Assembly: GCA_964016885.1 (NCBI GenBank)
Contig: OZ024740.1
Span: 131,812,001-131,876,000 of the forward strand
DNA: 64,000 bases
Reading direction: 5' to 3'
Origin: Eledone cirrhosa
Taxonomy: Eukaryota
Of this stretch, positions 1-64,000 are shown in pieces. The position numbers were made by a program, and so were the translations under genes. Each line of letters opens with the position of its first letter. The stretch's first letter is position 1. The notes below the pieces were generated by a model that did no database searches, had not been told where the DNA came from, and saw nothing but the letters and a program-made list of their open reading frames with translations.

Positions 1-99
1 GTTAATTGGTATGCAACTTCTTATTGCCTCGTCTAATTTACACTCCGTTCTTTTTTTTCTTCTACCTATTTATTTACAAAAATGTTGACACTCCCCTAA

Positions 100-201
<102 letters not shown>

Positions 202-499
202 CAGCACCACACCACCTGTTGTTGACGAACACCCTGTAAACTTACACTTAACTAGATAAGTGACGCGGTATCTGAAGGCTTTCGCACCAGGAATGAAGTG
301 TTACCAGTAACAGAAGTTACCAGTAACCAGGTCCTAACATATGAGTTCTATCTTTGTCAAGCATACAGATCACACATTTGCTATCTGAATATGTGAATGT
401 TTGAAATGTGGAAAATGATAAAAACAATATCAATAGACCTTATAAAAAAAAACCCTTTCCATATAATATCTTGATGATTCCATGTTCTTGATGTAGGTC

Positions 500-1020
500 A
501 ACATTGGCGCATTTTATGAAATCCAGTCGAAACTGTCAGCCTGTCGGATTTGGCTGATCAGTTTCTTGAGTATTTTGCGCATATCAGCTACTGATACCCA
601 ATCCTAGCCAGCGTCTAAGATGCCGTTCCAGTTCCTCGTTAACAGTTAAGGGCGGGACGCACCTAGGAAGACTTCCAGGCCCTTCAAGATATGCGGCCGG
701 CCGCCCGCAGTTGAGGCGTACATGGGCACATTTCTAAAGGCATCACCTTTGATATTGCTCAAGACCGTATCATTAACTTAAGGTCCGGGTCGAGGAATAT
801 TGCCCGAACCTTAAGATCCTGGCTTTTCTTAAACAACACTGTACCCACTTCCCATTTTCATGACTAAGAGATGTGAAAAGCTAATAGTAATCGAAATTTG
901 GGGCAAGAGCGCGCGTGTTTGGTATCCTAGTCTCGCTGATGGTAGTTACCTCCATATCTAATGAACTGAGGTCATCAGCAAACAACCATGCTTCCAGGAT
1001 GACCCATGGTCACGGATATA
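500..1020 (-). mobile_element. Degenerate L1/Tx1-like LINE, AP-endonuclease region of ORF2 (element may extend to about 2100)
   Basis: Manual minus-strand translation gives APE-like segments TTISETRIP, VLFKKSQDLKVRAIFLDPD, MYAST, GLEVFLGASRPL and NWNGILDA, broken by stops and frameshifts. Confidence 0.6.
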
Positions 1021-2220
1021 TAGACAACTTGCTCTTATATTCAGCATATTGACTGGTTGATCAAAATAGAAAACAAAATAGTGGATGGCTAATTATCCCC
1101 CGTTATCTGTTGGAAATAGCGTGGTTCGATCTCGATATTTGGTGGGTATTCATTCATAAATCTTTTCAAAAGCCTGCTTGTGGCTTTTACATTCGGGGTT
1201 GCCAAGTTTTGCAGGACACTTTCCCTATCGATTTAGTATGATGGAGGTGCCATTCACACCATCATCAGTGACTGTGGCACTAATGATAATGGCAATAATC
1301 ACCCCGCCTCTCTCAATTTCCTCAATTTGTGCTATAAGGGCCATCATTTCTTGGTTATTACAAGGTTTGGTGTTTGTGTTCTTCTTTGTTCAGATTATGT
1401 GAGTTTTGGTTCCGGTGGTTTTCTAGTGGGGGTGATGTTGTACCTGTGATTGAATCTGTGTTTGTTGTGTTTATGGTGCCTCCGTTTTCTGATATTAGTG
1501 TGTGGTGTTTCTTTTTTTTTGCTGTGTCTGCGCTTCTATTTTAGGTCGTTGTGGTAGTCCCTAGTCTTCATTACCTGAAAACCAGTTTCTGAGTCTGATA
1601 CGGGTGAATGTGTGTCTGATTTTGTTTGGGCTTTATGTGTCTATTTGTTTCGCGAGTTTTGATTGAGTAGGTGAACTTTCCTCGACTTCTACTTGGGCTG
1701 ATTCTGTATCTGGTTGTGGTTCTTGCTGATGATGGTGTTGCTTTTTTCTACAGTTGCTGCTGCCAGTGCTGGTGTCGTTGCTTGTGTGGTAATTTGTACA
1801 AGCACTGATTTCGGCAGTAACAGATATTTGCAGCATCCTGGCATCCATCGCTCCCATTATTTCTGTCTGTGGTAACCTTTAAATTGACGCAGGTATTTTT
1901 TCTCTGGTAATGATTTTCTTTGCCTAGGCCAAACATTCTTATTTTCAGTGAGATCAAATATGTATACATTTTGAACGTATGGATGCAAAATTATTCTTGT
2001 TCTTCACATTGTTGTTGCCGCTATTAGAGTTGTCCTTGTACACGATGTCGTTCTTGGTGTTGTCATTTTTGGAGTTTTTGTTGTTGTTGCTTCCGTCATT
2101 TTTTATTCGTTTTCGGAAGTGCTGTCAGTCACCGCTGTAGAATTTCAAATTTAATGTTCATATATTTAATCCCAAAATCTTCAGGACAAAGTAAGCATGG
2201 ATGGCGTATCGATCAGAGAC

Positions 2221-2257
<37 letters not shown>

Positions 2258-2288
2258 AGTAATAATAATAATAATAATCATAATTATA

Positions 2289-2476
2289 ATTGAAATTGAA
2301 AAACCATGGTACCTCAGGAGCGTTACAATGCCAGTGATTGTAGGAGCACTAAGAATGATCAAGAAAAGAAAAGTACAGTATTTGAGAATGATGCCTGATT
2401 TACCCTGCAAGAGGTGCAACAAATTGATTTAACTAGCACTGCACCCCACGTATTAAGAAGAACAATATATCTGTAA
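2289..2476 (+). mobile_element. 5'-truncated R4/Dong-like (restriction-like endonuclease) LINE, C-terminus
   Basis: IEIEKPWYLRSVTMPVIVGALRMIKK and, after a frameshift, EVQQIDLTSTAPHVLRRTIYL* resemble the RLE C-terminus (PVVIGALG...TAHILRK); begins directly after an (AAC)n(AAT)n tract. Confidence 0.7.
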
Positions 2477-2494
2477 GAATGATATCACTCCACG

Positions 2495-2645
2495 TATGTA
2501 TGTGTGGATGTGTGTGTACGTGTGTGTGTGTCTCAGCGTGCATGGATATTATGTATTTCTATGTATATATATATATATATATATATGTGTATATGTATGT
2601 GTATATATGTGTATGTTATGTGTATGTATGTGTATATGTGTGTAC

Positions 2646-2744
<99 letters not shown>

Positions 2745-2880
2745 TTTGTGTGTCTGTTTGTGTGTGTATGTGTGCATGTGCGTGCATATGTGCGAATGTA
2801 CATGTGCGTGCATGTGTATATGTGTGTATGTAGGTGTATGTTTATGTATATATCCATGTATGTGTGCGTATATATGTATA
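2495..2880. repeat. Compound (TG)n/(TA)n microsatellite
   Basis: Directly visible. Confidence 0.95.
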
Positions 2881-2983
2881 TTGTACTCAATGTATAAAGT
2901 GATTTATTTTGCCTAGGTGTCAGGAAGGTACTCGGCATTTGAATGCAACAATACTGAAGGAAAATGTAAAACAATAACAATAA

Positions 2984-3160
2984 TTGTTTCTACTTTTGGT
3001 ACAAGGCCAGCAATAAACCCAGTGCATTACTGGTGCTTTATTTTATCGACGCTGTAAGGATGAAATTCAAAATTAACCTCGGCAGCATTTCAATTCAGAA
3101 CGTAAATGATCATAATTCTACGCTGCAAATCATGAGGTGTGAAGCTCTACCGATACTGCA
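2984..3160 (-). mobile_element. tRNA-derived SINE copy (diverged)
   Basis: Reverse complement of the family at 9300-9483 (tgtttctacttttgg..caaggcc..ttttatcgac..aaggatgaa..cctcggc). Confidence 0.85.
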
Positions 3161-4335
3161 ATAATGATAATGATTATGATAATCATAGAAATAAAATATT
3201 GCATATGTAAATATCATATAGTTAAAATCTTACCCCCTATGGGGTTCTGGATCATATGCATTAATTTGTGTAAAGATAAGTAAATTACGTAGAGTTGTTA
3301 AATACTAGTATATACAACAATATTTAGTTAAAAATTGGTATATATCTATAGATATGAGAGTAAAATTAAATCCGTACCGATTATTGAGTCAAACGTGTTT
3401 CGAATAAGCTGATTATATATGGAATATAACATCTTGATATACTATGGGATAAACATGAAAAATATGTTGTGAATTAAAGGTATATATTATAATGCTATAA
3501 TGGGTAGTGTGCGTACTCCCCATTGTAGTTATGGTATAAATGAACTATGAGGAAGAATAGGATATAAATAAGTTACGGGTATGGATAATTTGATATCAAA
3601 TTAATAGATAATCAGAAGTATAAAAAATAGGTAGTAAAAATTAATTAATGTTTTATAAACTTAATACATATTTCAAGAAATTAAGTCACAACTGTTGGTA
3701 TGGAGAAATATGGAGATATGTTAAGTGAGACATTTATAAATCTCATATGAAATGTAATGTAAGCAGTAAGCTATAGATTAAGATGTACACAAATTTTAAC
3801 TTGAAATACATATGAAATAAATTTGAGTGAAATGCAATGTAAGGTATAAAATGTAACATCCATTATTAGTACATGATATATAATACACAACATTTTAAAA
3901 TACTGTACTTGATATATATCATATTGTATTATGCAGGTGTCTCAAACAATATAAAGAGTCCGAAAAATATTTCGTTGGTCCACAAAGTCTGATTAAGTTC
4001 ATGTTTTAAAGTAGGATCAGTTTCGACAATGTGCCTTGGCCTGAGGCTGTGGTTCCTTTGATAACAGGGTAAAAGCCTCGGTTCTACATTAAATCACTAT
4101 AACAGGAGCTGAATGTAATCTGATTACTGAAACATGGTATACAAATAAATATTGTGATTTTGCATATATATATATGGTTGGGTTTTGCCTACCGCAATGT
4201 TCAATTTGTCAAGCTTTTTAAAAGTATGTTATTACTCTAAGGACCTACCCTGATTAAGTGCTTTGCTAACTCATCCTATTGTAGGTCGACTTTGCTTGGC
4301 CACAGCCAAAGCTTCGATTTTACTAAGCTTCCACT

Positions 4336-4398
<63 letters not shown>

Positions 4399-4410
4399 AT
4401 ATATATAAGT

Positions 4411-5348
<938 letters not shown>

Positions 5349-8300
5349 ATATGAGAAAGTCTACACAAGATTAAATATATATAGTCATTTAAGCACAAAT
5401 ACCTCCTTCAGAAAAGAACTATTCATTAATTGAAAAAGATTGATAATTAGATCAAATGACATGTTATTGCTATATTTGCGAAATGATTGTTTAATTCTCA
5501 AAACACCACTAGATACGAAATTGAATTTGGATAGACGATTTTATCGTTTCAATTCACAGTCTAAATAAAAGATATTACAGATGTTAAAATGTTGATGACA
5601 GTAAACGAACCAGAAAAATAAACTACACCGTATGTTTGGTTCCAATAAACTGAAAATCATATGCGACATTACCATATGAAGATTCCCGGAGTGTGTAATT
5701 TATTTGCGTTAAAGACATACAGATAGCGGTAATATTTTAATTCCATAATAAGTTGTTGTCTTTTCTTCTTTTCTCCTTTACATAGAACTTTCATCATGGT
5801 CGACGTTATATATTCCAAGAATTATATTACTTCATCTTAATTTAAATGCGGGTCAGAGTTTATTTAATTAAATAGACATCAATCAGTGACTTTGATTTAA
5901 CTTTAGAATATTTCTAAGAATTGCAAATTAAATCCTCTTGATTTTGATTTAAAATCAATATACATTTATTCCAGTAGTAGTGTCATTGTTTTAAATTTTA
6001 CATTCTCCTTGTAATATTTATAATGTAATTTCCAACGACTGTACTCTATAAATTTTCGATGCAAAACCAATAAAATGCACTTTGGAAAGAAAAAGAAGGA
6101 AAAACAATATCAAATATGCATTAACATATATCGATATTAGATTATATGTGTAAATCAAGAAAAATAACTTAAAATCAGGCCAGCAAGTCTTACATTTTTT
6201 CGGAAGAAAATATTACAATAAATACACATTTTTCTTGATGATTTAAAGGTAATATATATACGATACAAAGCAGTAAATTGTATTTACATAATTATATATA
6301 TTAGAAGAAGCACCACTTTCAGAATCGTTTCACCTTAGCCATGCATATATATAGAGCTGTACTGTTGAATATATCACTTCCTAATTCATGATGGTTGGGC
6401 ACGATTTTAGAGGAATTTTGCTGGTATAGGTCGGGCGAAGCTTTAGAGAACACGCTTGAAGTCACAATAGTTCTTTTTGTTTAGCGTCAGATTAGATAGC
6501 CAGCTTAAACATACATACGTTAAAAGTGAGAGCAATTGTGGTCATATATTTTTTTCATTACAGGAACTGTATTTTCACATATACACTTATCCTTGAAATA
6601 TAAAGAAAATGTGGGTGCTATTCCAACAGATTAGTCCCTTCTATAGAGGCTTCCCTGTTGTAAGACGAAGCAATCCGATATATACAGTGAGATCCCTCTT
6701 TCTCTGTGATATTTGGCCTATATAAGCCTATATAATCTTTTCCAAATCGAACGAATTCCTATGTGTGAACGGTGTATGTTTTGTTAATACATCATATTAC
6801 TACACTATTTAGATAAAATATGTATTTGTATTTGTTAAGAGTTTAACCTCTTGTCTTAGGGGTATATTTTCTATATTCTAAGCACACCAATGTACCACTA
6901 ATAGGCTGCGCTACAAATCAGCTATTAACATTTTAATTATTTTCCCGACACCAAATTGACTTTTTACATGGTAGGGTGGGTTGCATCAAGGAACTTTGGA
7001 AGCCATCCAAATTCAGATGACATTGAGTAGATTAATGGTGAGATTAATCACAACTGGGAAGTTATGTCTATAGGACTATCTTGGAAGGCCTGACGTTCAT
7101 GAAGATAATTGTAATGATAACTATGATATTGCCTTTCTAGTGAGAAGGTCTTTGTGATTATTATCCATAGCTACATATTTCTATCTGTCCAGAGTTAATC
7201 ATTCAGTCTTTTCACCATTGAATTGAAAGAGGTACTTTGGGTTGTAATGTGAGTGTGTAATAGAGAACAAGGTTTACCAGGAAACTGAAAACATCCTTTG
7301 GATCTAATAAAGTATACACATTTGTGTAGCGACAGCATCGAATACGATATTAGACCAGTATGTTGTAATGTATATCAATTGAAATTGTACGACATTAAAA
7401 GCCGATCAGAGCAAACAAAAGCTCCATTTTTAACTTGGAAGGCTACATTCAGGACAGCGTTATTAAAAAGCTGCGTATGAACCCATACACAATATATTTA
7501 TAAATAACAAACATAACACTGTGAGAGTTTCAATCTACAGTCATAAAAACGACAATATTGCCTTATTATTGAATATGGTTTAAATGTCTTTGTTCCAGAA
7601 GGAAGATTAGACTTGACACGCTGTATTTTTATTGCTGTTTGATGACATTTGTGTGTTATGGGTTAAGGAAACTAACTAAACATGTATTTTACGCAAAGAA
7701 AGAATGTCAGGGATATGGTTAAAATTGTAGCAAAGAAATAATGAGAACAGTGGAAATAGATATTCCATGTCTGCTCACTGTAATCGTGTGAGGTTACTAG
7801 AATGTGTCAGGTTACTAAAATGTTATAAAGCCAATTGGTTTTATAACATTTACTGAACATTACTGTCACACAAATATTGCAACACATCTGATAAAAATTA
7901 TGAAGTTCTCATCACAAATGATTTACATAGGAATGTCAGATAATGGACTATAGATTTCTGGTGCACCTGAAGCAAAATGACTCGCAGCAATTCCGATGGC
8001 AACACAGGCTATAATGCATAAAGATGGACTTTTCTTTTCAAATACTTTTCATGTAGGATTTGATGTTTCTAACGTCCACCTAGAAGAGATGGGTTCCATA
8101 ATTTGGGTTCTGTAGGCCCTATTATAAAATGCACAGCTTCATTGCAACTCCGTATTAACCAAATAAGTTCATGGCATTATCATCCTCGTTCGCACGAAGA
8201 CTGTGAATTATGTACCGTCAAATATTTAGCTGTTCTGTTAGGATAAAGATGAACGATATTTGTTACATGGATATATATATATATATATAGTGAAGATTTG

Positions 8301-9299
8301 CATCAATTATAGTATGTTAAATGACATTAATCTGCATCGGTCTTCTTCAAATTTGAGGATAATAGTCACCAGGGGAAACCACCGGGAAATGTGTTTTTAT
8401 ATTCCCAAATTTAAGATAGTAGAAAATAATACTTAGTAAGCCGAGCAAAAACGTCGAATTTTACAAGTATATTCTGTGGAATCATTGTTTCCAGTTACAA
8501 TCTACAGAACTAGCTAATATTGTAAGTGTTCCGGCGTAGCATCGACGTTACTTAATAAATGCAGTTCAACACTTTTAAGAAAACAATTCAATATACAATT
8601 TCCCTATTCAAAATTTTAAATAAAAATCCAATATTAAGAAGCAAATTATTTAGATAACAAACAAAAACAGCATAAACAACAACATAATATCTACAACAAC
8701 AAATTGAGTTGCAGTAAGACCACCAAGAGCGACATCCCAATTTCACGAGTTGGTTTCTACATCGTGTTCCTACATCTGCATGTCAACACCTGTACTAAAA
8801 TGTTTCATATTTATGGAGAAAATAGTTTTGCTGGAATCCCCTCATATAAATTGTATCGTGTATCCATTTCACATAAGAGCCGAAATACAAGAAGTCACGA
8901 ATATATTTAGGGCATTCACAATTTGGTGCTATTTGTAAACTATACCTACGAAAGGCAAAAGAAAAAAAAAAAAATTCATCACCGGTCGATTGTAATCAGG
9001 TCGAATTTGGTTTGTACATGTTCATGTGTACATGCAGGGGATCTTTCAACCATTTATATGATCCTAAGTAAAAATGAAATTAACCATGAATTTAAACTGA
9101 TGGTGTAGAAATAATTTTTCATAGGTGATTTGTTCTCATTTTTCGCATAGATACGACATATTAGATATACTGATGAGGCGAGATGTCGATATATATTTTG
9201 GTAATTCAACAGGATAAGGATCTAACAATAAGGTTCTAATGCAATTCTTAATGTATTATTGTTTCAGTGATGTTGTTTCTTAATGTATTATTGTTTCAG

Positions 9300-9483
9300 G
9301 GTGGTGGATTGGCAGTATCGGTAGAGGGTCGGACGCCATGCTTTCCAGCATAGTTACGTCCCTTTACGATCTGAGTTCAAATCCCGCCGAGGTTGACTTT
9401 GCCTTTCATCCTTACGGGGTCGATAAAATAAAGTACCAGTAATGCACTGGGTAATTGCTGGCCTTGTGCCAAAAGTAGAAACA
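9300..9483 (+). mobile_element. tRNA-derived SINE, full length, with 13-bp target-site duplication
   Basis: A-box-like tggcagtatcgg, B-box-like gagttcaaatccc, central gactttgcctttcatccttacggggtcgataaaataaagtaccag; attattgtttcag duplicated at 9287-9299 and 9484-9496. Confidence 0.92.
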
Positions 9484-10959
9484 ATTATTGTTTCAGTGAT
9501 GGTTTTGTTGGCGTTGAGTAAGCACGCTGATTGTCATCAAGTTCCATTCGTTGTTATAAAGTTAATTATCCTATCCTTTGTTTTTTTATGGCGTGAATGG
9601 ATTCCATAAACGAAATAACCCAAAAGATCGTTAAAATAAAATTGATTGATTGATTTTGCTTTTAATCTCTCACAGCAAATAAGAAAATGGAAACCTGAAA
9701 GGCCATTTGGCTGATTGAGAAAAGGCCTGATGGGAGGTTACCTCAGACTTGACGCCCTTTCAGACAATAACTAGTATTCTGGTCTTTCTACCACCACGCC
9801 AAACTCGAAGAGAACATTTTAGTTCCTATAAAAACCCTAGCCAAAGAATCCAAGATGCGTTGGGAACAGAAAATAACCCTACCAAAACGGAAAAGGAAAA
9901 GTTAAGGATGACTGACAAATCAATATACAAACGTGAGATTTGGAAAGGTGATCTCAAGAAAGCTGTTGACATTGCAAGGCAGGACGTTCTCCAACAAAAA
10001 GATGCCACATCTGAAGAGGAAGCTTTACTTGAGACACAACAAGAAAAATGGATGTCTTCATTTCTGGCTGGGGCTGATATAGAACATGCGAGAGCAATTA
10101 GGAAGAATTAAAAAAGATTTATGATATGAAAGTAATAAAAAGGAAGCGTTTCTCTCTTTAACGCCTATATCAGTGTGAATTTAGAAAGTATTCCCCCTTT
10201 TTAATTTCATTTCATTCAGTTCAGAAAGGACAATATTCCACAGAACAAGTCCAAAACGTCGCCATAAATAAAGATATGTGAAAGTGTGCAACACTTAATT
10301 ACTATTTAATTGACCCGTAATTCGGCATACTTCATTATTTCAGCAACAAGAACACGGTCGTAATCAACATAAGATAATTGGATAATAGTTTGCAAAAAGG
10401 AACACGCTAACTTGCATAAGGGTTTCTGCAGTCGGGTCAGTATTTTCATCGTTTTTATCACAAAAAAAAAGCGTTGGCACTATCTAACACGAACACATCC
10501 TTATCATATTTCTGATTAGTGGTATGAAACTCTCAGTAGGACTTCAGAGAAGAATTCCCCCTCAAGCGAGCGTTGCAGCCCTTCACATCTTATACACTAT
10601 GGGGCCAGAACTCAGCAACGTCATGTATCATGGGTGCCTTTCTGCTGACATTGAGCCATTTGAATACCGGAGACCTGTTGTGTATGTAAAATGTATAAAG
10701 ACTATGTTGGCACAATCTAGCTGGAACACCTATCCGTTTGCCTTACATTTGAAAGTTATGTTTAAACGCTTTCTTGAGTTTGGAAAAAAAACGTTTGTAG
10801 TCATGATAGCGGTGAGATATCAACGGTATCACTAACACAATTACTACAATATTGATTCCCTCAGAGTCACTTTATTGCCATGCGTTATAATACAACTACG
10901 ATGCTTCTCAAATGATCTCTTGCTGATGTTTGTATTTATGAGTTTTGTCTCTTAATTTG

Positions 10960-11580
10960 TCTTACTTCATAGGCATCTTAACAGATTGAATAAATAATAT
11001 CTCTGAATCTAGAAGATTTGTGTCCAAGGTGCTCTTTCCTTTGAGCACATTGAATTTCAGGACTATTTTCCCGTCCACCATCAAAAATCTCTCTTTGGCA
11101 TTTGCATATGGTAAGGTAAGCTTAGGTGGCTTGGTGTCATGAGCCTGCACACATTATTAGTCTGAATTAACAGCATGGATATCACTGCGCATTGACTCCT
11201 AGCCTTGGTTTTCCGACGTCTTCTATTCTAGAGCAATGCTTTTTTTCGTAAGGTGGATCTTTATGCTGCTTACAGATAATATTATTCCTCCACAGATACA
11301 TGGGAATTCCAGTTGTCCTGTACTCGTAGCACATTGTGAATTTCTAGTTGTTACCATAGTACCAATGGATTCATGTTTCTCTCCCCGAAAGGGGAACAAA
11401 TGGATTATCTTACAGTGTTTGAACTTGTAGCAATATAATAAAAGCAAAGCGCGGAGCTAACCCCAGAGCATGTTGATCTGGTCCTTCCTAGTCAACCGTC
11501 CTACTCATGTAAGGCAATGGTATATCCATGTGTTAGTAATAAGAAATTCTCAGAAGAGCTGGGCAGCATCTGAAGATATA
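10960..11580 (-). mobile_element. Probable 5' region of a degenerate HERO/R2-like LINE
   Basis: Minus-strand pieces EFPCICGGIILSVSSIKIHLTKK (zinc-finger-like CxCG...KIH) followed by KPPKLTLPYANAKE...D; this order resembles HERO-type N-termini from memory, not from an alignment. Confidence 0.45.
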
Positions 11581-11633
11581 TATACGTTCAAAGATCTATC
11601 ACTCTTTAAGATTTATATAGCTTTATTGTATAA

Positions 11634-12129
11634 CTAGACGAATTACCCGCGCCTTGCTGAGTTTCACACATGTTTTTGTAAGAAAATGATGATTGATTTT
11701 AAATCAGTGATATAATTTATGGAGAAAAACTCTGCATTTAAATATTACTCAATGTAAAATATAATGCATGGAAAATTGGAAAACATTATTTTTTGTAATA
11801 TATCAAATCAAAATTATATTATTAAATCTTATTCTTATTTCGTTTCTTGTAAATATTTGTTTTCAAAATATCAATTAAAATATCTTGTGAATATGCATTA
11901 TATCTTGTCATTTACCTATGGTTTATATTTTATATAAAGCGAAGGGAAAAAAATGTTCAGCTGGATTTGTGCCCCTGTGAACCATTTGATTAAAATGAAA
12001 TATACTTATCCAAGTACTCAGGGCAATTTAGTTTCAGAATATATATGGTTATGGCGGTCTATCTCCAAAGCCATATGAGGAGTTCGTGAACAAACAAGCA
12101 GACAGGAACTACAATTTTATATATATAGA
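11634..12129 (-). mobile_element. Non-autonomous Helitron-like element
   Basis: Minus strand starts A|TC(tatatatataaaattg) and ends with a degenerate GC-rich hairpin (gcaaggcgcgggt) followed by CTAG|T; no target-site duplication. Confidence 0.7.
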
Positions 12130-12932
12130 TAAACAAGTGTATTTATAGATCTTCAATCTTCTGTGTTACAATCTTCAGATAATTGATATTGGCTTTGTGT
12201 TGGCCAGGCTAACACAAGTGTTTTATTTTCTTTTAGTTTTTGTGCATCATTCAACCCTTAAAATTCCAAATCTCTTAGCGCTATGTCAAAGGGAAAAATC
12301 GATAAACCCTCTCACTTTATATACATCATATCAACATAAACTGAATTGCTAATTGCCAAAATAATATTGACGGAAATCGCTGATTGGCTCACAAAAATAT
12401 CACGAAATATATATAATTGCAATTCTAGTATTTGTTTTGTAATTATATATAACATTATATATATATATGTATATATATGGGATAAATAGCTGCGATATTA
12501 TAGCCCGGTCTTAAACCCAACGGCTTTTTTTAACTTCATCTCCATTATCTCGGTCACTTGGTTACATGTACCATTGGCCTTGTTCCCCCTTCTATCCGTA
12601 GGTTTCTTTTTTCTTTTTCAACTTTTTTTTTCCTTTTTTTTCCTTTATTTATCTTCTCTCTTTTATTTGCATATTCCAATTGTTTGAATATCGATCAGCT
12701 CTAATATTCACTTGTGCCTTTGCTCGCATTGATGGCGGGATGTCGTAAATATGTCGGGGATCAATAAAGTTTGGACCTATGGTGCAACAATGACCTCGGC
12801 CCTTTTAAAACAATGTTAACTCTGCACATTACAGGAACAACATTGTAATACAGCCTAAATGAGACGGACATCTTAAATGCGTTGAATACTTCGAAACATT
12901 CCCCTCGTGTAACTGTTTTTTACAAACTTAAT

Positions 12933-12976
<44 letters not shown>

Positions 12977-13061
12977 ACACACATATATATATATATAGAC
13001 ATATATATATTTATATATATATATATATAACATTTATTTTAAAACTTATTTTAAAATTTAT

Positions 13062-13574
13062 TTTAAAACTTTTTCTTATTTGCTAAACATTGACTATATA
13101 TGTTCTGGCCCGTTAATGTATTAACCTGCCATAGAACCACATTGGCATACGGTTGGATAACACATGTGTCCCTATATGCATTTTGCATGTAGGGAAACAT
13201 ACTTAATTATTATTATCTTCCCTGGTCGAGATAACATTCTGGTCGTTATAACTGCTACTATTTCTAGTGGCAGTACATTGACCTTTCCGCCCCTGCCTTC
13301 TATCTTTACACACGGCACCAGACACAATTGTTTCTTCGTCATACACTCTAATCGGGGAACAGTTCTGTATGGCACCAGTTCGTAATTCTAACACGGGAAT
13401 TTTATATTGTCCGAGTGAGAAGAACCCTCTGACGAAAGTCTTCTTCTCAATGAATTTCCGCATGGATTATCCATTTATTTTGAGACTTACAGCCGCGAGG
13501 TAATGGTAATTATAGCAGGCACAGTGAACTTTTTAAAATGTACTTTAAAACTTTTTCCTATTTGCTAAACCTTG

Positions 13575-13582
<8 letters not shown>
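13062..13582 (+). mobile_element. TA-flanked cassette bounded by ~39-bp direct repeats, containing a decayed HHR (PLE pseudo-LTR-like)
   Basis: tttaaaactttttc(t/c)tatttgctaaac(a/c)ttga(c/t)tata at 13062-13100 and 13544-13582; internal CTGACGA-aagtc...gactt-ac..gagg at 13425-13500 lacks the GAA of GAAAC. Confidence 0.5.
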
Positions 13583-13649
<67 letters not shown>

Positions 13650-13736
13650 TGGTGTGTGTGTGTGTGTGCGCGCGCGCGTATGTGTATGTGTGGGTGCGTG
13701 TGCGTGTGTGTATCAGTGTGTGTGTGTGTGTGTGTG

Positions 13737-13950
13737 TAAAAGGTAAACAGAAATAACAACACAGTCGGTAGAGTATATGGAAAGGATGTATTAGGATAAT
13801 ATTTCGGACGCTAGACCTTCATCGGATAAAGAATGAAAAATAAGATAGCTTGAGTGTACGGTCGGGTTTGAATTAGAAGAAATGTCTGTAGATAAAAATA
13901 ACAGGTCCATTCATGTTGACAGCTCTTGCAAAAATGTTGGTGCTGGCGTT
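13737..13950 (-). mobile_element. PLE pseudo-LTR-like cassette with HHR remnant (copy 1)
   Basis: Homologous to 47526-47740; minus strand reads cCGATGA-aggtctagcgtcc-GAAA-tatta. Confidence 0.65.
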
Positions 13951-13974
13951 TTGTGTATAATTTATTTTTTAGAA

Positions 13975-16577
13975 AAGAGGATGACGGAGCGCGTCTACCA
14001 GGAGTTGGGACATCTGTTCGACGAGAGTGGTATACATATACTTGCCATCCAAGAACACAGGATCCTACACGATGAGCCTGTGAGGAGTGTGATGATTGGG
14101 AAGATGAGCCAGTGAGGAGCATGACCAATGCTGCAGTGAGGAGCATGACCAATGCTGCAGTGGGAGGAGAGGGTTTTGTTTTCAGAACAAAAACCAGTCT
14201 ATTGGTGAGGGAAATAATACCTGTCACCCCGCGAGTGTTGAGTATGACCTTCAATGGAAACTCAAGACTGACAGTCATCTCAGCCTATAGTCCAACCGAG
14301 GGAGACAGTGATGTGAGTGCGGAAGAGTTCCACGAGGAGGTGTGTAGAGCTGTCAACACCATACAAGTACACAGCATCCTGCTTGTTTTGGGGGACTTCA
14401 AGCACATCTGAGTAAGGAGGGCAATGAAGATTCTTGCTGGTACTTCCATAACAACACCAACCAAATAGAAGACTACTGAGAGAGACCCTGTTGGAGGCGA
14501 ACTTGATAGCAACTAACCTAAGGTTTAGGAAGAATCCGGGGAAGATGTGGACCTACATCGCAGATATGCATCTGTCCAAGTCCCAGATTTATTTCATTCT
14601 GGTGAGGAAAAAGTGGAGGAATAGTGTTCTGAACACAGAACCATACAACTAGTTCAGTACACTGAGGAGTGACCACCGGTTTGTTATGAGTGAGGTCCGG
14701 GTGAGCTTAAGAAAGAGCAAGGCTCAGCCCAGGGGACCAATCTATGACTGGGGAGATTTCAAGGAAGATGGTAAGCTACAGGAGAGGTCCAGTGATCTGT
14801 GTAGAGAAACAGAAGAGAGAGAGAGAGATTGGATGGACTGAGGAGAGTGTGACGCTGAGGTACGGGCACTTCACCAATGCTGTGGCGGAAGCAACTGAGA
14901 CCCTGGTGCCGAGGAGAAAGAACAAAAGGAAGCACGTCAGATCTGCAGACCCAAAAAGTGTGTTCAGCCACAGAAGACCTGAAAGCTGCTAAGGACCAAT
15001 TCTATGCTGACCCTACGGTGGAGAGGATAGAGACTCTGGAGGTGATGAGAGAAGAACTCTGTACCGCTTACACTGAGGCCATAGAGGAGGCACTGATAGA
15101 GAAGATCAGATGTGTGGAGAGAGCGGTTGACAGGTCTGGATGTAAGGAGATCTGGATGATCATCAACGAGATCACAGGGAGGAAGAGAACGTGTTTTAGT
15201 CAGATCCAGGGAACAGTGCCCGAGGATAGGAAGAAGAAATGGCTAGATCATTTTAGGACCCTACTAGCAGAGCCGACCTCCACAGCCCAGAGCACAGGGG
15301 AGCTCATGTGGCTGTTTGAAGAACTGGATATTGAGAGAGAGCCCTTCACCAGAGAGGAGATTCAGAGAGCAAGAAGAATATCAAGAAGGGCAAGGCTCAT
15401 GGAGAAAATGGAGTGGCATCAGAGGTGATGAAGAGGTGTGATTTTAATGATATCATCTTGGGGTTCTGTAACCAGGCACTGGAGAGGGGAGTTGCCCCGA
15501 ATCAGTGGAGGATCAGTAACATCGTCCCAGTGCCAAAGAAGATAGATCTCTCTAACTACAATAACTACAGGTGGATCTCACTGACGTCACTTGTGGCAAA
15601 GAACCTCAACAGGATGATTCCTAACATGATCCAGCCTGAGATGGAGAAGAGGCTCAGAGACAATCAGAACGGCTTCAGAGTGGGAAGATCAACCACCAGT
15701 CACAACCTGGTGCCGAGGAGGATATTAGAGGGTGCTAGAGCAAAGAGCCCTCCTGATGTGATAGTTTTCATTGACTTTAGGAATGCTTTTGATCCTGTGG
15801 ACCGTCACTGCCTGATGAAGATCTTACAGGCTTATGGAATCCCCAAGAAGGGAGTGGACCTGATATCACTGCTCTACACCAACACCAAGCCCAAGTCAGT
15901 ACAACTGATGGGATGACAGAGTTCTTTGAGATACTGGCTGGAGTGCTCGATGAGTGTGGGACAGAGAATGAATGAGACTAAAACAAAATATCTGGTAGAG
16001 AATGTTGAGAAGCCAGAAGGGATCACTAATGTAGGCGGGAAGCCGCTAGAATTGGTTGAGAAGAAAGATTGGGAATACGGAACATGATGTTGTTGATAGT
16101 AAGAGCAAAGCATGGGCGGCATGTCACAGCATGAGATCGGTGTGGGAATCGGGCCTTCGTAAAGATGCGAAAATAAGCCTCTTCATTTATGTAGTGGAGT
16201 ATGTGCTGCTGTACGAGTCTGAGACTTGGACACTTTCCAAGAAACTCACTCAGATGGTGGATGGGTGCCACACGAAAACTCTGAGGATGGCTCTGAACAT
16301 TTTTCAGTATACACTGAGGAGGAAAAACTCAGAGCTGTATGGGAGCCTACCAAAAGTCAGCTCAAAAGTGACACAGAGGATACTGAGGGTAGCTGGACAT
16401 GCTCACCGACATCCAGAGTTGACATGGACACACTGGAAGAGGAAGACCAAGGTTAACGTATGTTGATGCCCTAAAGAGAGATACTGGTATGTTGGAGAGG
16501 CGGGACATGGCAGCGATAATGAGGGACAGTGACCGCTGGAGAGAACTCGTCCATGGATCTCGGGAATTTTACCCGTC
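13975..16577 (+). mobile_element. RTE-clade LINE, near full length, degenerate (APE plus RT)
   Basis: APE motifs ILAIQEHR, VISAYSPT, VLGDF, SDHR; RT motifs IVPVPKK..YRWISLTS, NQNGFR.GRST, FIDFRNAFD; C-terminal LLYESETWTL; 3' end gatctcgggaattttacccgtc abuts (TA)n; several frameshifts and deletions. Confidence 0.93.
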
Positions 16578-16637
16578 CTACAAATATATATATATATATA
16601 TATATATATGAGATATCTCTCTCTCACTCTCTCTCTC

Positions 16638-16741
<104 letters not shown>

Positions 16742-17151
16742 GAAAGAGAGAGAGAGAGAGAGCCAGAGAGAAAGAGAGAGTGAGAGAGAGAGAGAGAGCT
16801 AGAGAGATATGTCATTTGTTGCTACACTTGTACGATTGGGGTTGGTTTCGCTTTCAATACGCACACTTCATCTTAACCTCAGGGGTGTGTAAGATTGCGC
16901 GTGTATATTCTTGTGGGGATCATTAAAAGACTGTCCTATGTTCTAGAACACAAGTGTAGTAGACACATTTAATTGTAAAAGAGAAAAAGAATTTATCTCA
17001 TATTATCAATATAGACATTCATACACTAACGTCAGTGCATGGATACACACCGAATTATACATAGTGGCCTTGATACACACACACACACTCTCTCGCAATC
17101 CACAAACTGAATGTATATATATAGTTATATATATATATATATGTATGTAAA

Positions 17152-17257
<106 letters not shown>

Positions 17258-17302
17258 TGTATATATATATATTGCATATGTATATATATATATATATATT
17301 GC

Positions 17303-17379
<77 letters not shown>

Positions 17380-18641
17380 TACATACATGCATATATACAT
17401 AGATGCATATATAGATACCGCCTTCACTGAAAATAAATGAACATGCATAGATATTGGAGGATTAGATTGTGGCACACAATCATAACAATGTTAATTATCT
17501 CCCGAAACAACAAACATGTTCACAATCACGTGCATAAACCTTCGAAATACGCATGAAGACCTATAGTAGGTGGTAGTGCACACATATTTACAGAAATACA
17601 AATGAATATACACTCGTAGGAAAACATACCTAACTCATACACAGAAACACGCAAACAGACAAATACACAAGCACCATTTCAGTAATTGTCTACTCCAACT
17701 TTATTGAAGATTTCAAATGCCTCCTAGCGTTTTACCAAAAATTGACAGCGGTACAGTTCTTTAAGTTTGATTGCAATCTACTTAAATACCTTCGCACCAC
17801 TCGAAATTTTAATTGAGTCAATGAAGAAAGCTTCTCCTTCAGACGAGGAACAAACAATACAAATATAAATGGACTTGCGGTATATTTTCTCTATAGAAAA
17901 CTTGCTAATCTTAATATCGTCCCACCAAAACACTCCAATTTCACATACACAAAACTATTTTCATAAATATCTCCCTAATTCACTTTACATTTCTATATTG
18001 GTACCACCTTCATACTTCAACGCACGTACGCAAGTGCAAACACAAACTCATATATACCCAGACGTACATAATATTACATATATCCCCATACTCAAACACA
18101 CATTTACTCACACTGAATTTCACACACGCATAGATACATATAAATGAGGGTGTGCGTCCTAGGGTATAATTCAGTAGCTGTTATTTGATGTATGTGGACA
18201 TCAAAACTACGACGACAGCTCTGGATAACTTGTTGATTGCTTAGTTTTACTAAAACATATATTGATTCGATTTAAATAGGTAAATACAAAAGTAGCTCTT
18301 CGATTTAAAAATAAAATATCGACACCTAGATATTTTCTATCTCATTTTCTAGAATTTGTTATACCTACAGAATTTATTTCTTGAATACTTTTCCTACACA
18401 AAATGTTTCTTTGAAAGCTGTATGAAATAAAATGTTGTAGGTTTCTGCATTTACCAAGAACTAGCGAATTTGACTATTATCTCCTATAATATACACACTT
18501 GCAGGAATGTATATGTCTCCATTTGTTTCTGACTATTTGAATAAAATCCATTCATCTTAATACTTTTCAATTATTTCATTATTTTTAATTAATGTATTCT
18601 GTACACACATCTGAATGCTGCAGCAAATATATTGCAAAATA

Positions 18642-19065
18642 TGTTTCTACTTTAGGCACAAGGCCTGAAAATTAAAAAGAAGGGGAAAGTCCACCAAATT
18701 GACACAAGTGTGTAGATTCTGCTTTATTTTTGCAACTCTGTATGGAAAGCTAACCTCGATGGGATTTGAAACAGAACCTGAATAGCCGTAACTATATGCC
18801 ACTATCACGGTGTCCGGCACGCTGCAGGTATAGCAAATACACTGATTTATATAGACCAACTAATAATGGTTTCTGATATAGACACAAGCCAAGAACTTGG
18901 TGGGAGAGGAAAGTCGTTTATATCAACGCAAGTGCATTGCAGGTACCATATAGTATTGACCAAATAAGGATGAAATACAAAGCTAACTTTGGCAGAATTT
19001 GAAGCGGAACGTAAAGGAACGTACATATGCCACAAATCATGTTTTCCGACACTGTACCAATACTG
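18642..19065 (-). mobile_element. Two adjacent old SINE copies
   Basis: tttctactttaggcacaaggcctgaaa...aacctcgatgggatttgaa and a second aaggatgaaatacaaagctaactttggcagaatttgaa block. Confidence 0.7.
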
Positions 19066-19591
19066 CTAATACACCGCTCACTAGAAGTATAATAACAAGA
19101 TTGAAAGATACACGTCAGGTTTTATTATATAGACATGCAAATTTACAATACACAACGAAAAAAAATTGTTCTTACTTGCCGAATTTATCGTGTTTATTTA
19201 ATATATTTTCATGCCAACCGATTTCAGCTACGTGTAGTGTAAATTCTGCTGCTGTTCAATGATTTTTAACACGTGTCCTTATTATGTATGTATATATGAT
19301 GGCTGCCTACTCTATGTCAAGTATGTCCATTGCATGATATAACATTATTAATAATTATCAATTAATGCTATCGTGCAATCCCAGCGCGTAAATATTTTTT
19401 TTAAAGAGAGGAAAGATTGCACTTAGCCAATCCCACTCTCTGAGCGCCAGTAGTTACAACCTAAAAGAAGAAAAAATCAACATCAGCGGTAACTACCGAA
19501 TCCCAGGTGTTATATCGGAGTTATCCCACTTTCCTGAGTTGCTTTCTCCTAGAAGAATGCCCTGACAAATGGTAGGGTTCCTTCACCCAAC

Positions 19592-19657
<66 letters not shown>

Positions 19658-20067
19658 GCCAAGAGGTGTGGCCGGCAGATAGTATCAGCAATGGAAAGAC
19701 TAATGTATATATATATACGCATATAAATAGAGAGAGAGAGAAAGGGGGAATGAGGGGGGTATACAGAAAGGGGGTTGAGGGAGAGAATAAATGAATAAGT
19801 AGAAAGATAGATTTTGACATTGAAAATATATATTATAAAGAGTTGTGAAATTCATACATAAGGAGCTGCCATTAAAATATTTCAAACATATCAATATTGA
19901 GCGAGAAATGCTACGTAGGTTTTAGGTTTTAAAAACCTATGTATTGGGCAATGTAAAGAGGCTATAGTATCATTGGCCTGTGTATTGCAAGAGGTATCTT
20001 TCGTATGTGTTAAAAACATATTAAAGAAGTCTGCAGACGTCTGAAAATTAAATATTAACAAATAAAT

Positions 20068-20222
20068 GCTTCTACTTTTGGCACAAGGCCAGAAATTATC
20101 CAAGGGCATTACTGGTACTTTATTTTATCGACCCCATAAGGATGAAAAGCAAAGTTAACCTCGGTGTGATTTGACATTACACCGAAAAGCATGGCACTTG
20201 ACTCTCAACCGATACTGCCAAA
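20068..20222 (-). mobile_element. tRNA-derived SINE copy
   Basis: cttctacttttggcacaaggcc...ttttatcgacccc..aaggatgaaa...ccgatactgcca. Confidence 0.85.
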
Positions 20223-20899
20223 CCATTGGAGCAGGTACAACTAAATAAATATGATATATCTAAGAAATAAGGCGGTATGGTATTATTGCTTTTCTGTGTC
20301 ATTATATTCCGAGTACAGCCTCCGCATTGTGAAGAAGAAAAGTGACAGGCATAAATAACCAGTCTCCTCATACACATATATTACCATGAATGTATACAAA
20401 TACTTATCGTAGCTCTACCTATTTAAATGTTTGGTGGATTTTCCCTCATCCTAAAAACACTGATATTCAGTTATTTCTTTCTTCAATCAATGTAAACATT
20501 GAATGATTTTCATCAATTCTGTGCATTTTATGCTACATAGCTCAATTTCTTTAGCCGGATATTGCTAATATAGAGATAATTCAAAGAAGCCCTATCATAT
20601 GCAACTTTTCTCAACACGTTGGAAAATATGTTAATTCGTTATATAATTATAATTATATAACGAATTTCTAAACATAACTATACATTACAGAATGAAAGGT
20701 ATAATTATAAGACATGTTATTGATATTTTAAGTGAAGTAAGTATAAAATTCACAGAAAGTTTGACAACAAAGTATATTTAATTATATATACGACGATATG
20801 ATTACACTCCCAAGAAGTGTGAAATGTGAATCGAAAATGTTCATTTTATTCACAAAACTCACACAAATAGTTGTCTTGGCCAAATGCATAGCGAGTGCA

Positions 20900-21180
20900 A
20901 GCATGATGGTGCTAGTCTCTATATTGACCCAGCAAATAAGTGAAATATCTCGGTTGTTAATAGCTGCCAAATTCAGGATGAAGTGTAAAAGTGGCCATTG
21001 AAATGGACTTTACAAGAGCTAGAAATAGCAAAATTCTGGGTGAAAGATAAAAAAGTAGACATAGAGTTGATCTTTAAACGTGTCGGATATAGCAATTATA
21101 TTTAGGGCGAAAGGTAAAAAAGTGGACATCAAAGTAGTATTTATTCGTACTAGAAATAGCAGCCATAATCAGGATGATAG
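20900..21180 (+). repeat. Degenerate tandem repeat, about 70-bp unit, roughly 4 copies
   Basis: Recurring tagaaatagc(a)..aatt(c)agg(a)tgaa..taaaaagtggacat blocks. Confidence 0.6.
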
Positions 21181-23529
21181 AGATATTGGAGGTTCGGCAT
21201 TATGTAACCAATGAAATATATAAAAATTATGTTGTCATAAATAATTATAATAATAAAAAGATTAGTCAGTATGCAAGATACAAATACTAAAAACGCGGGA
21301 CGTTTTTAAACATACGAAGTAGATTTTTGCATGATTGTGAAACAGTCTGAATTCCACGGATTTTATAAATGAACCACACATCAAATTGAAATGTAAGTTA
21401 TGGAATGAATTAAAAACATATTAAGAATGTATCAAATGTAAAAATATATAACTAACACAATTATTCCCTTTGATCAGACTGGAAGTTGATAGAGTCAATA
21501 TTTCAGAGTCTGTGTGCTGCCTAAAAACTGTACATATTTTTGCGGAGTTTAAAGTCATTTAAAGGAAATGTTTCAATAGAAAGTTTCTATTTATGAAAAC
21601 AACTTTTCCAAAATAATAATATCCAAGAAACTATTATGACATAAATACATTTTAATTTATTTTTCAAAGTATCCCGGAACGGTTAAATTTTCCGGAGTTT
21701 GCGGTACGTGTTTTTTGTCGATCATGTGTTGGTTGACCTAGTACACATGGTGAAATATGATAACATATTTCATTAATACAGGTTAGGTTCGTGATATTGT
21801 GTAAATGCTGCGAACAGCCCCATATGGTTTCATATGAGTTTTTTTGTCTAATGTTTCCAATCTCTAAATTATAATGTCACTCGAAAGATCTGTACGAGCA
21901 ATAGATGCAAATTAAATAAAAAATAATATTTACAGTTTGTTGTTGTGATTGAGATGCCAAAACATATAAGGTGCGTCATAATGTATTACGTTAATCTTAT
22001 TAGTTAAATGTATTGTTAGAATTAACATAAGATATTCTAAAAATGTGGTGTTTATGTATACATCTCATTCGTGCATATTCGTATTGTTTATTGGATGTTC
22101 GTTTAAGACAAACTTGTGTACCCCATAGGTTCTGAATTCCTAATCCATGATAACATTACTAGCTTCAAAGCATGTTCTTCATAATGGTAATTTCGGTAGT
22201 TCGTACGTTGTATAGTATAAATGGGGAAACATACTTTACGTTAGAATGTGCGCCTAACATATTATTCAATATACAAACAATGGAATGAGGAATAATAATA
22301 CACATAGATAATTAGTTTAGAGTATCTGGACAATAAAATGATGAATTATGAGAAGTTAGCGAGGGATAATAGTGAACAGCGATTAAATCAATTTTCAATG
22401 ATTGATAGTGATACAATAAAAATGTACGGATATTGTATTACTAGGGAAATCTATCTGAGTAAAAACCTTGTAGCACTTTGAAATATTTCTAATATTTGCT
22501 TCTGTTTTTGCCCGTATGTACACTGTACGAGAGTGAAAAATATAAGACGAGGTGTAGATTGAATTACAAAATGTATGATTATATGTATGGATTCAGCTAC
22601 GTATCGTATCTACGTCGTGTATTCTATTAGAAAAATTACAAGGGGTTTACAAAGTATGACAATGAAACTGGGGGACATTTATGGTTTCGTACAGCGGTCG
22701 TTCCTCAGAAATTATGTTTTTTGCTCATAGATCTTAAACACGAAAGAGAAGATTAGGTTCCAAACTGTTAGAGTAAGGTCAACGTCGTGTGTGTATGTGT
22801 TTTGTATTTGCAGGGTGTGTGATGTATGGCATTAAATATGTATAGTTTCACAACTTCGCTCACACACACGTATGCATATTGCAAATATGTTGTATGTATA
22901 TGAATGTATATTATACATATTCATATATGCACATACATTCTCGATGTAAAATTCCACTCTGAATTGGTGCCTTAGTTGTGTAGTGTATATATGTGCATAT
23001 TTGTTATTGAGAGGATAATTTGCACAGAATGATATTTATTATATGAGTTTTAAAGGACAGTGATGATACTAGAATAGAATACTGAAATCATTAATTCCAG
23101 TTTAGTTTGTAAGATATTCAGCTATTATTCACATGCAAGCCTGAGTGAGGAGATATATCGTGTAGATCAAATGCGCTTTTGATCAAGGAATGAAAATTGT
23201 AAAGAAGGTTTACGAGTCGATGTATCACTGTCTATTGTGTAATTTATGGAATGAAATGTCAATGCTTATATATTAGCTAATTACATATAATTTGTTTTAT
23301 ATTTCGGAAAGAACATTAATTTATTGAATGTAATCGGCTCCATGCCGAGTAGCCTGGATCTCCTAAATGCACCGAAGTAATAGTAATCCTGAATGATCCC
23401 AATTTTCATAATGAGATAGAAGATTGAGTGTATTGATTCTAGAAGAATCTCATTGTTATGTAACTCCGAGGAAGTATATACTTAATATCTGACAAAGTGA
23501 TGTACGGATATTTTTGTGTTCCATCTACC

Positions 23530-23740
23530 TGGAAACAGCGTGGGTTTTGCCGCAGGTGCAGCACAGTCAGCCAAATATTCACACTACGGCAGGTCTTCCA
23601 TTAGTGTGAGAGAATTGTCAAGAGATGTATGCTTGTTTCCTAGACCTCGAAAAGGCACACGAGTGTGTTCCGCAGAACATGTAGAAGGTTTTCCCGGAGT
23701 ATGTGATTAATAACATCTTGTTCTTAGTCTGATGCCTCTA
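23530..23740 (+). mobile_element. Old non-LTR reverse transcriptase fragment
   Basis: Translates, with frameshifts, as QRGFCRRCSTVSQIFTLRQVF and VYACFLDLEKAHECVP, matching LINE RT motifs QxGFR..ST..QIFTLRQ and FxDxxKAxDxV. Confidence 0.75.
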
Positions 23741-25154
23741 TAAATAAACCCTAGTATGCGTTTCCTTTCTATATTATATTTTTGTTCAATTATCAAGTTG
23801 TTTATTTCTGTTGTGTAATCATTAATGCTATAGATAATAGACACAACCACAAGTATATGGCCCGAACGTGGAAGAGCCTAACTCCCACTGCCATCGCCTC
23901 CGTCTCTCTCGCCCTCCTCATCTCTCTGTATGGTGAGCAAATAAGGTACCACGTGCTGGCCTCCTCACAGTCCCGGCGGACAGAATGGAGAAAGCGTTTT
24001 TCCGGAGGATGATAGTTCGGATATTTGGTGCTATGTTGAAACCGTCCACCCTCACATACATACACACGAACGCCTACACTATTGAAGCGTTCCTTCATTC
24101 TAAGCATATACCTATACAAATGAGATAATTGTAAGTTTCTTGCCAAAAACCTTTGGTATCAATAGTTTATTGACACATGTCAAAACAATTAGTAGTGAAA
24201 GTGGTGGGATTAGCATTCTCACAACTAATTGATTTGACAGGTGTCAATAACGCATTGATAGCAAATATGTTTGGCCAGAGCCTGACAATTATCATTCACG
24301 CATGAATCCCATTTGTATGGATATATGCTTAGAAAGAATGAACCCTTCAGGAGTGTTAAAGTTCGTGTGTATGTGAATGTGAACGTGTGTATGTCCTTTA
24401 TTTTTGTGTACATATCTAGAAATATATTATTGAAAGAATCCCTTGGTAAATGACTTCCACTCATAACCGAAAACAAAAACCACCATCCCCATCCACCAGA
24501 AAACATATGAATAAAACTGTTTTGAAACGACAGCTGGCTTTTCTGGTGATTTCTTTTGAATTAAATAGTTGTAGCCCTGCAGAAGCCATTTCTATATTAA
24601 ACTTCATATTTACACTCTACTAAATTATTCAGTATTTTACTAGTTGTTGTTACCCCCGATTGAACCCGGACTCACACTCAATCAATTATATGTATATCAT
24701 CAATATTCACAAAAAGGATTTATAATTCATAGATTTTTATTTCATATAATCTGATTTTGTTTCATAATATTTAATGGCAAAACCTAAAATTGATCCTAAT
24801 TGTGAGACGCATTAAAGGAACTACTGCTATTATCATATAGTTGTGTTTTATATAGCTATGGCTTTTTATTTTGAATTGATAATTGAATTAGATGAAAAAT
24901 AAACGAATGAAAACATAATACGTTTGTGATAAATCTTCGATACACTACAGAAAACGTACACAATATGAATTATAAACGATATTTAGATGGGGTCTTAAAG
25001 ATTATTTTAAACATTACATGACTAATATACGAAAATCTTAAGTATAACAACTAGTAGACTAACTAATGCTTAGAAAGTAAAACTTAATTATATTATTAAA
25101 AATGGAATACATCAAACCCAAATAAAAATTAATAGGATATCGGAGAAAATTACA

Positions 25155-25340
25155 ATTGTTTCTACTTTTGGCACAAGGCCAGTAATTATCCAGTGCATTA
25201 CTGGTACTTTATTTTATCGACCCCGTAAGGATGAAAGGCACAGTTAACCTCGGCGGGTTTGAACTCAGAATCGTAAGGGCCGTAATTCTATGCGCCAAAG
25301 CATGATGCCCGACCTTCTACCGAGACTGCCAATCCACCGC
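25155..25340 (-). mobile_element. tRNA-derived SINE, full length
   Basis: Close reverse complement of 9300-9483. Confidence 0.92.
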
Positions 25341-27414
25341 ATATGATAGAAAATGATGGAGAAAATTATAATAAAATATGTTTGCTTACGTAATTATTAT
25401 TATGTATTAACATATTCATAATTAATAGTTTAACAAACGTTAAAAACGGTTAATGAAAATAAGAACATTCAGTTTAAATTATTACTCATGCCCAAGCATT
25501 GTAAACATACGATGTAATAATGTGGAAAATTGATTCTACATTTTTAACAAGTATAATTATGTTTAATAAATAAATAATGTAATAATCTTAATGAAAATAT
25601 GGCATATTTCAAATTCTATTAAAAATTAAGGACATGTAGGAAATTATAGTAATACATTAATTTTAACCGATCATTATTTTGTTTTAATATTTGTTCATAT
25701 AAAGAGTAAATGTAACATCGTTATGAACGATACATTCTACAATTAATTATTTTGTTTTTATTTCTTATGCATGTGTAAATACAATGTAAACGTCTATATC
25801 AATGTCAGTAGAATTATTTTCCGAGTTATTCATCGCTAATGCAAATAAAGATTAACTATATTCGATTAACGAAATAATTGTGAATGATACAAAATTCATT
25901 AGCAATTAAAATGTTATCATAGATAATTATAATACGCTGTTAATAGAGTATTGCTTTCCAATTAATAAAAAAAAAATAATTATATATAGTACAACGAAAA
26001 TTTGAAATTAATTACGTTCATTAAAGATAAAATGTCTAAATTCAACGTTTATATTAGGATTATTTCTTGAACGAACATGCCCTCTGATTCCAAACATCAT
26101 CTGATAAGGATAAAGAAATTACATTTTGAAAATCTTTAATTTCAATGTCATTAAAGCAGGTTTATGAACTATTATTCAAAAAGTAAAAATTATCATATAT
26201 GGAGAGCAAAAAGTATCTAATATATGATTTACAAGAACTTCGTTAGAAAGAAATATTACTCAGTCAACTATTTTGTATGGACTACCACTATTCATAATCG
26301 TTCAACATAAATTTTATTTTAACTTACAATTTACTAAATTCATGAAACATATTGCGAGAGCCAATTTGATATGATTTCTATTTTCATTTCTAAATGAATA
26401 TAAACGTATGTTATAGCTTTCTTTTAAGACTTTGTGGTGGGCCCTATATAAAATGAGTATCGAATCACCCTAGTAATTTACTTGTATGCAAACATTTTAA
26501 ACCTTGACATTAAATTTTAAGAGGACCATCCTCAGAGAGTCGTGATTTATGTGCAATAACAGCTGATCTGCTATTCATAATGATTCTAATTTCTCCGTTA
26601 TGATTTGGCGTAAATATATTATGGGTGATGATAGCTTCAAATCTTATATTATTGGAATGATCATGTTATAATTTCAATGCTTAATTTATCATAGCTCAAC
26701 GATTTTTTTTATTATAAACGAACCATTCTTTTCTTAAATGTCTCCTAAAATGATATCATTTTCTCAGATTAATTTAAATCATATAATAAGCTAAATTAGA
26801 TTTTGTTGAGTATACCATTTAAACTGTGTTGTTTCTTATTTGTCCTGATTTCTGTGTGCAAGTTGGAATTTATTTTTTAGCATATGGAAGAATAAATTTG
26901 GGAAATTGGACAATACTTGGATTCTGCCTGGTGAATCATCCCAACTATGTTTGCGCCTTCTTGTACTTTCCGTATTAATTACGTGACATTCGTAACTCTC
27001 ATTTGGATAATTATTGCATTCCACGTAACTATGAAATGCGCTAAGATTATTAGCAATATTATGATTTATCTTAATATATACAATTAACTTTTCTTACACC
27101 ATATTCCCCGGCAAAAACGCCTCGTTTGTCGCGTTCATTTATAACAATATTTCTATCAGATTTATCTTTGATGGATTGTGGTCTTGTGAAGTTTTATTTT
27201 GTAACATTTACAGGTTGTCAGATGGTATCTCCCTGATGGTTATTTACAGAATACATAAAAGATTGGATTCCCTCATGTTGGGGTTCATACTAACGTTTAG
27301 GTGTGATTAACGCTACGTTGTTTTGTTTATTTTTTCGTTTTTTTTCTCTTCAATTAATTTTTTTCTCTAAATCAGACATCTAGTTTTTCAATCCGATCCC
27401 GCCAAAAATAGATT

Positions 27415-28180
27415 CAAAAATGGCTAAGAATCGCTATGTGGCTGTGGTCAAGCCGGAAAGAATGTGATTGGTTTCTTACGGCGGGTAGGCTTGCTGCTAG
27501 AAAGCGCAGCCAAATATCGCCAAATTTAATCTCAACCTATTGGGAGATTATTAAATATAAAGGTTAACATATACATAAAGTTATAAATATATACATGTTG
27601 CAACTGGTCACTGTTAAGCTCTATGAAGAATTAATAAATTAAAAAATTAGAGCAATATATCATAAATCAGGTCCTTAGTATCATCAGATCGGATTGAAAA
27701 ACTAGATGTCTGATTTTGAGTTCGTCTCCTGATGAATCCTAACTCAGGACATTCCTATTATTTTGATGTCTAAAAATAAGGAAGAAACCATGGTAGAGAT
27801 ACAATTACGGTATCTGCGCATTTCTTCTAAGTTTAATTTTACACCTAATTGTGTATGGTTGATGGTATATTTAGTCAGTTTCTACATGCTGTCGAAATGT
27901 TGGATAAATACACGATTGAGGCCGCCGCGAAGAGGCTACGTTCGGTTATTTGTCCGAGATTTCTCCATAAGAGCATTTATTCTTATAGCTTGTTCTAATT
28001 GATTTTTTATATGGTTAATTATGCTAATTAGAAGAATAAATAGTATATATTTTATCTGATGATTCTAAAGACATGATTTATGATATATTGCTCTGATTTT
28101 TGAATTTATTAATTCTTCATAGAGCTTAAAAGTGATCAGTTGCAACATGTATATATCTATAACTTCATGTATATGTTAAC

Positions 28181-28187
<7 letters not shown>
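27415..28187. repeat. Fold-back copy of the 4411-4905 repeat family; inverted arms 27556-27689 and 28054-28187
   Basis: tataaaggttaacatatac...tcatcagat is mirrored by atctgatga...gttaacctttata; right end abuts (TA)n. Confidence 0.85.
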
Positions 28188-28244
<57 letters not shown>

Positions 28245-28676
28245 AAATAGTAAAATGGAAATAAATACAGTAGAAAATACTGTTGGGTTTTTTTTCAGTA
28301 TAATATCCAAAATATTTATTTATAAAGTGGGGATTTCCGTATTTAATCGTAGTACCGGTTTCAGTATTGTAAGCCTTTTCAATAACGAAAAAACTGCGGA
28401 ACCAACAATTTAACAACTACCGGCTCTGTTGGTCAACTAGCATAGAGTAAAAGAGACCTTCGGATAGAGACATGAACTTTCCTCTCTAAATATGTATGTA
28501 AAAACTAATAATTTTCCTTATCCATATTATTGTTATTTGTATGATTAATACTGAAATATAACTTTATAAATACATATTTTGTTATTACCCTGAAAATATC
28601 CCTCCACCATTTCCTATAATATGTTTTCCTTTTGACTATTTGTTTATATATATCAACTCGTATGACTTTTCTACAT

Positions 28677-28731
<55 letters not shown>

Positions 28732-28733
<2 letters not shown>

Positions 28734-29485
28734 GAGATCCATGGACGAGTTCTCTCCAGCGGTCTCTGTCCCTCATTATCGCTGCCATGTCATGCATCTC
28801 CAACAGACCAGTGTCTGTCCTTAGGGCATCAACATACGTTAACCTTGGTCTTCCTCTTCTAGTGTGTCCATGTAGGGGCACACAAAGGAGTACTGAGTGC
28901 AATGTAAACTCTGGATGTCGGTGAGCATGTCCAGCTAACCTCAGTCTCCTCTGTGTCACTTTTGAGCTGACTTGTGGGATGCTCCCATACAGCTCTGAGT
29001 TTTTCATCCTCAGTGTATACTGATTAATGTTCAGAGCCATCCTCAGCATTCTCGTGTAGCACCCATCCAGCATCTGAGTGAGTTTCTTGGTCAGTGTCCA
29101 AGTCTCAGACCCATACAGCAGCACAGACTCCACTACAGCAATGAAGAGGCGGATGTTCAGGTCTCTACGAAGGTCCGACTTCCACAGCGATCTCAAGCTG
29201 TGGCACGCCGCCCAGGCCTTGCTCTTCCTCTCAACCACATCATGCTCCGTATTCCCAATCTTTGGTCCCAAATACAGGAAGTCCTCAACCAATTCCAGCG
29301 GCTTCCCGCCTACATTAGTGATCCCCTCTGGCTTCTCAACATTCTCTACCAGATATTTTGTTTTAGTCTCATTCATTCTCAGCCCCACACTCATCGACAC
29401 AGTCTCAAACTCCCGCATCAAATCCTCTGCCTCCTTCACTGTATTTGTCAGCAAAACTATGTCGTCGGCAAATTCAGCATCCGAT

Positions 29486-29489
<4 letters not shown>
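28732..29489 (-). mobile_element. 5'-truncated RTE LINE embedded in (TA)n
   Basis: Open frame EFADDIV...FLYLG...[10 protein letters not shown]...GRPRLTY; same family as 13975-16577; (TA)n on both sides. Confidence 0.95.
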
Positions 29490-29524
<35 letters not shown>

Positions 29525-29586
29525 CGTTTCTGAATTTGTTTAGCAAGATTCTTTATCTTACTGGCAACATGACCCTCCCAAAGTAT

Positions 29587-29624
<38 letters not shown>

Positions 29625-29641
29625 GTGTAATTATATATATT

Positions 29642-29771
<130 letters not shown>

Positions 29772-29884
29772 AATATATATATACATATATATATGTATAT
29801 ATATATAATGTGTGTGTCTATATATATGTATATACATACACACACACCCTCACACACATACACACACACATATATATATATATA

Positions 29885-32412
29885 TTTATTAAAATAACAG
29901 ATTAAAGTTTAAGCAAAGAATCGCTGCTTTCAGCCTTAACGGGATCTTCTGAAACTAACAAAGTCAATCTGTAAACGCATAACTGGATATTTCAAAAAAC
30001 GTTGAAACTGGAGGAAGACAGGAAGACGATACTTTGGTTCGTGGAAACGTTCGCTGGCAAAGAACGTGAAAAAACGAACATAATTCGTCATTAATAGGAG
30101 CGGAGAAAAACAATTACGCGCAAAGACAGAACCACGTTAATGGTATAAAAGAGGTCGTAGACTAATGTTCTCTTAGGTGGTTCATAGAGACGTTATCGAG
30201 CAATGAACGAAAAAAACGAAGATAATGCGTCATATGTGGAGCGTGGAGAACAATAGCACGCAAAGACAAAACCACGTAAATGGTATAGCAGAAGTCGTAG
30301 ACTAAAATTCTAACTAGGAGACCGAATGAATCTCCGCTACAGAGTTAAGAACAAAGTAAATGAATACAATACAGAAGTAATAGATATAAATAAATACATA
30401 CACGCAAACAAATACGTACATACACAAGCATACGCAAAACACTTTCCAAAGGTATACAAAACCACGCACATATAAATATGTGTGTGTGTGTGTATGCGTG
30501 TATACAAATAAATAAATAATTATATAAACGTATATAAATAAATAAATACGTATATAACAAGCACACACACATATCTACAAGTAAATACACGAATGTTCGG
30601 AGACGTAAGTCAATCAAAACTTGAAGTACACATATACACACACCCTACATACGTACGAACCTGTATACTCACACAGACGCAACACTCCCGTATACACATA
30701 GCCAAACCATATGTACCAGAATATATAAAAGTATACGCCATAACATAAACAATCAGATATACGTACGAGAAGGTATACTTACCTTCACAAAACATACGGG
30801 TAATATAACTTACCTATGCAAATAAGTAATGGTATAAACAAAACATATACTTAGCTCCCACATCAAGACGTAAAATATCCACGTATAGATCGTGCTATGC
30901 GTTAGGGTATAACGTGGGGCTGTAATACAGGAAAGTGTTGTGCAATTTATATTTACAAGCCGAAATGGCCTCATATTTTTTGTTTAAGATGTGGTCTGTG
31001 GCGTAGAGTATTTCCAGGGCATCAGCGGCGCAGAGGTCACATGATATTTTATTTCCGTTATACGATCTAGCCCTAGCTAGGATCACCCAGTGTAACTTAT
31101 ATTGGGTGTATTTGTCATTTAGACTACAGATATAAGCTGAAAGTGACGTCATATTCCTTTTTAGAGGTTAACGAAAAGAATGGGTATGCATGTAAAGACG
31201 CTGCTTGAAACTATTGGCGGTTAACCCTATGTAGGCCCTACGGGATGTGGGTGTTACAACCTTACATTTGTAGACAATGTTACTAGAGAGGCATTTCCCG
31301 GATAGGAGGCAATCAACCACATTCCTACAATTACAGTTAGTACTAACTACAGGGTTGCACGTGTTCCTACATCTACGTAGTTTAGCTAAATTTGAAGCTG
31401 TGATGTTATGTGCAAGGTTAGGAGTCGTAGAGTAAGACATTTTAATAGTATTTCTATTAAAAATTCTACTATATTTATGTGTAGGGGGAAAATGCTTCGT
31501 AATAAGGGAAAGAAATATCTTAGCTAATAGTGTGGCCACCTCCATATTATATGGTGGTTTATACCAACAAATGCGACGGGATCTATTTCTTCTAGGTCTA
31601 TTTTCGTACTCTGTATATGCTATCTTATCGACAAATCCACTTCGAGCAAGAGCTTCATTGTAATAAGTGGAATGGTCGTTGAAAATACGCTCGTTGGAGG
31701 AAAGACGGGAAAGCCTCAACGAAACGTTTCTTACCAGGTTCTTGGTTATGCTGGCAGGATGGTTGGAATGATTACTTATGTAATTAAGCGTATTATTCGG
31801 CTTTCTATACGGGTAATACAACCCATTCAATAAATTGAGGGTAACGTCGAGGTAATTAACAACCGAGAGATTGGCCTCAACCTGTATAGAGCGGTTGAAG
31901 CCTTTAAAGAAGGCTGTGAGTTCTTTTCTGAACCTGTCGCAAGCACGAGGTCCGCACTTAGTCATGGTCAAAAGACCATCGTCACGGTACAAACCACCGC
32001 CCGCGTTGGGGAATTCGTCCTTGATAGAGAAAAGAAGGAAAAGGCCGATAAGATCAGTAACCTCCGCAGAATCACTGGCGCCCATACTCACGTCGAATGG
32101 GGTACCACTGGATTTTTTAGTCCAAATAGAGTCGTCGAAATTAATCACCGACTTTCGGGCATTGAGGATGACATCAACTTCGAAATCCTTAACCACTGTG
32201 AGTGTTTTAGCGAAATTTATAGCTATAGATTTATAGATGGAGGAGTAGTAATTGTTAATGTCGAATTGGATAAAACGGCAATATTCCTTGTTACATATGC
32301 CGTTGAACCAATCAATCACCGCGAAAGTATTGTTCCACAGTGCAAGAGGGGCAAAACTTCTAATTTCAGGTATAATTCTATCAAGAATCGTTTTACTAAG
32401 TCTACCTAAATA
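29885..32412 (-). mobile_element. Penelope-like element (CxCx5Cx5C type), 5'-truncated, with long 3' UTR
   Basis: RT plus GIY-YIG ORF at 30895-32410; 3' UTR contains a ~140-bp tandem duplication (30045-30320) and a decayed HHR-like cagaaga..GAAA near 29920-29952; flanked by microsatellites. Confidence 0.85.
30895..32410 (-). pseudogene. PLE polyprotein (RT, thumb, Cys linker, GIY-YIG endonuclease), disrupted near 31168
   Basis: FDINNYYSSI, FDVSMGA.D.AEV, GLYRDDGL, NYLDVTL, YRKP, SNHP, WYKPP, CNCRNVVDCLLSGKC, IVYKC..AYIGLT..FKQR, CDLC. Confidence 0.92.
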
Positions 32413-33935
32413 TTTGTATTCGTGTGTGTGTGTGTGTGTGTGTGTGTGTTTAGTGAAGTATAAATATATATGAGTGTGTAGGTAGCGGCTATATGTGTAA
32501 GTAATTGAAGAACCTCATCTTTACATAAATATATCTAAACATAATTTAACTTCTTTAGTTTTCTATATGATTTAATTATGTATCTTCTTATTTCAGTTTA
32601 TTTCCGCACCACGTCACTGTTTGATTGATGAACATTTATATTTCTACTATACTGTTCTATTATAACTAGATCTCAACTAAGATTTATAAAATTCACTGTC
32701 TTCTCATTCGACAGCAAATTATCTTAGAGATATACATTTCTACATCTATTATCTACTTGTGCTATCTACTTCAATCCTTAATCGAAAGAATTGTCATATA
32801 GAAGGACTCATGAGAAATGTGAAGTTATAACTGTTTCGGAGATTTATATTTGCCCTGTCCTACTTTGAAACTCCTGTTTATACATAATTCTTAAGTAGTG
32901 GGACTAAGTATTATTTTAAACACTATTTTGGGGGATTCCTTGTTTTTTTTTTTTTTTTTTTTTTTCAGCTTAGTGAAATTATGGTGGTTAACCTATTCAA
33001 GTGTAATTAAACATTTATGTTATGGACTGAAGAATAGAGTGATTATTGATAATACATTGCAGTTACATAGTTGAAATTAGATACACATTTAACGCTAATT
33101 ATTCTGTTCTGTATTTAGAGCTTCACTTCTCATACAGTTTTGCTCTGTTTGTTTTTGTCGGTGACAGGATAATTTAACAATACCACAACATTCGGAGATT
33201 ATAACAATGCTACAATAGTTTTAAGTATGTCTCAAGTATAATCAAGAGAGATTATTAGCTATGAGATATCTAAATTTCAAATACTTTTGAATTGTTCAGC
33301 ACTCACTCAGCAATAATTCATTTTACAAGCACATTTACTGGACTAAGTGATATGTTTTTGATAATATACTCTTTTGTGTCTTACCAAAGCAATGTGTTGG
33401 TTGTGCCCTCAGCATGAGAACTCGATGACCAGGCAGGGGCTATATAATCTAAGAAGACGATGGAATTTGATTTACATATGATTATGTTTTAGTGACTAAC
33501 GACCTGGTACATGCTTTTCATAAATCATTGGCTCAAAATCACCTATTGAAACTATGGGCCCAACTCCAACATGTATCTGCTTGTCGGTGATTGGTAAAAG
33601 GTTGGTAGCAATAATGATAATAAAAATAAGAACATTAATTAGTATAAATAGCATTACTAGTAACACTATCCAATCAAAAGAGTTTATTATCCCATCAACT
33701 GATTTGAATATTGTGTTGTAAGTCCAGCAATTCCTTATGATTCCCACAAACCATACGCACACACATATATATATATATTTAAACTCAATACACAGAGAAA
33801 TACACACACACACATGGACGCTTGTATATATACATGTATGTGTGCTTGTGTGTGTGTGTGTGTGCATGCTTTCGTTCATTTTTTCCGGGATTAATAAGTT
33901 TAGTTTGATAGTTGTCACCATCGTCATCGGACGCG

Positions 33936-33992
33936 TGAAACACTGTTAGCTAAGAAAACAATGTATTTCTAAGCACTCTTTGGTTATTCCTA

Positions 33993-34045
<53 letters not shown>

Positions 34046-35574
34046 CAGGAAAGAAGAGTGACACGGTTTGCTATACAAATAATGCGTTCTACAACCCTCG
34101 CCAAAAATGGGTTCTACAACCCTCGCCAAAGAAAATCTGGGAATTTAAGGACAACAACACCAACTACACTATCAACTGGTCGAGGTTGTCGGCCGCAAAG
34201 ACCTACAGTACCGGTATGTCCCAATGTAGGCTCTGTGATCTAGAATTACTGTATATCCTTAGAAATGTAAAAAGGCTACTTAACAACAAGTTAGAAAGAT
34301 CAATCTTCTTCTGACACAGGATCACCACTAAATTCACAAGATTTAAACCGCCGTGAATCGAACCGACCCAACTTAGCTTCAACTTAGGATACCCACTACA
34401 CTGCACGAACCACCACAGAAATAAAATCATAGGCGGTCTGGGATATACACCTAAAATCTAAAATAAAAATTATAAAGTAAAAGAAAGTACGACGAGTTAA
34501 AGAAATGTATGGTACATATACAGCCGGCACAGATGTGAGGAAATTGTAAACATGCCAGGTCCGCAGAAACTGGAACGCCCCAAAATCCTCACGCTCGGTC
34601 GCTCAATCCAACGTGCCAGGTGAAATTCACTGTATGTCCAAGCAGGCGTTCACCCAATGTATCGCACCGCATAAAAATATACCACAGTAAATACAAATTG
34701 TGATGGCTATCCCGTTATATATAGAGAAAAAGTGTATATAGGAGACTCCGCTTCCAGAATCACATATGGCAGAATGAGCAGATATTGTTATAATAATAGA
34801 CGGGTTTATTTTAGTGAGTGCACATTTCTGTAGAATATATAGATATATATAGGAGAGAACTCACACCCAAACCTATCAAAGACAGCTATGATAGTTATAT
34901 GTCCGCCACGTGGTTTTCGTTTAGATCATTGACTCCGGAGGTTGCAATCCATACACAGTCGGGTGTGACCCCTCCTTGTTCGGCGGGAGTTCAATATCCA
35001 GTGCTGCACTCTGCCTAGAGTGTGGTTCTATAATTCATTAGAGCTGGATCACAATTCATATTCAACTAACTGCAACTTTCAAAGATTAGCCTCTCGCTAG
35101 TAACACATGGCGGTAGTCCGAATATTAACACAGGAAGTCATAGTGGACCCATGAAAGGTATGGGAGACAATTCGCGTCATAAAACACGGATTCATTAGAT
35201 ATCCCACGGGATGCTAGGGGCCAGTCTTTTATTTGATTCGAAGCCCTCAGCCATCAACCACCCCTTCCCCCGGGGGCTTGGTCAATTCAGCGGCGTAATT
35301 TTTAAATTTTTAAATTTGTAATTTTTTAATTTTAAAGACATTTTATGACATTATGTGCATCATGTATTCTGTCTTTTACCATATAGCGCTGGCCTCGGGA
35401 CACCCTGCTGGTCATTTAACCTTGTCCTGGTGACGCAGCTTAATGGAGCATGCAACTGCTGATATATTCTTGTTTATAGGCTTTGATGATTCCTGCCATA
35501 ATGTATGGATGAAACACTGTTAGCTAATAAAACAATGTATTTCTAAGCACTATTTGGTTATTCCTATAACTATA
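33936..35574 (+). mobile_element. Non-coding unit bounded by 65-bp direct repeats (33936-34000, 35510-35574); pseudo-LTR or retrozyme-like
   Basis: tgaaacactgttagctaa(g/t)aaaacaatgtatttctaagcact(c/a)tttggttattcctataactata occurs twice; the repeat starts at the GAAAC of an HHR motif. Confidence 0.55.
35479..35525 (+). ncRNA. Type I hammerhead ribozyme variant
   Basis: ggct-TTGATGA-ttcc...ggat-GAAAC-act-GTT-agct; C3 replaced by U, weak stem II. Confidence 0.55.
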
Positions 35575-35677
35575 ACGGGTCTGTAGTATACTAGTTCTCC
35601 TACATTGAGCTACAAGCACACTGTCATACCAAGGGCAATATCTGCATGTCTGGGTATATTGATATATTTGTCAAAGA

Positions 35678-35724
<47 letters not shown>

Positions 35725-36715
35725 AATTCCAATATATATATATATATATATTTCAATTTTTTTTTTCTTTCGTATTTATGCAGATATATTTAGCTCATTC
35801 TTCTCCTGCTTGTCAGTTTAGACACACTATTTTATATTCAAAAGATTAATATGTATGTGAAAGAAAGAGAAAAACCTTATCCAAGCAATGAGAAAATGGG
35901 GAAGGGGTAAAGGAAGGGCAGATCTGGATGTATGGGAAAGTATAGGAAAGGATTATGAGAACCATAAATAATAGGAAAATGAAAGAAAAACTAAGGATTT
36001 TGGGGCCGCAGAAGAATGGGAGGAGGAAGGGAAGGGAACGGGGATATGTGCCTAGGTCGCCGTGTTGTCTATACAAATACAAGCACGTACATGCATACAG
36101 ACCAACGCAAGATATAAAGCCGATGTATCCAGCATTTTACCGATCAATATAAACGCTCTGTTTTTTATGAATTCCGAAATCTGAGGAAAGGATCGCTGCT
36201 AGAGTTGCGTCCATGATATCCATAGTTGATTTTGAGCCAATCATCTTTGAAACGTGCCTAACAAATATATAATAAATAAAAATAAAATAATATATAGCTT
36301 ATGTACACAGGAACGAACACAATCACCGGTACATATACAAGCAGACACAAACATACATAAATTTACATAAAACTTTAAAATTTCTTATTTGATTATATGT
36401 ATATGAAATAACGTAAACATTCATATATATTTGTATATTTGTGACCATATAAATAATATTTTTGTTTTAAATTATTCGTTACTGTTGAGCAAATTTAAAC
36501 GCCTGACTCTATGAATTACACATATGCACTCAATAATGGAGCCGTATCACATTGAGAAGTTTAACTTGAAACGAAATCGTGAAATGAGAAAAAATATATG
36601 TATGCAGACGTGTACCCTACTCAGAATCAAAGATATACACATATATACATAGTGTGTGTATATATACATGTGAATGCGTGTGTATGTGAATGTATATATA
36701 TATATATTTATATAA

Positions 36716-36775
<60 letters not shown>

Positions 36776-36797
36776 ATATATATAAATATATATATAA

Positions 36798-36902
<105 letters not shown>

Positions 36903-36945
36903 AGGTTTATATAAATATATATATATGAGTGTATATTTATATGAG

Positions 36946-36985
<40 letters not shown>

Positions 36986-37019
36986 CCTATATAATATATA
37001 TATATACACACATACACGT

Positions 37020-37057
<38 letters not shown>

Positions 37058-37096
37058 CATATAAGAACAAAAGATGGTTAAAAGAGTTCCATGTAT

Positions 37097-37160
37097 TTTA
37101 TTATGCGCATTTCAAAAACAAATATCAACATGCAATAATATTTGTGTTTTCATCAGATAA
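37097..37160 (-). ncRNA. Type I hammerhead ribozyme, intact core
   Basis: Minus strand ttat-CTGATGA-long AT-rich stem II-GAAA-tgcgca-TA-ataa; AUA cleavage triplet; palindromic stem/loop III. Confidence 0.85.
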
Positions 37161-37874
37161 CACAGGAAGACATGATATGAAGGTTAAAAAACACTTGTGG
37201 ATAGTGCAGTTTTAAATCAACATATGAGAAGTAGTCTTAGATTGATGTGTGATGTTGGGAAAAATATTTTATTTTGAGGGGGGGGGTGAAAAAGAGGAGG
37301 AGATGAGAGTAAAAAGTGGAGAGGGAGGAGTATAATGAGGAAGGATGAGATAGGAGGAGAGAAGGGTGATAGAGAGAGAGAGATAGTTTTTATAACTGAG
37401 AAATATATATTGTTTTACATAGAGAGGTTGAAAACCGTTGGAAGATAATGTATAAATTAAAAGAATTTGAAAATTAAGGAAGAGGAAAATAATGTGTAGT
37501 TATGGTATATTGAGGGGTTTAATAATGTGTGCGATGAAAAGAAAATGTTAATATGTATTAAGAATAATATTTAAGGGTTTAATAACATGTGCGATGGAAA
37601 GAAAAAATTTATATGTATTAAGAATGATATTTAGGGTTTAATAATATGTGCGATGGAAAGAAAATGTTGATATGTATTATTAAAAAGAACAACAGGTAAT
37701 ATAAGTAAGGATATATTGTGAGATGAGCATGAATGAGTTAGATGAATAATCTAACGTCAAACAAATGTTTGTTTACGAAGGATTTTTACAAGGTGATATA
37801 GAATAAGAATGTATTGTATTATGTAATAATTGATTCTATGTTAGGCAACAGTGAGAAAAGGTACAGATTAGGGG

Positions 37875-39146
37875 TTAGACATTAAAAGAAAAAGAGAAGA
37901 AAGGGAAGTGATAAATAGGAGCGATATAGAATGAGTAACAATTATTATAGAACGTATAACAACCTTTGAAATAAGGTAGAAAGATGGGTATATTTTTAAA
38001 GAAGTGTATATATATGTGCCTTTGAGAAAAAAATTTTAAATTGATAGAGATTTGGATATTAGCTGTATACTTTGTGGAATATTTGTGGAATTTATGCAAG
38101 CAGATAGAAACCAAGTCAGTGCGACTATTTATTATAGAATCTAAATTAGAAATAATGGTAAATTTTTCATTTAGACAGAGATTGCAAATTTTGGATAGAG
38201 AACTGTTCAAGTATGACGACGCAGAAGAAACCTTCTTCCAAAAGATGCTATATTTAATATTTTTGTCTTTCAAGGACCATATGTGTTCTGAGAGAGCCGT
38301 GTTGGTTCTTTTAAGTTTGTATTTAAAAGACGAATGATGGTTATAAAGACGAGCTTTAAAAGAGGTGGAAGTGGAGCCAAAATAGGTGAAGGAATTGGTG
38401 TCAGTTATAACTTTACATTCGTAAATTAAGTTTTTATCAAGACAATGGTTGTTGAGAGGACATTTATTTTTAACAGGGCAATTGCAATTGCGATTAGAGA
38501 GATTATTAACGAGTGACCTAGTGTTATCTATAGAAGGAATTGGATTGGAGAAGTTATTTACGATAGGAATAATAGTTTCTTGATTTAGAATGGGATAAAG
38601 AACATTTAGCGAAGTTGTGTTTGACGTTGTATTTGGGTTTGCAGAAATTAGCCTAGGGTTTACAATGACGTCGGGAGTACTATTACTATTATTATGATAT
38701 TCAGTATTGGAAGGAAGAGATTTAGTATTTAGTATTGTATTGTTGTGTTTAGAGATAATGTTGGAAATGTTGGAGGATGTAGAATAGGAAAATGTTATAG
38801 TGTGTTTGTTAAATATTTTACTATAGATACGTGAGGGAGGGAAGCATTTATTTAAGGCATTAAAGAATAATTTAGGAATATTGTTATTACTAGAGATGGA
38901 GAAAGGAGAATTGTACCAGATTATGTTTTTGTATCTAGGTCTTTTATTAAAGTTATTGGAATGATCATGATTAATTATTCTACTGTAAGTTCTTCTAGAA
39001 TTTGTTTCTTTACTATATTTGATTTTATCAGGATAGCCGGCTTTAGAAAGCACGTTATTATAGTAATTGGCGTTAGAATCAAAGATGTTTTTATTAGAAG
39101 ATAGGTTAGATATTCTTTTTCCAATATTACTAACTATAGCATTCTT
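37875..39146 (-). pseudogene. PLE ORF 3' half (thumb, Cys linker, GIY-YIG endonuclease)
   Basis: KRISNLSSNKNIF..YYNNVLSKAGY, WYNSPFS, IFNKHTI..SYS, CNCPVKNKCPLNNHC, LIYEC..YFGST..FKAR..H, CNLCLNEK. Confidence 0.9.
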
Positions 39147-39386
39147 GCTTTATTGTACTACAATAAAACTCACCTCCTACATATATATATATATATCATT
39201 CTATATTATACTCACACACACACACACACACACGCACACACACACACACAGATATATATACACACAGATAGAGAGAGAGAGTAAGAGAGAGAGCGAGAAA
39301 CAATAGAAAGAGACAGACAGACAGCTTGAGAAAGGCGGAGTGAGAGTGAGGAGGGCAACTAGATATTAATAGAAAGCTAATAGTAA

Positions 39387-39463
<77 letters not shown>

Positions 39464-39470
39464 AGTGTGT

Positions 39471-39584
<114 letters not shown>

Positions 39585-39889
39585 GTGAGTGTCTCTATAA
39601 TAATTTGTGGATAAACATTTAAACCACACGCATATTTCGCAAAATATATTATTATAAATATATGATTTTTGTTTCTATTATATTTAATTCTGCTACTTTC
39701 CTAGAGTTCTGCCAAGTCTTGGCTAAGACAAAACGTATGATTTTGGGCAACCTTGCCCAGAATATCCGAAGATATTGTTCATTTATATAATTCGTCCATA
39801 AAATTTTATATATATATATATATAAGACGAAATTAGTTGTGTGGTTACTGTAAACAAAGTTTAAGATGATAGTTTAGACGAAACAATAG

Positions 39890-40432
39890 AAGAAAAGAAA
39901 TCCTTCCTCAGCTGTAAACCGAGACCAAGTTGTTTCGTCACTTAATAAATGACATCTAAAAACGACCAGCGGCTCGCACATGACCAATTTATCTATAACA
40001 AGTTAGGGGGGTGGGGGAAGAAAAAATAAGAAAAATAGGGGATAAGTAGTGAGGAGAGAGGAAGAAAGAGAAAAAACAGGTAAACAGACCAAAAGGTGGG
40101 GAGACAGAGGTCAATGGAACATGTAAGTGAGTAAGCGAGGAAAAAATAGAATATAATAAGTTATAGCTTACTGATTAGACTTAAGTCAGGGGGTGCGATA
40201 ACAGGAGCCCTGTCGTACTGTACGACTCTGAATTGAAGGGAAGGTAGAGAGATAGAGATAGACGGAACAACCGGCAGTGAGAGGGAGAAGGAGAAGGGAG
40301 ATAATCCAAAAGAGTTTTACGACAGTTGTAAAACGTGTCGTAAACCAGAGCAGTTTTACGGGGGAAGGAGTGAGTGGAGCTTGTGGGCTTTGGTGGAGTT
40401 GAGGAATGAGAAGAGGTCATGGTTGAGGTTTT

Positions 40433-40435
<3 letters not shown>
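39890..40435 (-). mobile_element. Possible PLE 3' UTR or pseudo-LTR remnant
   Basis: Strand-biased stretch next to (TA)n; minus strand tgtca..tgac-GAAAC-aacttg-GTC near 39925-39957 without an intact CUGANGA. Confidence 0.3.
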
Positions 40436-40507
<72 letters not shown>

Positions 40508-42438
40508 TATGAAGGATTCGGTATTCTGACGGCAGAGCTCCTGCCGTTTTAACAGCAAGATCGGAACCTGGTTTAATAGGTTTTTATTGCATATATTCTG
40601 ATTTAATATGTATAAATATTCGTGTTTTTCTTCGTTTGTATGTGTGTGTGTGTTTCAATAATAGGCCAGGCACTAGATCCATGTTTTATATAAGTACGTA
40701 TAAGATCTGTACTCGACATTCATGAATGGCAACACCGAAACACAAATGACTCTGTGCATAAACCATCATTGCCGGTGAGTGCCTGGTTTAATGTTAGAGC
40801 TACCCACTATATTCATCAGGAAAGGAGAATGAAGATTATAGAAAGGATTAAAGAGATGAGATTTACTCATTCAGCAGGAAAAAGAAAGAACATCAAAGAA
40901 AGATATCTACAAACAATATAGGCACATAATAATTCGAAATCGTGTGTGGTTTTGTTAATAAAAATATCATGATATAATTAGAAATCTGTATTCCATTCTT
41001 GCGGATTTTATTATGTAATTTCAATTAGATATATTGCCTCATGTCTTGCTAATTCCAATAATCAGACCTAAAATCAGAATGTCAATATATTTGAATTTGT
41101 TAATAATTGAATCAAAATAATATCTAATCAAGAAAATATGTTGTCATTGATAAAAAACATAGTTTCTAATATATATTTGGGAAATTTTAAATAAATTGCG
41201 ACAAAATAAATGTATAAATACATAATTTATATTAATATAAACGAATTAAAAGGTTATGATAAATATCGTGATGGGATAATTGAATAGAATATATTATTAA
41301 AATATACTTTTAAAAAATTAAATAATTTACTTTTGAAAATTAATTATATTCCGTTCTGATTGGCAAAATAAATTAAATATTTGATTTTCTTTACTTAACG
41401 TATGTTTTCAGGATATGTTATTGATGGAACGTTGTTAATGTTATTGTTCTACTTCAATCACCTAATATTTATGTAAACTATTCCAAGCAGGGCCATCTAC
41501 TTCATTATGTTTTGTTTATTTCGTTTACAATTATATATTTCTCAACGTGTGCATCACTTTTACACATATTTAGTATTAAATTAAATACAAATTATGGACT
41601 TGCCTCTATCAATCCAGAATGAGAAAAACTTATCTCGCTTTATCCGCACCCAAATTCCATTTTATATGTGTTAAAATATTTCAGTTAAAATTTGAACATT
41701 TCAAATACAATGTACCTTAAATAATCATGCAAATCTGATATGGGGAAACGTATTGTCGAAGTAATATATTGAACGTTAATTTTTATGTTCAATTACACTA
41801 GCTAAAAAAAAAAATAGAAATGTTTGCAAGTTTTTTAAAGTATACAATATTAAAAAAAGATTCATAGTTTCTACATACGCTATGTTGCATAATCATTCAT
41901 ACATAGAGGCTATTCTCCATCTCGACGATAAATGCTCCAGTTCATTCAATCAACGTATATGTTTATAGCGCGCGGACAAGGAATTAGTTTATTTGAGCCC
42001 GAGAGCGCGGTTACTACTCTAAATGAGAAATATTGGTCTCTGTTAGGACTTCATTTCAGGAATCGGGACTCTGATGTAAAACTTGGGAATAGCTGTTAGA
42101 CAATGACGTTGACATATTCTTTTTCGATGGCTATCACAATTGTTCAGAACGTGTGATATATCCAGTGCGAGGGATTATTCGAAAAAAATATATATAAACG
42201 CCCACATATCATTGGTTCCACTCAACTACCGCAAATATTGCATGGTCATGTCTAGTCGTAGCCATAAAAGTAAGTGGACAGGAGCATCTGTTGTCCTCGA
42301 ACCCTGAATGTTATGAACGCAAACCCTAATACACTCATGCATCACTATTTACTGTCATGCCTTCGAGAGGATTTATATTTGTTTTTCTCATTTGATAATT
42401 ACGTGGTATCGTCTGTTATTATAGTCGTTTGATTTGAG

Positions 42439-42482
42439 ATGCCTGATGAATTGTTTTCAATAAAACAGTTCTAGTCCTGCAT
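42439..42482 (+). ncRNA. Decayed hammerhead motif
   Basis: atgc-CTGATGA-attg(tttt)caat-aAAAC-agttcta-GTC-ct-gcat; G12 replaced by A; lies just before a (CT)n/(TA)n tract. Confidence 0.5.
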
Positions 42483-42527
42483 AACTCATTTCTATAATAA
42501 TATAAATATACCTCTAATCTACTACTA

Positions 42528-42651
<124 letters not shown>

Positions 42652-42678
42652 CACTCTCTCTCCCCCTCTCTCTCTCTC

Positions 42679-42736
<58 letters not shown>

Positions 42737-42865
42737 GATAAGCAGAACAAGTTAAATTCAACCAATTTTTTAAAATAAATTAAAAAATATAATTTAAATA
42801 TATATATATATATATATATTTATACATATATGTCCCGCATAGATATTCATTATGTATAATAAGTG

Positions 42866-43044
42866 GATGGCAGTATCGGTAGAGGGTCGGACGCCATTCC
42901 TTTGAAGCATAGAGTTACCTCCCTTTATGATCTGAGTTCAAATCCCGCCGAGGTTAACTTTGCCTTTCATCCTTACGGGGTCGATAACATAAAGTACCAG
43001 TAATGCACTGGGTTATTGATGGTCTTGTGCCAAAAGTAGAAACA
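42866..43044 (+). mobile_element. tRNA-derived SINE with ~17-bp target-site duplication
   Basis: Same family as 9300-9483; attatgtataataagtg at 42849-42865 and 43045-43061. Confidence 0.92.
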
Positions 43045-44149
43045 ATTATGTATAATAAGTGAAAATACATCATTTCCTTGTCTTGAAACGACAAATTTAA
43101 GTGTGTTATAAAATCAGGATGTTTATATATTTGGCAGCGATTATCGTATTTTGTAAGCGATGAAAGGGGCATTGTCATTATTATTTATTTAAACTTCAAA
43201 ATATGGCGTTTATTATAGGCCGCTACAAATCAGCAACTCACAAATTCCTATTTACAAGTTTGTTTTCTTTATTCATTTATCATAAATTGAATAAGTATTT
43301 CATATTCTCCGGCTCTTTCCCTTCAAATATTCAAACTTTAAATGGAAATGTTGTTTGTTTATTCCAATATTTTCGAACCGTTCTTAAACATCATTGATTT
43401 GAAAAAACTGGATATAAATCAATAGCGAATTATTAAATGTCAAATATACGGGCAGTTTTTCTTTCCTTTTCAACTATTTCCAAAGAAAATTTTATTATTG
43501 TCACTTTCGAAGAACGATACAAATTATTTCATATACGTTTGGCATGATTTGCGACATTCACAAAAAAATGTGATTTGTGACATTCACTAAAAAAAATGTT
43601 CGACTAAAAATAGTTTGGAAGAGTAATTGGCTTTATTATCATACAAATTAAAAGGAAATATGTTTGACATACAGGCGTACGGAAGAAATCTACCTTGGAT
43701 TTATATTGTTTCATTACTCCGAGAATAGAAAATAATTTAAATTTAACTAGAAGTGGACAATATGACACATTAGAAATATTATTCATGCGTAATATATGAT
43801 AGGCAGAATTAAATAAACAATCGTATCTATAAAATGTAACTGCATTTATAGATGTGTGTATAAACAGTATTTTATTCGTGAATGCAGATGTTTTGTTTGT
43901 GAGAATATATATATATATTCTGGATAATAAAAAGGAATGTCGCTTTATACATTTGTATTATAATAGCATGAATTAGTGCGCAAGCAAACACAATTCAACC
44001 TAAATAAATCTATATGCAGAAGCTGATGGTAGTTTCAGTAATTCCACCTCACTTTCTCTCGATATATATATATAAAGCTGTTAGTAGTGTCAGTAATTCC
44101 ACCACTCTCTCCCTCTCCATATATACATATATATATAGAGAGAGAGAAA

Positions 44150-47353
<3,204 letters not shown>

Positions 47354-47421
47354 TATATATATACATATATATACATATATATTTATATATATATATACAT
47401 ATATATATACATATATATATA

Positions 47422-47524
<103 letters not shown>

Positions 47525-47525
47525 A

Positions 47526-47740
47526 TGTAAAAGGTAAACAAAAATAACAACACAATCGGTACAGTATAGGGAAGGGATATTTTAGGTTAACGCTTGATAT
47601 AGCAGGAAGTGGTTCTTAACGTGTCGGACGCTAGTCCTTCATCAGAGGAAAAAAATAGAAATAAGATAGATGGAGGGGACGGGCGGGATGTAATTGGAAA
47701 AAAATGTCTTTAGATAAAAATAACTGGTCTATTCATGTTG
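47526..47740 (-). mobile_element. PLE pseudo-LTR-like cassette with HHR remnant (copy 2)
   Basis: Homologous to 13737-13925; minus strand CTGATGA-a-ggac(tagc)gtcc-GACAC-gtta at 47613-47650. Confidence 0.7.
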
Positions 47741-48878
47741 ATACATATATATATACATATTGAAACAAACTCCGCGCAAAGATAGCTCTTAAAACAGCAA
47801 AATGCTGGCAATGGCAGCGTCGGGTAACATTAGATCAAATGTGAGAAATCTGTAACCAGAAGTGTGTTGGCTCACAGAAGTTATGGGAAGAAATAAATAA
47901 AAGTTGTAAATGAACGAGACAAGATCATATAGATATCTTTGAACTGCTTCAGCTCTCAAACCGGCTGTGATTTCGCACAAAGTAAATTGAGAGGACGATA
48001 TAAAATTGCCGTCTCGGGCAACAGAAGAATACACATTGCTGTTGGCATGAGGTGTGTGCGATTAAACGAATACATCAAATAGACGAAAGATATATCAGAG
48101 AGAGAGGGGGGGGGGGGGTACATAGAGACAGAGAATAGTAAAGCGCTATCGGCATCAAATAGTGATTTCTCCCCTTCCCCGCTTTCCCTTCTCCTTCTTG
48201 CTGCTTATTTTCTTTGTTCTCTTCTTATGACTTTTCTCTATTTTTCTGATCTGTTTGCCTATATAAAATATTAGATTTATAGCGCACACATCATAACAAC
48301 TGAAATATATATATCTATTTTTTTCACGTTAAGGGAGTCGCCAATTTTATGCGGTCCTCTCAATTTAAATCGAATAAACACAGCCGGTTTCAGATCTGTA
48401 GTGTTTAAAAGATGTGTGGTCTTCTCTCTTTCATTTTCTTAATTTGTTTATTTCTTCCTATCATTTCTGCGGGCCAACCCCCTTCTGGCCACTGATTTCT
48501 GTCCTTTGAGGTAGTTTTATACAACGCTCTCATTGAAAGTATTCTGCTGTTTTAATAGCTATTCTTGAATTGACATTTGCTCGTTATCCTATGAATTATA
48601 ATACTCTCAGTTGTCGATAAAACCTAGTTCATGCTCTAAGGGGATGACATTTCCGAGGAATATCTTCAGAGTTTATTTGAACGGTGAACGGATCTTTCGA
48701 ATAAGAGATCCGAGGCACAACTGTGAAAGGAAGAACATTATTACCAAAATCTAGCCGCAAAACCAAGCGATTTCGACTTAAATTTGGTAAACCTTTTCAA
48801 AGTGTTACTATACACCCTTGCCGAATACAAGCAGAAACATCATGATATCTTAGCCACGGATTCTTAACCTCTTGTATA

Positions 48879-48926
48879 CATGGGTGGCGCTACCACATAG
48901 GCAAACTAGGCAGCCGCCTAGGGCGC
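48879..48926 (+). mobile_element. Possible hAT-like DNA transposon terminus
   Basis: GC-rich catgggtggcgctacc..taggcaaactaggcagccgcctagggcgc resembles hAT-family ends from memory; no partner end was found. Confidence 0.35.
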
Positions 48927-48989
48927 TGATTTCATGGAACGCATTTCTCAAAATCAACAACAATGTTGATAGTTTGTTTGTTATTTATA

Positions 48990-49900
48990 TAGTGAGTTTG
49001 ATTCGGAGAGGGTCTTGTATATTTGATATAGAGGAGAGAGATTGCTGTTTATTGATATAGAGGGGGTTATTGTAATATAGTTCTATGTAGTAGATATAGA
49101 GTGTGTGTGTGGGGGGGGGGGGGGGGGGGCAGTTTGCAGTTACTTGATAGGGAGAGGGGATTGGATGAGAGTTCAGTATAGTAGATATAGAGGTGTAGAG
49201 AGTTTGATAGTAATTGATATAGAGATTGGAATTGGAAGAGAGTTTCTTTAGTAGATATAGAGAGGGAAAGAGTTTGGGATTAACCGATATAGAGAGGGTG
49301 GTTAGGACAACGTGTTGTATGGTAGATATAAACAGGGGGATAATCTGGTTGTAATTGATAGCGTGATTGGGGTTTGTGAGAGTGTGTTGTATATTAGATA
49401 TAGAAAGGGGGAGAGATTGTTCATAATTGATATAAAGAAGTGTATTGTAAGAGTGTTCTGTGTAGGAGATATAGCGTGGGGGAGAGATTGATGTGTATTG
49501 ATACAGAGAGGTGTATTGGAAGAGATTTGCGTGGAGTAGATATAGAGTGGTGGAGAGTGTGATGCTAATTGATACGGAGAGGAGGATAGGAAGAGATTTC
49601 CGTGTAGTAGATATTGAGAGGGGAGAAGATTGGAGTTAATTGATAATGAGAGAGTTATTTGCAGAGAGTGCTGTATGGTAGATAAAGAGAGTGGCAGTGA
49701 TTGGTTGTGATGTATAGTTTTGTGAATGAATGAGAGAGAGTGTTGTATGGAGATATAGATAGGGCGATAGTTCGGTGGTAATTCATATAGTCAGCGGATT
49801 TGTGACAGTGTGCTGTATAGTTCATACATAGATTTAGAGGGAGAGAGATTGATGTTTAATGATACAGAGAGGGATATTGGAAGAAATGTACGTGTAGTAC
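48990..49900 (+). repeat. Degenerate G/A-rich minisatellite, about 70-75-bp period with two subunits
   Basis: Alternating tagtagatatagagaggg and taattgatatagagagg blocks, roughly a dozen units. Confidence 0.8.
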
Positions 49901-50041
49901 TCTTATTTGTGTTTATAATCTGCACGTTACAACCGCCTTAATCCAGGAGTACACAGAAATATAATCCCCACAAGAGTCGTTTTATATAGAAATGATTTCT
50001 ACAGGACTAGCGTATACGATTAAAACACTACTAGTCCTAGA

Positions 50042-50102
<61 letters not shown>

Positions 50103-50232
50103 GTGAAAGATTAATCATTTTAAAGGGTATCTATATTTAAAGTTCTAGTTAAACTTTAATTAGTTACCTAGCTAGGTGTGTGTGTCCTTACACACTTTTT
50201 ATAAATTATTCTCTGTGATCGTTTCATATGTT

Positions 50233-50264
<32 letters not shown>

Positions 50265-50281
50265 GTCAATCAAATTCTATT

Positions 50282-50426
<145 letters not shown>

Positions 50427-52261
50427 TATGCGTTTTGGTTGTATATGTGTTTTGGTTGTATATGTGTGTGTCTATGTGACTCTGTGTGCGTATCATTGTG
50501 CATAATATCTAAACATTTGCCGCCGTATTCCTGAATTATTGAATTATTCATTTGATGTTTTCTTTTGTTGTATTGTTTGTGGAGAGGTGGGTATAAAAAA
50601 ATGAATCGTAATTCATGAAATGGTTGTATGCGTCAAGTAAATGAAAACTGCCGATGGGAAATTTCCGTTTGGATTTGTCTAACCTGCCTCAACCTTCATA
50701 TGACAAAATCTAAACCAACTATCGTTGCTATGGTATATTCTGGTATTTTGTGAAATGACACAATTTCCTATCGTAGATTCATATAGTTTAAGGCCATGAT
50801 AACAAAATATAATCTTGTTTTATAGAAATAGATATAGTCACGAGTATATTTCTATAGTAATTGTACTATTGTTACAAATGCTCTACGTCCAGCACTAATT
50901 GTGTATGGACGACAATGCATTCTTTCAAACACAGTTCTGGCACTTTTCTAGACAGGTAATTTTAACTAATTATCACAGGTTTGATGTCATTACTGTCGTT
51001 CCTTGTACAACTGGAATAATTTGAGAATAATTCAAAACAACTTCATTTTAAGAACCAGTCGAAATAATTTTCAACGAAATTTCAGGATGATTTCATAGAA
51101 TTTGCTTCGGTTTCATTGTTGAGTATACCGTGCGTGAATAGTGATTAAAAAAAGATTCTGACGTTTGAAATTGGCAGAAATTACTGTATTACAATCATCA
51201 TATGACTTCGGAACTATACACATAATACACACACATATTAAATATACATGTATAAGGAAATTATACGTGTATACACACACATAATGTAGATACATGTAAA
51301 AGGAAATTATAAGGGTATAAGGGAAGTAAATAATGTTTTGAAGAAGCACGTAAGGTGCTTTTTAAACATAGACAAGATAGACAAGTTAATTGCAGTATAC
51401 AAAGTAATTTGTTCAAATGAAATAAATTTGTTGTTGTTATTATATTAGTCATGAATGGTTTATAATCATTTGTACTAAGCGATTTTGCTCTTAGAAATGT
51501 TTTAAAGATGTATCTAATTTATGCTGTCACTGGATCTATTTCAGATGTCTACGTGGACACAATGAGAGAGGGGGACACAATGAGACAAAAGAAAATCAGA
51601 TTAAATGTTGCGATACACATAGGTTGAACAGCACCTAGGCCCACAATTAAACCTTACTCAAAATGACCCGCACACGTAAGCAGCTCATGCACGCGTGCAC
51701 TCAAACAAATACTGTGTAAAAGTATAAATGTGTTGTGAATACTGCAACTGTAGAAGTATATACACAGCAATTACAAGCACAAATAAAACAAACATTATAC
51801 GTACGTATCTACAAGTACGTATGCATATATGCGCATGCGTATACAATCATGGAAATATATGGGCAGAATATAAGATAGGAGGACGGGCATAATTGCTATG
51901 CGGTATGGGTGTGACAAAGTGTATATGCATGCACGGTGCAGCAGTGTGTTTCAGTAATTAACAGACTTTGTGCAAATATATCTAAAATCTGTGTATTTTA
52001 GGACATTTGTGTGTAATGGGATGGATAAATAAGTTTGTGATGACGGATGTACGTGTTACTTGTATTCTGAGGCGCGCATGCGTGTTGATTGGTATATAAA
52101 ATTGTTGAGTATGTGTGTGTTATAGACAGTTGGAAATGACATGTTGTAGTCGAAATACCAGGTCATACTCAGTCCTGAACACGGATAATGCTGGGACACA
52201 GTTGTTGTCTATACTTGTATGAGGAACGAAACTTACAGTAGATAGTAATGTTCTTGTCTAG

Positions 52262-52389
52262 GATCAAATATCTCTGCGTATCGACTACCTACGCAGACGC
52301 TTCTTTATCCGCTGCAGATGGACATGCAGATCAAAAGGCATAGTAGACGTTAGAAGATGCATAGGTGAAATGAATCCTGATTCGAAATG
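52262..52389 (+). other. Candidate isolated exon
   Basis: ttcttgtctAG acceptor, strong G|GTAAGT donor, one open frame (DQISLRIDYLRRRFFIRCRW...); no recognisable homology. Confidence 0.25.
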
Positions 52390-53319
52390 GTAAGTGGGGT
52401 ACATGTTAATTAGTCCATAATACCTTAACATCTCAACGAGTGGAATAACTATGAAACAATCATATGTAATAAATTAAAGTGAGAAAAAACGAATCAGGTA
52501 GACAAAAACAATAGTTTATCTAATCTCGCTTATATAATAGCTCACTACCATGGTTTCGTTTATCGAATAATTCTTATTAATTACTAATATATTAATCAAG
52601 CATTCTTAATTAATAATTCTTTAAGTTAATATTAATATATTTCTTCATCTGTCGAGTTGTACGAGAGATGTTTCGTCTGCTATTTCTAACATCATTAAAA
52701 GCCTGTCTCATAGTCTTAATATGTTAAGACCAATTTGCTTACGTAATATTTCTACTATAGAAGGTGGTTTTTCTTTCAGCATGCTGCCTCGGCAAATGAA
52801 ACTGTATGTATAATTTATTGGTCAATATACCCTTTAAGCGATGAATTATCATTGAACTCACGTTGTAACGTTTAAATCTTGACAAACTTGGTTTGTAAAA
52901 ATCCTTTTACCTGTTCATCAAAAATGTAAACATATTCCATTAAATGCAAATGAATTACCGAATATTATACATGGCAAACCAAACTCTCACTCCGAATCAG
53001 AGTGATAATTCATTGCCAACAATTATGTGACCTTGCTACAAGTCAAATACTACGTATTGGGAATTTAGACGTATGTGCACCTAATTGGTCCTGCAATTTC
53101 AAAATCTTTCCACTTTATCTTTGTTAAGACAATCCCCAGGCCAAACACGTATATATAAATATAATATATAACCACGTCTGAATAAATTCTAAGGAGAAAT
53201 GTTTGCGAAGTACTATCCACCCCACCCAAATAAACACATGACAACCTTGCTAGTTTTGCTAATGGAATTTTTATCATTATCATTTGTTTTGTGCTTGATA
53301 AAGAAAACAGTATTATCAC

Positions 53320-53622
53320 CAGTGGCAGTATCGGTAGAGGGTTAGACGCCATGCTTTCTAGCATAGTTACGTCCTTTTTCGGTCTGATTTCCAATCCCGT
53401 CGAGGTTAACTTTACCTTTCATCCTTAAGGGGGTCGATAAAATAATTGCTGGCCTTGTGCCAAAAGTAGAAACAATTATTATAGGCAGTATCTGTTGGGC
53501 GTCAGAGACCGTACTTTGCGGCATAGAGTTACTGCGTTTATGCTCTAATTTCAAATAACATCGAGGTTAGCTTTGGTTTTCATTCTTACGGGGTCGATAA
53601 ATAAAACTCCATTAATGTACTG
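53320..53622 (+). mobile_element. Head-to-tail pair of SINE copies
   Basis: tggcagtatcggtagaggg...aaaagtagaaacaattatt followed at once by a second diverged ggcagtatc...cggggtcgataaa. Confidence 0.85.
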
Positions 53623-54322
53623 GGGACGATTTAAATGGCTTTCTCTTCCCATAAAAATCATTGGCATTGTACCACATTAAATCATTAAACATTATTTTGT
53701 TATCACAAAACCATTTGAATCCGAAAAGTGAAAGGGTCAAATCGCTAATCCTACATATACAAACGCACACAAACATACGCACATAAATGAAATAGTTGTG
53801 CATAGGACATTTTATTGAGTCATAGCAAAATAAGGCACATATTTACATCGGTATGATCGGAGCATATAAACCAATATTATATAATGAATTTCAGCGATTT
53901 CCTATCGTCATAGATGCAATATTTTTATTTACATCCGAAATAGTCTATTTGCTTGTTCATGTTTTTTATTTACTTTTTTGTTATTCATAAGGTCTCAATG
54001 GCACAAAATTGACTTGTTTCGGGGAAAAAAGCTCATCTTCATTTGAATCGTCTCTGGTTTTTTCGCATAGCTTGGATATAAACGATTATATTTTATGTGG
54101 CATTTGTATGACTGGTTCAACCTTATGCATCGAGACCGGTGGTTGATGTGACGGGCTTAATTTGGTGTGACTTTGTCATAACTGTGTGTTATCTCCATTG
54201 TACTCATTTTCTTATATTTGAAAGAAAACGTACACTAATTCGTCTTCATACGCATGAACATGTTTCACACACACGCCCACGCACACATATGCATACATAC
54301 ACACACACACACACACAGACAC

Positions 54323-54377
<55 letters not shown>

Positions 54378-54380
54378 ATC

Positions 54381-54427
<47 letters not shown>

Positions 54428-54478
54428 GAATAAAATAAAATAAATAAGTCAAATGTTTAAAATTTAGCTTCGTTTATT

Positions 54479-54533
54479 ACTGCAATATATATTTCGGTGA
54501 CAGCCATCTTAGGCTGTGAACTCTTCAGGCAGT
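54479..54533 (-). ncRNA. Type I hammerhead ribozyme
   Basis: actgc-CTGAAGA-gttcacagcc(taaga)tggctgtcacc-GAAA-tatata-TT-gcagt; AUU triplet. Confidence 0.8.
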
Positions 54534-54771
54534 CCAAATTAGTGTGGTATAGACAAGTACATATGTTGTTGAGGGGTATAACTTTGTCAATACTCTGATA
54601 TGCCCAGTTCCTGGTTGGGTTGTTATTTCACTGAGGAACTGGAATCCTATTATTCCAATGATTCCAGTTCCTCAGTGAAATATAGCACAGCCAGGAACTG
54701 GGCATATCAGAGTATTGAAAAAGTTATACACCTCAACAACATATGTACTTGTCTATACCACACTAATTAGG

Positions 54772-54826
54772 ACTGCCTGAAGGGGTCACAGCCAAAGATG
54801 GCTGTCACCGAAATATATATAGCAGT
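54772..54826 (+). ncRNA. Type I hammerhead ribozyme (A9 to G variant)
   Basis: actgc-CTGAAGG-ggtcacagcc(aaaga)tggctgtcacc-GAAA-tatata-TA-gcagt. Confidence 0.72.
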
Positions 54827-54979
54827 AATAAACGAAGCTAAATTTTAAATATTTTATTTATTTATTTTATTTTATTTTATTTTACATTACTCCGAAGTAA
54901 CCAGTCCAACCGGCGCACTTCATCGCGTGTTCCAATCTGCATACTAAGGTGTTGGTATACAACCAACATATACTCAAAA

Positions 54980-55088
<109 letters not shown>

Positions 55089-55091
55089 TTA

Positions 55092-55508
<417 letters not shown>

Positions 55509-55598
55509 ATATATATATATATTTCGTTTCTGAAATAGTTTAGCAAGATTCATTATCTGAAAACGTATGTTGAAACCGATGTTATTGGCAACAAATAT

Positions 55599-55648
<50 letters not shown>

Positions 55649-55770
55649 TATGTATATGAATATATATATATATATATATATATGTAGAAGTTCTATTTAA
55701 ATTGTTGGGATACAACAAGCAAATATTTTTATAACTAATATAAAACACTCAACAAATTATTGTAGTAAAA

Positions 55771-56269
55771 ATACGGTATTAACAAATAGAAACTATATTT
55801 ATAAAACCATATTTATTTCATTATACATATATCAAGGACAGCAAGTTAAATTATGGTGTGCTTTCATCACATAAAATATAATATAAAGCAGTTTTATAAA
55901 TAAATATTGACATACCCTTAAATAATGCGACCATTACTGTTGGAAGCTCTCTTTTTTCTCTCTCATGTTCTTCCCCCTCTCTCTCTCTTTCTTTCTCCGT
56001 AACCCAACGGCTTATTTAAATCTACTCTGATTTAAAAATATCCAATACTAATTTACATAATAGTATAAATAAATGTATAACCCCACTATCCGGGAGCTTT
56101 CAACAGTAATGGTCGCATGTTTTAAGGCTATGTCAATATTTATTCATAAAGCTGGTCTATATTATATTTTATCTGATGAAAGCACATCATAATTTAACTT
56201 GGTGTCCTTGAAATATGTATAATGAAATAAATATGGTTTTATAAATATAGTTTCCATTTGTTAATATCG

Positions 56270-56272
<3 letters not shown>
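55771..56272. repeat. Fold-back inverted repeat (~180-bp arms, ~140-bp spacer) carrying HHR motifs
   Basis: 55771-55951 is mirrored by 56092-56272; right end abuts (TA)n. Confidence 0.9.
56167..56227 (+). ncRNA. Type I hammerhead ribozyme, intact core
   Basis: ttttat-CTGATGA-aagcac...gtgtcctt-GAAA-tatgta-TA-atgaaa; the mirror copy at about 55816-55876 has GTGATGA and GATA mutations. Confidence 0.78.
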
Positions 56273-56354
<82 letters not shown>

Positions 56355-56522
56355 CGGAAAAAAATGAAACGATATTTCATTTCCCACTCTTAGTACGGCT
56401 GTTACTTAAATATAAGTATGTACACGTACATACATATATGTATACCGACGTACAGTAGTATGTATATATATATATACATACATGCACACATATATATATA
56501 TGCACGTATGGATTCACCGAAC

Positions 56523-56719
56523 ATTTATTATAATGCTCGGTGTGTTTGTAAACAAACATCCCGTATTAAGCCGTAGTGTCTAGCAACCACCGTTGCTCGT
56601 TTGTTCAACACTGACAAAGGAACGCTGTCAGTGTTGAACAAACGAGCAACGGTGGTTGCTAGACACTACGGCTTAATACGGGATGTTTGTTTACAAACAC
56701 ACCGAGCATTATAATAAAT
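56523..56719. repeat. Perfect palindrome, 94-bp arms, 9-nt loop
   Basis: 56523-56616 is the reverse complement of 56626-56719 with no mismatch seen; loop aaggaacgc. Confidence 0.97.
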
Positions 56720-56731
56720 ATACGTGTCATA

Positions 56732-56818
<87 letters not shown>

Positions 56819-56828
56819 GTATATATAT

Positions 56829-57460
56829 ATTCTCAGTGTATACTGTTTAATGTTCAATGCCATCCTCAGCATTCTTGTGTTGCACCCATCCACCATCTGA
56901 GTGAGTCTCTTGGTCAGTGTCCAAGTCTCAGACCCATACAGCAGCACAGACTCCACTACAGCAATGAAGAGGCGGATTTTCAGGTCTCTACGAAGGTCTG
57001 ACTTCCACACCGATCTCAAGCTGTGACACGCCGCCCAGGCCTTGCTCTTCCTCTCAACCACATCATCTTCCGTATTCCCAATCTTTGCTCCCAAATACAG
57101 GAAGTCCTCAACCAATTCCAGCGGCTTCCCGCCTACATTAGTGATCCCCTCTGGCTTCTCAACATTCTCTACCAGATATTTTGTTTTAGACTCATTCATT
57201 CTTAGCCCCACACTCATCGACACAGTCTCAACCTCCCGCATCAAATCCTCTGCCTCCTTCACTGTATTTGTCACCAAAACTATGTCGTCGGCAAATTCAG
57301 CATCCGATACCTTTTTCGCCCCAACTCTCCTGCTCTGAGCCGGTGCTACAGTAAAGCCAGAGTCCTGGTGTTTCTCCAGTGCAAGGCGCATACAATAGTC
57401 CACTACGATGATAAAAAGGTAGGGAGCCAATGTATCTCCCTGGAGCACTCCAGCCAGCAC
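56829..57460 (-). mobile_element. RTE LINE, inverted 5' segment (RT core)
   Basis: [35 protein letters not shown]; ends in (TA)n. Confidence 0.95.
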
Positions 57461-57740
57461 TCAGAGCTGTATGGGAGCATCCCAAAGTCAGCTCAAAAGT
57501 GACACAGGGAAGACTGAGGTTGGCTGGACATGCTCACCGACATCCAGAGTTGACATTGCACTCAGTGCTCCTTTGGGAGCCCCTACATGGACACACTAAA
57601 AGAGGAAGACCAAGGTTAACATATGTTGATGCCCTAAGGACAGACACTGGTCTGTTGGAGATTCAGGATATAGCAGCGATAATGAGGGACAGAGACCGCT
57701 GGAGAGAACTCGTCCATGGATCTCGGGAATTTTACCCGTC
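57459..57740 (+). mobile_element. RTE LINE, forward 3' segment
   Basis: ctcagagctgtatggg...GRPRLTYVD...gatctcgggaattttacccgtc, then tagatagatatata. Confidence 0.95.
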
Positions 57741-58443
57741 TTAGATAGATATATATATATACACAATTTAGTACAGCATCATAACTGCAATCTCTGTGTG
57801 CAGGTAAGCACTGAATAGGATATATTACACTAGAGTTATAACATTACGTTTAGACAGCTTTGCAAATTGAAGAGAGCGACCGTTAAACGGGCCGCAGTGA
57901 CCATAGCGACGAAAAAAACTGAAGTCAGGATAAAATGTTTGACTAACCTGGACGGTCGCGTGGACATCATACACAACACATGATATATATCATGTAATAT
58001 ACATCACATATAATATATAATATCTCCGCTATGTTTCTATAAATCCTAAATCGACAAAATCAACTTCGAGGGGTTTGCAATTTAATAGTTTTGGGAAGAT
58101 AACATTTACTTCGGCAACAAGTTTTTAGTTCTCTTCCGCCCGGGTGTGAAAGCTAGCAGTAAGCAGGCACATGGTTTTCCCGAAGTAACCCCCGGTTTTG
58201 GCGGTCAATTCAAATTTGGAACAAATGAATAACATTCCTTTACACAAACCGAATTAAGCACTCAACTAGAAGTTATCAAACAAACATAAACAATTAATCA
58301 ATCAATAGAATTGTCTAATTGAATTGATCAATTAATCATTAATTCTAGGAGATAATACAAAATTCAGTACAGCATCATCGAAGCGTTCATTGCAGCCAAG
58401 CTAACGAATGCATTCTCGGTGTGCTGCTAAGCTCTCAATAGGG

Positions 58444-58490
<47 letters not shown>

Positions 58491-58510
58491 AAGCATTGTG
58501 GAATAATAAG

Positions 58511-60685
58511 GTATATTTCTTTAAGTCGTCTTGGAAGCCTCGACAATGCAGGTGGGTAAATCTCCGGGTAACAAGATTCGGTGGTGGAGAGAGAGATGTA
58601 AGTGAGTATACGTTCAGATGTGTAGCGTGTAGAAGAATATAGCGTGTAGAAGAATGTAGGAAAGATCGTAAAGGATAAAAATAATAACACGAGTTAGAGT
58701 TACATTGGGAGAGATTTTATTGTCCCTATATATTTCGAATTCACATCCATCAACTGGGGTTTTTTTCCGAGGGGGGAGAAAAGTTTTCTGTAGGAAAGGT
58801 GCGAAACATGCCCTCCGCTGTTCGTTGTTTTGAATATTTAGCTGAGCGCGCGTGCGCGTGAAATGGGGTCGGTCAAGCAGAGGTCGGCTGCCGAAATATA
58901 TATTTTAATTGTGGGAGTGGGGTGGCGTTAGCTCTCAGTCCATAGTATTCTCTGCCTGTTTATTGACTGTCACTGTGTGTGTGTATGTGTGTGTGCGTGC
59001 TTTGTTGTCTCACTTGAGTGTGTTTGAGTGTGTTGCCTCTTCGTCTGTATTGGCAGTGTAGTATGTTCGTATAGTGAAATGCTACTGTGTGTGTGCGTGT
59101 GTTGCTGTCTCGCTTGTGTGAGTGTGTGTGCGTGTTTTTCTGCATCGTTTGTTTACTTAAACCAACCACCTCATTTCGCTTCTCTGGGGATCGGCTGTTT
59201 ATTTGTGGCCCTAGGCCTTTGATCCAAAGTGTTTCCTTGATTCGTAATGTGCCGACGTTTCTTTCTGCCGCTTGAATTGTGACAATGGGCCTTTCGTCTT
59301 TGTTTCCGCATTTGGCTATGTGTTTCCGGAAGGGCGAGGCCCTGGTATTAATGTGCTCCTTGATCCGGATGTGCAGCGGCCGGATTGTGTAACCTATATA
59401 GTATGGGTTGCACTTGTTACATGCTATCTTATACACGACGTATGTGTGTAGGCAACAGTTCGTATGGCGCATCGGGCAGTCTCTGAGGGAGCACGCGTCA
59501 GTTGATTTCCCGGATTTCCTGGAGAGGCATCTTCCGAGGGAGGAGCCCGAGTGGGCCAGGTGGATGTCGAGGCCCTCCCTACGTATAGCCTTGCGGATAG
59601 CGTTGGTGGTATTCTCGCCCAGGTGTGGTATTTTAAGGAAGCAATTGCCCTGGGTGTTTCTCTGTCTCTTGTGTCTGGTGTCTCTTACTCTGTTTGTGAG
59701 CGTGGTAGGGTACCCATTCGTCTCCAGCAATTCGAGGTATCGCTTGGTATGAGTGACACCCCTCGCGGGATCGCTGCATCTGTTTTTAATTATACTATAT
59801 AGGTGGCACAATCCTGCCGCTGCACATCCGGATCAAGGAGAACACTAACACCAGGGCCTCGTCTTTCCGGAAACACATAGCCAAATGCGGAAAGAAAGAC
59901 GGAAGGCCCATTGTCAGAATTCTAGCGACGGAAAGAATCGTCGGCACATTACGAAACAAGGAAGCACTGTGGATCAAACTCCTAGGGCCACAAATAAACA
60001 ACCGATCCGAAAGAAGCGAAATGATGTGGTTGGTTTAAGTAAACAAACGCTGCAGCAACACACGCACACACACACACACGCAATCGAGACATCAAGACAC
60101 GCACACACACACATACAGTAGCATTCCACCATACGAACATACTACACTGTCAATACAGACTAACGAGGCAATAACACACGCACACACACACTCAAGCGAG
60201 ACAACAACACACGCAGTAACATTCACCAAACAGGCAGATAATACTATGGACTGAGATCTAACGCCACCGCACTCCCACAATTGAAAGAACTATTTCGGCC
60301 GCCAACCTCTGCTTGACCGTACCCATCTCATGCGCACGCGGGCTCTGCTGAATACCTCAGATATTCAAAACAACGAACAGCGGAGGACGCGTTTCGCACC
60401 TTGCCGACAGACAACTCCCCCCCCCCCCCGGAAAAAACCCAGTTGATGGATGTGAATCCAAAATATATAAGGACAATAACATCCCACCCAAGGTAACTCT
60501 ATCTCGTGTTATTATTTTTATCCTTTACGCTCTTTCCTACATTCTTCTACACGCTACATTCTTCTACACGCTACACATCTGAACGTACACTCACTTACAT
60601 CTCTCTTTCCACCACCGGATCTTGTTACCCGGAGATTTACCCATCTGCATTGTTGAGGCTTTCAAAACGACTTAAAGAAATATAC
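58511..60685. mobile_element. Penelope-like element forming a large inverted pair (left arm 58511-59790 minus, right arm 59792-60685 plus)
   Basis: GIY-YIG VVYKIACNKC..YYIG.T.RPLHIRIKEH and thumb NGYP in ORF 58960..59811; 59792-60685 mirrors 58511-59405; TA tracts near both ends. Confidence 0.92.
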
Positions 60686-60797
60686 GATATATATATATAC
60701 AAAATTAAGTTAAATTAAGGGTGTCATGTCAGATAGACATGCACCATATCACCCGTAAAATATGCTCCAAGATTCCAATGAATACATCCGAGCATTT

Positions 60798-60936
60798 TAT
60801 ATCAACTAGAAATTGATTGACATATGAATATATGTAAAATAAACATATGAACAAATCACATGGAATTATCCCCTGTGATTTTTTCATATGTTTATTTTAG
60901 ATATATTTATATGACAATCAATTTCCAGTTGATATA
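60798..60936. repeat. Imperfect inverted repeat (63-bp arms, 13-nt loop)
   Basis: tatatcaactagaaattgattg...aaatcaca mirrored by tgtgattt...caatcaatttccagttgatata. Confidence 0.85.
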
Positions 60937-60937
60937 T

Positions 60938-60995
<58 letters not shown>

Positions 60996-61734
60996 TTACA
61001 AGTCAGAATAATTGACATCACATCCGATTAACGACTGCTATCGTTTAGAGTGCTACATTATTCCATGCCTGTTGAATTGTTCTAAATGCAAAGAAATTCG
61101 ATAGCCATAGATGTAACTGTTCTTCATTAGCGAAGGTCTCTACTGCTTTGCATTGCTAAATGAGAGCCGATAGGTTAAGTGAATACGCAGCTGGGGAAGA
61201 AATTCCTAACCGAGTTCCAGTAGCCTCTGAATGGTTATACTTGATGTATGCAGTAGAGCTTTATCATGAAGGATTCGAACAGGAAAATGGTGTGGCCACA
61301 CCTGTGTGATTTTCGCTACTAATCTGTCAAGTTGTTGCCAATAGACGTCAGAGTTTACGCAATTATAGTTTTAATGTCACACTTGTTTCCCCTTCATCTA
61401 TTATATGCATATACATATGAAAAATACGGAGCTACTTCTAAGTATTTTTCTAAGCTTTTGAATGATCCAAATAACCTCATTGCATGTAATTAATTGGTAC
61501 TAGTTTTTGTTGTTTACTGAATTGAACGAACTATTCAATCGTTTTCGATACTTAACGTATTATATATTGTAACGATTTTCTCTAGAAAATGCAAGATGTA
61601 GAAATAAACAATCATGCACAACTATTAAATACAATGACAGTAACTGATCATGACATATGTTTCTAGTAAGAATGTCTAGCATAACATCAGAACCTGGATT
61701 ATTCTGATATTCGCTATAATGATAATAATAATAA

Positions 61735-61763
<29 letters not shown>

Positions 61764-61765
<2 letters not shown>

Positions 61766-64000
61766 TTTTCTTTATTAACCACAAGGGTTTACATAAAGTA
61801 GACATTAAGGACAGTACAGGACAATACAGGACGGTACAAATGGGCATTTCTGCGTGTAAAAAAAACAGAGGATGAAATAAAATAACAAAGAAAAATTCCC
61901 CAATAGGGGGGAGACTTCCGAGGGACATTTGTGGAGAAAGCCCATTAAAAGACCACAGTGGCCCTGACCACCAGGGCAAGTGCCCTCTCCCAGTTTTCCA
62001 CCTTTAATTTACAGACACATACTCAGAGAAGGCCCATTCATTCGGGCCATACTTGCTTCTCTCACCCATCTTTCAACAAAATGCTGGGAAGAGAGCACTT
62101 CCCTGTCTACCCTGATTTTCCTTTTCAGATGAAATTTGAAAAAGTTAATCAGGGATTCACCGAAGAGGTAAGTGCTCGTCTTCAGCTCTTTCAAACGTGT
62201 CCACCATACTATCTCTTTCGCCATGGCCACCAGACAGATAAAAACTGCCTGCCCTTCCCGGTTAAAGGAAGGGGGCGGGGCAATCCTCACGATGGACTCA
62301 GCTGATAGCTGGATCCGTCCTACACGTGACAGCAGGTGTTCGACATAAACCCACAAGTCAGCAATGCTCAGACACTGGACGAGTGCGTGCAGGACGGTTT
62401 CGTCGCCCTGCACGCATCTCGGACATGCCCGGCTGACGGCACCTCCATGCCTGTAAAGTTTATCCCGAACTGGCAAAGCACCCCGGTAGCACTGCCAGGC
62501 CAGGGATTTCTGGAAGTTGTCCATAGGCCCCGGCCCGAAAGTCCTTCCGAAGAGATTGGCTAGTTGATTTTCGTCGACGCCTAGAGTTTCTCCAAGTACG
62601 TCGTCGCTCTTCCCCTCCACTAATCCCCTATAGAACGCCAAGGTGGAGTTTCCACCGATCACATTGCCCGATTGGTCGAGGGCTGTGAGCGCCCGAAGAC
62701 ATTCCAGTCTCCAAGCGCTCCCTCTCGGTCTTCGCTTGACCCAGGACTGCAGCTCCGTCAAGGAGACGAGCTGGGGAAAAACGTGTCTAGCAAACGGCGA
62801 CCACACCTTGTTCACCGTCGAGGAAGAGGTGGAGATGTCGTAAACTGAGCGCGTGTCTGCGCATCATCCGCCACGGCATGCCCAACCCTCCGCATAGTAG
62901 GTGTTGACAGCAGATGGACCACCTGACCATCGGTGCGCGTCCCTTCCACAAGAAGCGAAAGAGCAAACGCTCCAGCGCAGTCACGCGGGGCTTAGGACAA
63001 GTTACGACGGTCAGGCGGTAGTAGATGACGGACGCCATGTACGCGTTAGCACCCTCCGCTCGACCTTTCAGGGATAGCTTCCTCGCGGCCCATTTCAGGG
63101 TGAGAGAAACCACCCTGCTCGTCACCTCGTCCCAGTTTTTGTCCGTCTGGAGGTCTGGACCGATCCAGACCCCTAGCAATTTAACCGGTCCGTCCGTCCA
63201 GCGCCCGACGACGCTGTTGGACGGCATGGACCTGCCTCTCCATGTGCCGAGCTGCAGGCCCACTGACTTTTCCTGGTTGATCATTGCTCCTGTCACCGCT
63301 TGGTATTCTCTTAGTGTAGTGCCGATCGCCTCGATGTGTTTGGCGTTTGACACCACTACGGTGACATAGTCGGCATATGCTGACACGGATCTTCCGCATC
63401 CTAGTTCGCGTGGGACCCCCCTCAACGTCTCCAGTTTGTGCAGTAATGGGTCGAGAGTCAATACGTACAATAGGGACGAGAGGGGACATCCTTGGCGGAC
63501 CGAGCGCATGATGTTGAACGGTTCCGAAAGGTGACCGTTCACTCTCACTACACACCAGATGTCGCTGTGCATGGCAGCGATCCAGCCTCTGAAGACTGGC
63601 CCAAAGCCAGCCGCCCTCAGGACTGCCGCTAGGTAACGATGGTCGACCCTATCGAAGGCTTTCGACTGATCTAAATTGATCAAAGACCCACCCGTGCCAG
63701 GTTCCCTAGCTACCCTCTCTACGATGTATCGCATGAGGTGGAGGTTGTCGTGAATGGATCTGTCGGGAATGGCGCATGTCTGTGCCTCTCCCACCAGACC
63801 ACCAACGAGAAGCGCCAACCTCTTTGCTAGCACCTTGGCCAAAATCTTGAACTCTGTGTATAGCAGAGTTATGGGCCTACAATTATCTATGTTATCCCCC
63901 TTGTTCGGATCCTTTCTCAGCAGCGCCACCGCTCCTCGGCTCACAGAGCTGGGAATTCTCCCGTTCTGTTGCCAGTTGCAGTAGACGTCCGCCAAGAGGC
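61764..64000 (-). mobile_element. L1/Tx1-clade LINE, 3' part (continues past the window end)
   Basis: RT motifs RPITLL..KILAK, LDQSKAFDRV, VRQGCPLS, YADY (catalytic Asp lost), GGLG; zinc knuckle CPRC..ET.LH...C; frameshift near 62815; AATAAA followed by an (ATT)n tract at the 3' end. Confidence 0.95.

Follow-up and report, generated by a model that had tools for sequence, protein, structure and literature searches.

The window, a 64,000-nt stretch of Eledone cirrhosa contig OZ024740.1, contains a palindromic insertion that is, judged by its sequence, an ordinary end stub of a Penelope-like element (PLE), made of two head-to-head pseudo-LTRs (pLTRs) of which one carries a tail and the other is tail-less. 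Its features are listed in Table 1, where the element is numbered from the arm start, henceforth referred to as r0, placing the hammerhead core at r122 and the tail at r225-r320. The inverted repeat arms, 54425-54617 and 54688-54880, are 193 nt each and 94% complementary, and as RNA the 54429-54880 segment is predicted to fold into a single rod with a 13-nt loop, this segment being the ~450-bp palindrome described by an earlier sequence-only reading of this DNA. The predicted fold of 54429-54985 has an energy of -355.8 kcal/mol (z = -35), which was equalled by 0 of 100 shuffles. The earlier reading placed the end of the unit at 54880 and missed the tail on one side, in which an AC-rich stem-loop is found just ahead of the tail end. 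Target-site duplications are unreadable since both flanks are microsatellites.

Table 1. Features of the palindromic insertion and of the neighbouring hammerhead-bearing insertion, in window coordinates.
Position	Strand	Feature	Basis
54290..54424	.	(CA)n/(TA)n microsatellite, left flank; likely insertion target	sequence; family ends
54425..54650	-	tail-less inverted arm, pLTR r0 (at 54650) to first 3' end r227	93% to natural reference copy
54479-54533	-	minimal type I hammerhead motif; intact core, weakened stem II base	read, folded
54651..54657	.	7-nt junction insert that looks like a template-derived copy of the arm start	
54658..54884	+	tailed arm, pLTR r2 to r225	91% to natural reference copy
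54772-54826	+	minimal type I hammerhead motif, core A9 to G at 54783	core-pattern scan, fold
54885..54980	+	one-sided tail r225-r320, ~95 bp	copy comparison
54981..55130	.	(CT)n then (TA)n, right flank	sequence; family ends
55681-56278		second hammerhead-bearing head-to-head insertion, unrelated family; arms 55765-55949 and 56094-56278	

The two hammerhead motifs, one per arm, both have the stem I ACUGC/GCAGU and a UAUAUA loop III, and both are predicted to co-fold as dimers via the palindromic loop III, in agreement with their previous description as minimal type I hammerheads with a palindromic loop III. The places, stem I and loop III given for one hammerhead in each polarity were thus confirmed, and each motif was found to be altered at one important site relative to the family. 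In the plus-strand motif, with a predicted cut at 54821/54822, the conserved A9 is changed, as the motif reads CUGAAGG versus CUGAAGA in the family. The minus-strand motif has the triplet AUU, not AUA, and was missed by the strict scan because U replaces G in the basal pair of stem II. The covariance-model check proposed in the sequence-only reading gave no Rfam hammerhead at gathering level in the 64,000-nt window and none at E<=10 in 54400-56400, where only sub-threshold matches, mostly to miRNA hairpins, were obtained. Since there is no Rfam match, the hammerhead call rests on core pattern and folding.

The host genome (3.0 Gb) was searched for further copies. The palindrome query returned 1485 candidates, and all 40 that were scored matched nearly full length. 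The 17 distinct palindromic copies that were aligned are all flanked by simple repeats at either end, and each has a tail at just one end. A 25-mer from the arm start gave 1682 exact matches compared to 0 for the control, and head-to-head r0/r0 junctions were found by exact match at least 238 times genome-wide. Some of the copies selected by their tail continue upstream of r0. The family samples described below are top-scoring or exact-match subsets and not the whole family.

The parent is a ~4.3-kb Penelope-like element with a single ORF encoding a PLE-type reverse transcriptase (RT) and a GIY-YIG endonuclease. It carries the same pLTR and tail, which bears out the proposed PLE pseudo-LTR origin. 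The tail in full-length copies continues into the 5' UTR and ORF start. In three loci (L091, L092 and L093) a piece of pLTR upstream of the ORF continues across the tail and a short UTR to where the ORF begins, identifying the tail as the start of the next unit, and a downstream pLTR is present as well, so that pLTRs lie on both sides of the ORF in a partial tandem. The Pfam match to GIY-YIG is weak (E = 0.015, below the cut-off); no RT family was found by Pfam in the parent ORF, and a PDB search likewise named no RT. Homologues of the ORF number 1226 at E<=1e-20, mostly unnamed, with two from Argonauta hians. An intact ORF was seen in 0 of 8 long loci.

RWK and DKT motifs were each identified in 4 of the 5 loci reaching the ORF start, the CxCx5C linker in 5/8 loci, CxxC-E in 5/8 and N..CxH in 7/8. 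CCHH is absent, one cysteine lying inside the GIY-YIG core as read by eye. The diagnostics given for the Hydra clade in section 11 of PMC8557442 are RWK, DKT, the CxCx5C linker, CxxC before E and CxH after N. The parent motifs match this list, and the clade is assigned by motifs; the hammerhead and (TA)n target are also as in that clade. Unlike the Hydra elements, described in that section as "generally <3 kb", the parent is ~4.3 kb with a long 3' UTR. In loci L091-L098 this UTR is ~1.6 kb and contains direct repeats, and RT and endonuclease are separated by a stretch rich in Gly, Pro and Thr. Fragments of other PLE RTs, 48% identical, adjoin L091 and L096.

An inverted pLTR with a one-sided tail is already published, as are hammerhead pairs on opposite strands. 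The insertion unit of endonuclease-containing (EN+) PLEs is described as a pLTR, an adjacent inverted 5'-truncated copy and a tail on one side (PMC8557442, PMC3846280, PMC2377424). The window family shares with it the head-to-head inverted pLTR, the tail at one end only that is the start of the next unit, the hammerhead in the pLTR and the AT-rich target. It differs in the great abundance of copies that consist of pLTRs only, lack an ORF and have a fixed fold point, and in its tail of ~95 nt compared to 30–40 in the published EN+ PLEs covered by these sources. In Schistosoma, PLE remnants contain dual minimal hammerheads on opposite strands, 100–700 bp apart (PMC4209133), in the same arrangement and likewise with minimal type I motifs, a long helix II and a short helix I; the passage of that paper dealing with these pairs notes them in one sentence as truncated PLEs, without junction analysis. 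PMC8557442 and PMC3846280 both describe the origin of the inverted repeats and tails of PLEs as an open question.

The 3' ends of 251 distinct arms fall at two positions, with 121 at r314-320, 101 at r217-229 and 29 elsewhere or cut by the locus edge. Among 75 inverted pairs in which both arms reach r200, 71 combine a tailed and a tail-less arm and 3 are unclear; the remaining pair has two tailed arms and lies within a composite copy, and no pair has two tail-less arms. Among the 75 are a duplicated locus, an insertion that appears twice and two loci that were counted twice. Both classes of end border simple repeats: (TA)n is abutted by 94 of 100 tail-less ends and 96 of 121 tailed ends, or 190 of all 221 ends, a further 21 of which abut (CT)n. 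The (CT)n was observed after tailed ends only (21/121 versus 0/100 tail-less ends) and may reflect slippage on the next template bases. A counterpart is PAc, the Poseidon element of Anolis, which starts reverse transcription at two internal sites bounding its tail and cuts and extends both strands, hammerhead cleavage being dispensable in vitro (PMC11167929). An AC-rich stem-loop and an AT-rich target are further points of likeness. PAc belongs to a different clade, and the sections of PMC11167929 describing the two sites do not derive the inverted layout from them.

The 5' ends are concentrated at r0. A position-ordered sample, comprising the first 100 pattern matches on one contig (C1) and taking in only arms with intact r0-r24, contained 43–44 arms starting at r0; for the 56–57 continuing past it, the stops per further 100 nt were 8, 4, 8, 6 and 3. 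The tail-anchored sample has 29 copies, of which 18 end in the interval from r218 to r15, 7 end at r0 (within 3 nt) and 4 continue, so that 7 of the 11 copies reaching r3 stop there, two of these being duplicates. Arms starting at r0 are joined to a full partner or a truncated partner, or directly adjoin plain flank. The base preceding r0 at 58 non-overlap junctions was G in 18, C in 17, T in 15 and A in 8, the template base being C. The proportion of G (18/58) was significantly higher than the local G content of 13.6% (p = 5e-4) and not significantly different from a flat 25% (p = 0.18). By-eye inspection of 49 listed centres showed a perfect 4-nt join in 24 and other overlaps or upstream-running sequence in 4, and 13 of the remaining 21 have a G preceding the start in one or both arms. 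The r0 context, TTCA+1TA, fits an initiator consensus. A non-templated G before r0 fits a capped RNA start, as an untemplated G in LINE-1 and SVA is interpreted as the trace of cap copying (PMC4859970), and transcription of the D. virilis Penelope starts inside the pLTR from an internal promoter (PMC2377424). We infer that r0 is a transcription start. A point against this is that r0 is part of a short palindrome and that its first bases, ATAT, are able to pair with (TA)n.

The second insertion in Table 1, which contains a plus-strand motif at 56168-56226, a mutated minus-strand partner and a ~90-nt tail on the left, represents a family with 994 candidates and no similarity to the first. Among its 30 top copies, 22 start within 8 nt of one site and 8 continue upstream. 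Unlike ends were observed in 15 of 18 pairs. A G precedes the intact start in 5 of 9 cases, the template base again being C; in those five the G also matches the partner arm and may therefore have served as a joining base. The second family thus appears to follow the same rules as the first.

Other structures were also noted in the window. A third minimal type I hammerhead, with a CUGAUGA core, a UGCGCA loop III and a long stem II, is present in near-identical copies at 55282-55346 (+) and 37097-37161 (-). A third palindrome, 56407-56830, lies between (TA)n runs, and similar sequence is found beside copies at two family loci (L060 and L079); no hammerhead was found in it by the core-pattern scan. 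Further inverted repeats are located at 58511-60685, 60798-60936, 27552-28191, 24052-24382 and 47782-48562, the longest with ~900-bp arms at 85%. The G+C-richer segment 56840-57480 resembles, by eye, a minus-strand LINE reverse transcriptase fragment.

The palindrome was probably formed in one insertion, with both cut ends of the (TA)n target serving as primers for reverse transcription and the resulting pair of cDNAs being linked at what is likely the capped RNA start. By analogy with PAc biochemistry, the element protein would cut both strands of AT-rich DNA and reverse transcription would start inside the RNA at two fixed sites, r320 and r227. If transcription starts within the pLTR, at r0, a cDNA initiated in the upstream pLTR would run off after 227 or 320 nt because the RNA begins at r0. 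The cDNA would sometimes copy the cap as an extra G, and the two identical cDNA ends would anneal via the self-complementary ATAT or be joined with small inserts, the template being either one RNA or two RNAs from the same source. We lean towards the wider view that the inverted-pLTR-plus-tail layout is the footprint of double target-primed reverse transcription by a dimeric enzyme at both ends of one cut, with the sense leader copied twice to its cap. The "two-ended PLE truncation" offered as one option in the sequence-only reading is supported by these data.

An alternative route, which we consider unlikely, is fold-back, in which a cDNA or antisense RNA self-primes at the r0 palindrome and copies to r227, with asymmetry arising by later one-sided deletion. 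Self-priming of antisense RNA was proposed for Adineta Penelopes (PMC3846280, Discussion), and both the short palindrome at r0 and the frequent 4-nt join favor such a route. The arms also share private variants: across 47 pairs with an overlap of 100 nt or more, 155 variants were common to both arms compared to a mean of 37.5 and a maximum of 63 in 2000 permutations (249 were unshared), and 24 rare variants were common to both arms compared to a permuted mean of 0.58 and maximum of 4. This sharing equally supports double priming in a single insertion, and conversion between the arms might also account for it. In four short pairs the two arms stop no more than 3 nt apart and away from r0 (r149/148, 185/185, 115/112 and 177/177), as expected of fold-back. 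Such symmetric stops count against double priming, as does the window copy, where 0 arm variants are shared and 15 are unshared and the extra G is absent; the stops might also arise under double priming, because identical cDNAs can anneal only at self-complementary spots. The variant counts indicate that the window copy is an older one, and it is probably inert.

Arm reach was compared in 43 pairs from two less biased samples, tail-anchored and position-ordered. The tail-less arm reached further 5' in 19 pairs and the tailed arm in 10, and the two were equal in 14; differences in favor of the tail-less arm ranged up to kilobases. Four of these pairs were resolved only to r-80, and two scored as "tailed longer" look like internal deletions. 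Simple fold-back cannot give the 19 of 43 pairs with a longer tail-less arm, some longer by more than 1 kb, because it yields only a nested tail-less arm. Because the direction of asymmetry (19 versus 10) does not depart from 50:50 (p = 0.14), asymmetric pairs could also be the outcome of palindromes losing part of one arm at a later time. The extra G on both arms at several junctions and the single arms starting at r0 without a partner also speak against fold-back, and neither of the longer palindromes, at r83-90 and r159-166, is a hotspot comparable to r0 (0 and 2 of the 29 tail-anchored copies).

A mobile non-autonomous unit, the other option of the sequence-only reading, is quite improbable, whether it be the whole palindrome or a 320-nt half of it that is mobilized by PLEs and spreads from short source copies. 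Such spread would be in keeping with the abundance of r0/r0 junctions, with the 25 of 30 arms of the window haplotype starting at r0 in a pooled sample, and with the finding that pLTRs suffice for trans-mobilization in Adineta (PMC3846280). The pooled sample is biased by its palindromic query. In the position-ordered sample the window haplotype gave 2 short and 2 long copies, and r0-starting as well as longer arms were found in each of the four main haplotypes. The 4-nt self-complementary join occurs in all subfamilies, while arm asymmetries are not inherited from copy to copy. PAc requires RNA beyond the tail end (PMC11167929), and this is absent from the short copies. Comparison of central junctions, suggested earlier as a check, showed that the position is common to the copies and that the sequence differs, about half of the listed centres being the 4-nt join; the window centre itself was found once among the 49 places listed. 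Because centres vary, arms share private variants and short as well as long copies come from each of the four subfamilies, no independent unit is indicated, and the palindrome appears to be remade at each insertion instead of being inherited.

One pair of copies on contig C12 (L219 and L220, 681 kb apart) has an identical 7-nt centre, including a one-arm variant, as a spreading unit would produce. The two copies differ in their flanks and arm variants. A lineage founded on this shared centre was rejected, since the centre matches only 2 places genome-wide.

A viroid-like or retrozyme-like RNA made from the window locus, with a working ribozyme in each polarity, is highly improbable. One motif is present on each strand, and the hammerhead core is intact in 164 of 200 family arms. 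Core sites nevertheless decay like the rest of the arm (2.4% versus 2.1% divergence), and selection on the ribozyme core after insertion was rejected. Each transcript would contain one sense motif, buried in a 220-bp rod, and the plus-strand motif lacks A9. None of the 251 arms ends at the ribozyme cut site, so ribozyme cleavage was also rejected as the source of the element ends, and tandem monomers are absent. Animal non-LTR retrozymes are likewise related to pLTRs, non-coding and equipped with a minimal type I hammerhead (10.64898/2026.07.22.740005; PMC7229834); as described there they are direct tandem arrays cut into monomers, in contrast to the inverted pair in the window with ends off the ribozyme site. 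The hammerheads would be passengers here, with a read-through transcript folding into a rod that buries both motifs, which supports the earlier suggestion that the long hairpin would compete with hammerhead folding. A MITE was rejected on the basis of the asymmetric tail and the RT-encoding parent.

Double priming has a counterpart in LINE-1 twin priming, where the other target end primes a second cDNA to give a 5' inversion, and in LINE-1, too, an untemplated G marks full-length copies (PMC4859970, PMC11702581). Twin-priming cDNAs of LINE-1 overlap by 1–10 bp (PMC11702581); in the window family the overlap is the whole arm, and both cDNAs would begin at fixed sites. A literature search covering mostly open-access main texts found no paper that proposes double priming up to a capped start for PLEs. 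The Hydra alignments and consensus files in the supplements of PMC8557442 may include the window family.

The family counts serve to separate insertion models through the unlike ends in 71 of 75 pairs, the non-nested arms and the 5' hotspot with its extra G, and they name three exact sites in the element, namely r0, r227 and r320. If true, double priming to a capped start would replace the published idea of antisense self-priming with one tied to the two start sites seen in vitro, and hundreds of leader-length genomic products would map the transcription start to the base. Palindromes of this kind, easily filed as MITEs or viroid-like RNAs, are by-products of retrotransposition.
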